DNA of 64,000 bases. Origin: a virus. Made by a program: the position numbers and the translations under genes. Below, piece after piece: positions 1 to 64,000 of the stretch. Below the pieces are notes generated by a model. The model did not search any database, was not told the DNA's origin, and worked only from the letters and a program-made list of their open reading frames with translations. The stretch's first letter is position 1. The number at the start of each line of letters is the position of its first letter. The stretch covers positions 1 through 64,000 of the IMG/VR virus record IMGVR_UViG_3300043331_001676; one strand, given 5' to 3'.

Positions 1-3
1 AGA

Positions 4-495
4 TTATTTTGCCTTTTCACCGTTTACCTCCCGATCAATGGCCACCAGTAGCTGCAAGCGGCGGTACTCCATCCTGAGCCGGGTATAGTCCTGCCACAGC
101 TCGGTCGTATTGGCCGGATCCGGGTCCAGGGCCGGCTGAAGCTGGTTTTTGTCCAGGGGTACGCTGGCGCCCACCGGAAGCTGCGCTGCGGGTCGTTCGA
201 GCAACTGCGGGCTGGATAAGTTCCGCAGTTGCCGCCGGCGTTCGGCCAGGGCCTGGCGGGCGCTCTCTTTGCTCGCCTCCAGCCGGGCCTGTCGTTCCAC
301 CACATCCAGCCGGGCCGCTTGCAGCCGGCTGTAGACCTCGATGCCGTCAATAAATGACCTGTGGATAAGTACGACCAGGTGGCGAAACAGGACCAGGCCG
401 GCGCTAATGGTAAGCAGAACCAGGCTGATGATAAAGGCGATCCTCATCAACTGATTAACGATCAATACCTGCTGTGCCCATTCGATAATTGTCAT
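4..495 (-). CDS. Hypothetical membrane protein with coiled coil
   Basis: N-terminal hydrophobic helix; start overlaps the stop of the upstream gene. Confidence 0.65.
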   Translation of the reverse strand: MTIIEWAQQVLIVNQLMRIAFIISLVLLTISAGLVLFRHLVVLIHRSFIDGIEVYSRLQAARLDVVERQARLEASKESARQALAERRRQLRNLSSPQLLERPAAQLPVGASVPLDKNQLQPALDPDPANTTELWQDYTRLRMEYRRLQLLVAIDREVNGEKAK

Positions 496-1478
496 TTTTC
501 TTTCCCGTTAGTATAGATGTATTGTCCCCGGCCAACGTGCTCAATGTATCCACGCCCCTGGGCATATTCCATCAAGCTGTAGAACTGCTTACGGGACAAA
601 CCGGCACGTTCCATTCCATCTGCCGGGCCAAAAGGTTCGTGCCTGCTATGTTCCAGAAGGCGGCTTAATTGCTCCTCTCGCTCATGGTTCAACTCCGGCA
701 CTTTCAGGGAACGTTCCGGGGTTATGACGGAACGTTCCGCCTGCTCTCTTTTTGCCTCGGCCCTGGCCAACGCCGCCCGCTGCTTGATGATCTCGGCCTC
801 GGCCCGGCCGGCCTCAGCCTGAGCCTGAATGATAACCGCCTGGGCCTGGCTTTCTCGCTCCCTGGCCTGAGTCTCTCGCTCTCTGAGCGCTGCTTCCTGC
901 TCGGCCAGTTTTAAATCGTTCTCCCGGTTCGCCTGGGCCTCGGCCTTGCGCTCTCGCCGGCGGGCCTCCAGGCGGCGGATATTGTGCTCGGTGGCAAAGA
1001 CCCAGTGGCCAAAGGGGGCCAGCAGGAAGAAACCCAGCAGGGTCCAGCGGGCGATCTGGGCATCCTGGACCCACTCATAGTGGGGCAGAATTTCGCCGAC
1101 AATAACCATGCCCATACCGAGAATGATGTAGGCAGCCAGGGCATAGCCGCCCACATCCTGGTTTAGCCTCGGTTCTTCCTTCTCCTTGGTCAGGTTGAAC
1201 CGCTCGGCGTGCTGGCTGACGATCAGGCAGGCCAGGGCAAAGGATTCCAGGGCCAGGCCGACCAGCAAGGAGACGGCCAGGCGCAGCCAGGCTTCGGTGA
1301 TGGCGGTCAGGATGCTGCCGTAAAGCATGAGGGTGATGATGCTGACCGGGGCCAGGGGGATCATCACCGGCGACAGGATAACGGCATAACCGCCCATGAG
1401 CCGAACCAGCTCGTTGCCGAGGTTGAGCAGAAAGTCAACGATAGTTTCAACCCTTAGCTTCCTGAGATCAGCCCACAT
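492..1478 (-). CDS. Multi-TM membrane protein with coiled coil and possible C-terminal winged HTH
   Basis: Start reassigned to ATG 1478 (MWADLRK, AGGAG upstream); 4 hydrophobic segments, EAQAR-rich coil, LSRKQFYSLMEYA...GRGQY wing-like end. Confidence 0.7.
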   Translation of the reverse strand: MWADLRKLRVETIVDFLLNLGNELVRLMGGYAVILSPVMIPLAPVSIITLMLYGSILTAITEAWLRLAVSLLVGLALESFALACLIVSQHAERFNLTKEKEEPRLNQDVGGYALAAYIILGMGMVIVGEILPHYEWVQDAQIARWTLLGFFLLAPFGHWVFATEHNIRRLEARRRERKAEAQANRENDLKLAEQEAALRERETQARERESQAQAVIIQAQAEAGRAEAEIIKQRAALARAEAKREQAERSVITPERSLKVPELNHEREEQLSRLLEHSRHEPFGPADGMERAGLSRKQFYSLMEYAQGRGYIEHVGRGQYIYTNGKEK

Positions 1479-1713
1479 TATCCCTCTCCTCCTTGACCAC
1501 CCAGACGGAATTTTTGACAATGTTTTTGGCCGCCCGGACCTCCAGGCCGGCCACCGGCTCGACCTGGCCCACCTGCTTCTCGTTGACGTAAACGATAGCC
1601 GGCGGGTAGCCGAAGCGGGCCTTAAAGCGGCTAACTCCGCCCGCGAGAACACTATTGATGGATTCGCCAGGCCCATCCGCACCCCACAGCAAGCCTTCCA
1701 GTTTGATCGCCAT
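1468..1713 (-). CDS. Hypothetical protein
   Basis: ATG 1713 with GGGAG RBS; tiles between neighbouring genes. Confidence 0.65.
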   Translation of the reverse strand: MAIKLEGLLWGADGPGESINSVLAGGVSRFKARFGYPPAIVYVNEKQVGQVEPVAGLEVRAAKNIVKNSVWVVKEERDNVG

Positions 1714-1723
1714 ATAAGTCTCC

Positions 1724-2056
1724 CTAATTCCGCCGCTGCGGGTTGTCCACCCACAGGGTGGTGATGGCCGAATCAAACAGCCCCCGCACCTCGGCCTCGA
1801 TTGCCTGGACCACCTGGGGGCAGCCGGCCGGGTCCAGGATGGTGATGGCAGTAAAGCCGTTATCGCTTTCCAGGATAAAGCCCCGGTGGTAGATGTAGTA
1901 AGTCAGCCGGTGGGGCAGGGCGTCAATGAAGACAAAGATTTGTTTCGGACCGGGCTGGACCCGGTCCATCTGCTCCTGGAAGGTGTCATAGATGCCGGCA
2001 GCCTGCATCTCCCTCACAATCTGCTCGTTTTTGGTCTGAAAGAGGACGGGCTGCAT
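1724..2056 (-). CDS. Hypothetical protein
   Basis: Operon tiling, RBS-like GAGG. Confidence 0.65.
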   Translation of the reverse strand: MQPVLFQTKNEQIVREMQAAGIYDTFQEQMDRVQPGPKQIFVFIDALPHRLTYYIYHRGFILESDNGFTAITILDPAGCPQVVQAIEAEVRGLFDSAITTLWVDNPQRRN

Positions 2057-2488
2057 TTAAGCCTCACCTTGGCCTCTGCGGGCCACTTCGTCCGGGAACC
2101 TGACGCCGAGGATGCCCAGGGCGCGCCTTGCCGGTTCGGGCAGCGCCAGCAGCCGCTCGATGGCATCTGCCGGCATTTCCAGGTGAAAGACGGTGTACTT
2201 GATCTGGCGCAGCCGGGCTTCGAGCTGGCTGAAATCGGGTAAATCACCCGACCCCAAAAGCCGGTTCGCATCGGCGATCCCGGCCTCCTCTCTGGCCACA
2301 ACGGCGGCCCGCGCGGCCCATTCCCAGGCCAGCCCTTCGGCAGGTCCTTCGAGGGCCTCAGGAGGCTCCTTAGGATGCTGGGTGGCCGCAGCCCGGCCCA
2401 GCTCGCAGGCGGCCAGGGCGCGGTCACGGGGTGTAGCGTTGGGGTTGTTGTAGGTTTCCAGATGTGACCATTCGTCAGGATGCGACAT
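2057..2488 (-). CDS. Hypothetical protein carrying in-frame micro-repeat insertions
   Basis: GAGGAGG RBS; contains repeat copies at 2070-2090 and 2333-2376. Confidence 0.6.
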   Translation of the reverse strand: MSHPDEWSHLETYNNPNATPRDRALAACELGRAAATQHPKEPPEALEGPAEGLAWEWAARAAVVAREEAGIADANRLLGSGDLPDFSQLEARLRQIKYTVFHLEMPADAIERLLALPEPARRALGILGVRFPDEVARRGQGEA

Positions 2489-2984
2489 TATCGGTTTCCT
2501 CCTCGGCCATCTGCTCTTTGATCTGCCGGTTGATTAAAGTAAAGGCTTGCTCGTCTGCGCCGGCAGCCAGTTCCCGGTACTCAACCGCCAGGCCGTAAAT
2601 CTCGGCCAGGAATTCAAAGGCATTTTTCAGTTCTTTGTAGGCATGGCCCCCTGAACCGCTGTAGTCGGTCATCCCACAGGTCAGATAGACAGTGGTTTCG
2701 GTGCGGACCTCGGCAAAGATTTGATGGCCGCCTGCGATCTCTTTTTGCGGGCAGAGCCAGAAGGTCAGGCCGGTAACAGGGCCGTAGCCGCCCGCCAGGG
2801 CGTGGTAGAGCAAAGGGTAGATGTCATCGGACGAAAAGCCGATGAAGTCCACCAGGTCGTCCCGGCTGGGGTCAAAGGGATGCCGGGTCAGGTACCAGGT
2901 TTGACCGTATTCCCTGGCCTCCTTCATATGATCCGGCCGTTTGATGGCCTTGACGATAGTTTTGAGAGCTTGCTGCTTGTTCAT
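2475..2984 (-). CDS. Hypothetical protein
   Basis: AAAGGA RBS, operon tiling. Confidence 0.7.
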   Translation of the reverse strand: MNKQQALKTIVKAIKRPDHMKEAREYGQTWYLTRHPFDPSRDDLVDFIGFSSDDIYPLLYHALAGGYGPVTGLTFWLCPQKEIAGGHQIFAEVRTETTVYLTCGMTDYSGSGGHAYKELKNAFEFLAEIYGLAVEYRELAAGADEQAFTLINRQIKEQMAEEETDNVAS

Positions 2985-3008
2985 GGTTGTTTGGTCCTTT
3001 CTGGTTAA

Positions 3009-4022
3009 TTATTCGACTTGATCCTGGGCGTTTAGCATCGCGCCCTGGCACATCTGCACGTAATCGGCCAGCGCTTGCAATTCGTCACCTAAAGCTTCCT
3101 GAAACAGCTTCAAATCACCCTTCAGTTCCAGAAATCGCGCCCCGGCGACCTCTACCCGTTTCGCCGTCGCCTGCGGCCCCCGGCCATCCGGCTCGGTGAA
3201 CTCCTTGAGCAGGCCGGCCAGCTCGCGCTTGAAGCTGTCAATCACACCGGCCCTGATCTCCTGCTTATTGCGGGCGGCGAAGGCGCTGCCGTCGTCGGCC
3301 ACCTGGTAGACCTGGCAGGTCAGAGGGTTTTGGGTAGTCCGGTACTTTTCCAGGCTGAGCACAAAGGTTTGCAGCGCTTCCAGCTTGTCAGCCGCCCCGG
3401 CGACATTCGCCGGGATGAAGTAAGTCCCATCGGCCAGGCACTTGGCCTTGAGTTTATCAAGGTACTTGCGCAGCCCGCCCCGCACGTCCTGGCCGTCAGC
3501 CATTACAAGCTGGCGGTCGTACTCATCCCGCATCCGGTTGATCAGGACCTTGATATTGCCGTTGGTGGCCGAGAGCGGGTCGAAATCAGGGTGGTACAGG
3601 CCGATGAACTTATCGGTATTGGTGGCGGCGTCGGCGTCGAATTTGAGGATAGCCACCGACTTCATATCGAGCTGCCTGTCCTTCTCGCCGGCAGCCTTGA
3701 CGACCACGCTGCGGACCAGGTGGCGGCAGACGCCGAATTGTTCATCGTTGGCAATAATTTTTGTTTCGACGTAGACCAGGGGATCGCAGCCGAACTGCGA
3801 GCGGATTTTGGCGGCGAAGGCAGCCGGCGGCTGAAGCTTCTGCTTTTTGATGTTGGTCGCCTTCTCCCAGGCATCGTGGGGCCGGGGCGGGAGCGGGACA
3901 TAGGCGGCATCGAAGCCGGCAGCCTGGGCGATTGCAGCAAGATCGGCGTAGGGCGCGGCGATGTCAGCCATACGATAGATGATGAGGTAGCCGAGTTGTT
4001 GAGTATTGTTAGCGGCGGTCAT
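3009..4022 (-). CDS. Conserved hypothetical protein, DUF6744/DUF3150-like
   Basis: AGGAG RBS; GYLIIY...GFD..YVP.PPRP.DAW N-terminus recalls this family. Confidence 0.55.
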   Translation of the reverse strand: MTAANNTQQLGYLIIYRMADIAAPYADLAAIAQAAGFDAAYVPLPPRPHDAWEKATNIKKQKLQPPAAFAAKIRSQFGCDPLVYVETKIIANDEQFGVCRHLVRSVVVKAAGEKDRQLDMKSVAILKFDADAATNTDKFIGLYHPDFDPLSATNGNIKVLINRMRDEYDRQLVMADGQDVRGGLRKYLDKLKAKCLADGTYFIPANVAGAADKLEALQTFVLSLEKYRTTQNPLTCQVYQVADDGSAFAARNKQEIRAGVIDSFKRELAGLLKEFTEPDGRGPQATAKRVEVAGARFLELKGDLKLFQEALGDELQALADYVQMCQGAMLNAQDQVE

Positions 4023-4051
4023 TGCTAGATGCTCCTATGAGACCTGTATGG

Positions 4052-5194
4052 TCAAGGCGATTCCATTAAGGCTTTCACGGCGAAATACATCTCGGTTGAT
4101 TTTTTGGCCTTGTCGCCGTTGGCTGGAAAGCCGGTATAGTTACGTTCTTTTAGTTTGCCCTTGGCCTCAGATTCAGACAGGCCGAAATCCAGGTGTAGCT
4201 GATAAAGTAGATCCTCCAGGGTCTCAAAGCCCCGCTTGGCACGGCGGGCGCCCACGTCTCGCCGCCACAGCCGGCTAAGCTCAGCAGGGGCCGCCTGGCC
4301 TCTGCGGGCCACTTCGCCAGCGTATTTTTCTTTGACTTCGCTATAAGCGTTTTTGGCATGCTGCAAGGCTCCAAATACGCCTTGCTCCATGGCCCACTCG
4401 ATAGCCGCCTCGTCGTTGACAAAGGTATCCGGCCCGGCCTGCTCAATCTGGTCCTGCTCGGCCTGGCTGAGGCCCCCGTAAACTGCTGCCTCGATCTTCT
4501 CCGGCATCCCGGTCCACTTGCCGCTATCATCCCACAGGGTCATTCCGCTGCGGCCCCGGCGCGCCCAGACTACCTTGACCCCCCGGCGCTTTTCATCAGC
4601 CGACTTGACGATATGCAGCTCTACATTGAGCGAGCGATATAGGCGCGCCCGCTCGGTGGCGCTCAAGGTGTGCCGGATCACTTCTTTGGCGTTTTCGTCG
4701 CGGCTATCTTGAAGGTGATAGATCCAGAGTACATCCGTGCCCCAACGGGTTATGGCGTCTTGCAAGAGGCGCATTGTGAGTGCCTTGTCCTTAAACGGAG
4801 TGGTTAGATTTTCCAGGTCTTTGCGGCCCTCTACTTTCTTCTGGCGATTGCGTTCGCGCCGGGCGTCACTTTCTATAACAGCCTCGACCACCTTTGGCGT
4901 AATGATCGCGGTCAGGCTATCTACTACGATGGTCTTTACCCCACTGTCAGGCATATTTTCTCCGAGCAGCTTATGGATTGTCTCAGGTGAGGCGCTATCG
5001 GCGGGATCGTTCGACAGCTCGTACACATCACCCTCGACCAGGTTGACCACCTCGCTAAAGCGATGGTCGGCATCAATCGGTAGCAGCGGAGTGCGCATCT
5101 GGGTAGCAAAGGTGCTTTTGCCATCGCCGGGATAACTTACCAGCGCCCAGTGGCGCGGTGGATATTGGGGCTTGGTCATTTTTTGAAAAGGCAT
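4052..5194 (-). CDS. AAA_24 / Sak4-like phage recombination ATPase
   Basis: Walker A SYPGDGKST, LPIDAD, Walker B TIVVDSLT; AAGGAG RBS. Confidence 0.8.
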   Translation of the reverse strand: MPFQKMTKPQYPPRHWALVSYPGDGKSTFATQMRTPLLPIDADHRFSEVVNLVEGDVYELSNDPADSASPETIHKLLGENMPDSGVKTIVVDSLTAIITPKVVEAVIESDARRERNRQKKVEGRKDLENLTTPFKDKALTMRLLQDAITRWGTDVLWIYHLQDSRDENAKEVIRHTLSATERARLYRSLNVELHIVKSADEKRRGVKVVWARRGRSGMTLWDDSGKWTGMPEKIEAAVYGGLSQAEQDQIEQAGPDTFVNDEAAIEWAMEQGVFGALQHAKNAYSEVKEKYAGEVARRGQAAPAELSRLWRRDVGARRAKRGFETLEDLLYQLHLDFGLSESEAKGKLKERNYTGFPANGDKAKKSTEMYFAVKALMESP

Positions 5195-5206
5195 TTTGGA
5201 TACTCC

Positions 5207-5428
5207 TTAGTTGATCTTGAGTTCAGCTAAAATCTCAAACGTCGCGCCCCGGCGGACCTGCTGGCGCAACGCCCCGGCGCAGGCCGGGCAGCGCTTGACA
5301 TCGTAGCAGTCGGTGGGCGTAAGGATGGTCAGGCGGACTGTGGCCGGCTCGTAGCAGCGCAAGAGTAAGGGCAGGTCGGTACCCGGGTTGATAGGCCGGG
5401 TTGGGAAACCAGGCATCACATACGTCAC
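5207..5428 (-). CDS. Small hypothetical protein with CxxC
   Basis: Operon tiling, CPAC motif. Confidence 0.5.
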   Translation of the reverse strand: MTYVMPGFPTRPINPGTDLPLLLRCYEPATVRLTILTPTDCYDVKRCPACAGALRQQVRRGATFEILAELKIN

Positions 5429-5494
5429 CCATCCCGGCGGGCCGGGGGTGGATAGCGGATAGCGAGCGGTTGGGAAGTCTGGGGGATGCGATGG

Positions 5495-6076
5495 TCATAG
5501 TAGGTCTCCTATATTTCGCCAATCGGCCAGGCCCGGCAGGTCGGCCAGGTGTGCGTTCCAGGGCAGGGCAAAGCGGATCACCCGCCGGCCCGCCTCGGAT
5601 AGTTTGGTCAGGGTCGTTGGGCTATCGTCTACGTGCCAGTCAAAGGCCACGCTGCCCTTGTCGGTCGTGTGAATGATTGAACTATAGGGAATATTCCAGC
5701 GTTTGAGCCACGGCTCGGTGAGCCAGGGGCAGGCTGTGGCGGTGGTGATGACCAGGCGGTAATCCCGGCTGAGGCGGCGCAGGGCCGGGACGACGCCAGG
5801 CAAGGGCTTCGCTTCGGCGAAAATCATTGGGTCGGCCCAGGCCCAGCTTGTGAATTCTTGATTATCCAGGCCGAGCAGGTTGCCCAGGGGCGGGTCCCAG
5901 CAGCTAAACATCTGGCGCTGAAGCTTGAGAGAATAGCGGCGCTGGACGGCGGCGATGATAGAGCCGATCTGGTCGCGGATGACGTTGTCCAGGTCCAGGG
6001 AGAGGGTGGATTGGCAGGGCCGAACAGGCCCGAAGGCATGGGCTGGAATGGTTTGCGGGAAGAAGTAGGGCTGCAT
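5495..6076 (-). CDS. HAD-family 5'(3')-deoxyribonucleotidase (NT5C-like)
   Basis: Motif I LDLDNVI, motif II VITTA, K, motif IV HVDDSP. Confidence 0.85.
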   Translation of the reverse strand: MQPYFFPQTIPAHAFGPVRPCQSTLSLDLDNVIRDQIGSIIAAVQRRYSLKLQRQMFSCWDPPLGNLLGLDNQEFTSWAWADPMIFAEAKPLPGVVPALRRLSRDYRLVITTATACPWLTEPWLKRWNIPYSSIIHTTDKGSVAFDWHVDDSPTTLTKLSEAGRRVIRFALPWNAHLADLPGLADWRNIGDLL

Positions 6077-6324
6077 TAGATAATCTCCTGGTGATTGAGA
6101 GCGATTTGTGACCAGGCCAGGCGGTCGTCGGGTTGGGCGACCTGGCCGAGATAGGGCAAGCTGCGTCCTGAGTTTATCGAAGGGTTGGGTTTTTCGGCAG
6201 CGGTCATGGTGACCACGCCCGCGCGAGTGCTGATGAGATGCGCCCAGTAAGCGGCTTCGCCCTGCGGGGCATCGAGGAAACGACCAGAGAAGAAGATACG
6301 GGTGGTGGGCCGGCTCATCCTCAT
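6076..6324 (-). CDS. Hypothetical protein containing a repeat insertion
   Basis: Operon tiling; repeat copy at 6164-6184. Confidence 0.5.
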   Translation of the reverse strand: MRMSRPTTRIFFSGRFLDAPQGEAAYWAHLISTRAGVVTMTAAEKPNPSINSGRSLPYLGQVAQPDDRLAWSQIALNHQEII

Positions 6325-6476
6325 CGGGGCACCTCGCGTTCTTTGAGTAGCCGCTGGGTTTCCTGCAACTGGTCCAGTGGTCTCAGGCGAGCATAGCCGG
6401 TGGCGGTCCTTAGTTTGCGTTTGAGGCTGGCAATGCGGTTGCGTAAAACTTGCTTGTAGGTTTCATAGCTGTTCAT
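6321..6476 (-). CDS. Small basic protein (51 aa, MNSYETYKQVLRNRIASLKRKL), not in the ORF track
   Basis: ATGA overlaps with both neighbours; GGAGG RBS. Confidence 0.6.
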   Translation of the reverse strand: MNSYETYKQVLRNRIASLKRKLRTATGYARLRPLDQLQETQRLLKEREVPR

Positions 6477-6664
6477 CGGGCGGCCTCCAGGGCGGGGGCC
6501 AGACTTTCAAAAAAGCCAAAGGCTAGCTGGCCGGAGGGACGGGCCAGCCGGGCTTCCTGCTCGCGGCGGTAGCGGTCGGGGTTGCTGCCTTCGGGGACGC
6601 GGACCCAGTCGCCGCTGGAGAGGATAATGATGGTTTTGACGGCTTGCTTGGGTTGTGATACCAT
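6473..6664 (-). CDS. Hypothetical protein, first gene of the leftward operon
   Basis: AAGGAGA RBS, downstream of a strong promoter. Confidence 0.65.
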   Translation of the reverse strand: MVSQPKQAVKTIIILSSGDWVRVPEGSNPDRYRREQEARLARPSGQLAFGFFESLAPALEAAR

Positions 6665-6788
6665 GATGTCTCCTTGTTCTGAAACCCTGTGGTTGCCGTT
6701 TGCTTTGCCGGCGGCGGCAGCCGGAGGGTTTTTTATTGGTTATTTATAATTGCATATAATCAATATTTCGTTGCTGTAATGCAAAAGG

Positions 6789-6828
6789 ATTATATCACAC
6801 AATCCCGAATATTGTCAAGATGCAATTT
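6789..6828 (-). promoter_or_regulatory. Leftward early promoter (PL-like) with overlapping operator
   Basis: TTGACA-18 nt-TATAAT with extended -10 TG; AAATTGCATCTTGACAA is identical to the rightward promoter at 8652-8668. Confidence 0.85.
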
Positions 6829-6857
6829 TTTCTTTCTTGTATGCAATTCCATCATCC

Positions 6858-6889
6858 AAAAAAATACCCCGGCTTAACCGGGGTATTTT
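6858..6889 (-). terminator. Intrinsic terminator closing the repressor-side accessory operon
   Basis: Perfect 12-bp stem AAAATACCCCGG/CCGGGGTATTTT, 5-nt loop, T-run on the minus strand. Confidence 0.85.
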
Positions 6890-6903
6890 GTCTCGAAGTT
6901 GTC

Positions 6904-7161
6904 CTACTCAAGGAAGTCGGGCAATTCGCTCGATTCGGTTCTTGGCCCAATAGTGGAACCGCCGGAGGTTAACCCGGCGTTTAGCTGAGTTGCGGCATCA
7001 AGCAGGTCGCCGGCTAAAGCTTGCTCAACTCCCAATTCGGCCATTATATTCTCAATGCTTGCATTGCCCCTGTATAGCATTATCAGCACCTTGACCAACA
7101 AGGCTACGGCTACCTCTTGATCATTTTTCCATAACGTACCCAGGATGCTCCCGCTCGCCAT
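6904..7161 (-). CDS. Hypothetical protein (MASGSILG start)
   Basis: GGAAGGG RBS; ends just before the terminator. Confidence 0.55.
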   Translation of the reverse strand: MASGSILGTLWKNDQEVAVALLVKVLIMLYRGNASIENIMAELGVEQALAGDLLDAATQLNAGLTSGGSTIGPRTESSELPDFLE

Positions 7162-7198
7162 CAGTCGCCCTTCCCGCAACAATATTTTTGGGTTGTTT

Positions 7199-7564
7199 TT
7201 ATCCCATTCCGAGCACGTACCTGGTAACGATGCTGTAAACCAGGTGGGCTTTATCGGCTCCACGAAACTCAAACGAAAACCTGCCGGCCGCCGTGATCAG
7301 GGTAATTTCACTGGTCTGAAAGATAAGCCCTTCGTCGGCAGAGGCAACACCAATGACCTGGTGGTAGGGGATTGAGACCATTGACTTTTTCTTCAGCAGG
7401 ACACCCTGATCGTAGAAGATAAGGCGGCGATTCGTGATCCCGACAAAGCCGGTGCCGCCACCTTTACAATCGAAAACTGCATGGAGCACTTCTCCCTGCA
7501 CCAGATAGGGAACGACGCGCTTGTATTGGTCTTCCTTGTCATAGGTGGTTTTTAGCTGGTTCAT
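7199..7564 (-). CDS. Bacterial PH-domain protein (bPH_1/bPH_3-like)
   Basis: LVQGEVL...VGITNRRLIFYD...SIPYHQVIGV pattern. Confidence 0.8.
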   Translation of the reverse strand: MNQLKTTYDKEDQYKRVVPYLVQGEVLHAVFDCKGGGTGFVGITNRRLIFYDQGVLLKKKSMVSIPYHQVIGVASADEGLIFQTSEITLITAAGRFSFEFRGADKAHLVYSIVTRYVLGMG

Positions 7565-7794
7565 ACGGGCCTGCCTATGGGGAGCGTACAACTTCTAATA
7601 AATTCTAACCAAACCCTAACCGCTTTCTCAGGGTTTCCAGTACCTTAGTACCGAAAATTTTCTAGGATTCGCTCTGTGACTATGATAAAATTTCTGATAC
7701 CAGTTGGCTCAGTATTTGATACTATTCGGTCCCAGTCCCCCTCCCCATTAAAAATAACTTATAATAATCCCCTCAAGGCGGAAGGGAATTCGAT

Positions 7795-8004
7795 ATGCCC
7801 CATGTGCTTTATCAAACTTTGCTCCATAACCCTATAAACGTTCCATCACATTCTGAATTCGCTTTTCTAATCATTCTCAACCTGGCAGAGAAGGCCGGTG
7901 TATCAGTTAGGGATGTGATTGACTGGCTCAAGTCAGGCCAGCCCGAACCTAGGGAACTTCCTTCCGTTGTTGTTCATTCAATATCTTCTGTAAACGACCG
8001 ATGA
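7795..8004 (+). CDS. Small possible HTH protein convergent with the repressor
   Basis: GGAAGGG RBS; LAEKAGVSVRDVIDWL is HTH-like. Confidence 0.35.
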   Translation: MPHVLYQTLLHNPINVPSHSEFAFLIILNLAEKAGVSVRDVIDWLKSGQPEPRELPSVVVHSISSVNDR

Positions 8005-8608
8005 CCCTCTGGACCATTTCCGGGTCGGCTTCATCAACGGCAAGATATAAATCAATATGTTCTATTGCGCGCCGCCACTCTTCTTTTTTGGCCTCGCTTG
8101 TCCTTGAGCGCTCGCCGCTGGAATTATGCCGGCTCTCCTGTTCGTATTTCTGCCACCTGGCAAAGTCGTAGAGCTGCCTCCGCGAGTATTCATCAAATCC
8201 CTGGACGATGTCCCAGACATCTTCCAGGGTTGGACTGGGTTCATCCAGGTCAGGAATAGATGGTGCTGTTGTTCTGGGCGGCGCCGGCACGCCGGATGCG
8301 CCCCGGATCATAGCCAGGATGGCTTGCTGATACGCAGCCGGCAGAGAGCGAAAGCCGTGCAGTAAGTCCTGCTCGACCCCCTCAGTTTCCGGCGCAGGCG
8401 GCAGCCGGCCGGCCAGCCGAAAAATCTTTTCCGGCGGCTCCCCCAGCGCCTTCGCGATCTTTGAAAGCGCGTCATCGCCCGGCGTAACGTGCTCGCCCAG
8501 GATGCGACTGATCGTACTTGGAGATAGGCCCGAATCCCGCGCCAAATCGGCCGAGCTTATTCCCCGAACTCTTATTTCTTTGCGCAGCCAATCAATAAAT
8601 TGTTCCAT
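7949..8608 (-). CDS. CI-like XRE-family repressor
   Basis: HTH SADLARDSGLSPSTISRIL; divergent from a second HTH gene; no S24 peptidase domain evident. Confidence 0.85.
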   Translation of the reverse strand: MEQFIDWLRKEIRVRGISSADLARDSGLSPSTISRILGEHVTPGDDALSKIAKALGEPPEKIFRLAGRLPPAPETEGVEQDLLHGFRSLPAAYQQAILAMIRGASGVPAPPRTTAPSIPDLDEPSPTLEDVWDIVQGFDEYSRRQLYDFARWQKYEQESRHNSSGERSRTSEAKKEEWRRAIEHIDLYLAVDEADPEMVQRVIGRLQKILNEQQRKEVP

Positions 8609-8647
8609 ACAAGTAATCCTAACATAATATCAATTGATTGTGTGCAA
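8609..8647 (-). promoter_or_regulatory. PRM-like repressor promoter, probably leaderless
   Basis: Extended -10 TGtTAGGAT (8616-8621) lies 7 nt before the ATG; no SD sequence. Confidence 0.55.
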
Positions 8648-8651
8648 TATT

Positions 8652-8691
8652 AAATTGCATCTTGACAAGAAATGTGGTTGTGTGGTAATAT
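8652..8691 (+). promoter_or_regulatory. Rightward early promoter (PR-like)
   Basis: TTGACA (8662)-18 nt-TAATAT (8686); shares a 17-bp box with PL. Confidence 0.8.
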
Positions 8692-8729
8692 TCCATAAAC
8701 GCAATAAATCGTTGCAAGGATGGACTAAG

Positions 8730-9071
8730 ATGCAATTTCGAGATTGGTTATCAAGCGAACTGGAACAGCGCGGCTGGACTGCGGCGGAGCTGGCAAAGCG
8801 AGCCAGCATCAACCCCAGCACCTTAAGTCGTATTCTGGACGACAAGGAGCCGCGCCCGGTCGGCGTTGAAGTGGCCCGAAAGATAGCCCTCGGCCTGGGC
8901 GAAGCGCCGGAAAAAGTATTCATCCTGGCCGGCCTGCTGCCCGCCCCATTGGGCGAAGATGATCCCACGGTCCATGAAATTACCAACCTGGTCAAGCAAC
9001 TGCCTGAATCAAAGCGCAGGGAAGTCCTGGAATTTACCCGGTTCAAAGCTACCACCATGCTTGCCGTCTAG
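8730..9071 (+). CDS. Cro-position XRE-family HTH regulator
   Basis: TAAELAKRASINPSTLSRIL; AAGGA RBS before ATG 8730. Confidence 0.85.
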   Translation: MQFRDWLSSELEQRGWTAAELAKRASINPSTLSRILDDKEPRPVGVEVARKIALGLGEAPEKVFILAGLLPAPLGEDDPTVHEITNLVKQLPESKRREVLEFTRFKATTMLAV

Positions 9072-9183
9072 GCAGCCCGGCCCCACGGCCCCGGCTGCTT
9101 TGTATTTTATGCCGGACCCTGCCGCAAGCCGGCAATTTCTCCGACCCCTGGCCAGCCGGGGATAGCAACGAAGTAGGAAGACC

Positions 9184-9432
9184 ATGAAGCTTACTTCTCA
9201 AACCTCTGATTATGCCCTTGAGGAAGTTCCTGGTTCACAGTACCAGACAGTTGAACAGTGCCAGGAAGCGCTTCTTGAGCCACTGGCCCGGTTGATCGCC
9301 GAGATGATCTGCCAGGCCCGGTTAGCAGATGAGGGCAAACGTGATACAATAGAGCCGTGTCCTGAGAACTTCCTGAGCGCAACCGAAGGGTTTATCGAAG
9401 GACCAAAAAACTTCGAGGCGAGCAATGTTTAA
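9184..9432 (+). CDS. Small protein upstream of the integrase (RDF candidate)
   Basis: AGGA RBS; overlaps the integrase start; function inferred from position only. Confidence 0.45.
   Translation: MKLTSQTSDYALEEVPGSQYQTVEQCQEALLEPLARLIAEMICQARLADEGKRDTIEPCPENFLSATEGFIEGPKNFEASNV
9322..9350 (+). promoter_or_regulatory. Possible dedicated integrase promoter
   Basis: TTAGCA-17 nt-TACAAT with extended -10 TG. Confidence 0.5.
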
Positions 9433-11032
9433 GTTTCCCCCTTGTCCGCTGCCGCCCTTCTCGCGGGTGTGGCTCTACCTGCGCGATTCCGGCGGCGACA
9501 ACCAGGATTTATCCAGCCAACGGGCTTACGGCCTGGCCTACTGTGAGCATTACCGGCTTCAACTCGTGCGTGGTTTTGAGGATAGCGCCGTAAGCGGTGG
9601 CTCAATCAAGGGTCGGGATGAATTTGAAGCCATGATCGAGCTGGCCCGGACAGGCAAAAACCCTCTCGTAAACGCCATCCTCTATTGGGATACAAAGCGA
9701 TTCGCCCGCAACCAAACTGATTCTCAGTATTATAAAGCCCTGCTGAGGCGACATGGCTATAAACTCATCTCGCTTTCTGATGATATTCCTGATAATGAAC
9801 TCTCGTTCGTGTTTGAGGCGTTTTTAGAGTGGAAAGCCCAAAAGGACAGAGAAGATTTATCAAAGGACATCAAACGAGGGATGTCCCACATTGTAAGCTT
9901 GAGAGACAGCGATGGCAATTATCTGGGCATCTTCCCCGGTGCTCTGCCAACATTCTTCAAAGGCATCCCCTACAATACCGGCATTACCAGAAACGATGGC
10001 AGCGTCAGGATTCTCCAACGCATTATCCCCGACCCCGATACATGGCCCCTGGGCCAGCGGGCCTGGCAAATGCGGGCCGACCGGGCCAGCTACCAGGAGA
10101 TCGAAAGAGCCTTGCAGATTTTTCCGAAAAACCCCAACCCTTCGCCCACCTACTACTATCTTTTCCGCAACGAGATTTACATCGGCCGGCTGCGCTACAG
10201 CGGCCAGGTCTACGAAAACTTCGTGCCGGCCCTGGCTACCCCAGAGCAGTGGGAGCAGGTGCAGGAGTTGAGTTACGAGCGGCCCAGAGCCAATACGTCT
10301 TTTCCGGCCGACAAGCTGCACCCCAAGGCGGGACGCGGGGGTTTCCTGCTCTCCGGCCTGTGCCAGTGCCTTTACTGCGCGGCCAATATTCATGGCTCGA
10401 CCAACCGCCGGCCCGAACGCCAGACCGCCTGGCGTTACTATGTCTGCTCGACCAAGGAGAAGCGGCCCGAGCAGTGCCGGGAGAGCAAGCGGCTGCCGGC
10501 GCACAGGATCGAGCACGAGGTGGTTGATTTTGTGCTTTCACGGGTGCTGACCGTTGACTTCGTGAGCAAACTGGCCGAGCGGGTCAACGCTATCCTGAAC
10601 AATACCGAGGTCATTCAAGACGAGATCGAGCGGCGGCAAAAGCGGTTAGGCGAGCTTCGCCGGGCCGTAAGCAGCTTGCTGGATGCGATTGAGCTGACCC
10701 CATCCACCGACCTTCTGGAGCGCCTGGCCAGGCGGCAGAGAGAACGAGATACCTGCGAGCGAGAGTTAAAACAACTGCAAGCACAGATGAGTACAAACCG
10801 CTATCTGGTTGATGAAACTTCTATCTTGAACCTGCTGACCGAAATGCGATCAACGCTAACGGCCGGGGAAATTAAGGCGAGGCAACTCATACTGCAAGGC
10901 GCAGTGGTCAAAATCGAGCTGGGCCGTGACGCGGGCCGGATCCATTATCGCTTCCCATTGACACGGGTTTATTTAGAGCGGGTAAACTGGCTCGAATTAA
11001 ACCCTGTACAAATTTACGACTTTGAGTATTGA
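9425..11032 (+). CDS. int: Large serine recombinase (integrase)
   Basis: YLRDS catalytic Ser, D..SG...R, RFARN, recombinase domain, LSGLCQCLYC...YYVC...C zinc ribbon, coiled coil. Confidence 0.95.
   Translation: MFKFPPCPLPPFSRVWLYLRDSGGDNQDLSSQRAYGLAYCEHYRLQLVRGFEDSAVSGGSIKGRDEFEAMIELARTGKNPLVNAILYWDTKRFARNQTDSQYYKALLRRHGYKLISLSDDIPDNELSFVFEAFLEWKAQKDREDLSKDIKRGMSHIVSLRDSDGNYLGIFPGALPTFFKGIPYNTGITRNDGSVRILQRIIPDPDTWPLGQRAWQMRADRASYQEIERALQIFPKNPNPSPTYYYLFRNEIYIGRLRYSGQVYENFVPALATPEQWEQVQELSYERPRANTSFPADKLHPKAGRGGFLLSGLCQCLYCAANIHGSTNRRPERQTAWRYYVCSTKEKRPEQCRESKRLPAHRIEHEVVDFVLSRVLTVDFVSKLAERVNAILNNTEVIQDEIERRQKRLGELRRAVSSLLDAIELTPSTDLLERLARRQRERDTCERELKQLQAQMSTNRYLVDETSILNLLTEMRSTLTAGEIKARQLILQGAVVKIELGRDAGRIHYRFPLTRVYLERVNWLELNPVQIYDFEY
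10958..11011. other. Probable attP site within the integrase 3' end
   Basis: 22-bp imperfect inverted arms (16/22 match) around the 10-bp core GGGTAAACTG. Confidence 0.7.
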
Positions 11033-11070
11033 AGCACGCCGGCGAGGATGACTCGCCCGGCGTGCTTTCT
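11032..11070 (+). terminator. Hairpin/terminator after the integrase
   Basis: AAGCACGCCGG..CGAG/CTCG..CCGGCGTGCTTT. Confidence 0.65.
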
Positions 11071-11313
11071 ATTATACAACAAAAAACAAGAGCCGCTATC
11101 CGCCCACGCCTCCCAGCGCCAGATAGCGACTCTCTCGATGAGTTCAGGACGAGTGCCCTGACTGACTACTTTACGGCATCCGCCGCGTTACCGTCCCCAG
11201 TGGCCGTTCGGCTGAGCCTATCGAAGCCTTTTAACTTTCTTCTAACCACTGTTAAGGTCAATGGTATCACAGTACCACAAGATTTTCAACGATGCGGGAG
11301 GAATACGGGCCTT

Positions 11314-11649
11314 ATGCGGGAGGAAACCTTTATCCGATTTATCGTCATCTGCGCCGTGTTGTTCGTATTTTTCGGTATTCCCTACGCCATCCTGATCGCG
11401 CTTCGGCCCTTCCGGCCCAGGCTGACCTGGCTGAGCGTATTTTTCGGCGATATGGTCACCGACATCGCCACAGCCGGCCAGCTCCTGCTCTTCACCGGCG
11501 ACCCGTTCCTGGCCGCCATTCCGATCATCAACCACGTCCTGAGCGGCGGGCCGATGATCCTGGGCCAGATATTAAAGCACGCCCTGCAAAACGGGGACAT
11601 CAATCTTTTGAGGGACGAGGATGACGACGCCGAGGAAGCCGTGGCCTGA
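11314..11649 (+). CDS. Small multi-TM membrane protein
   Basis: GGAGG RBS before ATG 11314; hydrophobic segments. Confidence 0.65.
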   Translation: MREETFIRFIVICAVLFVFFGIPYAILIALRPFRPRLTWLSVFFGDMVTDIATAGQLLLFTGDPFLAAIPIINHVLSGGPMILGQILKHALQNGDINLLRDEDDDAEEAVA

Positions 11650-12079
11650 GTGGGCCGGGGATGACTACCACGCCCTGCGCCGGCAGGCCCGGCGGATCAA
11701 CCGGATGGCCGGGAAGGCGCGCCGGGTCCAGCACAGCAACATCTACGTGACCGCGGAACTTCTCTCCCGCCTGGCCGGGGCCGGCCAGCAGATCACCAAT
11801 ACGGCCCGCAGGCTGGAGCTGGAGAAGGGCGGCAAGAAGTGGCCGGATTGGGCCAACCGGGCGCTGAGTATTGCGAAGAAGAGCGGCAAGTACATCGCCG
11901 CCGGGGCCAGGCACGGCCTGGCCGGCATCGAGGCCGATAACTGGAAGATGGTCCTGAAAGGCATTGATACCGTGATCGAGCAGGCCGGAAAAGTAGAGGC
12001 GGCGCTGCTGGAAGGCCCGCCCCCGTTAGGGGAGCTGGAGCAGGCCGCGCTGTCTATTTTAGAGAGGTCGAAATTGTGA
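11621..12079 (+). CDS. Hypothetical protein
   Basis: Operon tiling, followed by a hairpin. Confidence 0.65.
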   Translation: MTTPRKPWPEWAGDDYHALRRQARRINRMAGKARRVQHSNIYVTAELLSRLAGAGQQITNTARRLELEKGGKKWPDWANRALSIAKKSGKYIAAGARHGLAGIEADNWKMVLKGIDTVIEQAGKVEAALLEGPPPLGELEQAALSILERSKL

Positions 12080-12085
12080 CATACT

Positions 12086-12110
12086 CCCCCGGCATGATGC
12101 CGGGGGCTTC
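12086..12110 (+). terminator. GC-rich hairpin, possible terminator
   Basis: CCCCCGGCAT-G-ATGCCGGGGG; weak U tail. Confidence 0.45.
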
Positions 12111-12148
12111 TGATAGCCGAAACTATCGAGTAAAAGCGAGGTAATTTT

Positions 12149-12364
12149 ATGCGAGAGCGAACACTAGAGGAACAAGCCGAGATGGAGCGATTAGTCAAAT
12201 TGTCCAATCAGGCGAGGCGACTTCGGCAAAACCTAGAGCATATCTGTAGCCTTCTTGACGAAAGACACAGGCGAATTTATCACCGCGCTTACTCGCGTGA
12301 AAAACGCCGTGAGAGAAGCATGATTGCCACCTCCAATAGGCTGAAAGAAATGGGGGTTTGGTGA
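12149..12364 (+). CDS. Hypothetical protein
   Basis: GAGGT RBS. Confidence 0.6.
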   Translation: MRERTLEEQAEMERLVKLSNQARRLRQNLEHICSLLDERHRRIYHRAYSREKRRERSMIATSNRLKEMGVW

Positions 12365-12567
12365 TGGAAAAGTGTAACTACTGCGGGGTGGAGTATATGC
12401 CAATGTTGAGAGCTACCCGGCCCGGCAATCTGATTTATGTCTGCGAATACCGCTTTACATATAACGAGGATGGGTCTCTTAACGAGATGATTCCGTCAAG
12501 CGAGTGCAAGGACAAAGCAGTTGCGGATGGCTACACTCTGCGGCGTGATTTGACGCCGAGCCGATAG
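12358..12567 (+). CDS. Small Cys-rich hypothetical protein
   Basis: CNYC...C...C; coupled to the upstream gene. Confidence 0.55.
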   Translation: MVMEKCNYCGVEYMPMLRATRPGNLIYVCEYRFTYNEDGSLNEMIPSSECKDKAVADGYTLRRDLTPSR

Positions 12568-12689
12568 ACAAGCTAATTTTCCGCCCGGCTAGAAGCCGGG
12601 ACGGGAGCGAACACACATTTTACAGAAAGCGAGGTAAGCCCCGCTCCTCCCCTGGCTCGAAGCCAGAGGTTTCCAGGGGCTAGATTTTT

Positions 12690-12917
12690 ATGAGTGATGA
12701 GCTTACCAAAACTGAGGTAAATACGCTGAGCCACGAAGCCCTGCTTGAGCACATCGGCCGCCTGGCCGTAGCCTGCGCGCATCACCCGGAAAACCTGGCT
12801 TTGCTTGAGACTTTCGAGCGAGAGTTTAGACTTGAGCGGGGCCGGATCCGGCTAAAAGAGGCGCTGCCGGTGGCGAAAAGTATATTCCTTGACGGATGGA
12901 AGGCTGAGGAATTGTGA
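12690..12917 (+). CDS. Hypothetical protein
   Basis: GTGA overlap with the next gene. Confidence 0.55.
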   Translation: MSDELTKTEVNTLSHEALLEHIGRLAVACAHHPENLALLETFEREFRLERGRIRLKEALPVAKSIFLDGWKAEEL

Positions 12918-13420
12918 GCCGCAAAGCCCAGGCCGTGGGGGCATCTATCGAAGAGTGGGCCGAGATCTCCTTCCGGCGCTACGAAGCCGAGGGGAAGGTT
13001 TCCTGGTCCAGGTGCTACCCGGCCACAAAGACCGTCTATAACGGCAGGATGCAGCGCAAGCAGACCTTCCTCTTACCGGAGGAGGGACCGCCGGATTACT
13101 GCCTTTCGTTAGCCCCGGCTGGCCAGCTCTTGTGGCTGGAGGTCAAGACCTGGGAAGCGGTAGACCTGCACACCGAGCGCAAGCGGCTGCACCAGTACCG
13201 GCAGATGATGGAAGCTTGCCGCGTGGGTGCGCTGGGGGCATACCTGGTGGCGTGGCGAGCTGGTGATTTAGTAGATTGGCGGCTGCATCCGGTGGGTGGC
13301 TTGGAGGCGCTGGACAATGCGCTGGTTTTTCGGCGGTCCGAGGGGCTTCAGATAGTGAGTAGTGTTGAGGGCTGGCCGGAGTGGTGGGGGACGCTGGTCG
13401 AGACGAGAGGGGCACGATGA
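12914..13420 (+). CDS. RecU-like PD-(D/E)xK Holliday-junction resolvase
   Basis: G..IE, PPDY, LEVKT, HQ motifs. Confidence 0.7.
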   Translation: MSRKAQAVGASIEEWAEISFRRYEAEGKVSWSRCYPATKTVYNGRMQRKQTFLLPEEGPPDYCLSLAPAGQLLWLEVKTWEAVDLHTERKRLHQYRQMMEACRVGALGAYLVAWRAGDLVDWRLHPVGGLEALDNALVFRRSEGLQIVSSVEGWPEWWGTLVETRGAR

Positions 13421-13767
13421 GCAAACAAAAACCGACCATCAAGTCAAGAAATACCTGTGGAGGAGCTAATTCGTGCCAGGATTGGCGGTGGCCTCAAAGG
13501 GACTGACATTTTTCCAACTCAGGATCATCTTATAAATACAAAACATTGGTGCCACTTCTGCATCTGGCGGGACCAGGACCAATGCCGGGCACAAAAGGCC
13601 GTGATCTCTGATAGCGCTATATCATCTTGCAAGATTACGGGTGGCCTCAGAACTTTTCCTACCGGGTTCCCGCAGGGAGGCGGCATTACAAGCGGTCGCG
13701 CCGAGAACTTGATGGAGATGATGGCGATAATCCATCCTACCCAGACCACCCCATTTGGTGAGGGCAA

Positions 13768-14421
13768 ATGATAACGCTTAAGCTCGGCACTAAACAGGAC
13801 CTCGACTGGGCGCAGGCCGTCGCCCTAAAGTATCACTACCTGCACCAGCGCGTGGACAACCGGGCCAGACCTATGGTCTACCTGGTTACGATAGCCGGGG
13901 TCCGGCTGGGTCTGGTCATGGTCGGCATCCCCCACGCCACCCGCTGCCGGGGTTGGTGGGGCTATCCTGGCCTGCCGACCCAGTGGCAGGTGCTGGACCT
14001 GTGCCGCATCTGGCTCGACCCGGCCATCCAGGCTGGCGGCGAATTTGCCAGGCCCGGTTATGTCCCCGGCTTCGTGGACCGCCACGGCCAGTTTCGCCCG
14101 ACCGTGGCGAGCTGGGCTATCGGCCAGGTGCTGGAGCGGTTACAGCGGGACTGGATCAGCCTGTGGCCGCCGGTCTTTCCTGAGCGGCCTTATCACATTC
14201 GTCTGGTCATCAGTTATCACGACCCGAAGCATCACAGGGGGACCATCTACCGGCTAATGAAAGCCCTGCCGATGTACACCGACAAAAGCAAGCTGCCTAT
14301 CCCTGGACCATCCGGCAAGTTCGGCTGGTGCTGGCGGCTGCCGGAGCCGGCCTGGGAGTGGCCGGAGGTCGAGATCAGGCAGCCGCGCACCATGCGGCTG
14401 GAGTTGGGGGACTATGGCTAG
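13768..14421 (+). CDS. Mom-like GNAT-fold DNA modification protein
   Basis: YHYLH, GLVMVG.P, DLCRIWL, VISYHDP..HRGTIYR resemble phage Mu Mom-family motifs. Confidence 0.65.
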   Translation: MITLKLGTKQDLDWAQAVALKYHYLHQRVDNRARPMVYLVTIAGVRLGLVMVGIPHATRCRGWWGYPGLPTQWQVLDLCRIWLDPAIQAGGEFARPGYVPGFVDRHGQFRPTVASWAIGQVLERLQRDWISLWPPVFPERPYHIRLVISYHDPKHHRGTIYRLMKALPMYTDKSKLPIPGPSGKFGWCWRLPEPAWEWPEVEIRQPRTMRLELGDYG

Positions 14422-14611
14422 AGTGCTCCGGGGCGCGGTCCCGGCCCACGACCAGAAGCTTGAGCCGGAGGCTCGACTATTGATCGCGGTCTTCCGGCAG
14501 GCCCGGATTGATCTATTTTCAGCCTCGGACCAGATCAGGACCATGGCCGAGCGGTTCCTGGCCTCGTATGGCTACGATGTCGAGGAGATCAGGGCTTGCT
14601 GGAAGCGATAA
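14414..14611 (+). CDS. Small phage hypothetical protein
   Basis: RLLIAVFRQARIDL helix; GGGGG RBS. Confidence 0.55.
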   Translation: MARVLRGAVPAHDQKLEPEARLLIAVFRQARIDLFSASDQIRTMAERFLASYGYDVEEIRACWKR

Positions 14612-14645
14612 ATCAGAACGAGCGTTTCGAGAAAGGACACTGACG

Positions 14646-15644
14646 ATGGGCGAAAATAGCAAGATTGAATGGTGTGACCACTCCTGGAATCCGTGGATTG
14701 GCTGCGTCAAGGTTAGTCCTGGCTGCAAGTTCTGTTATGCCGAGGAGCTAATGACCCGCAAGGGGCGCTGGGCCAACACATGGGGACCGGCACAGACTTC
14801 CGAACGGATTAAAACCAGTGATGACAACTGGCGCAAGCCCTTGCGGTGGAATCGACAGGCCCAAAAAGAGGGACGGCGGTTCAAGGTCTTTTGCGCGTCG
14901 TTGGCCGACGTGTTTGAAGATAATCCCCAAGTTTATGATTGGCGGCTTCAGCTATTTAGCCTTATTAGCGAGACGCCTAACCTGGATTGGCAGATACTAA
15001 CCAAGCGGCCTGAATTTGCCAGGGCGTTTTTTGAGAAGCGCCCACACTTGCTTTGGCCCAATGTTTGGCTTGGTACGAGTGTCGAAAATCAGGAGCAAGC
15101 CGATAAGCGCATACCCGAATTGCTCAGGACCCCGGCTCAGGTTCGTTTCCTGAGTTGTGAGCCGCTTTTGGAGCCGGTACGGTTGGCTGATGCGTGGTTA
15201 TATGATTATGTAACTGATAGGCGAGACGCTTGTTTTATTGATTGGGTCATTGTTGGCGGCGAATCAGGACCGCAGGCGAGGCCGATGCACCCCGAATGGG
15301 CGTGGCAAATCGAGCGGCAATGTGAAGCGGCAGGCGTAGCCTTTTTCTTTAAGCAGCACGGCGAATTTATTAGCAAACCCGAAATTGCCGATTTGACCGA
15401 AGATGGATGGAAGGTCAGGCCAGAATGGTTGCCGATGATTCAAGGTAGCCGGTGGGGTTGTCTTGACATCAACGGAAAGTACAGGCCGGAAACTACAACC
15501 TGGAATGGGCGGCAAAATGATCCACAGGATGATTATGAGGTTACGGTTTATAAGGTCGGCAAACATAACGCTGGTCGCCTGCTCGATGGCCGGACGTGGG
15601 ACGAGTTCCCCGACACCGCCACGCTTGAGCCGGCCACACTTTAA
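14646..15644 (+). CDS. DUF5131 / phage Gp37-Gp68 radical-SAM-like protein
   Basis: SKIEWCDHSWNPWIGCVKVSPGCKFCYAE, LTKRP, FLSCEPLL, WVIVGGESG, FFKQ; AAAGGA RBS. Confidence 0.92.
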   Translation: MGENSKIEWCDHSWNPWIGCVKVSPGCKFCYAEELMTRKGRWANTWGPAQTSERIKTSDDNWRKPLRWNRQAQKEGRRFKVFCASLADVFEDNPQVYDWRLQLFSLISETPNLDWQILTKRPEFARAFFEKRPHLLWPNVWLGTSVENQEQADKRIPELLRTPAQVRFLSCEPLLEPVRLADAWLYDYVTDRRDACFIDWVIVGGESGPQARPMHPEWAWQIERQCEAAGVAFFFKQHGEFISKPEIADLTEDGWKVRPEWLPMIQGSRWGCLDINGKYRPETTTWNGRQNDPQDDYEVTVYKVGKHNAGRLLDGRTWDEFPDTATLEPATL

Positions 15645-15661
15645 TCTCTTGAGGGAGGGTT

Positions 15662-15970
15662 ATGAGTATGCGAATCGGAGACAAAGCCACCTACACGGGC
15701 ACGGCCTACCCCTGGGCCACCGGCCGCGAAGTCGAGATCAAGGGGATCATCCGGGATAACCGGACCATCAAGGATAACGTGCTGCTGGACGCTACAGGCG
15801 GCACCCGGGAGAGCGACCACGTGATCTTCTCGCTGCTGGATGCCGATGGCTTCCGGTTTAGCGCGCCGGATGCGCGGCTGGGGGATTTTGAGGTGCAGCC
15901 GGTGATTGCTCAAGCGCCGCTGGGTGCGGCCGTGGAGGCTGCCGAACCGGAATTCCTAACGCTCGTTTGA
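15662..15970 (+). CDS. Hypothetical protein
   Basis: GGAGG RBS. Confidence 0.65.
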   Translation: MSMRIGDKATYTGTAYPWATGREVEIKGIIRDNRTIKDNVLLDATGGTRESDHVIFSLLDADGFRFSAPDARLGDFEVQPVIAQAPLGAAVEAAEPEFLTLV

Positions 15971-15973
15971 ACG

Positions 15974-16002
15974 TTGATTTCGGGATTCGAGTGTGATAGA
16001 CT
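15974..16002 (+). promoter_or_regulatory. Promoter of the methyltransferase cassette
   Basis: TTGATT-17 nt-TAGACT with extended -10 TG; the 12-bp palindrome lies just upstream. Confidence 0.5.
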
Positions 16003-16179
16003 GAATAAAATAAAATTGCCTTGACCCGTCCTGCCGCCAAGCTAAGCCGGGTCAAGGCTGATGACAGGAGTCCGCAGGTAAGGGCAAACTACCGTCTTTT
16101 GCTATTATACCATGCTTTGCCCCCGACCGGGCAAGTTTGCCGCCTCGCCTGTTGATTCCACAAACGGGATCAGCGATCA

Positions 16180-17730
16180 ATGCCAAAATACAAACCTATA
16201 GGTCAGGGCCAGGGTTGGACCGTTATTAAGGCTGATGTGCTAGATTACCTGGTTGGCTCGCTCTGGCTGCGCCAATACTACGGCGAATATTTCCATTTCC
16301 TGTTTGACGATTGGCCCTATAACCTCGATTCTATCACCCGGCGGTTCGGCCCAGCGGGCAGCGCCCCGGCTCAATTTGGCCGGGACGGGGCCTTTGCCCG
16401 GCAGTCACGCGGATTCATGGGGCAAACCTGGGACACTGATTTGGCCTACCAGCCGGAAACCTGGACCACTATCCTACCCCATCTCTACCCCGGCGCGTTT
16501 ACCGCCAGCTTCAGCCATCCCCGAAAGCAGCACCGACTGGCGCTGGCCCAGGAGTTAGCCAGGTTTGTGATAAATCCGGCGCTGTACCAGATCGGCTGGG
16601 TGTATGCAAGTGGCAAGCCGAGCGGGACGCGCATTGACACACAGATTGACCGGCGAGCTGGGGCCGAGCGGGAAGTGGTGGGGCAGGTAAAACGATGGGG
16701 TCACAATGCAGGGGCCGGCTCCGGCAGCTTCTATGCTAATGGATATCAGGCCACCACCGGCAGAGCGAAACTTGACGTTATTACTACCCCCGCCACCGCC
16801 CTGGCCCAAACCTGGGCCGGCCATCAATACGGCTCACCCCTGGCCCCGGAACTGGAACCGATCATTATCGCTCAAGCTCCCTGGCCAGAGAACAGGCTCG
16901 ATACCATCTTGAAAACCGGCGCAGGCGCGGTCAATATCGAGGCGGGGAAAAATGGGATGCCGGAACGGGGATACCCCGGCCACTTTATCCTCACGCATCA
17001 TCCTGGATGTGGCTACCTGGGCGAGAAGCGGGTCAGGAACGGCAGCGGTGACGTGACCGGCCAGGAGCCGAGCAGCCAGGCTTACGGCAAGACATTAAAC
17101 ACTTACGCCGGGAACTTTAAGCCCAAACCCTATCAAGCCAAAGGGGACCAGGACGGCTATATCAGCGTCCCTGATTACGATTGCCACCCGGATTGCCCGG
17201 CCCGGCGGCTCGACGAGCAGGCGGGCGAAAAGAGTTACCACTTCTACCAGGCCGACTGGACGTATGATATTCAGGAGCGCCTGGCCGGGATCAATCCGCT
17301 TTATTACCAGGGCAAGGTCACTGCGCTTGAGCGCAATGCCGGCTGTGGCCAACTGCCGCTTAAGGAGAGGCGGCGAGTCAATCCGGGCGGGCTGGAACGA
17401 GAGAAGCGATTCGCGAGTACCTGGCAGCACAATGATCACCCTACCCTGAAAAGCATCAAGTTGTGCAAGTGGATTGCTGGCCTGTTTCTGCCGCCGGAGC
17501 AGTACCGGCCCAGGCGGGTCCTTGTGCCGACCTGTGGCACGGGCAGCGAAATGATCGGCTGCCTGCTGGCCGGGTGGGATGAGGTAATTGGGGTGGAATT
17601 AAATGCCGGTTACGCAGAGGTGGCCTGCCGGCGCCTGGAGTGGTGGTCCAGGCATCTGGAATGGGGCCTGAATGATGTGGACCGGATTATGGCCAGCGCC
17701 AGGACGGGCGCGGCCCAGGCAATGTTTTAA
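16180..17730 (+). CDS. Phage DNA N6-adenine/N4-cytosine methyltransferase (beta class, divergent motifs)
   Basis: DWPY (DPPY-like), GFMGQTWD, EPIIIA, HPTLKS, VLVPTCGTGS, IGVEL. Confidence 0.85.
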   Translation: MPKYKPIGQGQGWTVIKADVLDYLVGSLWLRQYYGEYFHFLFDDWPYNLDSITRRFGPAGSAPAQFGRDGAFARQSRGFMGQTWDTDLAYQPETWTTILPHLYPGAFTASFSHPRKQHRLALAQELARFVINPALYQIGWVYASGKPSGTRIDTQIDRRAGAEREVVGQVKRWGHNAGAGSGSFYANGYQATTGRAKLDVITTPATALAQTWAGHQYGSPLAPELEPIIIAQAPWPENRLDTILKTGAGAVNIEAGKNGMPERGYPGHFILTHHPGCGYLGEKRVRNGSGDVTGQEPSSQAYGKTLNTYAGNFKPKPYQAKGDQDGYISVPDYDCHPDCPARRLDEQAGEKSYHFYQADWTYDIQERLAGINPLYYQGKVTALERNAGCGQLPLKERRRVNPGGLEREKRFASTWQHNDHPTLKSIKLCKWIAGLFLPPEQYRPRRVLVPTCGTGSEMIGCLLAGWDEVIGVELNAGYAEVACRRLEWWSRHLEWGLNDVDRIMASARTGAAQAMF

Positions 17731-17796
17731 GCGGGTCCTTCGTAAATTCTAAACGAGCGTTTCAAAGTAAGGCGGCGGAGAAAAACAAGGAGTGCA

Positions 17797-18993
17797 ATGA
17801 ATCACGACACATCTATCGAGGCCAGATTTGAAGGACATGAAGTCGTCGAAGCTGGCACAGCTACCATCCCTCACCTGCTTCTGTGGCATTATCGTGACCT
17901 GGGATTGGTGGATGCTCAATTCACCCTGCTCACTCTGATCATTGCCAGGAAGTGGACCAGGGAAGCCCCCTATCCATCCCTGGCCCGGCTGCCCATGACC
18001 GCCAATTTGGACAGCCGGCGGCGCTATGTCCGGGACCTGCGCCAGAAGGGCCTCATTTTTACAAGCCGGCTTTACTGGACCAATAAGGACATAGAGGGAA
18101 ATCCGAGCGCCAGGCCGGGGCGCGTCAGGTCCAATATATGGTATCTGGGCAGCCTTTTTCATAATCTGGTCAGGATTCACCGCTGGCTCCACGAAGGCAA
18201 TCCCGCAGCATCATTTTGCGTTGAAATCCCCCTGACCACGATCAAGATGTTTCTCAAGGGCGATTTTCACGATACACCGGAATATATCATCAACATTATC
18301 AATCAGCAGACTCAGGGTGGGGTCGTTCTCAAGACAGTTACTCTACCGTGCGAAAAACGCACAGTAGGAAAATCTACTATGCGTTTTTCTAGTAGTAGTT
18401 TTTCTAGTAGTAGAAAAACGCATAGTCATGAAGAAGAATCAGAGTCTAAGAAGAATCAAAAGAAAAAGAAGAATAAGGTAAAGGGCGCTGACGCGCCGCC
18501 TCTTCATGGGAGGAACAACCTGCCGGCAGAGGTGGCTATCAAAACCAGGGTTAAGGAAGTCTTTTGTCTAAAGACAGGCTTAAGCATGCCCCGACGCAAA
18601 ACGGATCAAAACTTCTGGTGGTCCAACTTTGGCGAGATCGCCAGTATTGCCGAACAAAACATCGAGCGGGCCGAATGGCTGGTCGAGGAGGTCATTACTT
18701 ACATGACAGATGAGCACCTGACTATTTCCGGCCCGCAAAGCATTGTAAATCTGTGCCGGTCGTTAGCCGCCGGCCAGGTATTAGCAAAAGGAGGTACTAA
18801 GAAAGATGGACAAACTAGACGCAGTAATATCAAAGGTTTACGAGAAAACGGCAGCGATAACCCCATCAAGCCAATCTTCGACCCCGACACCGGGGAAGAT
18901 TACTACGTTGACGCCCGATCCGGGCAGCGGGTCCATCCTGACGGCTGCCCCTGCTACGGGTGCCATCCAGAGCACCGACCCGACCCAGCCTGA
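17797..18993 (+). CDS. Replication initiator protein
   Basis: N-terminal wHTH (YPSLARL...RRYVRDLRQKGLI), central iteron-coded low-complexity linker, precedes a DnaC-like gene. Confidence 0.75.
   Translation: MNHDTSIEARFEGHEVVEAGTATIPHLLLWHYRDLGLVDAQFTLLTLIIARKWTREAPYPSLARLPMTANLDSRRRYVRDLRQKGLIFTSRLYWTNKDIEGNPSARPGRVRSNIWYLGSLFHNLVRIHRWLHEGNPAASFCVEIPLTTIKMFLKGDFHDTPEYIINIINQQTQGGVVLKTVTLPCEKRTVGKSTMRFSSSSFSSSRKTHSHEEESESKKNQKKKKNKVKGADAPPLHGRNNLPAEVAIKTRVKEVFCLKTGLSMPRRKTDQNFWWSNFGEIASIAEQNIERAEWLVEEVITYMTDEHLTISGPQSIVNLCRSLAAGQVLAKGGTKKDGQTRRSNIKGLRENGSDNPIKPIFDPDTGEDYYVDARSGQRVHPDGCPCYGCHPEHRPDPA
18346..18480. other. Probable replication origin within the initiator gene
   Basis: Perfect 16-bp inverted repeat 18376-18391/18411-18426, 15-bp direct repeats GTTTTTCTAGTAGTA, then an A-rich tract. 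Confidence 0.7.
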
Positions 18994-19852
18994 TCCCTTC
19001 GATGAACCCTTCGACCGCGCCCTTCGACAGGCTCAGGACAGCGCTCAGGAAGTTCTCAGGGCGCAGCCCTGCCCGGCCTGCGGCGGGACCGGCTTTTTCC
19101 GCCTCGATGCCCCGGTCGGTGCGCCCGGCTTTGGCCGCCTGGAAGCCTGCGATCACCCCAACCATACCCCAGTGAGGTTGGCCCGCCTGTCCGGCCTATC
19201 TAGCCTGCTTCCGGCTGAGGCAAAAAAGCGGCTTAAGGACATAAGGTCCAATAGCAAAAATGGCGAGGTCCTGGAGGCGGCCAGGGAGATGATTCGCAAT
19301 CCGCGCGGCTGGTGGCTGTACCTGTACGGCAAGGCTGGCAACGCCAAGAGCGATGTCCTTCTGGCCGTCCACAACGAGATCAATGCCGCAGGCCGGGGTC
19401 CGGCGCTCTACGTTGAATTCACCCGGCTGCTGAACTGGATCACCGAAGCCCACAACGAGAAGGATTATCGCAGCAAATTCCTGGCCGGCGGGGGCGGGAA
19501 AGAGGGGGGGATGCCCGACAGTCTCGGCTACCAGGCCCGCCTGGACCGGATTACGGCCCTCCCGGTCATCCTCATTGACGAATTCGACAAGGCTCGGATG
19601 ACCGACTTCCGGGAAGAGTTCCTGTTCGAGTTCCTGAACACCCGCTGGCGGCAGGCCGTGGCCGGGGAGACGGCCACCCTGTTTGCCGGCCAGACCGCGC
19701 CCATTGACTGGCCCGACCCGATCCGCAGCCGGATTGAAGACGGGCGTTTCAAAGTCGTCCACAACCTGGCCGGCGATGCCCGACGGGCGATGAAAAGAAC
19801 CCTTCGACCCTTCGACTTCGCTCAGGAAGTTCAAGCTCAGGATGGGAGGTGA
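18806..19852 (+). CDS. DnaC/IstB-like AAA+ helicase loader
   Basis: CPACGGTG zinc motif, variant Walker A GKAGNAKS, Walker B ILIDEFD, IRSRI. Confidence 0.8.
   Translation: MDKLDAVISKVYEKTAAITPSSQSSTPTPGKITTLTPDPGSGSILTAAPATGAIQSTDPTQPDPFDEPFDRALRQAQDSAQEVLRAQPCPACGGTGFFRLDAPVGAPGFGRLEACDHPNHTPVRLARLSGLSSLLPAEAKKRLKDIRSNSKNGEVLEAAREMIRNPRGWWLYLYGKAGNAKSDVLLAVHNEINAAGRGPALYVEFTRLLNWITEAHNEKDYRSKFLAGGGGKEGGMPDSLGYQARLDRITALPVILIDEFDKARMTDFREEFLFEFLNTRWRQAVAGETATLFAGQTAPIDWPDPIRSRIEDGRFKVVHNLAGDARRAMKRTLRPFDFAQEVQAQDGR
18995..19063 (+). repeat. Triple-nested REP-like (CGTC-type) unit CCCTTCGACAGGCTCAGGAC; family has more than 12 loci in the window
   Basis: Three CCCTTCGA left halves followed by three CTCAGG right halves; other loci at 2333, 6164, 9358, 11131, 11202, 19800, 32020, 36362, 37008, 38823, 43969, 49462. 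Confidence 0.85.
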
Positions 19853-19855
19853 ACG

Positions 19856-20266
19856 ATGTGGCTCTTTACAACCTTCGGCTTTTTCTCTGTCGTCAAAAAG
19901 CACGGCGACACAGATTTAACCGTTCGCGCTCGTGTGGCCGCCGACCTGGACAATCTCAGAACGCGCGTTCCCGAACTCTCGGAGACTATTGCCACCCCGG
20001 ACCAGGATTACCCGTACCGGGCCACCGTCTCGGCGGTAAACCTGGCTATCGGCCTGGGTGAGGCGATCCAGGAGATTGACTACGATAACTTCAAGGCCGA
20101 GGGACCCATTGGGCCGACACTGGCCCGGCGGCAGGGCTATTTCCGGGCCGGGATGTACAGCCAGGTCTGGATGGGGCTGCATAACCTGCCTTATGAAGCG
20201 GGAAACCCTTCGACCTTGCTGGCCTCTCCGGGCCACTTCGTCTGGACAGGCCCTGATGTCAAGTAA
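19856..20266 (+). CDS. Conserved phage hypothetical protein
   Basis: MWLFT.FGFFSVV..VRAR..DYPYRA..IDYDNFK; GGAGGT RBS. Confidence 0.7.
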   Translation: MWLFTTFGFFSVVKKHGDTDLTVRARVAADLDNLRTRVPELSETIATPDQDYPYRATVSAVNLAIGLGEAIQEIDYDNFKAEGPIGPTLARRQGYFRAGMYSQVWMGLHNLPYEAGNPSTLLASPGHFVWTGPDVK

Positions 20267-20483
20267 ACGCCGCCGGCGCAGGCGCGAGTGCGAGGGCAAG
20301 CAGCGCTTCGAGAGTCCCGAAGCGGCAGGCCGGATGATCGGCTGGCTGGCCCGCATTGGCCGGCTCAGGCCCGGCACCCACGCCTACCCCTGCGATTTCG
20401 GCAACCACTGGCACATTGGCCGGGGCAGGAGAGGGCTGCGCCGGCAGCGGATCAAGAGCTGGCAGTGGAATATGGGAGTATGA
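20256..20483 (+). CDS. Small basic zinc-binding phage protein
   Basis: C.GKQRF...AYPCDFGNHWHIG. Confidence 0.65.
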   Translation: MSSKRRRRRRECEGKQRFESPEAAGRMIGWLARIGRLRPGTHAYPCDFGNHWHIGRGRRGLRRQRIKSWQWNMGV

Positions 20484-20484
20484 G

Positions 20485-21786
20485 ATGACTTTAGTAAAAC
20501 AAACCAACCGCCGTATCTCTTTTTTTGACGACCAGCGCTTAACTCAGAGCGAGGCTATCGAGCTGACCGCGCAGGCGCTTATCTACTACATCGGCCAGTA
20601 CCCGGACGTGGTTGTGTCCTATTCCGGCGGCAAAGACAGCACGTCTTTGCTGACCCTGCTCCTGGTTCTGATCGAAGCCGGGCGGGTGCCCCGGCCCAGG
20701 TCGCTGCGGGTGCTCCTGGCTAATACGCGGGTCGAACTGCCCCTGCTGCACCTGGCGGCCCTCCAGATCATGCAGATCGTGCGAGAAAAGGGCTACCTGG
20801 CACAGGTGGTCGAGCCTCCCCTGGATGACAGGTTTTTTGTGCGCATGTTCGGCTTTGGCTATCCACCCCCACACAATGGCTTTCGCTGGTGCACCGATCT
20901 CTTAAAACTCAAGCCGATGCTGACCGCGCTATTAGCGGCGCGCCAGGCTGCCGGCCAGAAATTTCTGGCCTTGACCGGGATGCGTATTGGGGAATCAGCC
21001 ATGCGCGATCAGCGGATTGTCCTGGCCTGTGGCAGCAAGGATGGCGAGTGCGGCCAGGGAGCTATCCTGGCCCAGGCCCAGGAGAAGGCCAGGAAGGGTG
21101 GGGATAAATTTGGCCTGTACGAAAGCTCCCCGATCTCTTACCTTTTTACCCACACCCCGGCCAGTGAACCCGCCGATGTGCTTTCGCCCTTGCTTCACTG
21201 GCGTGTCTGCCATGTGGCCGACTGGCTGATGCTGGAAGCGCCTTCCTACGGCTTCCCCACCCATCGTGTGCTGGAAGCTTACGGGGCGGGCGTGGGCGAT
21301 AGTGAACCGCTCGAGGCCCGCACCGGCTGCATCGCCTGCCCGGTCGCGGGTAACGGCGATCCGGTCCTGGTCAAGACCACCAGGCTGCCGGGCTGGGAGT
21401 ACCTGCGGCCCCTGCTGCGCCTGCGCGACCTGTACAACGAACTATCCAGGCCGAAGTACCGTCTCAAAAAGTCCGGCGAGCGCAACAAGGACGGCAAGTT
21501 ATCCTCCCGGCCCAACCGGGGCGGACCACTTTTATTTGAGTCACGCCTGTATGGGATGGAGCAGGTATTGCGGATCCAGGCCGAGGTGAATGAAGGCGCG
21601 CGAGCTGCGGGCCGGCCCGAGCTGGTCTTGATCAGCGACGAGGAAAAGACCCGCATCCTGGAACTTATCGAGGCTGAAACCTGGCCTCAGAAATGGAGCG
21701 GGGATGATCTCCGGGGGGATGCGCTGGTAGACCTGGTGGTAGGCGAAGGATTGACCCAGCCGGTTTTGGCCGGGCTGAAAATATAA
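20485..21786 (+). CDS. DndC-like phosphoadenosine-phosphosulfate reductase family protein
   Basis: PP-loop SYSGGKDS, GYPPP..FRWCTD.LK..PM, G.R.GES..R, ARTGCIAC. Confidence 0.85.
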   Translation: MTLVKQTNRRISFFDDQRLTQSEAIELTAQALIYYIGQYPDVVVSYSGGKDSTSLLTLLLVLIEAGRVPRPRSLRVLLANTRVELPLLHLAALQIMQIVREKGYLAQVVEPPLDDRFFVRMFGFGYPPPHNGFRWCTDLLKLKPMLTALLAARQAAGQKFLALTGMRIGESAMRDQRIVLACGSKDGECGQGAILAQAQEKARKGGDKFGLYESSPISYLFTHTPASEPADVLSPLLHWRVCHVADWLMLEAPSYGFPTHRVLEAYGAGVGDSEPLEARTGCIACPVAGNGDPVLVKTTRLPGWEYLRPLLRLRDLYNELSRPKYRLKKSGERNKDGKLSSRPNRGGPLLFESRLYGMEQVLRIQAEVNEGARAAGRPELVLISDEEKTRILELIEAETWPQKWSGDDLRGDALVDLVVGEGLTQPVLAGLKI

Positions 21787-21818
21787 AAGATAGTGAGATA
21801 TTTTACAGGAGGTGCAAT

Positions 21819-22958
21819 ATGACCAATCAAATTCAAACGACGCCAATCACAATACCGCTGGCCAAATTAAAAACAGGCCGGTACCAGCAGCGCAAGGCGT
21901 TTGATGTAGCCGAGATGGGCGGCCTGGCCCGGACAATAAAAGCCGGCAAGCTAATGTTTCCACCTATGGTTATGGCAGTCAACGGCCATTATGAGCTGAT
22001 TGCCGGCGACCGGCGTCGGCGCGCGCTGTATGCCCTGGCCCTGGAATCAGACGGCATGGGGATGGACCAGGCTTTAACCCTGGTTTGCAGTCCGACCGTA
22101 GACCAACTGCCGGACCGCTTCCCGGTGCTGCACAAGATAACAGTGCAGGTCAATCTGAGCCAGGAAACCGACCCTGCCACCCTGCAAACCCTGGCAGCAA
22201 TCGAGAACCTGCAACGGGTTGATTTGACCCCACTGGAGAAAGCAGTGGGGTTTCAAAGTCTGCTCGATGACGGCCTGACCCTGGCCGAGGTTGTCGAGCG
22301 TACCGGCGAAAAAGCCTCTTCCATCAAGCGCTATCTGGCCCTGCTCTCGCTGCCGGAGCCTGTTCAGGAACATTTCGACAAGCGGCGTATCCCCCTTGAT
22401 GTCCTGAAAGAACTGAGCGGGCTGCCCAAAGAAGTACAAATCCAGGTAGCCGAAAAGATGGCAGGCCGCAAAAGTAGTGAAATCAAGGCGCTGGTCAAGA
22501 TGGTTCAGAAGCGGCTGTCTAACTCGCCTCGTGCAACCCCCGGTAACGGATTATCAACGCTGCCGGCGTCGGAAACGGAAGGGGTATCGCTCGGTCTGGA
22601 TAGTACAGAAGTGGAAGCCAATGCGATAGAAACCCGGCCCGCCTCGATTCGGGAGCAGTTGGCCGGGGCGAAGGAGATAATCTCCAAACTCACCATGCAG
22701 CTTCACCTGGATAGCCGGTTACTTAGAATGTGCGCGGAAGAGTTAATTGCTTGCACTCCCGACTCGCGCGTAGCGCTGATAGCCAACGCCAGAGCTGAGC
22801 AAATCGAGCGGTCAATCAAGCTGCGCAAGCGGCAGCCGCCGGTGGCCCAGGTGCAGCGTGGTCTAAAGATCGAGCGCTTCATGGAGAAGCGGCAGCGTGG
22901 CATCAGGCTTCGTCCTGAAGCTCAGCCCGAAGGGAGGCGAGATGCCCAACCTGGTTGA
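21819..22958 (+). CDS. ParB/Spo0J-family protein
   Basis: YQQRK.F, YELIAGDRRRRA, IENLQRVDLTPLE, HTH. Confidence 0.85.
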   Translation: MTNQIQTTPITIPLAKLKTGRYQQRKAFDVAEMGGLARTIKAGKLMFPPMVMAVNGHYELIAGDRRRRALYALALESDGMGMDQALTLVCSPTVDQLPDRFPVLHKITVQVNLSQETDPATLQTLAAIENLQRVDLTPLEKAVGFQSLLDDGLTLAEVVERTGEKASSIKRYLALLSLPEPVQEHFDKRRIPLDVLKELSGLPKEVQIQVAEKMAGRKSSEIKALVKMVQKRLSNSPRATPGNGLSTLPASETEGVSLGLDSTEVEANAIETRPASIREQLAGAKEIISKLTMQLHLDSRLLRMCAEELIACTPDSRVALIANARAEQIERSIKLRKRQPPVAQVQRGLKIERFMEKRQRGIRLRPEAQPEGRRDAQPG

Positions 22959-24303
22959 TGAAGCAGTCCGCCAACTTGATACAGCCCTGGTCTGGCTCGA
23001 AGTACCGCAAGGCAACCGTCGCTATGGGTGGCATCGGCAGGAAGATGCGGTTCTGCGCCGGTGGTGGGGGAAAATTCCCCGGCCCGAACTGGCCCGGCGC
23101 GTTACCGGCGCGCTGCGTCAGGCAACCGGAGACAATCAAGCCGAACGGAGCATCAATGCCTGCATGAACCGGGCCGCTGAATTGGCCCTTGTCGCCTATG
23201 ACGGTGAGCCGGGGGAAACTTATCTCAAGCGGCTTTGCGAGGAGTCGAATGCCCCCTATGAAATGGCGCACAAGTCGGTCAGAGACGGCGAACTGGCCGC
23301 GACGAAAAAAGGCAAGAAACTGTACGTCACCGACCTGGCCTGGGCGCTGTGGCTGACAAGCTACCGTGAACGGCTGCTCACTCAAGGCGAGGTTCTGAAC
23401 GCGCTTGAAGGCGAAGTGGTCCTGACCAAGCGTGAGGCAATGAAATTTACCTGCCTGTCTGAAACTCATCTCGCCCGGTATTTACAGACCGGGGTTATCC
23501 AGGCGTGGCTGCTGCCGGGTATCAAAACCGGCAGGCCGGGAGAGTGGCTGGTGAGTAAAGCTTCAGCCGAAGCTTTTGTTCAGGCGCGTTCAGAAGGCCG
23601 GCTGCGGGCGCTGCTAGATCAAAACCCGAAGTATGTAGCCTTGAGAAACCAATTGACCGGCCAAATTGGCGGGCTGCGCCGGGCCGGCCGGTTAAACGAT
23701 GCCGACCCTCTGACAGAGCCGCAAAGCCTTTACCATCCCGGCTGCTTCACCATCAAGCAGGTGGCCTCTCACCTGGACCTATCTACCCAGGCCGTGCACG
23801 AGGCAATTGCCACTGGCCGGGTCAAAGCAAAAATCATCGTTAAAGGCGGCCGGCCACGCTACGCGATCACGCCGGAGGAGGCCCGGCGCTACGCCGGGCA
23901 GGTAAAGAGCCAGTCTGATACCGCTATCCGGCGCGACACCTGGTATCTGCGCCAGATTAAAGAGGCGAGACTGCTTACGGTACGCGACCTGGCCGAGCGC
24001 TGGCATAGATCGGAAGCGACGGTTCTTTTATGGGCCAAAAAAGCGGGTCTGCCGCGCCGCCGCTGGGGCCGGTACTGGGTCTTTGAACCGGAAGCTCTTG
24101 CTTCATTTGAAGCCACTAATTTCTTGACCCTGAGCGACCTGGCCCAGCGGTGGGGTAAATCTCCCGCTACGGCCGGGTTGTGGACCCGGCAGGCCGGATT
24201 ACCCAGACGCCGGTGGGGCCGGGGGTGGGTATTTGAGCTTGACGTTATCACCTCGTTTGAAACCAGGAAGGGAATTCAGGGTGAAGCAGTTAGATTTTCT
24301 TGA
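22942..24303 (+). CDS. Protein with tandem excisionase/MerR-like HTH domains
   Basis: At least 4-5 units: LTKREAMKF, FTIKQVASHL, LTVRDLAERW, LTLSDLAQRW; GGAGG RBS. Confidence 0.7.
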   Translation: MPNLVDEAVRQLDTALVWLEVPQGNRRYGWHRQEDAVLRRWWGKIPRPELARRVTGALRQATGDNQAERSINACMNRAAELALVAYDGEPGETYLKRLCEESNAPYEMAHKSVRDGELAATKKGKKLYVTDLAWALWLTSYRERLLTQGEVLNALEGEVVLTKREAMKFTCLSETHLARYLQTGVIQAWLLPGIKTGRPGEWLVSKASAEAFVQARSEGRLRALLDQNPKYVALRNQLTGQIGGLRRAGRLNDADPLTEPQSLYHPGCFTIKQVASHLDLSTQAVHEAIATGRVKAKIIVKGGRPRYAITPEEARRYAGQVKSQSDTAIRRDTWYLRQIKEARLLTVRDLAERWHRSEATVLLWAKKAGLPRRRWGRYWVFEPEALASFEATNFLTLSDLAQRWGKSPATAGLWTRQAGLPRRRWGRGWVFELDVITSFETRKGIQGEAVRFS

Positions 24304-24574
24304 GATCGTGCAAAAGACCTCGTTCGACTTCAAACACCACCCTGATCCCGAAATGGTTTTTGGTGATTTAAAAGTGGGCGACTGGTTTCAGATAATTACC
24401 TGGGTTAGCGGGGAATGGCACACGATTTCTGAGGTTTTTGTTCGGGTGGATCAATCTGATGTTTCATTTCCTAACAGCATCGCTCTTGAACGCGACAGGC
24501 GGTATCCTTACCGGCTCGCCACAACCTCATTTTTTAAAGATGTGCCGGTCAGGCTGGTAATAAAATCTGCATAA
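24281..24574 (+). CDS. Hypothetical protein
   Basis: GTG start with AAGGG upstream. Confidence 0.5.
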   Translation: MKQLDFLEIVQKTSFDFKHHPDPEMVFGDLKVGDWFQIITWVSGEWHTISEVFVRVDQSDVSFPNSIALERDRRYPYRLATTSFFKDVPVRLVIKSA

Positions 24575-24604
24575 TTCAAGTAAAAAGAGACGAAGGATCC
24601 CAAT

Positions 24605-24865
24605 ATGTCCCCTCTCCGAATCCAGCAAAAAATAGTCCACCTCAGCCGGCTGCTCAGAGACCTCTCGATGCGCTATACCATCGCCTGCCTGGGGGATGAG
24701 CACGAGGAGGCCCGCCGGCTGGGGGCCGAGGCTCACGAGATCCGTTTTGAGATTTTGCGGCTCAAGCGCGCCTACCAGGATGAAGTGTCGCTCAGGGCAG
24801 AGCAGGCGGCGGCGGTGGCCGAAGCCTGCCGGATCATGGGAGCCGTGGCAGATACCCGGTCATAA
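24605..24865 (+). CDS. Hypothetical protein
   Basis: AAGGA RBS. Confidence 0.6.
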   Translation: MSPLRIQQKIVHLSRLLRDLSMRYTIACLGDEHEEARRLGAEAHEIRFEILRLKRAYQDEVSLRAEQAAAVAEACRIMGAVADTRS

Positions 24866-24892
24866 TCTTTATCCAAAGCACAAGGAGGCTTT

Positions 24893-25504
24893 ATGAACGC
24901 AATCACTCTCAAGCAAAGCCTGGTCGAGGCATTACGCGATAAATCCGGCCTGGAGCAGCACCGGCCCTACCTGGGGATGAGCAGTATCTACTACTGCCCG
25001 CGCAAGCTCTATTTTGATTTTGTCGAGGGCCGGCAGTCATTTACGGATAGGGATCACTATTACTGCTGGCTGGGCTATATGTACGAGGACAGGCTCAAGC
25101 AGCTTCTGGGCGAACAGGTCCAGTATAGGCCCATCGAGATCGTGGCCGAGTGGGATGCGCGCTTCCGGGGACACGCCGACTACCAGTTCGACAGCGCCCT
25201 GGTCGAGATCAAGTCTACCAACTGGGACAAGTATCAGAAGATCGTCGCCGACCGCAGGCCCGACCCGGCTCACGTGGCCCAGGTCCAGATGTATCTCCGC
25301 CACGGCGGCTGGCCGGCCTGCTTCATGATCTATATCGCGCGGGATGTGCCGCCGCGCGAGTGGCAGGCATTCCCGCTCTGGATTTTTGAGATCGGGCCGG
25401 ACCCGGCCCTGGCTGACACGCTGGACCAGAAGGCCCGTCGTATCCTGATGGCCGTAGATAAAGGGCTTCCGCCGAACTGCATTTGTAACTGGTGCCGGCG
25501 GTAG
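24893..25504 (+). CDS. Cas4-like PD-(D/E)xK exonuclease
   Basis: YCPRKLY, GHAD, VEIKS, QVQMY, terminal CICNWC. Confidence 0.85.
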   Translation: MNAITLKQSLVEALRDKSGLEQHRPYLGMSSIYYCPRKLYFDFVEGRQSFTDRDHYYCWLGYMYEDRLKQLLGEQVQYRPIEIVAEWDARFRGHADYQFDSALVEIKSTNWDKYQKIVADRRPDPAHVAQVQMYLRHGGWPACFMIYIARDVPPREWQAFPLWIFEIGPDPALADTLDQKARRILMAVDKGLPPNCICNWCRR

Positions 25505-25555
25505 GGTGGAATTCCAAACGCGCGTTTTGATTTCTTGTAGCCATAGGATTATCCG

Positions 25556-26209
25556 ATGAAGAACCCACAGATAGACACCTTACTGCAAGCAGCCAGAGCC
25601 ACTAACATTCCAGCCGCCTGGTCTGGCGGCTGGTTTGTCGAGAAAACCCAACTCAAATTGCCGCAGCCTGTCTCGTACAGAGGGGGGATAAGGCTCCTGT
25701 CACCCGGAATCTACACGGCTCTTTTCCGAATGACCGACTCGACCATGATGAATTGGCCGCCGGGCGAGGTCGTAATGGAAGATACGCCCTTCGAGTTAAA
25801 AACCCATCTTGAGTTTATGCTCAAAGCAAGGGGCAGCATCCTTGTGACCGGCCTCGGCCTGGGCTGCGTCACGCGCGGCCTGCTGGCAAATCCAGCCGTG
25901 AACCATGTCACCTGCATCGAGAAATCAGCCGACGTTCTAAAGCTGGTGCAGCCTTATATGCCCCAGACCAACCGGCTGTCCATCATCCACGCCGATGCCC
26001 TGGAGTGGACAACGACGACAACTCAAACCTTTGACTACGCCTGGCACGACATATGGTCGAATCGAGATGCCGGCGAGCCTCATCTTGATGAGCTGCACAC
26101 TCATCTAATTTTCAACTGCCGCGACAAAGTGAGGAACCAGGGCGCGTGGAAATACGCACGAGAAGCCAAACGGTTCCTGGCAGCTAAACAGATGAAGCTG
26201 ATGGCTTAA
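25556..26209 (+). CDS. Class I SAM-dependent methyltransferase (spermidine-synthase-like)
   Basis: ILVTGLGLG, VTCIEKS, IIHADA, FDYAWHDIW. Confidence 0.8.
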   Translation: MKNPQIDTLLQAARATNIPAAWSGGWFVEKTQLKLPQPVSYRGGIRLLSPGIYTALFRMTDSTMMNWPPGEVVMEDTPFELKTHLEFMLKARGSILVTGLGLGCVTRGLLANPAVNHVTCIEKSADVLKLVQPYMPQTNRLSIIHADALEWTTTTTQTFDYAWHDIWSNRDAGEPHLDELHTHLIFNCRDKVRNQGAWKYAREAKRFLAAKQMKLMA

Positions 26210-26220
26210 TATCAAAATCC

Positions 26221-26406
26221 GGGCCGGTGAGGCAGCAAGCCGCCGGCAACACCCAGGCTGCAAAACAAAGACCCCCACACCAGGAATAACCCGGTGTAGG
26301 GGACGGTCACAGAACGACCGGAGCGGGCAGAGCGGGGAGTATGGGAAGGGTCGGGAGAGTACGCTCGCCTTCACGGTCGAGAGTACGGCACTAACGAGAG
26401 TGCCGG
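26221..26406 (+). ncRNA. Candidate structured non-coding RNA
   Basis: About 190-nt gene-free gap with five predicted hairpins and a recurring GAGAGTAC motif; no known family recognised. Confidence 0.3.
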
Positions 26407-26534
26407 GAGGGTGATTGTGACTGATCTCATCCTACAACCAATTGGTTTGCTGTTCAACCCCAATTATTGGGGGTACTAAGGATAAGTTCGCAGGCCGGTC
26501 TCCCAGAATTATAAACGAGTGTTAGGAGATTTAA

Positions 26535-26918
26535 GTGATGCCATTTTCTCAAGAGGACCTTATCAGGGGCTTCGGCGACAAACTGTTTGGCCTGCTCACA
26601 ATGACCCAGGCCGACCTGGAAGCGATCCAGGCGCGGGTAGAGGCGGCGACACCGGGGCCGTGGGAAGGGCGACCAAGGCTTTTGCATAATGGTCGGGAGA
26701 TAAGCTGCGAGATCGTGGGGAATATACATCCCGGCTGGGCTACCCCGGTCTGTCAGCTTTCACCCGGCTTTGCCTGGTACGAAAATGACAAAGATTTTTT
26801 GACCAGTGCCCGCACCGACATCCCCGCCCTCCTGGCCGAGATCGAGGCCCTGCGCCGGGCCTGCTACCATTACGCTACCCAGATGGGGCGATGGGGTGAG
26901 AAGGGCAAGAAAAAATGA
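26535..26918 (+). CDS. Ead/Ea22-like phage protein
   Basis: AATPGPW...DFLTSARTDIPALLAEIEALR. Confidence 0.75.
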   Translation: MMPFSQEDLIRGFGDKLFGLLTMTQADLEAIQARVEAATPGPWEGRPRLLHNGREISCEIVGNIHPGWATPVCQLSPGFAWYENDKDFLTSARTDIPALLAEIEALRRACYHYATQMGRWGEKGKKK

Positions 26919-28033
26919 CCGGCTACTTCGGCGTCATCGGCAACCGCGACTACATCAAGATCAAGGGTGAGCGCCGGCCCTTCTGGGAGTTCCTGGACCG
27001 GCAGCCGGCCGGCTGGCTGTGCTCGCTGGCCTACAGTAGAACTGATGTGCCGGCTGCGCCGATGATCTGGGACTGCGGAGCCTGGAGCTACAAGGCCCAG
27101 GAATCGCCCCGGCTGGGCAAAACAGAAGTCACCCCGGCCTGGGCTGCCGGCCAGTATACCCAACTGGCCCGCCCCGGCGATTTCGCCGTCGCCCCCGACC
27201 ATATGCTTATCCCCTTCGCGGGGGTGGACATCGAGGCTCGCCGGCACTTCAACCGCGCCTCGGCCCTGACCTTCATCGAACTCTGCCCGGCCCACCTGCG
27301 CCCGATGGCCGCCGTCCACGGCCTGAGTTTGGCTGAACGAATCGAGAACGCGCGTTTTCTTATGGATGCCGGCTACCACACGCTGGCCCTGGGCGGCCTC
27401 GCGGGGCAGGCGAATAAACGACAGATGATTTTTGAAGTGGTCGGCGCGATCCGCCGTGAATTCCCCGGCGTCTGGCTGCATGTCCTGGGCCTGTCGTCGC
27501 CGGGCTATGCGGCTGAGTGGCAGCGAATAGGGGTGGACAGTTTCGACGGGGCCAGCCACTTCAAGCAAGCCTTCACTGCCGGCAAGTTCTTTATGGAGCA
27601 GGACGGCAAGCTCGCCGGCTACCAGGCGGCCCGGCCTGGCCAGCCTGTCACGGCCCCGGCTTGCGACTGCCTGGCCTGCCTGCGGCTGCGGGCTGAAGGC
27701 GTGGACACCCGGAGCTACGGCTCCAACGAGCATAATATGGGCCGGGCCGCGCACAATCTGAACCAGTTGATGAGGGCTATTGACATCCAGGCCGTGCGCT
27801 CCCCCAGTTTCCCGCTAGATTGCCCGACCGGGGCAGCCGGCCGGCGAGATAACCGCTTGCCGCGCCACTGCGCGGGCTGCCGGTCCTTTCAGGAGAAGGG
27901 CGGCCTACGATGTGTGTACCCTGATTTTGCCAACGATCATCTTGAATTCATCCAGGCTCACCTGGCTCGGACTGGATCGCTGAAAGAGATCGAGTGGACC
28001 CTGCGTGGTGATAACCGGCCCGGGGTCAGGTAA
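26915..28033 (+). CDS. dpdA: DpdA-like DNA guanine transglycosylase (TGT fold)
   Basis: DCGAWSY, APDH, AVHG, LALGGL, LHVLGL, VDSFDGAS nucleophile motif, CDCLAC...HNL zinc site. Confidence 0.8.
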   Translation: MTGYFGVIGNRDYIKIKGERRPFWEFLDRQPAGWLCSLAYSRTDVPAAPMIWDCGAWSYKAQESPRLGKTEVTPAWAAGQYTQLARPGDFAVAPDHMLIPFAGVDIEARRHFNRASALTFIELCPAHLRPMAAVHGLSLAERIENARFLMDAGYHTLALGGLAGQANKRQMIFEVVGAIRREFPGVWLHVLGLSSPGYAAEWQRIGVDSFDGASHFKQAFTAGKFFMEQDGKLAGYQAARPGQPVTAPACDCLACLRLRAEGVDTRSYGSNEHNMGRAAHNLNQLMRAIDIQAVRSPSFPLDCPTGAAGRRDNRLPRHCAGCRSFQEKGGLRCVYPDFANDHLEFIQAHLARTGSLKEIEWTLRGDNRPGVR

Positions 28034-28047
28034 TTGGAGTTAAAGTT

Positions 28048-28404
28048 ATGAGCACCCTCGACCAATACCGCTTAGGCTACGCGCTCAAAAGCAAGCGGTC
28101 CGGCCTGGACCTGAACCTGCGCGAGGTGGCCGCTGCCACCGGCATCAGCACTTCGACCCTGTCGCGGGTCGAGAACGGCAAGGGCCACCTGCTGCAAATA
28201 GATACCTTTCTGGCCCTGTGCGACTGGCTGGGGGCGGACCCGGCCAGCTTCATCGTGCCCGGTACGGAAGCAAACAGCGCACCCGAAATGGGCGACCTGG
28301 AGGAGATTGAGGTCCGGCTGCGGGCCTGCCTGGAAGCGCCGGCGCTGTGTAAGGCTATCGCCGAAGTCATCCGGCTGATCAGGCTTGAGCAAGCAAATTC
28401 ATAA
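28048..28404 (+). CDS. XRE-family HTH regulator
   Basis: LREVAAATGISTSTLSRVENG. Confidence 0.9.
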   Translation: MSTLDQYRLGYALKSKRSGLDLNLREVAAATGISTSTLSRVENGKGHLLQIDTFLALCDWLGADPASFIVPGTEANSAPEMGDLEEIEVRLRACLEAPALCKAIAEVIRLIRLEQANS

Positions 28405-28421
28405 GAACGGAGGATCATCGA

Positions 28422-29126
28422 ATGTTACCTGTACTGATCGGCTGCCGGGGCAATGACCCAGATGCGCCCAAACTGCTGAAAGCTGAGGGCTGGCGTTATG
28501 GTTTTCGGAGTGATGCAACGCCTTACGGCTGGCCTTACTTCGTAGACATCAAATGGTGTGATTATATTTGGTCTAGCCATTTGGCAGTCATTCGTGAATG
28601 GCGGCCCGTAATAGCGATGGTAGCCGATTATGAATCTCTGACTCGGCAATCTTTTATGTTAGCCCAGATTCGTGACATCTCTTCTCTGGGTGTTCGGCCT
28701 ATGGTTTGCCCCAAGTTTTCAGGCGCAGTAGCCGACATTCCAAAAGGTTGCATTGTGGCTGTTTCTGTACCAACCGATTATGCCGGCTTCTTACCTGAAC
28801 CAAGCGAGGTCAAGGGGCGAGAGTTGCATCTTCTCGGCGGCCATCCTGACCAATTTAGGGTGCTGATTCAGCGATATAATCAAAGCAAAGTAGTAAGTAT
28901 TGATTGTTCGGCTATTTTTCAAAAGGCGCAATTTGGGGCTTTTTGGAGCGCAAAACGAAACACATGGAGACATGTGAAGCATCGCTTTTCTACTCACGCA
29001 CTTACCAGAATGAGTGCAAGGCAAGTCACTACATATCTGGGTCAACCCCCTAAGTTATTCCTAAAACAGAGGAAGCGGCTGTACCAGGTTGGCTTCGAGC
29101 TGAAGCCTTCATTGTTTCAAATTTAA
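28422..29126 (+). CDS. DUF6610-like short TGT-related protein
   Basis: FVD..W, VCPKF, SVPTDYAG, LHLLGG.P, VVSIDCS....AQFG; lower GC than flanks. Confidence 0.6.
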   Translation: MLPVLIGCRGNDPDAPKLLKAEGWRYGFRSDATPYGWPYFVDIKWCDYIWSSHLAVIREWRPVIAMVADYESLTRQSFMLAQIRDISSLGVRPMVCPKFSGAVADIPKGCIVAVSVPTDYAGFLPEPSEVKGRELHLLGGHPDQFRVLIQRYNQSKVVSIDCSAIFQKAQFGAFWSAKRNTWRHVKHRFSTHALTRMSARQVTTYLGQPPKLFLKQRKRLYQVGFELKPSLFQI

Positions 29127-29134
29127 CCCTGATT

Positions 29135-29854
29135 ATGGAGAAGCAATTTATGGAGAAGCAATCAACAAACTTTAAAAAGCACAAAGACGATGAATTTTTT
29201 GACCGCATTGACCTGATAGAAAAACGCACCGGCCAGCCGCTGATCCGGCTGATCGTCGTTCCCCGCTACAAGACAAGCGGCTTAAGTGGGGACGAGTGGC
29301 GCATTAGCGGGCAGATTCAAATCAACAAAGGAAGCCGTTGGGAGCACTTTGACCGGCACTTCCTCGACCTGGAAACGGCGACGATAGGGCTGTATCCGGC
29401 CATCTTTGGCCATCCCAGGTTGCACCAGGTCAGCATTGCCCACGCCGACTTTTACCGTAAAGGGGTTAAGGTCTACGAGTCCACATACGACGGCAAGCTG
29501 CTGCCCCTGATTCACGTCGCCGGCCACCTGCCCTGGGCCTTCATCCTGGCCCGTGAAAATGTGGAGCCGGGAAATTGGGACGAGTTCTGTTTTCAGCCCA
29601 GTTGCTCAGCCGAGGCGGTTTCGACCTATCAGTTGAAATACGAGTATTGCCACCGGGGCCATAAAACCAAGCCTGTAACCGGCCCATATCATCGCCGGTT
29701 CTGCAAGCGGCATTTGAGGCGTGGCAACTGCGGCCTGGAAGATGCGGATGAGAATTACATCGTCATCGAAGGCCTCGGTCCCGACCAGGCCGAGGGCTGG
29801 GAGGAAGACGCCAGGCCGGCTGTATTTGGCGGGTTTATTGATTTAGCAAAGTAG
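29135..29854 (+). CDS. Cys/His-rich hypothetical protein
   Basis: PRYKTSGLSGDEWR; CFQPSC...FCKRH..RG.C..ED. Confidence 0.65.
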   Translation: MEKQFMEKQSTNFKKHKDDEFFDRIDLIEKRTGQPLIRLIVVPRYKTSGLSGDEWRISGQIQINKGSRWEHFDRHFLDLETATIGLYPAIFGHPRLHQVSIAHADFYRKGVKVYESTYDGKLLPLIHVAGHLPWAFILARENVEPGNWDEFCFQPSCSAEAVSTYQLKYEYCHRGHKTKPVTGPYHRRFCKRHLRRGNCGLEDADENYIVIEGLGPDQAEGWEEDARPAVFGGFIDLAK

Positions 29855-29876
29855 TTAGCCAGGAGGAAAACCAGGA

Positions 29877-30128
29877 ATGAACATTGACACAGGCCATTTG
29901 GTAGACACATCGGGAATGACGCCGGAGGAGCTGCTGGGGCTGCGCCAGGTCGGCTATGAGGAAGTCCCGCCCGGGCTCAGCCGGGCGGCCCGGCGGGCGC
30001 TGGCGGGCAAGAAGGAAACAAAGATCAGCCTGACTTCAGGCGGCCAGCTTTCCCGGTGGGCGGCGGCGAAGCGGAAGGCGCGCCGGAAGATGGCGAAGGA
30101 GTCGAGAAGGAAGAATAGGGGGAAATGA
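29877..30128 (+). CDS. Small basic phage protein
   Basis: AGGAGG RBS; RRKMAKESRRKNR tail. Confidence 0.7.
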   Translation: MNIDTGHLVDTSGMTPEELLGLRQVGYEEVPPGLSRAARRALAGKKETKISLTSGGQLSRWAAAKRKARRKMAKESRRKNRGK

Positions 30129-30190
30129 TCGTCATCTTCAAGTGCGCCAGCGAGGGGGAAATGATCGTCATCTTCAAGTGCGCCAGCGAG
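30118..30190 (+). repeat. Perfect 36-bp tandem duplication of RBS plus start codon
   Basis: GGGGGAAATGATCGTCATCTTCAAGTGCGCCAGCGA x2. Confidence 0.95.
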
Positions 30191-30370
30191 CACTGCCTCC
30201 AGCAGTTTACCGAGGAATGGCCGCTCTCCTCCCTTTTGGGTCACTTTCTCCAGGGCCGAGTGGTACAGTGTCCGACCTGCGGCCTTCGGCAACTGCTGCA
30301 TCCACCGCAGCCGGCCACGGCCATCGTGGTCAGTATTGATCCGGTTGACCCCAAAAAACCTATTGCCTAA
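30125..30370 (+). CDS. Small zinc-ribbon protein
   Basis: C...HC and CPTC pairs. Confidence 0.55.
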   Translation: MIVIFKCASEGEMIVIFKCASEHCLQQFTEEWPLSSLLGHFLQGRVVQCPTCGLRQLLHPPQPATAIVVSIDPVDPKKPIA

Positions 30371-30521
30371 TCTTTCCACCTGTGATAGACTCATAACCAA
30401 GCGGCGGGTAGTCCATCATTGGCTACTCTTGCCGCTTCGTTTTAAAAGCGCCAAAGCTTTTGGGACGAAATCTAAAAGCACCTCGGACAACCCGCCGCCG
30501 TCCGAGGTGTGCTTTTTTAAA

Positions 30522-30550
30522 AGGATGAAGGATGAAGGATGAAGGATGAA
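30522..30550 (+). repeat. Heptamer tandem repeat (AGGATGA) x4
   Basis: Direct reading. Confidence 0.9.
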
Positions 30551-30590
30551 ATAAAGAAAATGTTCCCCCTCACTCCTCATCCCTCTAAAG

Positions 30591-31193
30591 ATGGCCGATG
30601 TCAATGACCTCCAGGAGGCGCTGAACGCGCCCCCGCCAACCCAGGCCCAGATCATCGAGACCTGGCTGGCGTTAAAGGAGGCTCACGAGAAGGCGGAGCA
30701 GGCGGCCAGGGAAGCGGCTGAACGCAGCCGGCGGGCTGAAACGGCGGCCAAAAACCAGATCAGGATCCACGAGACGCTGCTGTCGGAGCTGGGCCGGATC
30801 ATCCAGCAAAACGCCCTGTGGATCGCGGCCATCGGCGAATTCCAGGAGGAGATCAGCCAGAAGCTGGAGCAGGGCGATTACCGACTATCCCTGATCCTGG
30901 AGGGAACCCGGATCAGGCTTGAGGGGGCCAGGGCCGATAAGGAGCGACTGGCCCAACTCATCGAGGAGATCAAGCTCTCAGAGCTTGATCTGATCGAGAC
31001 TGAGGAGGTTGGGCTGCGCAGGCGGATCAGGCTGCACCACAAAAACCTGAGCAGCCTGGAGATCCAGAAGGCGGCTTTTGGTTCGATGTCCACGCCGCTC
31101 TACATCCTCAACCAGATCGCCGATGAGGAGGATAAAATCAAGGAACTTGAGGCCAGGCTGGCCGAACTTATGAAAGACAGGAATACCCCATGA
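30591..31193 (+). CDS. Coiled-coil protein
   Basis: Heptad-rich; C-terminal KNLSSLEIQKAAFG.MSTPLYILNQI motif. Confidence 0.7.
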   Translation: MADVNDLQEALNAPPPTQAQIIETWLALKEAHEKAEQAAREAAERSRRAETAAKNQIRIHETLLSELGRIIQQNALWIAAIGEFQEEISQKLEQGDYRLSLILEGTRIRLEGARADKERLAQLIEEIKLSELDLIETEEVGLRRRIRLHHKNLSSLEIQKAAFGSMSTPLYILNQIADEEDKIKELEARLAELMKDRNTP

Positions 31194-31268
31194 TCCTGCT
31201 AAAAAACAATCTCCCTTTCTTCTGGCAATGTCCACTTGACTTTTTGAAACTGAAGGTGGTGCTGAGGC

Positions 31269-32297
31269 GTGTCTTCTGTCGTTGAACTTATGGATGCCCT
31301 GCTCCTCCTGCTGGGCTTTATCCTATTTACGCAGTTTCTGTATGCCGGCTTTTACGCCTGGAGGGACCTGCTGGCCGGCCAGAACGGCTTCATCCGGGCT
31401 ATCGCCCTGTTTTCCCTGGGAGGCGTCCTGGCCGGCTCGCGGACCATTGCCGAGGTCGTGCTGCAAAACCTGGACATGAATACCCAGCCCTATATCAACC
31501 TGCTACTGAAACTCTGGCAGGCCGGCGTCTATGGCCTGGTTACCTTCTCGCTGCACCTGATGATCCAGAAGCTCAGAGATGAGCGAAAGAACGAAGAGGG
31601 GCAGGTCCCTCGATCCCACTCAGGACAGGCCCTGGTCGAGATGGCCCTGATCCTGCCCATCCTGATTTTCATATTGATCGGCGTCTTTGAGGTCGGCTAC
31701 GCTCTGCGCTCCTACATCGTCCTGGCCAATGCCAACCGGGAGGCGGCCCGCTTTGCCGTCCGGCCCCGGGTGCTCGATTACAAACTGCCCGACCCCGGCT
31801 ATGCCAAGATCTGGACGCACACCCTTAACTCTATCGAGGGCCAGATTGCGTTCGAGCGCGGCGGGGAGATGCTGGTGAGCCGGGTCTTTGTGGACGCCGG
31901 CATGGCCTGCCCGCTCACGGGCACGTGCAACTGCGACCAGGCCATGCGGGCCCCCTTCACCCCGACGATCCTGCTTAACCCGGTCCTGTATCCGACCCAT
32001 ACGGCCCGCTTCCCGGCCACCCTTCGGGCTGAGCCTCAGGACGAAGCCTCGACCCGCCAGAGCCGGGTCCTCAGCCCCGACTTTTATCTGTACCTGGTCG
32101 CGCAGAACCGGCGGCATAATTGCGAACTGATCCAGAAGGGAGTCCTGCCGGTGGTGGACGACCTGATCGTGGTCGAGATGTGGTACGAGCAGCCGCAACT
32201 GTTCGGATTTCCACTCATCTCTAACCCCTATACCGACCCCGTGCCGATGTACACCCACACGGTCATGCGGCGCATCGAAGCCGTGAGGAGTCCATGA
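31269..32297 (+). CDS. Three-TM N-terminal domain fused to a TadE/TadG pseudopilin
   Basis: SGQALVEMALILPILIFILIGVFEVG...NANREAARFA TadE signature beginning near residue 120. Confidence 0.8.
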   Translation: MSSVVELMDALLLLLGFILFTQFLYAGFYAWRDLLAGQNGFIRAIALFSLGGVLAGSRTIAEVVLQNLDMNTQPYINLLLKLWQAGVYGLVTFSLHLMIQKLRDERKNEEGQVPRSHSGQALVEMALILPILIFILIGVFEVGYALRSYIVLANANREAARFAVRPRVLDYKLPDPGYAKIWTHTLNSIEGQIAFERGGEMLVSRVFVDAGMACPLTGTCNCDQAMRAPFTPTILLNPVLYPTHTARFPATLRAEPQDEASTRQSRVLSPDFYLYLVAQNRRHNCELIQKGVLPVVDDLIVVEMWYEQPQLFGFPLISNPYTDPVPMYTHTVMRRIEAVRSP

Positions 32298-32803
32298 GTT
32301 CTACCCTGTTCGGCCCCCTGAACAAGACCCTGCGCCGGATGGTCAACGATAGCGCCAATTACCAACGCGGCGTGCTGGACCTGGTCAAAAACATTGGCCG
32401 GTCTGAAACCAACCGGGAGCAGTTCGAGCGGGACCTGAATAAATTAAACGAGAGCGCGCTGGCGATGATCCGGGACAATATGGCCCTGGCTGCCAGCTCG
32501 CGGGAGCTTGAGGAAGCGCCTTCGATTGCCGATGATATAGCCGATCTGACCATCAAACTACAGTTGATGGATTACGCCCAGCGGCTGGATTACATCGGCC
32601 TGGCCCGCTTCCTGGAAAATATTGACCCCGAACTGTTTGAGCCGACCTTAAAAGAGCTGTCCACTTACGAGGGCGGGGAGGAGCGGATCCGGGCGCTGCT
32701 CGCGGCTATCGGGAAGGTGCTGCTGAAAGATAGCCAACCCGCCGGGGAAGCGGGCCAGGCTGTCGAGGTATTGCCGGCAGAGGATTCCCAAACGAGCGTT
32801 TGA
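32294..32803 (+). CDS. Hypothetical helical protein
   Basis: GAGGAG RBS, ATGA overlap. Confidence 0.65.
   Translation: MSSTLFGPLNKTLRRMVNDSANYQRGVLDLVKNIGRSETNREQFERDLNKLNESALAMIRDNMALAASSRELEEAPSIADDIADLTIKLQLMDYAQRLDYIGLARFLENIDPELFEPTLKELSTYEGGEERIRALLAAIGKVLLKDSQPAGEAGQAVEVLPAEDSQTSV
32790..32801. promoter_or_regulatory. Representative copy of the dispersed palindrome AAACG(A/C)GCGTTT
   Basis: Copies at 14616, 15957, 17751, 19959, 25516, 26513, 27346, 32790, 35261, 38789, 41125, 50940 (degenerate), 52778, 54211. Confidence 0.75.
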
Positions 32804-32824
32804 AGTTTCTCAAGGAGAGACATT

Positions 32825-33400
32825 ATGGCAGGAGGCAGGCCGTCCAAATTGGACGCCTCAACCCAACAGATCATCTGCGCGGCCATCCGGCGCGGTCTGG
32901 GCTACGAGCCGGCGGCGCGAATGGCCGGCATCCGCTATTCTACTCTGCGCAACTGGATCAACCGGGCCGAGGCCGAACTGGAGCGGCTGAAAAAGTCCAG
33001 GACCCGCCTTTATGCTTCGGAAAAGCCATTTGTGGAGTTTTTGGATGAACTCCAAAGGGCTGAGGCCGAGGGTGAAAATACCAATGCCGACATCATCAAT
33101 GATGCGGCCCGGGGCGGGCAGCAGGTCACCAAAACCGAGAAGTACGAAAAGCGGATTTGGGATAAAAAAACCGGGGCCTTTGTTGTCATCGAACAAACGG
33201 AGACGACAAAAATAGAGACGGCTGCCCCCGACTGGCGCGCGGCAGCCTTCATCCTGGAGCGCCGGCACGCCGACCGCTGGGGCCGGCAGGTAAGGACCGA
33301 GATCAGCGGGCCAGGCGGCAAGCCGGTACCGATTCAGATCACTTCTATTGAGGTAGTAGCCCCGGCAGGGCCGGACGATGCAAACGGCGACGACGAATGA
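32825..33400 (+). CDS. Terminase small subunit
   Basis: GRPSKL, HTH, DWRAAAFILERR, EISGPGGKPV; precedes the large subunit. Confidence 0.85.
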   Translation: MAGGRPSKLDASTQQIICAAIRRGLGYEPAARMAGIRYSTLRNWINRAEAELERLKKSRTRLYASEKPFVEFLDELQRAEAEGENTNADIINDAARGGQQVTKTEKYEKRIWDKKTGAFVVIEQTETTKIETAAPDWRAAAFILERRHADRWGRQVRTEISGPGGKPVPIQITSIEVVAPAGPDDANGDDE

Positions 33401-34700
33401 ACTGGTTGAAATTACCCCGGAAGGTAAACTCAGGCTTCACTTCCACCATGGCCAGTGGCAGGCGTGGCACAGCAGCCGGCGCATCGTCGGCGTCATTGCC
33501 GGCACTCAATCCGGCAAAACCGTTTTTGGTTCTCCGTGGCTTCATCGAGAGATCCAGCAGCGCGGCCCCGGTGATTACATGGTGGTCACGCCTACTTTCC
33601 CCCTGCTCGAACTCAAGGCCCTGCCCGAATTTCGCCGCTATTTTGAGGACATCCTGGCCCTGGGGACTTACCGGGCATCCCCGGTCCGAATTTTCAACTT
33701 CTCCGAATCCGGCCAACTGCGCACCTTTGGCAACAGCGGCTACGACTATCGCACAAACGTTTTTTTTGGCTACGCGGCTGAGCCTGAGAGCCTGGAAAGC
33801 GCTACGGCCAAGGCGGCCTGGCTGGACGAAGCCGGGCAGAAGCGATTCAAGGTTGACTCCTGGGAGGCGATCCGCCGCCGGCTGTCCATCCACCGGGGCC
33901 GGGTCCTCATCACGACCACGCCCTACAACCTGGGCTGGCTCAAGCAGCGGGTGTGGGATAAGTGGAAAGAAGGCGATCCCAACATTGACGTTATTCGCTT
34001 TGTGTCTATCACTAACCCGCTTTTTAGCCGGGAGGAGTGGGACGACGCCAGGCGGAATCTGCCCCGCTGGAAATTCGATATGTTCTACCGGGCCATCTTT
34101 ACCCGCCCGGCGGGGCTTATCTACGATGTTTTTGATGAGACCCGGCACAGGATTCCGCGCGGGCAGATTACTGTCCAGGATGACTGGCCGCGCTACCTGG
34201 GCCTCGACTTCGGCGGGGTGAACACAGTCGGCCTGTTCTATGCCCAGATACCGGGCACAAGCAAGCTCTACCTCTACCGGGAATATAAGGCCGGGGGGCG
34301 GACGGCCAGGGAGCATGTCGAGCATCTGCTCGAGGGCGAGCCAGTCGTCCCCTTCTGCGTGGGCGGCTCCAGGTCCGAAGGGCAGTGGCGCAGGGAATTT
34401 CTGGCAGCCGGCTTGCGGGTCAGAGGCCCGGCAGTCACCGATGTCGAGGTGGGTATTGACCGGGTCTATGGCCGGCATAAGGCCGACGAGATTTTGGTCT
34501 CTGGGGACTGCACCGGCTACCTGGACGAGAAGTTGACCTACAGCCGGGTGCTGGATGAGAACGGCGAGCCGACCGAAGAGATCGAGGACAAGAGCGAATT
34601 CCATTTTATGGATGCTGAGCGCTACGTTCTGGGCTGGCTGACCCGGCCCAGGCAGCAGCAGGGTGGAGGCCGCTCGCATTCTTCGCGCTCGCTGCGCTAA
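33378..34700 (+). CDS. terL: Terminase large subunit
   Basis: AGTQSGKT, WLDEAG, ITTTP, LGLDFG, HFMDAERY. Confidence 0.93.
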   Translation: MQTATTNELVEITPEGKLRLHFHHGQWQAWHSSRRIVGVIAGTQSGKTVFGSPWLHREIQQRGPGDYMVVTPTFPLLELKALPEFRRYFEDILALGTYRASPVRIFNFSESGQLRTFGNSGYDYRTNVFFGYAAEPESLESATAKAAWLDEAGQKRFKVDSWEAIRRRLSIHRGRVLITTTPYNLGWLKQRVWDKWKEGDPNIDVIRFVSITNPLFSREEWDDARRNLPRWKFDMFYRAIFTRPAGLIYDVFDETRHRIPRGQITVQDDWPRYLGLDFGGVNTVGLFYAQIPGTSKLYLYREYKAGGRTAREHVEHLLEGEPVVPFCVGGSRSEGQWRREFLAAGLRVRGPAVTDVEVGIDRVYGRHKADEILVSGDCTGYLDEKLTYSRVLDENGEPTEEIEDKSEFHFMDAERYVLGWLTRPRQQQGGGRSHSSRSLR

Positions 34701-34710
34701 AGGAGCACTT

Positions 34711-36354
34711 ATGGACTTTGAAACGCTGGACCTCAAAAAAGCCACCGAGCTGATCCCGGATGCCAGCGCCGATTGGCTCAAGGTCAACAAGAAGTTTTAT
34801 GAGGGCGACCACTGGCAGGACGCCGGCGGCTGGTCCGGCCCCACCCCGGAGGATGATCACCCGCTGCGTAAGGACCTGATGCTGGAGATCCAGCGCGGCT
34901 TTGTCTCCAAGAACACGGTGGCCGAAGTGACGAACCGGCACGTGGGCGGGGTGATTGGCCGCGAGCCGATGTGGGCGATGGCCCTCATCCGGCCCCTGGC
35001 CGAGGGGGAGGAGCCGAGCGCCGAGGAGCAGGCCCTGATAGACGAGGCCGAGGCGCTGCTCACGGACTGGTGGGACGATTCCAGCCGGGGGGTATCCTGG
35101 CGCGACCAGACCGACCACGGCGTTCACAGCATCCTGCAAGACGCCGTGGCCACGGCCCTGTGGGCCAAACGGGGCGCGCTCAGGCTGTTTGTGCCCCCCG
35201 GCCAGCTTCAGGCCGATCCCACTGACCCCACCGGCCGGATCGTGCCCCGGGCCGATCTCAAAACGAGCGTTATGAGAATACACCTGGACCACCCCGACCC
35301 AACCCAGGCGGCAGTGATCCTGGACCGGGAAACGATGGCCCAGGCCGGGATTTATCTGTACGAGAAGGATAAGCAGAAGTTCGCCGAGGTTGTATACCTG
35401 GACGAGCAGGGCAACACGGTCATTCGGATCGTCGGAGCAGGTGAAACCAAGCAGGATGCCCCTTCGCCGGCCTTCAGCCTGACCCTGGGCGGCCAGCTCA
35501 CGATGCACGAGATAGCCCGCGAGCGGCTCATCACCGACCAGGTCATCCAGAATCAGAAGGCCCTCAACCTGGCCCTGACGATGCTCAGCCGCAACGTGGT
35601 CCTGGGCGGCTTTCTGGAACGGACCTATCTCAACGCCCAACTGCCCGGCAGAGAGGAGGATGATCCCAACCGGCCCGGCCAGAAGCGCTTTGTGCCGGAA
35701 CGGCTGCACGTGGGGGCCGGGGCGACCAACTTTATCAGCGGCGTTGTGACCGGCATTGACCAGAACGGGAATGATGTCATCGCCACGCCGCAGCTTATCT
35801 ACCGCGACCCGGTCCCCGTGACCACCTTCCGCGACACCAAGGCAGAGAGCTACCGCACCATCCTGGAAGAAGTTCAGCAGCTCCACGCCCTGATCTCAGG
35901 TGACGCGACGAGCACCGGCGAGAGCCGCAAGCAGGCCCGGTCAGATTTCGAGGAGAGCTTGTCCGACACCAAAACCCAGGTCGAAGCGGCCATTCGCTGG
36001 CTCCTGGAGACGGTGCTGGCCATGGCGGCCACTTTCGCCGGCCAGCCGGGCCGCTACGCCAGCCTGCGGGCCAGCGTTACCTGCCGGCTCAACCTGGGGC
36101 CGATCAGTTCCGAGGACCAGCGGGTCGCCAAAGAGCTGGTCGAGGCCGAGATCATCAGCCGGGAAACCGGCCGTAATTGGGTTGGCGTGGACGATGTGGA
36201 TGCCGAGGCGGCAAAGATCGAGGCCGAACAGGAGGTTATCGGAAAGCGGACCCAGGCGAATATAGCGGCGGGCGTGCTGGGTGCGCAGCGGGCGCTGGCC
36301 GGGGGCGGGGGTAATGGCCTGGAGCGGGGAACGGATCAAGATGAGGATGAGTAG
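34711..36354 (+). CDS. Portal protein
   Basis: Follows terL; AAGGAG RBS; FYEGDHW, TGESRK, IISRET (SPP1-like). Confidence 0.85.
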   Translation: MDFETLDLKKATELIPDASADWLKVNKKFYEGDHWQDAGGWSGPTPEDDHPLRKDLMLEIQRGFVSKNTVAEVTNRHVGGVIGREPMWAMALIRPLAEGEEPSAEEQALIDEAEALLTDWWDDSSRGVSWRDQTDHGVHSILQDAVATALWAKRGALRLFVPPGQLQADPTDPTGRIVPRADLKTSVMRIHLDHPDPTQAAVILDRETMAQAGIYLYEKDKQKFAEVVYLDEQGNTVIRIVGAGETKQDAPSPAFSLTLGGQLTMHEIARERLITDQVIQNQKALNLALTMLSRNVVLGGFLERTYLNAQLPGREEDDPNRPGQKRFVPERLHVGAGATNFISGVVTGIDQNGNDVIATPQLIYRDPVPVTTFRDTKAESYRTILEEVQQLHALISGDATSTGESRKQARSDFEESLSDTKTQVEAAIRWLLETVLAMAATFAGQPGRYASLRASVTCRLNLGPISSEDQRVAKELVEAEIISRETGRNWVGVDDVDAEAAKIEAEQEVIGKRTQANIAAGVLGAQRALAGGGGNGLERGTDQDEDE

Positions 36355-36607
36355 TGGCCGGCCCTTCGGCAAGCTCAGGAGGAACCGAGATAGACCTTCA
36401 AGCTGTTTTTACCCAGTTTACCAACCTTGAGCAGCGTTACCTGCCGGGCGCGCCGGCTGAGCACGACATCCTGCTGATCCTGGAAAATGCGCTGATTGGT
36501 GGGGAGTTGATGTTACTAAAGGATTTGACCGGATCTTGCGACCATCTAAGGCTGCTGCGCAACGCGCTGCGGATTGCCTACCAGGTGGGGAAAAGTGAGG
36601 CCGAAGC

Positions 36608-37006
36608 GTGAACGCGGCCCAGTTCCACCAGGAAATGTTTGAAGCAAAGTTTGAGGCGCTCTGTCACAAGTGGACAGGTTTGTTGAACCTGGGCAACTGG
36701 GCCATTGATTATTGGGTGGCCGAAGTAATTGATGAGGACGGTACAGTTGAGGGTAAATGTCACGTCAAAACCCAGCTCGGCCACCGGGCCACGGTCACTT
36801 TTGCCAGCCGGATCGGCTTTGAGGATGACCTGATGCGAGAAGAGTTGATTGTTCACGAGCACCTACACGTTGTCCTGGACGAGCTGGGCCAGTTCGTCTA
36901 CCAACATCTGCCCAGAGAGCACCACGATTACTTTACCCGGCTGATGGAGATTGCGGTAAGCGACCTGGGCCGGGTACTGGTCAGGCTGAGTAGCGCCCAG
37001 GAATGA
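36608..37006 (+). CDS. Small HExxH zinc-metalloprotease-like protein
   Basis: LIVHEHLHV. Confidence 0.65.
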   Translation: MNAAQFHQEMFEAKFEALCHKWTGLLNLGNWAIDYWVAEVIDEDGTVEGKCHVKTQLGHRATVTFASRIGFEDDLMREELIVHEHLHVVLDELGQFVYQHLPREHHDYFTRLMEIAVSDLGRVLVRLSSAQE

Positions 37007-37113
37007 ACCCTTCGACGGGTTCGACAGGTCCTTCGAGGGCCTCAGGAGGCTCCTCACCGCAGGCAAGCTCACCCCCGTGAGAAGCCGGGGGCAGGTGATG
37101 AAAGGAGATCAGA

Positions 37114-37656
37114 ATGCAAGCTTATGAGCCATTGAATGTCCTGCCGCCTGACATTCAGCAAGATTGGATGGCTAGTTTACAAAAGGCTGTACCAACCGAA
37201 AAAGGTGTCTTTCGGCTGGTGGGCATCCGCCGGACCAAGCCCAAATCTTTTGAGGAGCAGCGGGTTATTGTTCTGGTCGTTGATGAGAACGGCTTTCTGA
37301 TGCCGAACGTCCGGGTCGCCTTCTCTTACAGCACGGCTGACGGGTACGTGCTCACCCCCGATTTTCTGTGGAGTCCGCCCCCGCCCAGCAAAGCCTTCAT
37401 CGTGCCGACTGCCGGCAGCGGGCAGATTGACCAGGTGCAGGGCAGCGCGGTCAGGCCCGGCGAGCCGGGCGGGATCACGGTTTATATGCTTGAGCCGGAG
37501 TATTCCAGCGATGTGGTGACGGGGGCGGGCATGCTGGCCGATCACACCGGTCTGCACCTGATTTATCAACTTCGCCGCACGGGCATTGTGCCTTTGATGG
37601 AGCGGATCGCCAACCTTGAGGCGCGGGTGGTCGCGCTTGAAGCGTTACAAAATTAA
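37114..37656 (+). CDS. Hypothetical beta-rich protein with C-terminal short coil
   Basis: AAAGGAG RBS; VLVVDENG..MPNVRV, SDVVTG.GM..H motifs. Confidence 0.65.
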   Translation: MQAYEPLNVLPPDIQQDWMASLQKAVPTEKGVFRLVGIRRTKPKSFEEQRVIVLVVDENGFLMPNVRVAFSYSTADGYVLTPDFLWSPPPPSKAFIVPTAGSGQIDQVQGSAVRPGEPGGITVYMLEPEYSSDVVTGAGMLADHTGLHLIYQLRRTGIVPLMERIANLEARVVALEALQN

Positions 37657-37680
37657 ACCAAAACATCTTGGAGGTCAACG

Positions 37681-37992
37681 ATGTACCCAACTTTTGAGAA
37701 CCCGGCAACTTTACCTACAGCCGATGGTGGTCAGGTCAGGCAGACGCAAGTTTCCAGGGAGTGCGTGGGGCTGGTCGAGCAAACCGAAATACTGATGAAG
37801 CTGATCAGTAGTCTTGAGGACCGGCTGCACCCTATCCTTCGGCCCCATCCCACGCCACCCAATGGACGTATTTCGGAGGAGGAAAAAAGGGAACCGCTGG
37901 CGGCCCACGCCGAGTTCCTGCGTGTCCGAAACGCCCAGTTGAATGCCGGTATCCACATTCTGGAAGGCATCCCTAACCGGCTGGAGCTATAA
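37681..37992 (+). CDS. Hypothetical protein
   Basis: GGAGGT RBS. Confidence 0.6.
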   Translation: MYPTFENPATLPTADGGQVRQTQVSRECVGLVEQTEILMKLISSLEDRLHPILRPHPTPPNGRISEEEKREPLAAHAEFLRVRNAQLNAGIHILEGIPNRLEL

Positions 37993-37995
37993 GCG

Positions 37996-38373
37996 ATGAA
38001 ACGCAACCGCAAAGCTGAAGCCTTGAGGGATCAGCGCCGGCTCAGCCGGCAGGAAGCCGAGCGCAAGCAGGTGGCAATTCTTCTGACCGAGATGGAGCAG
38101 GCGGCAAGCCAGGTGCTGGCCGAGCACTTCAGCTTCACCGAGGAGCAAATCGCCCAATTTCTTGAACTCCTGCGCGCCCGCTACCGCGACATCCAGGCCC
38201 AGCCGCCTATCTTTAGCCAGGAGAAGCGGCTGGGGGTGGCCGCGCAAAAGTTCGGCCTGGCCGCCTTGCAGATACTCATCGAGGCTTACGGGTTCACCCC
38301 GGAACTGGCCGACGCCTGGCTAAAGAAGCTGATCGAGCAGGGGCATAGGAATCGAGCAGGAGAGAAAAAATGA
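37996..38373 (+). CDS. Hypothetical protein with an internal repeat (F.FT.E)
   Basis: GGAG RBS, operon tiling. Confidence 0.6.
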   Translation: MKRNRKAEALRDQRRLSRQEAERKQVAILLTEMEQAASQVLAEHFSFTEEQIAQFLELLRARYRDIQAQPPIFSQEKRLGVAAQKFGLAALQILIEAYGFTPELADAWLKKLIEQGHRNRAGEKK

Positions 38374-38499
38374 GCCGGTTTCTATGTATTAACAGGGGTG
38401 AATGGCAAAGCCGGGAAGGTGAGCCGGCCTTGTTCACCAGGCGGACATTATAAATGTAACTTAAGCTTTATTAAGTTACATTAACATAAGGATAACAAA

Positions 38500-38742
38500 A
38501 TGGTAGCAGTCTTAACCAAAACCGACCCACTGGAAGCCCTGAAACGGGCCAATGCCAAGGAAAGCTACGAGTGGCTGGCTACCAACAGTCCAGACCATTT
38601 CGATGCAGTTACGGTAGCAATAGAGCAAGGCGTCACGCCGGATGACGTTTATAGAGCCGTATATCGTGATACCTATAGACACGAGATCGCCCACCGCTGC
38701 CGGCTGGCGGCCCGCTGGATGACCATCCAGGCTTCGTCGTGA
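38500..38742 (+). CDS. Hypothetical protein
   Basis: AAGGA RBS after an AT-rich spacer. Confidence 0.6.
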   Translation: MVAVLTKTDPLEALKRANAKESYEWLATNSPDHFDAVTVAIEQGVTPDDVYRAVYRDTYRHEIAHRCRLAARWMTIQASS

Positions 38743-38813
38743 GCGCTCAGCCGAACGGCCGGGCAGGCCGCGGCCGCGTAAGACTTTCAAACGCTCGTTT
38801 GGAATTCTAGCCA

Positions 38814-40832
38814 ATGCCCGACCCCTTCGACGCAGCCCTTCGACTGGCTCAGGAGGAGCCTCAGGATGTACCCCTGATTGTCCAGCTCACCCGGCAATTC
38901 CAGGCTTCCCTTGACGCCAGAAATAGCGCGGCCATGCAGCAGATGGCCGCCGAGTGGCTCAAGGTCGAGGACCGGCTGCGTGCCGAGATCGAGCTTTTGG
39001 CCGCCGAGCTGGCCAGCCCACCTGGCCAGCCGCTCAAGCTCGACCCCGTGACCGAAATGGTGGTCAGGATGCGGGAGGCCGGCTACGCCCCGGACCGTAT
39101 CCAGCAGCTTCTCGCCTCTCAGGGCATCTTCAAAATCCCCGACATCCCCCAGCCGCAGGCCAAGGAACTTAAAGCCTGGCAACTCGCCAAACTCCAGCGC
39201 TATGTCCGGCTGCTGGCCCAGGTGCAGCAGGAGATCGAGCGCTTCACGGGCCAGACCGCCACGCCGGTGATTGACCAACTGCTGGCCGATAGCGCCTTCG
39301 CCGGCCTCGAAGATGCCCTGACCCTCATCAATGCCACGATCACCGCGAGCGGCGGCAACGCCATTGACTTTGGCTTCGACCGGCTGGGCATCGAGGCGGT
39401 CCAGAATATCGTGGCTGTAGCTTCAGCCGGCAAGCCGCTCGGCGACCTGCTCCAGGCGGCCTACCCGCTGGCTGCCGGCGGGATCACGGATAGGCTGATC
39501 TACGGCACGGCTGCCGGCTGGAACCCGCGCAAGACGGCCAGGGCGATCATTAACGAGGGCCTGGCGCAGGGGCTGAATCATATTCTGCTTGTCGCGCGGG
39601 ATCAGCAGGTAAGGAATTACCGCGAGGCCAGCCGGCAGCAGTATCTAAAAAGCGGGGTCGTCCAGCAATATCGCCGGCTGGCGGCCAGGCAGTCGCGTTC
39701 GTGCCTGGCCTGCCTGGCCCTGGATGGCACGATCCAGGACGTGGCCGAACTTATGGCCCTACACCCCCAGGATAGATGCTCGATCATCCCTCTCGTCCCC
39801 GGCTTTGATCCTATTCCCACCGAAAGCGGCGAAGCCTGGTTCAATAGGCAGCCCGCCGAGGTGCAGCGGCGGATGATGGGGCCGGGTAGGTATAATGCCT
39901 GGAAAGCCGGCAAGTTCAAGTTCAATCAGTTAGCTACGATCAAGCCCAACGCTACCTGGGGGCCATCGGCGCAGGTAACGCCGCTTAAGGACCTGCTCAA
40001 GGGCCGGGGAGGATTTACCCCTGCTACACCACCTGAGCCGCAGCCTATTCCAACCCCCGGCCAGACGCAGCCGCTAACCGGCCCGGCTGCCCGCAAGCTG
40101 ATCGAGGCGATGAGTCAGGAAAGCCAGTTGGCCCAGTACCGGACGCAGATTGCGGACCAGGAGCGATTGGCTGAGGCTGCCTTTAAGGCCGGTGACGTTG
40201 CCAGCGCGACGGCGCTCCTTGATCAATCAACCGAAGTCCTGGTGCAGCTCAGGCAGGCCGAGGAGGAGGTCAAGACGCGGATCCGGGAGAATTTGCTCTA
40301 TGTCCAGACCCCGGCTACCTTCCAGGTCAATTTTGCCAGCCGGTTCAACAGAGAGCTAAAAGCCCGCTACCAGGTCGGCCTGGATGCTTTTGCCAGGATG
40401 GTCGGCTTAAGAACACTGGATGGCCAGACCGTCCAGGTCAAGGCCAGGCGCGGCGGTGGCCGGGCTTACTATGACCGGATGGCAATTGTTCTATCCAGGG
40501 GAACGGGTGAGCGGGTGGTCATCCATGAGGCCGGCCACTGGCTGGAAGACCTGGACCCGGAAGTGCATCGGAAGGCTCTGGAATTCTATGATCGCCGGAC
40601 CCAGGGCGAGCAGGTGGAATGGCTGGGGCCGGGCTACAGCCGCTGGGAGGTAACTCGGCGGGACAAGTTCTTGAGCGATTATATGGGTAAAGAGTATAAG
40701 GATCGCCGGGGCGAACGGTACGCGACCGAGATTATTTCAATGGGGATGGAATATATGTGGGATGACCCGGTCCGACTGGCGACAGAAGACCCGGATTACT
40801 TTGACTTTATCTTTGAGGTGCTGCGGGGTTAG
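38814..40832 (+). CDS. MuF / SPP1 gp7-like minor head protein with C-terminal HExxH domain
   Basis: RSCLACLALDG...HPQDRCS MuF motif; C-terminal VIHEAGHWLE...EIISMG. Confidence 0.85.
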   Translation: MPDPFDAALRLAQEEPQDVPLIVQLTRQFQASLDARNSAAMQQMAAEWLKVEDRLRAEIELLAAELASPPGQPLKLDPVTEMVVRMREAGYAPDRIQQLLASQGIFKIPDIPQPQAKELKAWQLAKLQRYVRLLAQVQQEIERFTGQTATPVIDQLLADSAFAGLEDALTLINATITASGGNAIDFGFDRLGIEAVQNIVAVASAGKPLGDLLQAAYPLAAGGITDRLIYGTAAGWNPRKTARAIINEGLAQGLNHILLVARDQQVRNYREASRQQYLKSGVVQQYRRLAARQSRSCLACLALDGTIQDVAELMALHPQDRCSIIPLVPGFDPIPTESGEAWFNRQPAEVQRRMMGPGRYNAWKAGKFKFNQLATIKPNATWGPSAQVTPLKDLLKGRGGFTPATPPEPQPIPTPGQTQPLTGPAARKLIEAMSQESQLAQYRTQIADQERLAEAAFKAGDVASATALLDQSTEVLVQLRQAEEEVKTRIRENLLYVQTPATFQVNFASRFNRELKARYQVGLDAFARMVGLRTLDGQTVQVKARRGGGRAYYDRMAIVLSRGTGERVVIHEAGHWLEDLDPEVHRKALEFYDRRTQGEQVEWLGPGYSRWEVTRRDKFLSDYMGKEYKDRRGERYATEIISMGMEYMWDDPVRLATEDPDYFDFIFEVLRG

Positions 40833-41062
40833 AGAATACGACCTTCCGGCTCTTCTGCCGGGGCCTCGGCAGCGACGATCACGCCGCCGAGCCGGCCCAC
40901 CGCATCCTGGGCGGCGGTCAGGTCCGGGTTGGGGTCGGCACCGGAAGGGCCGGCGGGGTTGAGCATGGCGTTCAGTGCGGCCTCCAGCGACGGGTCGGCG
41001 CTGGTCCAGCGGTAATCGGTTATGGTGGCCTCAAGCGGGCCGATGCGGATGGTTGCGCTCAC
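40829..41062 (-). CDS. Small acidic protein convergent with MuF
   Basis: Plausible composition; stop abuts the MuF stop. Confidence 0.55.
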   Translation of the reverse strand: MSATIRIGPLEATITDYRWTSADPSLEAALNAMLNPAGPSGADPNPDLTAAQDAVGRLGGVIVAAEAPAEEPEGRIL

Positions 41063-41167
41063 AAGTTTCCAGATATTCCCTTCCTGAGTAGTATATCATA
41101 TCCCGATCCCCAAAATCAACTTTGAAACGCGCGTTGCAAAATAGGTTATTATGAGAGGCGGGTTAAA

Positions 41168-41395
41168 ATGAGCGATGGACTTAACTTTGCAAAGCTGGCT
41201 GAAGCGTGGGACGCTATTTGCCCGCCGCCTTACTACGCAATCGGCGAATACATAGAGCCGGGCAAGGTGCTCTGGGTAAGCGAAGGCAGGCATTACCCGG
41301 AATACATCGTTTGCCACCCGGATGATCTTGAAATGTTTAAGCGCAATATCGTGGGCCGGCGACTGGCCCCCTTGCAGGATTGGCGGCCGGCGTAG
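41168..41395 (+). CDS. Hypothetical protein
   Basis: GAGG RBS; palindrome box upstream. Confidence 0.55.
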   Translation: MSDGLNFAKLAEAWDAICPPPYYAIGEYIEPGKVLWVSEGRHYPEYIVCHPDDLEMFKRNIVGRRLAPLQDWRPA

Positions 41396-42794
41396 GCTTC
41401 GGTCATGCTGCCAGTTCTGGCACCCGAACCTGCTCAGGAGTGATGGGTATCGCCTGCCCCTCCCATTTTGGGCCACAAGTGCCTGGGTTTTGCGGTACTC
41501 GTCGGCCTGAGCGATCAGGGTAAATTCTATCTCCCCGTGATTTTGACGGACAACCTCCTGGATTTCGGCCAGGCTAACCCTGAAGAATTCCTTGCGTAAG
41601 TTGACCTGGTTGATACGCCTGGAGTCGAAACAGTTGTGTAGCTTCGTCTCCAGGGTAGGCGCGTCCTCGCAGAAGATTAGGGCGTGAATGTCGAAGGGGA
41701 ACGGCACGGAAGCGTCGCCCAACTCCTGGATGCGCTCCTCCGGCACAAGCCGGCGCGTCATCCCGATCTTGTATATATCCTCGCCAAAAGAGCCGATGTT
41801 TGAAATGATATAGACATGGCCTGATCGGGTCATCTGGGCGCGGGACATAGCCCGCTCTTTTTGCTCCTGGGCCTCTATTAGCCGCTGCTGAAGCAGCTCG
41901 ATTTGTGCCTGTAGCTTGTCGTGTCTTGCTCCGGTGGCCTGCTCCATTTCAATGCGAGCCTGCTCTAGGGCCTCTTGATACCGCCGCTCTTCCTTCTCGG
42001 CATCCTGCTGCGCTTTTTCTATCTCGCGGCGAGCAATCTCTTCTTGCCGCATCTGCTCGCGGATCTGGCGCTGCTCTTCCTTCTCGGCGTATAGTTTCTC
42101 CTGGTATTCGTGGACCAGGTGCAATTCTTCGATCTTCAGGTCAAAATAGGCTTCATTGATCCAGCAGGTTTTGGTTTTGCCGAGTTTGTTGATGGCATCA
42201 TATAGCGATTTAATGCGCTCTCCGATCCGCTGAATGTTGTCATATTTCACCTTCATAATCAGAGCATCGCACTCCCCGTTGAAGGCTCGCAGCATGAGCT
42301 TCATCTCTTCTTCAACCATCTTGCGGCCTTCCTTCTTGCTGCCGTGAACCGTCCATTCCGTGCCGCAAATGACGGCCTGTTTGGCCTGGATCATTTGCTT
42401 CTGGCGCTGGTGGATTTTATCTATTTCCAGCTTATATCGCTCGGAGGAGCCAAAGTCATATTTTGGTTCATATAAACCGTAGCTTTGAATGTCCAATTCA
42501 CCATCCAGGCTTTTCAACTGGGCATTTAGCTCGGCAATAGCCTTTTTTGATCTTCACCCCTTCTTCTTTCAGCCGATCCTGTTCGGCCTTCAATTGTTCA
42601 TTCTTTTCAGTCAACTTATTGCTGACACTTCTGATTTTGTCCTGCTCGGCCTCAAGGTCGCTAATACCCTTGTACCTGTGCAGCCGCTTCCTCATACCAA
42701 GAAGCTCGTACACCAACCAGCCGATAACGACCAGTGCCGCGATAAACAGTGCGGCTACAAAGAAAGCGATTAAAAAAGATTGCATATTAGACAT
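41396..42794 (-). pseudogene. DUF4041 + T5orf172 (MUG113-like) protein, frameshifted
   Basis: MLRAFNGECD, GHVYIISNIGSFGE..YKIGMTRR, DASVPFPFDIH, RKEFF; N-terminal TM/coil part is out of frame at an A6 run (42543-42548). Confidence 0.75.
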
Positions 42795-42961
42795 TTTTTA
42801 CGCTCCTACACGTGTCTAAAATGGCCTGAAGTGCCGGCTTCTTCCCCATCCTTATTATAAAATTGCCAGGTGTGTATTCGGTTTGAATCCACGTTCGATA
42901 TATTTTCGGCGGGACTAAATTCCTACACCCTGCCACGTTAAGCCTGTTCAAAATCACCCTA

Positions 42962-42990
42962 TTGCCAACTTCTGTGTCTTATGGTAAAAT
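42962..42990 (+). promoter_or_regulatory. Promoter upstream of the head genes
   Basis: TTGCCA-17 nt-TAAAAT with extended -10 TG. Confidence 0.7.
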
Positions 42991-43114
42991 AAATCCAAGC
43001 GGCGGCCTCTGTGGGGGATTCGCCGTTTTTTTGTCCCCCAGGGAGATGCGACGAAGGACCCAACGGGCCGAATCTGGCCCGTAGAGGCCAAGTGCTAATG
43101 CCTGGAGAAGTCAC

Positions 43115-43261
43115 GTGCCGGAATGGCTACTAAAGCTCGCTCGTCGTTTGATGGCCTTACCAGAGGGTCGCTATCAAATAACAGTGACTATCGGGCCGGG
43201 CAATTATTATGACTGCACAGTGACCGAACTCGGCAAAGTTGAGATTTTAGGCAAAAAGTAA
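43115..43261 (+). CDS. Small protein (48 aa, VPEWLLKLARRLMALPEGRYQITVTIG), not in the ORF track
   Basis: GGAG RBS, GTG start, protein-like composition. Confidence 0.55.
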   Translation: MPEWLLKLARRLMALPEGRYQITVTIGPGNYYDCTVTELGKVEILGKK

Positions 43262-43314
43262 CTTTGCCTGGCCCGGCCACCATACCGGGTAACAGCACCA
43301 GGAACGTTAGATAC

Positions 43315-43352
43315 ACGGGGCTAAGACAACTGTCTTAGCCCCGTTTCTTTTT
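43315..43352 (+). terminator. Intrinsic terminator just before the scaffold gene
   Basis: ACGGGGCTAAGACA/TGTCTTAGCCCCGT followed by TTCTTTTT. Confidence 0.75.
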
Positions 43353-43372
43353 ATCACTCAGGGAGTGCAACT

Positions 43373-44221
43373 ATGTTCGTTCGCCAAAACTTACTGACCC
43401 GGCTCTTTTGGTTTCTTGTCCCGCTTCTGGCCATCTACCAAAGCGACCCGCCAGCCCTGCCGCCGGCTGCCCCACCCGCTCCCCCAGCCCCAGCCCCACC
43501 TACCTCCCCACCCGCCGACCCGGGTGCCGGCGTGCAGGCCCTGATCGCTCGCCACAACAACGACCTGATGCGGGTGATTGACCATCTGTACGGCGACAAC
43601 TTTAGCCTGCGGGAAAAGAACCGGACCCTGAAGGAGCAGGTAAAGGACCTGGGAGAGAAAGCGCCGAAGGATGGCGCGGTGGTCCTGACCAAGGCCGAGG
43701 CCGATCTACTGGAGAGCTACAAGGCCCTCGGCGACATCGAAACGCTAAAGACCGCTCAAAGTGAGCGGGATCAATTCAAGGGAGAGCTAGGAGCGCTCCG
43801 CAAAGACGGCATCCTGCGGGACGTGGCCGAGGTTAGCTCATTCAAGTTCCCGGTACTCAAGACGCTGAGTGAGAACAAAGCGCTCAACGGCGAGACCGAA
43901 CTTGAATTCGAGATCAAAGAAGTCGAGAAGGACGGCCAGAGAAAGAAGGTGGCCTTTGTCAAGAACGGCCCTTCGACAGGCTCAGGACAGGCTTCAGGCG
44001 AAGCCAAACCCCTGGCCGACTACGCCACCGAAAAGTGGGCCGACTTCCTGCCCTCGCTGCAAGCCCAGCCCCAGCCACAAACGAACGGCGTGCCGTATCC
44101 AAGCCAGACAACCGGCGGGCCGCCAGCGCCATCCAACGTCCTGGCCGACTTCAAGAAGCAGAGCCAGGAAGCCCGCGCGGCGCAGCCCAACCCATTGAAT
44201 CCGGTAGTAGGTAGTAAGTAG
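43373..44221 (+). CDS. Capsid scaffolding protein
   Basis: Pro-rich N-terminus, coiled coil, position before the capsid genes. Confidence 0.7.
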   Translation: MFVRQNLLTRLFWFLVPLLAIYQSDPPALPPAAPPAPPAPAPPTSPPADPGAGVQALIARHNNDLMRVIDHLYGDNFSLREKNRTLKEQVKDLGEKAPKDGAVVLTKAEADLLESYKALGDIETLKTAQSERDQFKGELGALRKDGILRDVAEVSSFKFPVLKTLSENKALNGETELEFEIKEVEKDGQRKKVAFVKNGPSTGSGQASGEAKPLADYATEKWADFLPSLQAQPQPQTNGVPYPSQTTGGPPAPSNVLADFKKQSQEARAAQPNPLNPVVGSK

Positions 44222-44271
44222 TAGGGAGTAGGGGAATTTCCCCGTCTACCGTCTACCGTCTACCGTCTACC
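44203..44271. repeat. Paired heptamer arrays (GTAGTAG)n / (CTACCGT)n
   Basis: Direct reading; related arrays at 48315-48360 and 49875-49986. Confidence 0.85.
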
Positions 44272-44294
44272 TCCCAAGAAGGAGATCTCCTATT

Positions 44295-44954
44295 ATGACC
44301 CGACAGACCTTTTATGTTACCAAACCACCCTTTGTGGTTGATTCCAAATCCATTGACCGCAACAGCGGCCGGCAGATAGATTGGTCGGTCGTGCCCGATA
44401 GCTATCGGATGGGCGCGGTCAAGGTCGCGGCTGCGACCGTCGCCGATTCCGGCGCGACCACCATGGCCATTACGGCCATCACCGGCGCGATCCCCAGCGG
44501 TACGAACCTTTATTTCGGCCAGGCCGGCGAATTCGCCCGGCTGGCTGCTGCGGCGGCTGCCGGCGCGACCGCGCTGACCGTGGATGCCCTGGGCACCACG
44601 ATTGAGAGCGGCGACGTGGCCTACTACCCCGGCACCGGGGCCAAGACCCTGCCTGCCGGCAAGCTCCTGGTCGAATTGTCCAGTGGCAAGGTAGCCACTC
44701 GCGCTGAACGGCCCGGTTCTGAGGCGGCCTTTGGGTTTCTCGAAACCAACGCTATCGAGAACGAACCCAGCCACGCCCTGACCGGCTACGGCGTCATCGT
44801 CGGCGGGGTGCTGTTTGAGAACCTGCTGCCGGATGCGGCTGCCGGCACCACCGGCGCGCTGACCGATGCCTACAAGCAGGAGCTGGTCGGCAACACCTCC
44901 AACCCCAAGTCCACCGGCTTTGTCTTTGAACAATACGCCGATAACCGCAGTTAG
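44295..44954 (+). CDS. Head decoration / minor capsid protein
   Basis: KTLPAGK...AFGFL...G.LFENLLP; directly before the major capsid gene. Confidence 0.7.
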   Translation: MTRQTFYVTKPPFVVDSKSIDRNSGRQIDWSVVPDSYRMGAVKVAAATVADSGATTMAITAITGAIPSGTNLYFGQAGEFARLAAAAAAGATALTVDALGTTIESGDVAYYPGTGAKTLPAGKLLVELSSGKVATRAERPGSEAAFGFLETNAIENEPSHALTGYGVIVGGVLFENLLPDAAAGTTGALTDAYKQELVGNTSNPKSTGFVFEQYADNRS

Positions 44955-44991
44955 CCAGGGGCTAAAGCAAAGAAAGATAAGGAGATAAACC

Positions 44992-46107
44992 ATGAACTTC
45001 AATTTTGCTCAAGCCCTGGCCGCCCTGCCCCCAGACGCGGCTTTCCAGATCGCCAACGAGGCCCGGCCCCCGGCCAGCTACCTGTTTGCGACACTGCTGC
45101 CGGAGCGGCCGGTCTATGACTACCAGGCCAAGGCCGGCTCGATGACCGTGCGGACGACAATGGCCGGCCTGGCCGCGATGGACTCGCCCTATCCTGAAGG
45201 CGGACTGATCGAGGTCGAGACCTTCAGTGAGAATACTGCCAAGGTCGCCAACCGGGTCCGGCTGCCTGAAGCCGCGCTCCGCCAGCTTCAGAATATGGTC
45301 AAGGAGCTGATGCTCAGTAACCAGCCGACCCTGGAAGTCCTCCAGCGCGAGGCCCTCAACTTCGTGGACAAGCTCATCGTCCAGGCCCACCTGGACACCT
45401 TTGAGTGGCTGCGCGGCAAGGCTCTGGTGACTGGCGCAATCAATTGGACCTTCAACAAGAAGCAACTGTTGGTGGATTACGGCATTCCCTCGGCCAACCT
45501 GCTGACCAACCGGACCGGCAATGATGCCTACAGCGGCAGCGCCTCCAAGTTCTGGGACGATGTCCAGTCGGCCCGGCGCAAGCTCAAACGCGCCATCCGG
45601 GCGGCCATCGCCCACCCGGACACGATTGACGACATCGTGTACAACAGCGCTAACTCCATCTGGAATGCGAGCGAGGGCAGCGGCGGGGCGATCACCATCA
45701 CCCGGCGCGCCGGCGGGCAGAGTACGGCAGACCGGGCCGAGGAGACCGAACTATACCGGATCACCCTGATCCCTTACGGCCTGGAAGGCGAGATCTTCGA
45801 CCTGGCCAACCCCGGCCAGACCGTGACCGTGCCCTTCATGCCGCGCGGCAAGGTGCTCTTTATCGGCAACGAGGCCCGCCCCCGCTTCATCGTGGGCGAA
45901 GGCTCGACGCCGGAAGTGCAGAACGCGCTGGGCTACACCCACCTGGCCCCGACCGTCGAGGGCGGCGGACGGCCCGGACGCTGGAGCCGGGTCTACACGC
46001 CCGAAGCCGAGCCGTGGGCGCTGGAGGCTCAGGGAGTAAGTAATGGCCTCCCCGTGATCGAAAATGTTAATTTGATCGTGGTTAGTTCCACGGACATGAG
46101 TGCGTAA
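44992..46107 (+). CDS. Major capsid protein (gpE-like)
   Basis: 371 aa; EWLRGKALVTG.I...VDYGIP; AAGGAG RBS. Confidence 0.88.
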   Translation: MNFNFAQALAALPPDAAFQIANEARPPASYLFATLLPERPVYDYQAKAGSMTVRTTMAGLAAMDSPYPEGGLIEVETFSENTAKVANRVRLPEAALRQLQNMVKELMLSNQPTLEVLQREALNFVDKLIVQAHLDTFEWLRGKALVTGAINWTFNKKQLLVDYGIPSANLLTNRTGNDAYSGSASKFWDDVQSARRKLKRAIRAAIAHPDTIDDIVYNSANSIWNASEGSGGAITITRRAGGQSTADRAEETELYRITLIPYGLEGEIFDLANPGQTVTVPFMPRGKVLFIGNEARPRFIVGEGSTPEVQNALGYTHLAPTVEGGGRPGRWSRVYTPEAEPWALEAQGVSNGLPVIENVNLIVVSSTDMSA

Positions 46108-46208
46108 GTTTCAAAGAGGTGGCAGCCGCTCACAGTAGCGGCCGCCACCGCCTTAAAGCGTCCATTCTCACACCCCTAAAGGGTGTGCCAGGGGCAGGGA
46201 GAATTGTT

Positions 46209-47108
46209 ATGGAGCAGACATTCAAGATCATGCTGGCCCGCTTCCCCGGCGGGGATGCCGAGCACCCGGCCGAGGTGAACTGGATCATCAACACCCTGCT
46301 GTTTTGCAAGGATGATCCGCGCATCGGCGGCCTGGAGCACTTCTTTCTCAACGACACGCCGGTGACGATGTCGCGCAACCGCTGCGTCCGCGAGGCGATT
46401 GCGAGGGGTGTGGACATCCTGCTCATGGTGGACAGCGACATGGGGCCGGACCTGGTCAATGCCGACCACTGGTTCTGGCCCAGTGCGCTGGATTTCATCG
46501 CCAGCCGCTGGCACATCGCGCCAACGATCATCGCCGCGCCCTACTGCGGCCCGCCGCCGCACGAGAATGTCTACATCTTCCGCTGGCGCAAGTACCAATC
46601 CGACCACGCCAACCCCGACTACAAGCTGGACCAGTTCACCCGCGAAGAGGCGGCGGAGCGCAAGGGCATCGAGGCCGTGGCTGCTCTGCCGACAGGACTT
46701 ATCGCCATTGATATGCGGGTTTTTACCGGCTTCAAAGCAGGTGATGAGCTTCTCAGGCTCCCCACGCCCTGGTTCTACTACGAGTGGTCGGACGAGTATC
46801 AGAGCCACAAAGCCTCAACCGAGGACGTGACCTTTACCCGTGACGTGCACCTGCTCTTTGGCGCGCACGGCCTGGACACCGTCTTTGTGGATTGGGACGC
46901 CTGGGCGGTCCACTTCAAGACCAAGGGTGTGCCGAAGCCGGCGATGGTTGATCCCGGCGGGCTGGCCCGGCTATTCAAGCAGCGGGCCAGCGAAGTGGCC
47001 CGTAGGAGTGCCGGCCCAATGGGTCCCCAGGCGCTCGGTTCTGTGCCAGCAAACGGCCAGGAGCATGAGCCGCTCACGGTCAACGTTCCTGCCTTTATGC
47101 GACCGTAA
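46209..47108 (+). CDS. GT-A fold (GT2-like) glycosyltransferase
   Basis: SRNRCV, LMVDSDM (DxD), TGLIAIDMRVF, PWF, TEDVTF, H. Confidence 0.8.
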   Translation: MEQTFKIMLARFPGGDAEHPAEVNWIINTLLFCKDDPRIGGLEHFFLNDTPVTMSRNRCVREAIARGVDILLMVDSDMGPDLVNADHWFWPSALDFIASRWHIAPTIIAAPYCGPPPHENVYIFRWRKYQSDHANPDYKLDQFTREEAAERKGIEAVAALPTGLIAIDMRVFTGFKAGDELLRLPTPWFYYEWSDEYQSHKASTEDVTFTRDVHLLFGAHGLDTVFVDWDAWAVHFKTKGVPKPAMVDPGGLARLFKQRASEVARRSAGPMGPQALGSVPANGQEHEPLTVNVPAFMRP

Positions 47109-47126
47109 ACAGAAAGAGGTCCTTAA

Positions 47127-47501
47127 ATGCCTAAAGTCAACCTAACCGGAACCTATGGCTATCGCAACCCGGCCACCCGCGAGATGGTTTACTACGGCCC
47201 CGGTATGGGGATTGAGGTACCGCAAGGGCTGGTAGATACCCTGGGGCTGGACGTGCTGCCGGAAGCCGAGGTCAAGGCTGCACCAGTCGCAGTTACCAAC
47301 AAGGCGGGGCAGGAACCGGCGACCGCAGGGAGGGACGGCGATCTGCCCGAAGATTTTCCGGGCCGTAAGTTCCTGGTCCAGGCGGGCCATACCACCCTGG
47401 CCGATGTCAAAACGCTGTCCATTGACCAGCTCATTGAGGTGAGGGGCATCGGCACCCGGCTGGCCGAGCAAATCCTGCAAAAGGTGAATGAAGATGCTTA
47501 A
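47127..47501 (+). CDS. Small protein with C-terminal helix-hairpin-helix
   Basis: LIEVRGIGTRLAEQI. Confidence 0.7.
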   Translation: MPKVNLTGTYGYRNPATREMVYYGPGMGIEVPQGLVDTLGLDVLPEAEVKAAPVAVTNKAGQEPATAGRDGDLPEDFPGRKFLVQAGHTTLADVKTLSIDQLIEVRGIGTRLAEQILQKVNEDA

Positions 47502-47949
47502 CAAAATTTTGTTTGCCCTGATCCTGATCCTACTTCTGGCTTTTCCGGCGATGGCCCAAGATGCCGACACGCCTCCGGCAACCGCAGCCGAGGGCTTGCA
47601 GTGGCTGGCTGCGGGCCTGGCCGCGCTGGCCGGCCTGCTGGCCTACGCTGTGACCGACGCCATAAAGCGCATCCCCTGGCTGAATGATGAGGAGAAATCA
47701 AAAATCTCCGGCCCGATGGCGAACCTGGTGGCGGCAGTGGTTTCGATTGCCAGCGGCTACCTGGTGGGTAGCTTTGGCCAGGTAGCCGGGTTCCTGGACG
47801 AGAGCGGCCTGTGGCAGGTGGTTGTCTTTGCCTGGCCGGCAGCCAAAGCCTGGTTTGAGGTCACGCCCCGGCATAACTATGTCGAGCTTCAATCGGTACT
47901 GGAAGAGGTCAGAGAGGTCGAAGCGTGGCCCTCGAACCAACAGTCCTGA
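47488..47949 (+). CDS. Membrane protein with signal peptide and 2-3 TM helices (holin-like)
   Basis: AMA|Q signal cleavage pattern; hydrophobic helices. Confidence 0.55.
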   Translation: MKMLNKILFALILILLLAFPAMAQDADTPPATAAEGLQWLAAGLAALAGLLAYAVTDAIKRIPWLNDEEKSKISGPMANLVAAVVSIASGYLVGSFGQVAGFLDESGLWQVVVFAWPAAKAWFEVTPRHNYVELQSVLEEVREVEAWPSNQQS

Positions 47950-48317
47950 TCGAACCGCAGGGCCGGCTGCAGGCCGGCCTCTTTCCCGACGGCGACATTG
48001 TCACCAGGGTGACCGCCTGGCTGGCCACAGCCTACACCAAAGTTGGCGGGATCACGGGCAGCCTGCAAGATGCCGCCGCCACAGCTTACACCTATTACCT
48101 GGCCTACAGCCACGTGGCCGACCGGCTGGCGAATGAACCCAACAGCGTCAGTGTGGACAGCGCGGCCAATGTCAGCAAGGCGGTCGGCCAGGACCGGATC
48201 GCTTACTTCAGCCGGCTGGCCCAGAAGTATCTGGACGAGTACGAGGGCTATCTCTCGACCCCGGCCAACCCGGAGCGGCCCCGGTCAGGGTGGGTCAGAA
48301 ACCAGCCGGTGTTTTAG
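47925..48317 (+). CDS. Head-tail connector (adaptor)
   Basis: Size and position. Confidence 0.6.
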   Translation: MALEPTVLIEPQGRLQAGLFPDGDIVTRVTAWLATAYTKVGGITGSLQDAAATAYTYYLAYSHVADRLANEPNSVSVDSAANVSKAVGQDRIAYFSRLAQKYLDEYEGYLSTPANPERPRSGWVRNQPVF

Positions 48318-48327
48318 GTAGTAGGTA

Positions 48328-48348
48328 CGAAGTGGCCCGTAGAGGCCA
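48328..48348 (+). repeat. 21-bp unit CGAAGTGGCCCG(C/T)AGAGGCCA
   Basis: Other copies at 2070, 4296, 20220 (minus strand), 43052-43090 (interrupted), 46991 (degenerate). Confidence 0.85.
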
Positions 48349-48361
48349 GTAGGTAGTAAGT

Positions 48362-48796
48362 GTGTTCATCTCTAACGCGACCTTGCAGAGCCTAAGACAG
48401 ATCCACCAATCGGCAATGATGGATGAGGCGGAGCTGTATAAGCGCTTCGTGGGCGGGCCGGACCAGTACAATATGCCGGAGCCGGACCGGTACACCTACC
48501 TGGCTACTCTACCCTGCGCCTTCCGGCCCTCTCCCGGCAGCAGCGCGGCCAGCTCGGAGGGGATGACCAGAAGCGAGGTACCGCTCCTGGACGGCCTGAT
48601 CTCCTTCAACTTCGATGTCGAGCGCGCCCACGAGGTTGATTTGAGCAACTTCGACCGGGTCAAGATAGTGAAACTTCACGGTGAGCGGCTGGATAAACCG
48701 CTGCTGTTCGACCTGGCCGGGCCGGCGCGCCGGGATAATCTGGCCAATATTTTTCCGCTCAAGCGGGTGACTGAAAGGGAAGCCGAGGATGGATGA
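48362..48796 (+). CDS. Head closure (stopper) protein
   Basis: Size, position, DQYNMP...LPCAF. Confidence 0.55.
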   Translation: MFISNATLQSLRQIHQSAMMDEAELYKRFVGGPDQYNMPEPDRYTYLATLPCAFRPSPGSSAASSEGMTRSEVPLLDGLISFNFDVERAHEVDLSNFDRVKIVKLHGERLDKPLLFDLAGPARRDNLANIFPLKRVTEREAEDG

Positions 48797-49022
48797 GAAC
48801 AAGTGGCAGGTCATTGTGGCCGAGTGCGAGAAGTTGAGCGAGGCTACCGGCGCGAAGGTGCTGCCGCTTCAGCCACCGGCAGAAGGCCAGCCGGTGGGCC
48901 TGGAATGGGCCGACCCCTGGGTGCGCGAGGGGCGCTACCTGGACTGGCTGACCAGTTTTTTAATGCGGGTCAACGGCGCGCTTCAGCGCGAAGACCAGGA
49001 ACCAGAGGCCGGGAGTAGATGA
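48789..49022 (+). CDS. Hypothetical protein
   Basis: Coupled overlaps on both sides. Confidence 0.55.
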   Translation: MDENKWQVIVAECEKLSEATGAKVLPLQPPAEGQPVGLEWADPWVREGRYLDWLTSFLMRVNGALQREDQEPEAGSR

Positions 49023-49447
49023 CCGCCGAAGCCAAGGTCAACTGGTATGAGGACAAGGTCCGGCTGGTAATTGACGAAAAAACCGGCCAGACCCTGCTCA
49101 ATGCCGCTTTTCGCATCGAGGAGCGGACCAAGGTCAATATCAACCAGGCTCCCGGCGCAAGTGGGCAAGGATTGATTGACACCAGCTTTATGCTCAACTC
49201 GACCTACGTGGTTGGGCCGAAGGTGAGTACCTATGACCAGGCGCTAAGGTCCGGGATGTACACCAACCGGGCCGGCGAAGAAGTCGAGCGCAACCTGGCC
49301 CCCCAGGCGGACCTGCCCAGGGATGCGGCAGCGCTGGTTGCCGTGGGGGCCGAATATGCCGTTTTTCAGGAGATCATCCATCACTTTTTCTTTCAGGCTA
49401 TTGAGGATACCTCAAGGGAGCTTGGCGGACTGATCGAGAAATTTTGA
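49019..49447 (+). CDS. HK97 gp10-like tail completion protein
   Basis: IDTSFMLNS, AEYAVFQE, FF..A. Confidence 0.7.
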   Translation: MTAEAKVNWYEDKVRLVIDEKTGQTLLNAAFRIEERTKVNINQAPGASGQGLIDTSFMLNSTYVVGPKVSTYDQALRSGMYTNRAGEEVERNLAPQADLPRDAAALVAVGAEYAVFQEIIHHFFFQAIEDTSRELGGLIEKF

Positions 49448-49492
49448 TGAGCGACCTGTAGTGAGCCTGTCGAATAGTGAGCCTGTCGAACT

Positions 49493-49876
49493 ATGCGCGA
49501 CACCGACGCGGCCCTGACCGCTTTTTTACTGGCCCGACCCGGCCTGACTGCCGTAGCCGGGCAGCGGATCCACGCCAGCCTTTACCTGCCGAAGGGCTAT
49601 AAGCCGGATGATGGGCCGGCGCTCATTTTTAACCCGCGCGGCGGGGGGCAGGATTATTCCAGGCTGGTCCTGTCGCCATCGTACCAATTCAGAAGCTTTG
49701 GCCTGACCCAGGCCGAGGCCCGCCGGCTGGACCGGGCGCTTTACGATGCACTCAATGACGCGCAGTGCTATCCAATCAAGATGGCCCGGATGGAATCCAT
49801 CGGCCAACTTTTTCAGGAACCGGACACAGGGTGGCCGTTCGTTCTGACATTTTATCGAATTGATTTCTGCAATTAG
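49493..49876 (+). CDS. Tail terminator protein (DUF3168-like)
   Basis: L.AVAGQRI...P...QFRSFG.T..EA. Confidence 0.7.
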   Translation: MRDTDAALTAFLLARPGLTAVAGQRIHASLYLPKGYKPDDGPALIFNPRGGGQDYSRLVLSPSYQFRSFGLTQAEARRLDRALYDALNDAQCYPIKMARMESIGQLFQEPDTGWPFVLTFYRIDFCN

Positions 49877-50005
49877 GTAGTAGGTAGTAGGTAGTAGGTA
49901 GTAGGGGTTTCCTGTACCCCAGGGGGGACCCAACGGGCCGAATCAGGCGAAGCGCTCTCTACCGTTCTACTGTCTACCGTCTACCGCCCAAGAAGGAGAC
50001 CTACT

Positions 50006-50341
50006 ATGGCACGAACAGCCTTATCTGTGCAAACCATCGTCCAGGGCGGGATGACGCCCAGTTACGTTGCGGCCAATACCGACGGCCACTCGTTTGTCAA
50101 CAACGGCAATACCTACCTGGCGATCATCAACAACCATACCTCGGCCACCATGACGGCCACCATCGCCCACCCGGGCCAGATTGACGGCCTGGAGGTGGCC
50201 GACCAGGTGGTGTCGGTGGCCGGCGCCAGTACCAAGTACATTGGACCGTTTTCGGCCCGCTTCCACCAGCCGGGGACCAACGACGTGAACGTGGACGTGA
50301 GCTCGACCGCTGCCTCGGTCGGCGCGTTCAGGATCGGCTAG
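50006..50341 (+). CDS. Small virion structural protein
   Basis: Beta-rich, AAGGAG RBS. Confidence 0.65.
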   Translation: MARTALSVQTIVQGGMTPSYVAANTDGHSFVNNGNTYLAIINNHTSATMTATIAHPGQIDGLEVADQVVSVAGASTKYIGPFSARFHQPGTNDVNVDVSSTAASVGAFRIG

Positions 50342-50350
50342 GAGGATCAT

Positions 50351-50935
50351 ATGGCTGTAGCAGACATCCTGATTACCCCGGTCTGGGTCTGGTCCAGTCC
50401 GGTTGGCACGCCCAGGCCCTACGAGAGCGTGGCCTACGGCGCTGCCTGGCCCGGCTGGAAGCGGCTGGGCTATACCAACAGCCCGCTGACCTCCAATCTG
50501 GAGCGAGAGCGAACCAACAAGATGGTCGAGCAGGCTATGAGCAAGGTCGGCAGCCAGGTGACCGGCGAAACGTTGACCTTTGAAACGGCCCTGGCCGAGT
50601 TCACCCTGGCCAACCTGCAACTGCTCTGGCCGGGTATACTGACGATCACGCCGGCAGCGGTCGGCCAGCCGGGAACCGAGCGGCTGGTTGGGGGCAACAA
50701 AGCCTGCCTTTCGACGCTCCAATGGGGCTTTGAGGGCCTGTACCAGAACGAGGATTGCAGCGTAAGTTTGCCGCTGCGCTTCTGGTGCATTGGTGAGGCC
50801 GAGATGGGCGGCCAGCTCGAATTCGGCAAGGCGACCCAGACGGGGCTGCCGCTCAGGGTCGAGGCCAGCTTCGACTTTGCTACCGGCCAGCTCTACGAGT
50901 GGTTCAAGGTGGTAGCCCCGGCGCTGTCCGCCTAG
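50351..50935 (+). CDS. Major tail (tube) protein
   Basis: WKRLGYT, LAEFTLANL; followed by a terminator and the chaperone gene. Confidence 0.8.
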   Translation: MAVADILITPVWVWSSPVGTPRPYESVAYGAAWPGWKRLGYTNSPLTSNLERERTNKMVEQAMSKVGSQVTGETLTFETALAEFTLANLQLLWPGILTITPAAVGQPGTERLVGGNKACLSTLQWGFEGLYQNEDCSVSLPLRFWCIGEAEMGGQLEFGKATQTGLPLRVEASFDFATGQLYEWFKVVAPALSA

Positions 50936-50958
50936 TTCTGAACGCTCTTTTTTAAATC

Positions 50959-50994
50959 AAGCCGGAGCCGGCCCTTTCCGGCCTCCGGCTTTTT
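50959..50994 (+). terminator. Intrinsic terminator after the tail tube gene
   Basis: AAGCCGGAG..CCGG/CCGG..CTCCGGCTTTTT. Confidence 0.75.
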
Positions 50995-51017
50995 AATTTC
51001 CTAAGAGGAGATACAAA

Positions 51018-51742
51018 GTGGCTGACGAACCAAAGGAAACAAAAGTTGTTCCAATCGAATACGCCGAGCTTGGGTTCGGCGAAAAAGTCTACCAGGTGCC
51101 GGCAGCGGGCCTGATCCGGTCAGAGACCTGGCGGGCCAGGCTGCAACAGGAGATCGATGCCCTGGTGGGCCTGCTCAAGGAGCAGGGCGGGATTTTTGAA
51201 AATATTGACCCGGGTAATCTGAAAGAAACCCTATCCGGCCTGAGCGCCATCGAGCTTGTGCCGGTAGTTGCTGCGGCGTTTGCCCAACTCAATGTCTCGA
51301 TGTCGAGCCTGGGTGAGATCATCTGCCTGTATAGCCCTGATTTGGAAAGGGACCGGGATTACATCCTGGAGCACACCACGACCAGGCAGGCTATTGCCGC
51401 AGTGATGGAGATGGTCAAGTTTGAATTCCCTTTTGGTATGGTCTTCGGCCAGAACGGGAAGACGCCTGGCCCGCCGGCAGCTACGACGTTGCCGAACTCG
51501 CTTACGCGGCCTGGCAAATCCCGCCGCAGGAATTAGACCGGATGGACAGCCTGACCGTCCAGCGCCTGGTTTTCGCCTGGATGCGCCGCAAGCGATGGGA
51601 GAGCCGGCTGCTGGCCGGGGAGATAGCCGCTCTATTTACACCCCCCGGCGCAAAGCCGGCAGGACGCAACTCCGCTCCGGCCCGGACCGTGGGCAGGATC
51701 AGCGGCGGCGAAATGTTAGCGATGATGGGAGTAACGCTTTGA
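51018..51742 (+). CDS. Tail assembly chaperone G (51018-51536) and -1 frameshift product GT (to 51742)
   Basis: In-frame slippery heptamer C CCT TTT at 51428-51434; -1 frame stays open (WQIPPQELDRMDSL) to 51742. Confidence 0.7.
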
Positions 51743-52413
51743 TCACTTTTAACGCCCCTATCGGCCAATACCTCGACCCGGCGGGCCTGGAGCACCTACA
51801 CCTGAGCCTGACCATCGGCCTGCCCCCCGACGCCTCCCTGCCCGAAGCGCCGGGCCGGACCTGCCTGCCGGGGATGCTTGAGCTGATGGGCGCGCGGGTG
51901 GGCGTGGAGGTGGGGGTGCAGCGGGGCGAGTTCTCGGCTTATCTGCTGGCCAACTGGCCGGGCAAGCTGTGGCTGGTGGACCCCTGGCAGGCGCAGGGGC
52001 CGGAGTATGTGGACGTGGCCAACGTATCGAATACTGAGCACGAGGCCAACTACCAGGCCACCCTGGAGGCGATGCGGCCCTTTGCCGGCCGCTACGACAT
52101 CATCCGGGGCTACTCGGCCTGCGCTGCCGGCTTCTTTGAAGATAGCGCCCTGGATTTTGTTTACCTGGACGGCAACCACGGCTACGAAGCTGTGACCCTG
52201 GACCTGAACGCCTGGTGGCCCAAGCTCAGGGTCGGCGGGCTGCTGGCCGGCCACGATTTTTTAGATTACGACGGCCCGCTGGGGTCGTTCCGGGTCCGCC
52301 AGGCGGTGCTGGAGTTTGCTGCCGACCTATCCCCGGTTTCCCACGGGGAAAGGGAACGGCGGGTTTACGCCTCCCGCGAGCCGTGGCCGTCGCTGTGGTA
52401 CATCGTGAAGTGA
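51739..52413 (+). CDS. Methyltransf_24-like SAM methyltransferase
   Basis: VEVGVQRGEFS, LVDPW, DFVYLDGNHGYE, GGLLAGHDF. Confidence 0.85.
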   Translation: MITFNAPIGQYLDPAGLEHLHLSLTIGLPPDASLPEAPGRTCLPGMLELMGARVGVEVGVQRGEFSAYLLANWPGKLWLVDPWQAQGPEYVDVANVSNTEHEANYQATLEAMRPFAGRYDIIRGYSACAAGFFEDSALDFVYLDGNHGYEAVTLDLNAWWPKLRVGGLLAGHDFLDYDGPLGSFRVRQAVLEFAADLSPVSHGERERRVYASREPWPSLWYIVK

Positions 52414-52772
52414 TGAGTGGGTTAAACTTCGACATCTTCCAGGCCCCGGAGATCCGGGATCTGCTCAAGACCAAGGCTCACCTGCTACGGGCCGGCCTGT
52501 CGGCGGATCACGTGGTCATCGAGACCTTTAGCCAGATCGTGGCCGTCTACCGCCGCCGGGTTGGGTTGGAGACATTCCTGAGTCAGATGTTGGGCGAGAT
52601 AGCCACAACTCCGATTCAGGACTGTCAACTGTACCGGGCCAGCGGCGAGCCGGTTGATACTCATGGCGCTCACGGCCAGCCGGTCCAAAGATTTATCGCC
52701 CGTGGCTTTTCTGATCGAAGCCTGCTGGCGGGCCTTCGGGTGGTGGCCGGCGGGCAAGAGCGGTATCTGTAA
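52413..52772 (+). CDS. Hypothetical protein
   Basis: TGATG coupling. Confidence 0.55.
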   Translation: MSGLNFDIFQAPEIRDLLKTKAHLLRAGLSADHVVIETFSQIVAVYRRRVGLETFLSQMLGEIATTPIQDCQLYRASGEPVDTHGAHGQPVQRFIARGFSDRSLLAGLRVVAGGQERYL

Positions 52773-52794
52773 TCTGGAAACGAGCGTTTGAAGT

Positions 52795-54036
52795 TTACAG
52801 CAAAGAGAGCTGACTGCCCTGAAAAGGGGTAATTTGTTTGGGATTGTGAATACGGGTCGTGCGCGTGATAGGTCTAAATGGTGTGCCGGTGTGAAGTTCG
52901 ATGGAGGTCTTTAGGATAGTTTCGATATGACGGTACTCAGTATATGGAATACGAATCAGGATAAAGTTGTGATCCTGGGCAAATTTTGCCTTGATTGCAT
53001 CGCGCCGTTGGGTTTCTTTTAGGTTCTCCCGTCCTCCATAAAATTCAAGGTCTTTAAAGTGATGAGGGCCATCGTATTCTACCAAAAATTGCAACTTGCC
53101 GATTCGAAAATAAAAATCAAATCGCAACATTCTTTTCTCTCGAAGAACACTAAAGCTTTTTTGGTGAACAAAATGAACTTTCCAGGATTTAAGCAGATAA
53201 AGGATACGTTGCTCTCCCTGAGAAGCAGAACACTTAGGGCAACCTTGACCTTGTCCAACATGATTTCCCGGTGTTTGCCAGAAGCTTCCGTGTTGAGAGC
53301 ATATAATTTCAACCTTGACCTTTCCACGCCTATAGACAACTTTGGAATAATCGTACATGTCACCATGTATTCTCCGGGCTTCCTGGATAAAAACATCTTG
53401 CTTCTTGGTATTCTTTATACTTGCCTGATTTTTTCCACATCCAGGGCAACCATGTCCTTTAAGAAAATCGTGGGGACGTGCCCAAAAAGCCCCATGTTCA
53501 TGGCAGATAATTTTCACCCTAAACTTATCGCCATTGTACATAACTTCAGAGTAATTATATCTATTCCCAAAAACAGCCATGCACCCTTTGATAAAGCTGT
53601 CCTGAGTCCTGATTCTGGTTTGCGCCCCCTTTTCCTTACCGCATTTAGGACAACCGGCTCCACGAAGATGGTTACTGGGCACTTGCCAAAAACTCCCATG
53701 TTTAGGGCAAACGATTTCAACCTTAATTTTATTGCCTCTGTATTTTATCTTAGAGTAATCATATTTGCTTGCGTGAATGGATTTAGATTCCTGAACAAAA
53801 GAATCGTGAGACCTCCTTTGTACTTTGGAACGCTGCTCGTTGGCACATATAGGGCAGCCATGACCCTTATGCCCCAGATGATCATGGGGTGTCTGCCAAA
53901 AACTTCCGTGCTGAGGGCAGATGATCTCGACCGGGATTCTGTTGTTCGTGTATTTCACATTGGAATAATCGTACCTATCTCCATGTACCTGTCTGGATTT
54001 TGCAATAAAGTCATCTCTGGTCATCTGTTTCGGCAT
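52795..54036 (-). CDS. Homing-type endonuclease: four zinc-ribbon repeats (DUF723-like) plus a Vsr/DUF2726-like nuclease domain
   Basis: Four YDYS..Y......IIC..HG.FW..P..H...GCP.C units; S.GE, LRFDFY, VEYDGPHH, D..K, LIRIPY; AT-rich. Confidence 0.85.
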   Translation of the reverse strand: MPKQMTRDDFIAKSRQVHGDRYDYSNVKYTNNRIPVEIICPQHGSFWQTPHDHLGHKGHGCPICANEQRSKVQRRSHDSFVQESKSIHASKYDYSKIKYRGNKIKVEIVCPKHGSFWQVPSNHLRGAGCPKCGKEKGAQTRIRTQDSFIKGCMAVFGNRYNYSEVMYNGDKFRVKIICHEHGAFWARPHDFLKGHGCPGCGKNQASIKNTKKQDVFIQEARRIHGDMYDYSKVVYRRGKVKVEIICSQHGSFWQTPGNHVGQGQGCPKCSASQGEQRILYLLKSWKVHFVHQKSFSVLREKRMLRFDFYFRIGKLQFLVEYDGPHHFKDLEFYGGRENLKETQRRDAIKAKFAQDHNFILIRIPYTEYRHIETILKTSIELHTGTPFRPITRTTRIHNPKQITPFQGSQLSLL

Positions 54037-54078
54037 ATTTTTAACCCGTACAAAAAAGCACTCCTGACGTTGATTGCC

Positions 54079-54176
54079 TGATTGTTGCCACACAAGAGGA
54101 ATCACGCCAGGGGTGCTCATCTGGAATAATAGCAAGCCCTAATTATTTCGGCAATTCTCTTGTGTGGCAACAATCA
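54079..54176. repeat. Perfect 20-bp inverted repeat in the endonuclease leader
   Basis: TGATTGTTGCCACACAAGAG (54079-54098) and its reverse complement (54157-54176). Confidence 0.9.
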
Positions 54177-54237
54177 TTATAGCACATTTGAGCTACGAAT
54201 TTCAACTATTAAACGAGCGTTACGAAAAAGGTGATTC

Positions 54238-57081
54238 TTGGCACTTACATTGGGTGATTTAGTCGTTTTCCTTCGCGGGAATAGCGATCATTTAAATAAA
54301 AGCCTCGATTCCGCCGAGCAGAAGTCCCGCTCTGTGGCCGGCAACATCTCCGGCTTCTTTCAGAACGCCTTCTCCTTTATGACCGGACAGGTCATCACCA
54401 ATGCCTTAAGTGGCATTGTGAATAGCCTGGGCGCGGTCAAAGACGCCATGATCGGCGGCAATACTGCCTTCGAACAATATGAAACTCAATTCGCTGTTCT
54501 TTTAGGCAATGCGGATTTGGCCCAAGCCCGCCTGCAAGAATTGGCTGAATTTGGACAGAGGACACCTTTTGAATTACCGGAACTAACACAGGCCGACCGC
54601 ATTCTGCAATCCTTCGGCCTGCACGCCCCGGACGTTACCGCTCACTTCAAACAGATGGGCATTGACATCCGCACCATCACCGGGGATATCGCCGCCGGGA
54701 CCGGCGCTTCCTTCCAGGAAATTGCCACCCTTATTGGCCGCTTCAGCGCCGGGGCCACCGGCGAGGCTATCCAGCGCTTCCAGGAACTGGGCATCACCAC
54801 GCGGGCCGAGATGGCGGCGATGGGGGTTGAGTTCTCCAAATCAGGCGAACTAACCTCACCTCTGAATGAGGCTATGGACGTGGTGCTGCAACTGATGCAG
54901 CAGAAGTTCGGCGGGATGATGGAGGCCCAGAGCCAGACCCTGGGCGGGATGTGGTCTAATTTTCAGGACTGGGTCGGCAACGTGGCCCGGACCCTGGGCG
55001 AACCCATTTTCGACCGGCTCAAAGAGGGCCTGCAAGGCTTCCTGGAGCTGGTCCAACCCGGCTCGCCGGTAGATAACGCGGTCAAGGAATTTGCCAATAC
55101 CATCCGCCTGAGCCTGGACCTGATCGGCACGTTATTTCAGGCCCTGACCGGCGGCGGCCTGGGCGCGACCATCGAGAGCTGGGCCACTTCCCTTGTCAGC
55201 GCCCTGGAGCGGGTCAACGCCTTCCTGCGCCAGCTCAAGGACGAAATCCTGGGGCTGACCGCTGGCGACATACTGGGCGAGCTGGGGCCGGGGCTGGACG
55301 CCTTAAACCAGCAGATGAACCAGTCCCTGGCCGACCTGTCCAACCGGCACAACCAGACCATCTCCAGCTTGCAATCCCAACTGACCAATGCCGCCGATAA
55401 GTTGGGCCAGGACCTGGCCGCGATCAACGAGAAGTACGCCGATAAGATCGCCGATCTACAGGAGCGCCTGGTTGAGACGGCGGAGAGTTTTAGCGAACGG
55501 CTGAACGACCTGGCCGAAGCGCACGGCAAGCGCCGGGCCAAACTGGAAGAGCAGATCGCCAAAGCCGTTGCTGACCGGGAAGAAAAGCTGACCGAGCTGA
55601 AGGCCGAGCACGAGCGCCGGCGGCGGCAGCTCTCGACCGACCTGATGCTGGCCGAGAGCGAAGAGGAATATCTGCGCATCCAGGCCCAAATGCGGACCGA
55701 GGATGAAAAGTACGCCGAGCAAAAGAGCAAGGCCGAGAAGGCCGGCGACGAGCAGATTAGCGAGCTTCAGGCCCGGCTGGCCGAAGAGGACGCCGAGTAC
55801 GCCAAGCAGGAGGCCCGGCTTAAGGCGCAGCGCGATAAGGCCCTGGCCGATCTGAACGAACAACTGAGCAAGGTTGAAGCCGCCAAGGCCAAAGAAGTGG
55901 CCGAGGTCCAGAAGGCTTATGACCAGCAAGTGGCTGCGCTCAACGCCAAGATCGCCGCCGAGAATGCGGCCTACGCCCAGCAGCAGGAAGAGATCAGGGC
56001 GATGTACGCCCAGCGCATGGCCGATTTCGAGGCGGAAATTAACGCCCGTGCGGCGGCCATCGGCCAGGGGCCGGCGGCCCAGGTCGGGGCGATGATCCGG
56101 GACTGGATTGCCCGCTTTGATGAATTCAAGGCCAGTGCGGCGGCAGCCTGGGCTGAGGTCCAGCGGATCGTCGGCATCTTCCAGGAGCAGGGCCTTGGCG
56201 CGGGCCTGAGCGCCCTGGTAGAGCTAGCCACCCAGAAGCTGAACGACTTGACTACAGCCATCAACACCTGGGTCGCCGATCCGGCAGTGGTCGAGCAGTT
56301 CCGCACCTGGGGCCGCAACGCCGGGCAGGCCCTGGTAGATGGGATTGTGTCGCTCTTGACGGGGGAGGGCACCCAGAGCCTGGCCGGGGGTCTTTCCTCG
56401 GCCCTGCTGGGTGCCTGGGTCGCGATCAATACCCTGCCGATTGAGCTGGCAACCTACTTTGTGGAGGGCTTTATCGGGGCCGTGACCTCGGAGGAATCGG
56501 TCGAGCGGCTCAAGACCAGCATCGGTTCGGCCTTGCAGCAGGCCAGTGAGTGGTGGGGTCGGACCCTGGCCGAGTGGGCCGACAGCATCGCCGTGTGGCT
56601 GGCCGAGACCGCCGAGCGCTGGGGCAATGTTCTGACAGAGTTCAATTGGGGCAGCGTGGCCCAGAGCGTGGTGGATGGGGTCGGCGGGCCGTTATTATCC
56701 GGCTTAAGGGACCTGGCTTCTCAGGCCGCGGACGCCCTGCGCGGTATGGCCCAGCAGGGGATGGAGGCGATAGACGCCAACTCGCCCAGCAAGCTGTGGA
56801 TGCCGGTCGGTGAAGCGATGCCCGCCGGCGCCAGCGTGGGTTTTGAGAAAGGCTTGCCCGGTTTGCGCCAGACCATTGCCAAGAGTATGGAAGGGCTGGT
56901 CCCGCCGGCCAACCCGGCTTCGGCCTCGGCTATCGGCGGCTGGGTAACGAACAATATCAGCCTGCTTCAAACTAATAATCTACCCCAGGCCCCGGCGGGC
57001 TTTGACCGGCAGGGTCTGATGAACGACATTCAGCAGCAAACGCTGAATTTGCTGGAGCGGGTTTACACAACGGAGAGTTGA
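54238..57081 (+). CDS. Tape measure protein
   Basis: LAEFGQRTPFELPEL, FGGMMEAQSQTLGGMWSNFQD, NSPSKL..VGE. Confidence 0.92.
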   Translation: MALTLGDLVVFLRGNSDHLNKSLDSAEQKSRSVAGNISGFFQNAFSFMTGQVITNALSGIVNSLGAVKDAMIGGNTAFEQYETQFAVLLGNADLAQARLQELAEFGQRTPFELPELTQADRILQSFGLHAPDVTAHFKQMGIDIRTITGDIAAGTGASFQEIATLIGRFSAGATGEAIQRFQELGITTRAEMAAMGVEFSKSGELTSPLNEAMDVVLQLMQQKFGGMMEAQSQTLGGMWSNFQDWVGNVARTLGEPIFDRLKEGLQGFLELVQPGSPVDNAVKEFANTIRLSLDLIGTLFQALTGGGLGATIESWATSLVSALERVNAFLRQLKDEILGLTAGDILGELGPGLDALNQQMNQSLADLSNRHNQTISSLQSQLTNAADKLGQDLAAINEKYADKIADLQERLVETAESFSERLNDLAEAHGKRRAKLEEQIAKAVADREEKLTELKAEHERRRRQLSTDLMLAESEEEYLRIQAQMRTEDEKYAEQKSKAEKAGDEQISELQARLAEEDAEYAKQEARLKAQRDKALADLNEQLSKVEAAKAKEVAEVQKAYDQQVAALNAKIAAENAAYAQQQEEIRAMYAQRMADFEAEINARAAAIGQGPAAQVGAMIRDWIARFDEFKASAAAAWAEVQRIVGIFQEQGLGAGLSALVELATQKLNDLTTAINTWVADPAVVEQFRTWGRNAGQALVDGIVSLLTGEGTQSLAGGLSSALLGAWVAINTLPIELATYFVEGFIGAVTSEESVERLKTSIGSALQQASEWWGRTLAEWADSIAVWLAETAERWGNVLTEFNWGSVAQSVVDGVGGPLLSGLRDLASQAADALRGMAQQGMEAIDANSPSKLWMPVGEAMPAGASVGFEKGLPGLRQTIAKSMEGLVPPANPASASAIGGWVTNNISLLQTNNLPQAPAGFDRQGLMNDIQQQTLNLLERVYTTES

Positions 57082-57082
57082 A

Positions 57083-57493
57083 ATGAGCTATCCCCAGTAC
57101 AGCATCGGCCTGACCTATCCGCCCCAGAGTTTTGCCGCCTACAATCCCCCTATCCCCTGGCCGATGAAGTCCACGCCAGAGCTATATTCCGTTACCTTCC
57201 CTAGAGGCGACGGGACAATTTTCGGCGGGGGCTTTCCCTATACAACCCTCGTATTTCAATTTATTGACCAGGGTTCATTGAACCACCTGCTGAACCTCCT
57301 CACTATTGGCGGCGTTTTACACAAGTCTCGCTCCGGCATCTACCTCAAAACCCTTACCCCGGAAGATCAATCGCAGTTTGCAGTTTATACGACCATAATG
57401 ATGCTGCCCGACAAACTGGCCGACTACCGGCAGCCGGGTGGTTTTTATGCGGGCGTGCCTTTTGAATTTCGCCACCTTGAGCCATACCCCTGA
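57083..57493 (+). CDS. Distal tail protein-like
   Basis: Position directly after the tape measure gene. Confidence 0.55.
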   Translation: MSYPQYSIGLTYPPQSFAAYNPPIPWPMKSTPELYSVTFPRGDGTIFGGGFPYTTLVFQFIDQGSLNHLLNLLTIGGVLHKSRSGIYLKTLTPEDQSQFAVYTTIMMLPDKLADYRQPGGFYAGVPFEFRHLEPYP

Positions 57494-57501
57494 GCTGACC
57501 A

Positions 57502-60264
57502 ATGGCCGATTTACTGACCAGCGACCAGAAGACCAAGCAGCGTAGCGACGGCCACCGCAGTAAGTTCTACTTGTCCGTGGCCAGGCCGGTTGTTCTACTG
57601 ACTGCGACGGTCAACAACGGCTCGATTGCGATGGGCGCGACGACCATTGCCGTGGACAATGGTACCTCGATTGACCCGGCCCGCATCCGGGACAATACCA
57701 TGTTGCACGTGGTCACGGCCTACGGTGTGTACAAGGTGCGGATCATGTCGGCCTCGTTGTCCGGGTCAAACCCCAACCGGACCGGCACAATCGAGACGGA
57801 CTGCAACTCGATTCCGTGGGCCGACAACCAGACGGTCACGGTCTACGAGATGTTCGAGCCGTGCGTCATCCCGCCCACGTTTGACGCTACGACCGGCATC
57901 TCGACCAAGCGCCGGCAGACCTTCGCCGGCCAGACCGCGCAGCCCGGCCCTATCTGCAAGGCCGGCGTCCACCGGGCCGGCTTTGTCGAGGGCAGCCTGG
58001 TCTTTACCTTGAACGGCGTAGCTGAGGCGATGGCTCCGGGCGCGACCATCGTCTCGTGGGCCTGGTCCGCGACCATCGGCGCGATTGCTGCTCCGACCAG
58101 CCAGAATACGACCCTGACCCTGAACGCGCCGGGCGAGGGCTGGCTGTTTTTGACCGTGACCGATTCCAACGGCAAGACGCACACGGCGGTCCGCCACGTC
58201 TGGGGCCACGACCCGGACCCGGAGTCCGCCGACTACCCGTATAGCGACTTCTCAGTCGGCCAGATTTCGCTGACCTTCGACGGCGGGATGCAAATCCCGA
58301 TCAAGGTGACCGGCGTGGCCGACTTCACCGAGTTCGTGGACGGGGCGCTGGTCATGCTCTGGCGCGAGAGCTGGTTCGGCAGCGAGGCCGGCGCGATCAG
58401 CTTCATCACGAACGGCGCGGAGCAGTTGTTCCTGGGCTACATCGCCAAGGATACGATTGTGACCGACTCGGAGCACGGCACGGTCTCGTTTGAGGCCCAC
58501 GCCATGCCGGGCGTCATGAAGACCATGAATATGCAGGCGCTCAGTATCCACGCCGAGAGCACCTTGCAGTATTGGTTCCAGATGCCGACGTTTATGACCA
58601 TGCGCCACATGCTGTACTGGCTGCTTTACTGGCATAGCAATGTCCTGGAGCTGACCGACTGGTTCCTGCCGGCCAGCACAATCAAGAAAAAGTTATTCTC
58701 GTTCAACGAGGGATCGCTCTACAGCCAGGCCCAGGACTGCGCCGGCAAGTTGTTGGCCCAGATCGGCTGCGACTGGGCGGGCCGTATGTTCGTCGAGCAG
58801 GATGTCCAACTCCTGCCGACTGTGGCCGAACGGGATGCCATCGAGGTTGTCAGCGACATTACCAGCCGGGACTGGCGGGGCGAGCAGACCATCATCCGCC
58901 GCCAGCACAATGAAGCGGCAAAAGTCGAGGTCAAGGGCTTCGCCTTCGACGGGGTGAATGTCATCCCGCACTGTTCGGTCGCCCCGTCCCGTATCCCGGC
59001 CACTCGCGGCAGCAAGCGCAGCGTGGATGGCCTGATGGTGGTAAACCAGCTCTATACCGACCAGCTCGCGGGCCGGCTGTACGGCAAGGCCAACAACGAG
59101 TACGAGGATGTCAGGATGCCGTTCGCCGGGGATTACTCGGTCTGCTGCCCGTTCCCGCAGCGTTGGTGGCGCATGAGCCTGGCAGCCGGCGACACCGGGC
59201 GCGGGATCACCGAGACCGACCTGCGCATGCTGCCCAGAGTGGTCAACCTGGAGCTGGACATGGAGAACGGCTGCGTCATCGCCGACGCGGTTTTTGAGCC
59301 AGAGGTCAATGTCCCGGACGGAATCGCCGTGACCTGCCCGGGTACCGGCGACGACCCGCCCGCAGCCAGTCCGCCCTGGCCGCCGACCCCGCCTCCCGGT
59401 GGTGGCGGTTCAATCGGCTTGCCGGCGTTGCTCACCTTCAGCAGCGCCCAGTACCGCGATGACAACGCCGCCGAGTGGAGCGAGTGGAACGCCGCCGTGG
59501 CCACAGGCGGGTATGTTGACCCGTTCTGGAAGCAGAAGCAGGGATCGGCCAACCCGGCCCAGGCCCTGGCCTGGATGAACACCGATGCCGCCACGATCAG
59601 CCAGGTCACGGCCAGCGGGATCACGCCCCGGCAGCCGGCCACGGACCCGCCGAACAGTTGGGGCGACGATCCGGCCCCGACCATCGAGGAGTGCCACATC
59701 GTCCGCAGCATCGGCAGCCGCTTTGTCCAGAATAAGCATTATGCCCTGGTTGGCTTTACCAACGGCTCGAATGAGTGGCGCGGCTGGCTCGCCGTGACCG
59801 AGAACGACTGGCAGGACGTTGAGTGGGTGACCCTGTTTGAGGGCGGCAACGGCGAGACCCGGCCTTTGTGGCTGGCCGAGGATGGGCAGGACGGCTCGCT
59901 GCTGTACGTGACCGTCTGGCAGGATGGGACGCTGTATCTGGACAGGTGGACCACGGCCACCATGACCCTGACCGCCTCGGTTGACCTGGGTGACGTGGCC
60001 GACATCGCCGACATAGATGCCTTTGTCTGGTGGGCCGGTGTGGCAACTGCGCCCGGAGACAAGAACCTGGTCTTTGTTTTTGGCCGGTTGAACGACCCGG
60101 CTGGCCTGGGAACGCAGCATATCGTCAAGAGCCAGAATGGAGGAGCGACGTTGCAAAGCGTGATTGGCAATTGGGGCAGCGACTATTGTGCTGATTTTCA
60201 CGTCAGCGAGACTTCGGGCGGCAACCGCAAGTGGTATGCCGTCCGGGTAGCGGCAGGGAACTGA
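57502..60264 (+). CDS. Tail tip / hub protein with PKD-like and beta-propeller-like parts
   Basis: IVSWAWS...LTVTDSNGK Ig/PKD motif, Pro linker, SQNGGAT Asp-box-like motif. Confidence 0.7.
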   Translation: MADLLTSDQKTKQRSDGHRSKFYLSVARPVVLLTATVNNGSIAMGATTIAVDNGTSIDPARIRDNTMLHVVTAYGVYKVRIMSASLSGSNPNRTGTIETDCNSIPWADNQTVTVYEMFEPCVIPPTFDATTGISTKRRQTFAGQTAQPGPICKAGVHRAGFVEGSLVFTLNGVAEAMAPGATIVSWAWSATIGAIAAPTSQNTTLTLNAPGEGWLFLTVTDSNGKTHTAVRHVWGHDPDPESADYPYSDFSVGQISLTFDGGMQIPIKVTGVADFTEFVDGALVMLWRESWFGSEAGAISFITNGAEQLFLGYIAKDTIVTDSEHGTVSFEAHAMPGVMKTMNMQALSIHAESTLQYWFQMPTFMTMRHMLYWLLYWHSNVLELTDWFLPASTIKKKLFSFNEGSLYSQAQDCAGKLLAQIGCDWAGRMFVEQDVQLLPTVAERDAIEVVSDITSRDWRGEQTIIRRQHNEAAKVEVKGFAFDGVNVIPHCSVAPSRIPATRGSKRSVDGLMVVNQLYTDQLAGRLYGKANNEYEDVRMPFAGDYSVCCPFPQRWWRMSLAAGDTGRGITETDLRMLPRVVNLELDMENGCVIADAVFEPEVNVPDGIAVTCPGTGDDPPAASPPWPPTPPPGGGGSIGLPALLTFSSAQYRDDNAAEWSEWNAAVATGGYVDPFWKQKQGSANPAQALAWMNTDAATISQVTASGITPRQPATDPPNSWGDDPAPTIEECHIVRSIGSRFVQNKHYALVGFTNGSNEWRGWLAVTENDWQDVEWVTLFEGGNGETRPLWLAEDGQDGSLLYVTVWQDGTLYLDRWTTATMTLTASVDLGDVADIADIDAFVWWAGVATAPGDKNLVFVFGRLNDPAGLGTQHIVKSQNGGATLQSVIGNWGSDYCADFHVSETSGGNRKWYAVRVAAGN

Positions 60265-60269
60265 TCAAG

Positions 60270-61514
60270 ATGGCTGATTTCAACACGTTAGTCACAGATG
60301 TTTTTAGCGGCAGCACGCCGGTCTCCAACGGGGTGGACAAGCTGTACAACGTATCCGGCAAGACGGTCCAGGAGTGGGATTTGGCGACCGGCCTCTCGAC
60401 GTCGCTGGACCAGGTGGGAGACGACAACGACGGCCTGGCCTTCGTGGCCTGGTTTAAGGGGGCGTTGTACGCCCTCTGGACCGACGAAAGCCCGTTCGAT
60501 GTAGGCATTTCGGTCTGGGACGGCGACTCGTGGAGCCGCGTCTGGACGCCCGACCCGGCCATCAATAGCGCGTTAGCTACGGGTATCTGGGCTACGGCCA
60601 GCCAATTAGTAGCCCTGCCCGGCGCTTACGAGAACCCCGGCTCGGTCCGGCAGGGCTGCGTCTATTCGTCGAACGGCAGCAGTTGGAGCCAGGGGACGGT
60701 GGAGGGCGACAGTGGCTTGATCTTGATACCGGACGGCCCGGTGCTGACCCACGACTCGATTTATCTGAAAGGGTCGTCGGAACACCTGAACCCGCTGGCC
60801 GACGCGCACCTGTACCGCTGGAGCGGCAGCGACTGGGTGAACGTGGTGGACAGCTTTGGCTCGATGTTCAGCGGCACACCGTATCCGTATCTGATCGCGG
60901 TGAGTTGGGACAAGTTCTGGCGCTTTGAGGCGGCCACGCCGGAGACCCGCTACGCCGAGACTGTCACCGGGAGCTGGACGACGACGCCCGACAACGAGTC
61001 GGCCTTGACCATGCTGCCGGTCTACCAGATCAACATGCCCCGAACGTATGGCGCGGCCTCCGGCTTCAGCTTCTTGCAGGCGTGGCTGGACGATACCGAG
61101 GAGTGGGAAGCCGGCGTGTTTGACACCTGGGTGTTGGCGACTTACGGCAGCAACGTCCAGTTTCTGGTCAGGGTGGCCAGCGGTGATGTCTACATGGGCG
61201 TCCAGAAGGCCAGCCCATTTGCCTACAACCTGCTGAAGCGCAGCGCCCCGTTACCGTTCTCGGAGGACCCGAACGTGAGCAAGTTCTACCAGGGCGTCGA
61301 GGGCCTGACCTTACGCTCCAGCCTGCCGTTCAAGAGCGTCCGGCCCGGCAACATGGCCGTGCGCGGCGACGGCAAGGTGGCCATCGGCAACGGCGGCGGG
61401 ACCGGGCCGGCTGTGGTGACCGGCCAGGCCGGCGACAACTACGCCACGTGGACCGACAGGACCGGCAATCATCCCGCCCTGACAAATGGGGTGGTCTGGA
61501 TCAACGGTGAGTAA
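60270..61514 (+). CDS. Trp-rich beta-propeller-like tail protein
   Basis: WDGDSWS, SSNGSSW, WSGSDW repeats. Confidence 0.65.
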   Translation: MADFNTLVTDVFSGSTPVSNGVDKLYNVSGKTVQEWDLATGLSTSLDQVGDDNDGLAFVAWFKGALYALWTDESPFDVGISVWDGDSWSRVWTPDPAINSALATGIWATASQLVALPGAYENPGSVRQGCVYSSNGSSWSQGTVEGDSGLILIPDGPVLTHDSIYLKGSSEHLNPLADAHLYRWSGSDWVNVVDSFGSMFSGTPYPYLIAVSWDKFWRFEAATPETRYAETVTGSWTTTPDNESALTMLPVYQINMPRTYGAASGFSFLQAWLDDTEEWEAGVFDTWVLATYGSNVQFLVRVASGDVYMGVQKASPFAYNLLKRSAPLPFSEDPNVSKFYQGVEGLTLRSSLPFKSVRPGNMAVRGDGKVAIGNGGGTGPAVVTGQAGDNYATWTDRTGNHPALTNGVVWINGE

Positions 61515-62356
61515 TGGATATTAGAGACGTAAGAAAGGCCAGGCAGCGGCATGAGCGGCAGTTCGCCCAGGAGACGGTCGTCTTCAACGGCGACACGGTG
61601 GCCCTGAACGGCACGACCGCCGTCATCGGGGTGCCGAACCACGTCTACGTGCAGCCGTGGGAAGGCGGCGACCCGTTTGCCGTCTTTAACCGCAACGTCA
61701 AGGCCAACCGGCCCAGAGTGGCCGTCCAGGTCGGTTTCGCGCCGTATTCCTCGGTGTTGGAGATTTTGAGGACGGTCATTGACACGTCCTACCTGATCGA
61801 GGCCATCGAGGGCCTGGATGTCGGGCCGCATGCCGGCAGCCACCGGGTAGACGGCGACGACCCGCTGTTTGTTGAGGAGCGAGCTATCCTGTCGCTCCTG
61901 ACCTACCCGACCGGCCAGGAGGCCATCGAGGTCCACGTCTCCAATTATGGCTATTGGGCTGATAGCGGGGTCTGGCAGGTCTTTCCAGGCTACCAGAATT
62001 TTAGCCTGGCCGCGTACCAGCCGGGTTCAGGCTCCCTGCTGGCCCTGGTGTACCTGGACCTGACCACGAACACGCTCGGCGTGGCCGTGGGCGAGACGAT
62101 TGCCCAGGACACCCTGGCCATCATCCCCCCACCGCCCGGCTTGCCGGCGACCCCTGGGAGTGCCACGCCGAGCGCCTTTGTCCGGCTGCGGGCCAGCGCG
62201 ACCGAGATAGGATGGGGTGAGATTTTTGGAGCGCGGGACATTCTGTCTACGTCGGGCCGGCTGCTGACGCTGCGCCAGGATATGATAGAGCTGCTGGCTT
62301 CACAGGAAAATGAATTTGATTTGGCCCTGACGGCGCATGCCGTAAACGGCTGGTAA
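61514..62356 (+). CDS. Minor tail / baseplate protein
   Basis: HAGSHRVDGDDP motif; position. Confidence 0.6.
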   Translation: MDIRDVRKARQRHERQFAQETVVFNGDTVALNGTTAVIGVPNHVYVQPWEGGDPFAVFNRNVKANRPRVAVQVGFAPYSSVLEILRTVIDTSYLIEAIEGLDVGPHAGSHRVDGDDPLFVEERAILSLLTYPTGQEAIEVHVSNYGYWADSGVWQVFPGYQNFSLAAYQPGSGSLLALVYLDLTTNTLGVAVGETIAQDTLAIIPPPPGLPATPGSATPSAFVRLRASATEIGWGEIFGARDILSTSGRLLTLRQDMIELLASQENEFDLALTAHAVNGW

Positions 62357-62368
62357 GGAGAGGCATTT

Positions 62369-62863
62369 ATGTACGGAAACACCGGGCCGGGAGACGGAAC
62401 CGGCACAAGTAAGTTCGTCCGGGTCAACAGCCGGGGCGAGCTGATGGATGGCCGGGTGGCCGAGTTGCAGTCCGAGGAGACGCTAAACGACAGCGACAAA
62501 ACGCTGACGGTGCCGGCAGGCTCCGAGTGGGAGGTGCTGTCCATTTACGTCGAGTTGGTGACCACGGCCACCGTGGGCAACCGGCAGATGGCAATCTATT
62601 TCACGGATGAGGCGGATGACATCATCGGCCAGGTGCGGGCCGGGGCGGTGCAGGCGGCCAGCCTGACCCGCTTTTACCAGTTTGCAGCCGGCTTGCCGGA
62701 TTTGGCCGCGTTCCGGGACACCGACTGGCTTTCGACCCCGCTGCCGGCTGGCCTGGTCCTGCCGGCTGGCTACAAGATCAGGGTTTTTGATAAGGCGGCC
62801 ATAGACGCGGCGGCGGACGATATGGATGTCCAGGTGATGGTCAAGGAGAGGCTGGTACCGTAA
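62369..62863 (+). CDS. Minor tail protein (jelly-roll-like)
   Basis: LTVPAGSEW...LVLPAGYKIRV. Confidence 0.6.
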   Translation: MYGNTGPGDGTGTSKFVRVNSRGELMDGRVAELQSEETLNDSDKTLTVPAGSEWEVLSIYVELVTTATVGNRQMAIYFTDEADDIIGQVRAGAVQAASLTRFYQFAAGLPDLAAFRDTDWLSTPLPAGLVLPAGYKIRVFDKAAIDAAADDMDVQVMVKERLVP

Positions 62864-63078
62864 TGGCGCAGTTGATCCATGCCCGTAGCCTGTATATCGG
62901 CACGTCCGCCGAGCGCACAGCGACCACGCCGCCCGCCGACGCGGCTGGCCTGGGTTGGTGGGACACCGACCAGGAGACGATGTACTTCTGGTCCGGCACG
63001 GCCTGGGAGGCCGGAAGCGGGATTGGCGGTCAGACGCCGCCAGCACTCAAGATTTGGATAAGTAGGAATTTCAGGTGA
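62863..63078 (+). CDS. Small tail-associated protein
   Basis: WWDTD..TMYFWSGTAW. Confidence 0.6.
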   Translation: MAQLIHARSLYIGTSAERTATTPPADAAGLGWWDTDQETMYFWSGTAWEAGSGIGGQTPPALKIWISRNFR

Positions 63079-63086
63079 GGTGAAGT

Positions 63087-63476
63087 ATGCCAGCAAATAT
63101 TGATCCAATTTTTACGCTGACGCCGGTCATCGGCATGGCCGCGTTCGATTCGGCCAACACGAACCGGGACGGCTCCGGGACGTTGGCCGACCTGGTGACC
63201 GGGGCAACCAATGGGACGTTGGTCGAGTACGTTGTTTTCAAGGCCACTGTCTCGACCACGGCGGGTATGATTCGGCTGTTTATCCATGACGGTACGAACA
63301 ACAGGCTGCTGGATGAGCTAGAGGTAGACGCCATCACCGTCAGCGCCACGCAGAAGGCTTGGAAGGGTATCTATTACCCCGACTGGTCGCTGGTGCTGCC
63401 GGTCAACCATATATTGAGGGTTGCCACGCACATAGGCGAGATGTTCCACGCCGTCGCCTTTGGAGGCAATTACTGA
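63087..63476 (+). CDS. Minor tail protein
   Basis: ANTNRDGSGT...IRLFI...LVLP. Confidence 0.6.
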   Translation: MPANIDPIFTLTPVIGMAAFDSANTNRDGSGTLADLVTGATNGTLVEYVVFKATVSTTAGMIRLFIHDGTNNRLLDELEVDAITVSATQKAWKGIYYPDWSLVLPVNHILRVATHIGEMFHAVAFGGNY

Positions 63477-64000
63477 TGACCAGGATGCCGGTGCTGCGCG
63501 GCCAGAAACAGCACGTGCAGTCGTTCTCGTACAACCGCAAAGAGGTCTACGAGCCGAGCAGCGAGATCGTCATTGACAGGTCCTCGCACCATGCTCACTT
63601 CAATGACCTGCTGGCGGCGATTTTGTGGAAAAAGGCGCATTTGCCGCAGCACCAGGTTGTGTTTCGCCTGGGGCCGGGCGAATGGATTTTCAACGGCAGC
63701 ATTGCTCTGCCTGGAATCAGCCTCAAGGGCAGCGGCAGAGGCGTGACGATTATCAGGCTGTTCAAGGGAGCTATGAGTATCCTGGTCAATCCTGAGATCA
63801 GCCAGGACGCGGAGACTGGCATTGTCCTGTCCGACTTTTCGCTGTATGTAGAAGATTCGGTGTCTACAATTCTGGCGCTTGGGATGGCTATTTCGGGTGG
63901 AGCGACCAAAACCGTATTATGTCACAACGTTGATCTGAACCTGGCGGTCGGCGCTGCGGCCTCGGCCTACGGGTTTTATAATGTCGCCAATCAAGTGACG
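63476..64000 (+). CDS. Tailspike / beta-helix receptor-binding protein, truncated by the window end
   Basis: ATG 63476, open to the end; LGPGEW...ISLKGSGRGVTII pectin-lyase-like start. Confidence 0.65.
   Translation, partial: MTRMPVLRGQKQHVQSFSYNRKEVYEPSSEIVIDRSSHHAHFNDLLAAILWKKAHLPQHQVVFRLGPGEWIFNGSIALPGISLKGSGRGVTIIRLFKGAMSILVNPEISQDAETGIVLSDFSLYVEDSVSTILALGMAISGGATKTVLCHNVDLNLAVGAAASAYGFYNVANQVT

Follow-up and report, generated by a model that had tools for sequence, protein, structure and literature searches.

DpdA proteins are treated as a signature of 7-deazaguanine DNA modification, and the bacterial enzyme, bDpdA, needs DpdB. The DpdA of Salmonella Montevideo (7UI4) inserts preQ0 into DNA as part of the Dpd system, and its active-site set is composed of D95, F99, D130, H181, G182, G206, G207, L236 and D256 (PMC10164549). 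The DUF6884 domain is that of DpdC (PMC11888242). A further family, DUF6610, was named DpdA4 by Cui et al. in 2023, with HVTV1_69 as a member, and was stated to be specific to archaeal viruses (PMC10516641). The DNA of HVTV-1 carries dPreQ1, and DUF6610 is its only candidate insertase (PMC10516641). Since singleton DpdA4 genes have been reported as well, for example in HF2 (PMC10516641), a preQ0 or preQ1 gene neighborhood is common in this family but not obligatory. The two kinds of gene stand close together in the cultured Mycobacterium phage Knocker (gp1-gp7, MZ150786), where DUF6610 and DpdA are two genes apart.

The phage examined here is the 79,023-bp viral record IMGVR_UViG_3300043331_001676 (G000), of which the first 64,000 nucleotides constitute the window. 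Its estimated completeness is 81%, and the absences reported below cover the recovered part. The contigs carrying this stretch came from soil metagenomes only, and no RNA run was among the public runs listed for it. A serine integrase at 9425-11032 indicates that the phage is temperate. The genes of interest lie on the plus strand, in a run of replication and DNA-metabolism genes that immediately precedes the packaging genes. A 127-aa ORF of unknown function (26535..26918, phrog_1667 and phrog_722) has a 325-nt gap on its 5' side and ends in a 4-nt overlap with the beginning of the DpdA-like gene, so that it heads a tightly packed run. The DpdA-like gene (26915-28033, 372 aa) is followed by an XRE-family HTH gene (28048..28404, 118 aa; HTH_31/XRE, E 3e-10) and by the DUF6610 gene (28422..29126, 234 aa), which is preceded by a GGAGG ribosome-binding site. 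The first-pass annotation had described two TGT-fold genes flanking an HTH gene, and this arrangement was borne out.

The DpdA-like protein and its relatives

The 372-aa protein was classified by both sequence and structure as a DpdA-type DNA-guanine transglycosylase. It scored just above the Pfam TGT threshold (27.1 bits, cut-off 26.3) and matched the DpdA models of NCBIfam (E 1.4e-20) and PADLOC (E 7e-20). The Pfam TGT search is insensitive for this clade, as it missed the DpdA-like gene of the sister phage (L009/G001). In phmmer, 7UI4 was matched with an E-value of 2e-6 versus 0.017 for TGT, and Foldseek placed the structural model on 7UI4 with an E-value of 8.7e-15 versus about 1e-9 for the best tRNA TGTs. 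The protein thus stands far nearer to DpdA, which acts on DNA, than to the TGTs of tRNA. The Salmonella enzyme is its best match in sequence and in structure, although the two are only about 16% identical over the structural alignment, and the protein described here is encoded by a phage and ends in a short Cys-rich tail.

The catalytic core (residues 1-296, 26915..27802) forms a TIM barrel with a zinc subdomain. The residues D53 (in DCGAW), D95-H96, H135-G136, G160-G161, H189xL191G192 and S209xD211 are invariant in 30 homologues, as are W57 and the zinc ligands C250, C252, C255 and H280. The bDpdA active-site set maps, in order, to D53, W57, D95, H135, G136, G160, G161, L191 and D211; all nine positions are invariant, with the D95 equivalence read by motif (PDH versus LDH) because phmmer shifted that segment. 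The zinc site CxCxxC...H aligns with the same motif of 7UI4. The catalytic Asp motifs, zinc site and Cys-rich tail noted in the first reading were therefore all confirmed. The tail (residues 297-372, 27803..28033) contains four Cys and occupies the place of the DUF6884/DpdC domain in relatives. In the homologue alignment, a four-Cys tail is common only to the closest relatives, P0122 and P0125, and its pLDDT of 32-61 per 10-residue block gives no confident fold. P0122, the nearest named relative, comes from an Anaerolineae MAG and is the sole clue to the host.

Despite this resemblance, the score against the bDpdA equivalog NF041059 was 73.5 bits, below its 200-bit cut-off, and no PHROG was matched at E ≤0.01, including those holding phage DpdAs such as phrog_887. 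These two results place the protein outside every tested subfamily, its separation from DpdA1, DpdA2 and DpdA3 being drawn from PHROG matches. A tblastn search of 50,697 phage records returned a single weak match. Judged by sequence, the protein belongs to a separate clade and is not a member of the bDpdA equivalog.

The relatives place this clade in 7-deazaguanine DNA modification. DUF6884 is fused, or less often adjacent, to the DpdA-like gene in eight of nine related IMG/VR records, and PADLOC matches to DpdC agree with the identity of this domain. QueD lies directly behind the DpdA-like-DUF6884 fusion in G009 and G010, and G007 carries QueC and QueD together with a radical SAM gene. It is because some relatives have QueD, QueC and QueE as neighbors that we assign the family to this chemistry. 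The same family also occurs as a lone gene on conjugative cyanobacterial plasmids, near ssb, parAB and transfer genes, a setting typical of anti-restriction functions. Members with neither DUF6884 nor DUF6610 were found (G006, Chroococcidiopsis plasmid). These relatives outline a previously unclassified bDpdA-like clade in phages and on conjugative plasmids, whose members stand alone, are fused to DpdC or are followed by DUF6610.

An action of one or both enzymes on tRNA instead of DNA is highly improbable. The fold and the catalytic residues are common to tRNA TGTs, and the Gly-rich loop GGLAG of the 372-aa protein, as read from alignments, resembles that of bacterial TGT. However, DpdA ranks above TGT by sequence as well as by structure, relatives carry a fused DpdC domain, which acts on DNA, no PUA or other tRNA-binding domain is present, and dPreQ1 in HVTV-1 has DUF6610 as its only candidate insertase. 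The possibility raised earlier that the first protein acts only on tRNA is accordingly unlikely.

Absence of precursor and Dpd-system genes

QueC, PTPS/QueD, GTP cyclohydrolase I (FolE), radical SAM and QueF were searched for in the whole 79,023-bp record and none was found, which extends the earlier claim that the window lacks folE, queC, queD and queE. Likewise, the sister record G001, which is 96% complete, holds no que genes. An Rfam scan of the window and of the surroundings of the genes matched no family, hence no preQ1 riboswitch. Since the phage makes no precursor, the base would come from the host. Scavenging of a host precursor, as had been suggested, fits the que absence in both phages as well as the lone plasmid genes; the supply itself is our inference.

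Components of the Dpd system were also sought. PADLOC, run on eight proteins, detected no DpdB, DpdC or Dpd restriction component (DpdD-K), and the ParB-like protein at 21819-22958 gave no match to DpdB; DUF6884 is absent from the 79,023-bp record. The phage thus differs from the Dpd system in having no DpdB, DpdC or restriction operon, although relatives of the 372-aa protein carry its DpdC-type domain. These observations bear on a possible role of the module in marking the DNA of the lysogen, that of the host as well as that of the prophage, whereby it would provide the modification side of a Dpd-like self/non-self system and leave virion DNA unprotected. The temperate lifestyle and the kinship of the 372-aa protein with the bacterial Dpd enzyme and, through its relatives, with DpdC would be in keeping with such a role. 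We regard it as very unlikely given the lack of DpdB and DpdD-K among the scanned proteins, the position of the genes in a replication run upstream of packaging, and the anti-restriction-like setting of the plasmid relatives.

The DUF6610 protein and the range of its family

The 234-aa protein matched Pfam DUF6610 (PF20314) with 92.2 bits (E 4e-26, cut-off 27) over positions 4-192 of the 198 in the profile. It shares with HVTV1_69 this Pfam family, phrog_23010, a set of invariant residues and a TGT-like fold. On the other hand, it is only about 25% identical to HVTV1_69, lacks the 134-aa N-terminal extension of the latter, comes from a bacterial-type soil phage, and is encoded next to a second DpdA instead of a preQ1 pathway. 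Its structural model (pLDDT 94.5) is a TGT-like TIM barrel, for which Foldseek ranked TGTs at the top (E 3e-5). VIA-align gave a Z of 15.1 for ArcTGT (rmsd 4.2 Å, 227 of 234 residues aligned) and 14.2 for TGT (rmsd 3.0-3.3 Å, 211-220 aligned); several unrelated TIM barrels reach an equal Z with fewer residues aligned, as seen for PdxJ (Z 14.4, rmsd 2.9 Å, 180 aligned). Both fold assignments of the first pass were right, and its proviso that the second protein might not be a TIM-barrel TGT homolog did not overturn them.

G27, R29, D42, W45, P62, D69, P97, S115, Y120, H136-G140, S159 and D161 are invariant across the 234-aa protein, HVTV1_69, Knocker gp1 and the GNAT fusions described below. The two motifs noted earlier, LHLLGG (135-140) and SIDCS (159-163), were both confirmed and are invariant, and the protein has no Cys cluster and no zinc site. 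Comparison of the DUF6610 and DpdA-like alignments by hhalign initially reached a probability of 15%, confined to the last two strands. A deeper profile comparison raised this to 70% (E 3.9e-5), with D42, W45, D69 and D161 falling on D53, W57, D95 and D211; the per-column confidence of these assignments is low outside the HLLGG-to-SID region. A forced global alignment of the two profiles gave a meaningless result and was discarded.

The DUF6610 gene has a GC content of 0.478 and a GC3 of 0.451, versus a mean GC3 of 0.737 for 18 long phage ORFs (sd 0.088, minimum 0.562), in agreement with the lower GC reported from the first reading; the GC3 of the DpdA-like gene is 0.786. The DUF6610 gene looks compositionally foreign and recently acquired.

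A profile search for DUF6610 returned 714 clusters. The family was seen in Mycobacterium phage Knocker, in IMG/VR records with bacterial-type neighbors, and in Terriglobales and Flavobacteriaceae MAGs; its range is not restricted to archaeal viruses, a finding that bears on range and not on membership. A scan of viral contigs with a single DUF6610 sequence found nothing, while an alignment-based scan found 5 loci. About one third of the nearest representatives are fused to a GNAT acyltransferase, and a ParB-type domain is fused to DUF6610 in Knocker gp1 and P0249, the full-length ParB-DUF6610 fusion occurring in only about three records. In our phage, the ORF at 13768-14421 showed no similarity to the GNAT domain of these fusions. 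A family described as confined to archaeal viruses is thus present in bacterial phages, with ParB and GNAT fusions. Its range, along with the new DpdA-like clade, widens where 7-deazaguanine modifications should be sought.

Pairing of the two genes and the proposed base exchange

In the sister phage, the DpdA-like and DUF6610 genes are 41 nt apart with no HTH gene between them. The order is the same as in our phage even though the paired proteins are only 59-67% identical. Such pairing is rare, being found at 2 of roughly 12 DpdA-like and 2 of roughly 30 DUF6610 loci, counts that rest on few loci. Knocker represents an independent case, in which a ParB-DUF6610 fusion lies beside FolE, DpdA, QueC, QueD and QueE. 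It differs from our phage in the N-terminal ParB-like fusion, in the usual phage type of its DpdA (gp3, phrog_887) and in its full FolE/QueC/QueD/QueE set. HVTV-1 has no TGT-like gene other than DUF6610, which stands beside a full preQ1 pathway. DUF6610 therefore neighbors 7-deazaguanine genes in three settings, namely HVTV-1, Knocker, and our phage with its sister, and in two of the three a second, unrelated DpdA is beside it.

It is possible but unlikely that the DUF6610 gene is functionally unrelated to its neighbor and arrived as a recent hot-spot cassette whose product targets a different base or is simply a DNA glycosylase. Its low GC3, the HTH gene inserted between the pair here but not in the sister, and the frequent GNAT fusions, which hint at chemistry beyond preQ0 insertion, are consistent with such an origin. 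So is the finding that DpdA-like relatives of 79-85% identity reside on 12-24 kb contigs with no size-matched contig among the DUF6610 matches listed. Its recurrence next to 7-deazaguanine genes in HVTV-1, in Knocker and in our phage with its sister, and the position kept behind the DpdA-like gene in two diverged phages argue otherwise.

The pair also recalls the eukaryotic QTRT1/QTRT2 heterodimer, in which two TGT-fold paralogues perform one job. By this analogy, DUF6610 could be a partner and not an independent insertase, either an additional TGT-fold subunit for holding or opening the DNA, in the manner of QTRT2 or DpdB, or a substitute for DpdC. The distribution is complementary in a small sample, with eight relatives having DUF6884 without DUF6610 and two having DUF6610 without DUF6884; moreover, the two genes are directly adjacent in the sister phage, and the ParB-type domains fused to DUF6610 are of the DpdB-like partner type. 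However, QTRT2 is non-catalytic and non-catalytic subunits usually lose the Asp triad, whereas both phage proteins keep their catalytic Asp residues and the full triad is invariant across the DUF6610 family. Furthermore, in most cases DUF6610 is not accompanied by a DpdA-like gene, it is the sole TGT-like gene in HVTV-1, and some DpdA-like genes have neither partner. A partner role is in our estimate quite unlikely. The retained triad and the situation in HVTV-1 favor an independent insertase over the tailoring enzyme that the first-pass annotation had entertained.

We propose that the phage counters restriction with two active DNA base-exchange enzymes supplied with 7-deazaguanine by the host, a reading to which we give a probability of about 0.5. 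As DNA-guanine transglycosylases they would both be catalytically competent but come from different lineages, one a bDpdA-like zinc-containing insertase (372 aa) and the other a minimal zinc-free enzyme of the DpdA4/DUF6610 type (234 aa). If they work as TGT and DpdA do, each enzyme would flip guanine out, and an Asp nucleophile (D211 or D161, respectively) would displace the base, giving an intermediate in which enzyme and DNA are covalently linked. With a second Asp (D53 or D42) as general acid/base, a 7-deazaguanine base, preQ0 or preQ1 from the host queuosine pathway, would be put in. The outcome would be partly modified, restriction-resistant phage DNA, with the two enzymes probably providing two target-sequence specificities or accepting two bases. 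If so, both would be small, precursor-free genes for the study of sequence-specific DNA base exchange.

Several observations weigh against this proposal. The authors who named DpdA4 obtained no activity for it in E. coli (PMC10516641). The 372-aa protein falls well short of the bDpdA equivalog cut-off and matches no phage-DpdA PHROG, and the DpdB needed by bDpdA was absent from the eight proteins scanned. The record is 81% complete. The pairing is rare, and adjacency to a foreign DUF6610 gene could reflect an accessory-gene hot spot. In addition, PdxJ and other TIM barrels equal TGT on Z for the DUF6610 model.

A more tentative extension, which we think unlikely, is that DUF6610 of bacterial phages accepts a base other than preQ0, such as preQ1 or a GNAT-acylated derivative. 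The phage might then write two different guanine replacements through two unrelated TGT-fold enzymes, from host precursors only.

Eight nucleotides 3' of the DUF6610 gene lies a 239-aa orphan ORF on the plus strand (29135..29854). It had no match in family and relative searches and is missing from the sister phage; its C-terminus is rich in Cys and His.

Gene run and the DpdA-like protein

The DpdA-like and DUF6610 genes belong to a one-strand series of closely spaced genes (26535-29854). The series opens with a function-unassigned ORF (26535-26918) whose stop shares 4 nt with the start of the 372-aa DpdA-like gene (26915-28033, + strand), and continues with a 118-aa HTH gene (28048-28404), the 234-aa DUF6610 gene (28422-29126) and an orphan ORF of 239 aa (29135-29854). 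The HTH gene encodes a regulator of the ordinary XRE type, and no Rfam family, riboswitches included, was found in the region of the two genes. On the 5′ side lie genes for a serine integrase, a DUF5131 protein, a DNA methyltransferase, a DnaC-like loader, a DndC-like PAPS-reductase-type protein, a ParB-like protein, an HTH_17 protein, a Cas4-like exonuclease and a small methyltransferase. This set places the two genes in the DNA-metabolism region of the phage and, with its serine integrase, indicates that the phage is temperate. The source record is linear, 79,023 bp long and an estimated 81% complete, the window being its first 64 kb; several soil metagenomes contain exact pieces of the window.

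The DpdA-like protein barely reached the Pfam TGT model (27.1 bits). Its match to bacterial DpdA models was clear, yet under their cut-offs (NCBIfam DpdA, 73.5 bits, E 1.4e-20; PADLOC DpdA, E 7e-20). The closest solved relative is 7UI4, the Salmonella DNA preQ0 insertase DpdA, both in sequence comparison (E 2e-6 versus 0.017 for tRNA TGT) and in Foldseek with the protein model (E 8.7e-15 versus about 1e-9 for tRNA TGT; pLDDT 83.6, core above 90). The alternative that the enzymes target tRNA is unlikely by these comparisons, in which tRNA TGTs are matched as well but rank below DpdA, at weaker E values. The conserved DpdA active site described by Gedara et al. comprises D95, F99, D130, H181, G182, G206, G207, L236 and D256, with D95 and D256 essential by mutation (PMC10164549). 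The respective counterparts D53, W57, D95, H135, G136, G160, G161, L191 and D211 are all invariant among 30 aligned homologues, as are the zinc ligands C250, C252, C255 and H280. The final 76 residues, which hold four Cys and gave no confident model, form a tail common only to the two closest full-length relatives, one of them from an Anaerolineae MAG (70% identity).

There are 347 homologues of this protein in a large protein collection. About half of the best matches are ~300 aa long; the other half are ~440 aa and carry a C-terminal DUF6884, the domain of DpdC, which turns preQ0 in DNA into the amide ADG (PMC11888242; PMC10516641). PADLOC DpdC models also match the fused domain of one homologue, P0131. 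DUF6884 was fused or directly adjoining in 8 of 9 related IMG/VR records; QueD immediately follows the fusion in two of the nine, and a complete 148-kb phage among them carries QueC and QueD as well as a radical SAM gene. The family also occurs on conjugative plasmids (Nostoc, Chroococcidiopsis and others) without que genes, near ssb, parAB and transfer genes. Its DUF6884 and que neighbours, together with the plasmid occurrence, thus mark it as a family for 7-deazaguanine DNA modification on mobile elements. The cyanobacterial plasmids (those of Chroococcidiopsis and Nostoc PCC 7120 have the gene with or without a DpdC domain) are a setting that would fit a role in anti-restriction for plasmids as well. 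The DpdA-like protein had no match among the PHROGs phage subfamilies and a single weak one in 50,697 phage records.

The DUF6610 protein and its range

The 234-aa protein is a clear member of Pfam DUF6610 (92 bits). Cui et al. (2023) identified HVTV1_69, the DUF6610 protein of halovirus HVTV-1, as the transglycosylase that had been missing for this halovirus, whose DNA has 30% dPreQ1, and named the group DpdA4, termed archaeal-virus-specific; they could not demonstrate activity (PMC10516641). A direct match links the 234-aa protein to HVTV1_69 (25% identity, E 6e-8), and the two share a PHROG. Its AlphaFold model (pLDDT 94.5) is a barrel of eight strands with TGTs as top Foldseek matches (E 3e-5). 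VIA-align gave Z 15.1 for ArcTGT (rmsd 4.2 Å, 227 of 234 residues aligned) and 14.2 for bacterial or human TGT (rmsd 3.0-3.3 Å, 211-220 aligned). Other TIM barrels equal TGT on Z, for example PdxJ with 14.4 (rmsd 2.9 Å, only 180 aligned), and kinship is therefore unsettled by fold alone. We consider the kinship to TGT/DpdA to be settled by sequence evidence. The published HHpred link stands at 92.5% (PMC10516641). A deeper profile comparison of DUF6610 with the DpdA-like protein, whose per-column confidence is good in the last part only, gave 70% probability (E 3.9e-5) and aligned D42, W45, D69, HLLGG and D161 with D53, W57, D95, HVLGL and D211. These DUF6610 residues are invariant across the 234-aa protein, GNAT-fused forms, HVTV1_69 and gp1 of Mycobacterium phage Knocker. 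The 234-aa protein has no Cys cluster and so lacks a zinc site. The first-pass observation of two TGT-fold genes flanking an HTH gene was confirmed in every detail.

A DUF6610 profile search of 1.84 billion representatives returned 714 clusters, and in 515 the E value does not exceed 1e-10. Among the sources with a name are MAGs of Terriglobales and Flavobacteriaceae and many haloarchaeal plasmids. Of the best 150 matches, about one in three has an N-terminal extension of ~140 aa, a GNAT acetyltransferase domain in those examined. Metagenome proteins such as P0057, P0071 and P0249 illustrate how very often DUF6610 has an N-terminal GNAT; P0249 combines GNAT, DUF6610 and ParB_N. Judged from domain content, these fusions hint at an acylated DNA base or other coupled chemistry. 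Among cultured phages Knocker is the sole non-archaeal match. Its gp1 (positions 1-1317) fuses a ParB-like domain (residues 7-172) to DUF6610 (199-408, 110 bits), an arrangement found at full length in about three records only. The genes after it encode FolE, a DpdA of the type common in phages (phrog_887), QueC, QueD and QueE. Gp1 is annotated merely as a ParB-like nuclease domain protein despite its full DUF6610 domain. Since a cultured bacterial phage carries DUF6610, the range of DpdA4 is wider than archaeal viruses; our literature search found no paper tying DUF6610 to a bacterial phage. For specialists the main value lies in this correction of the published range and in the fusions with ParB, GNAT and DpdC, which bear on mechanism.

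Pairing of the two genes and a proposed mechanism

The sister phage G001 (IMG/VR record, 99 kb, 96% complete) has a DpdA-like gene (59% identity) followed after 41 nt, without the HTH gene, by DUF6610 (67% identity). Knocker is a second, independent case of DpdA with DUF6610, its DpdA being of a different lineage. The phage studied here thus combines a member of a new bDpdA-like clade with a DpdA4 of bacterial phages. The two genes are not strictly linked. Four other viral records and ~20 metagenome loci with DUF6610 have no DpdA-like gene nearby, nine DpdA-like records lack DUF6610, and the contigs of the closest DpdA-like relatives (12-24 kb) have no DUF6610 entry from contigs of equal size. 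One alternative is that DUF6610 is a cassette unrelated to the DpdA-like gene. GC3 of the DUF6610 gene is 0.451 versus 0.737 ± 0.088 for the phage (>3 standard deviations low), while its G001 homologue has normal composition; the gene therefore resembles a recent arrival, apparently newly acquired by this phage. Against this alternative stand the pairings in G001 and Knocker.

We favor the reading that the DpdA-like and DUF6610 proteins would be two active base-exchange enzymes fed by host 7-deazaguanine. Both would be active because their catalytic sets are complete, because DUF6610 is the sole candidate insertase of HVTV-1, and because accessory subunits normally lose catalytic residues. This last point weighs against DUF6610 being an accessory subunit of the DpdA-like enzyme. 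It could also be a substitute for DpdC, and here it is suggestive that DUF6610 and DUF6884 never occur together with one DpdA-like gene, in a small sample (8 versus 2 records); the DpdA-like gene is also found with neither. A host supply is favored because members of the DpdA-like family are commonly carried apart from precursor genes. This part of the overall reasonable first-pass interpretation is the only one to gain support, from that habit of the family and from G001, in which no QueC, QueD or radical SAM gene was found; DUF6884 is absent there as well. Known DpdAs convert only a fraction of the guanines, and the target motif of at least one is strict (PMC10484667; PMC10516641); protection would therefore be broadened by a second enzyme that differs in motif or in the base it accepts. 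For a temperate phage, self-marking of the lysogen is an improbable alternative role of the module, and the occurrence of the DpdA-like family on conjugative plasmids speaks against it.

Other elements of the window

The DndC-like protein (20356-21786; PADLOC DndC E 4e-26, phrog_12882 E 8e-108) is followed directly 3′ by the ParB-like protein (21819-22958; ParB_N and HTH_ParB). No DpdB match was found for the pair (20356-22958), which may be a separate DNA-modification pair. The DUF5131 protein (14508-15644, 292 bits) also matches the PADLOC models of defence candidates PDC-M41B and PDC-M30B (E about 1e-61). All three assignments held on checking. A 217-aa ORF (13768-14421) matches the Mom family weakly (E 0.02), and a 79-aa stretch of another viral record (L033, 2357-2548), directly after its DpdA-like gene, is 37% identical to it.

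A short element at 30350-30583 contains a strong hairpin (30479-30509). Contig depth summed over the element reaches ~1000-1480 in four soil metagenomes versus 0-10 at the flanks, and many contigs end at 30519-30521 and 30550-30555. The element thus resembles a repeat or small mobile element that is highly abundant and shared widely. Five sites (17751, 25516, 32790, 38789 and 52778) carry the 12-bp palindrome AAACGMGCGTTT, where shuffles expect 0, and an imperfect variant lies near 26513.
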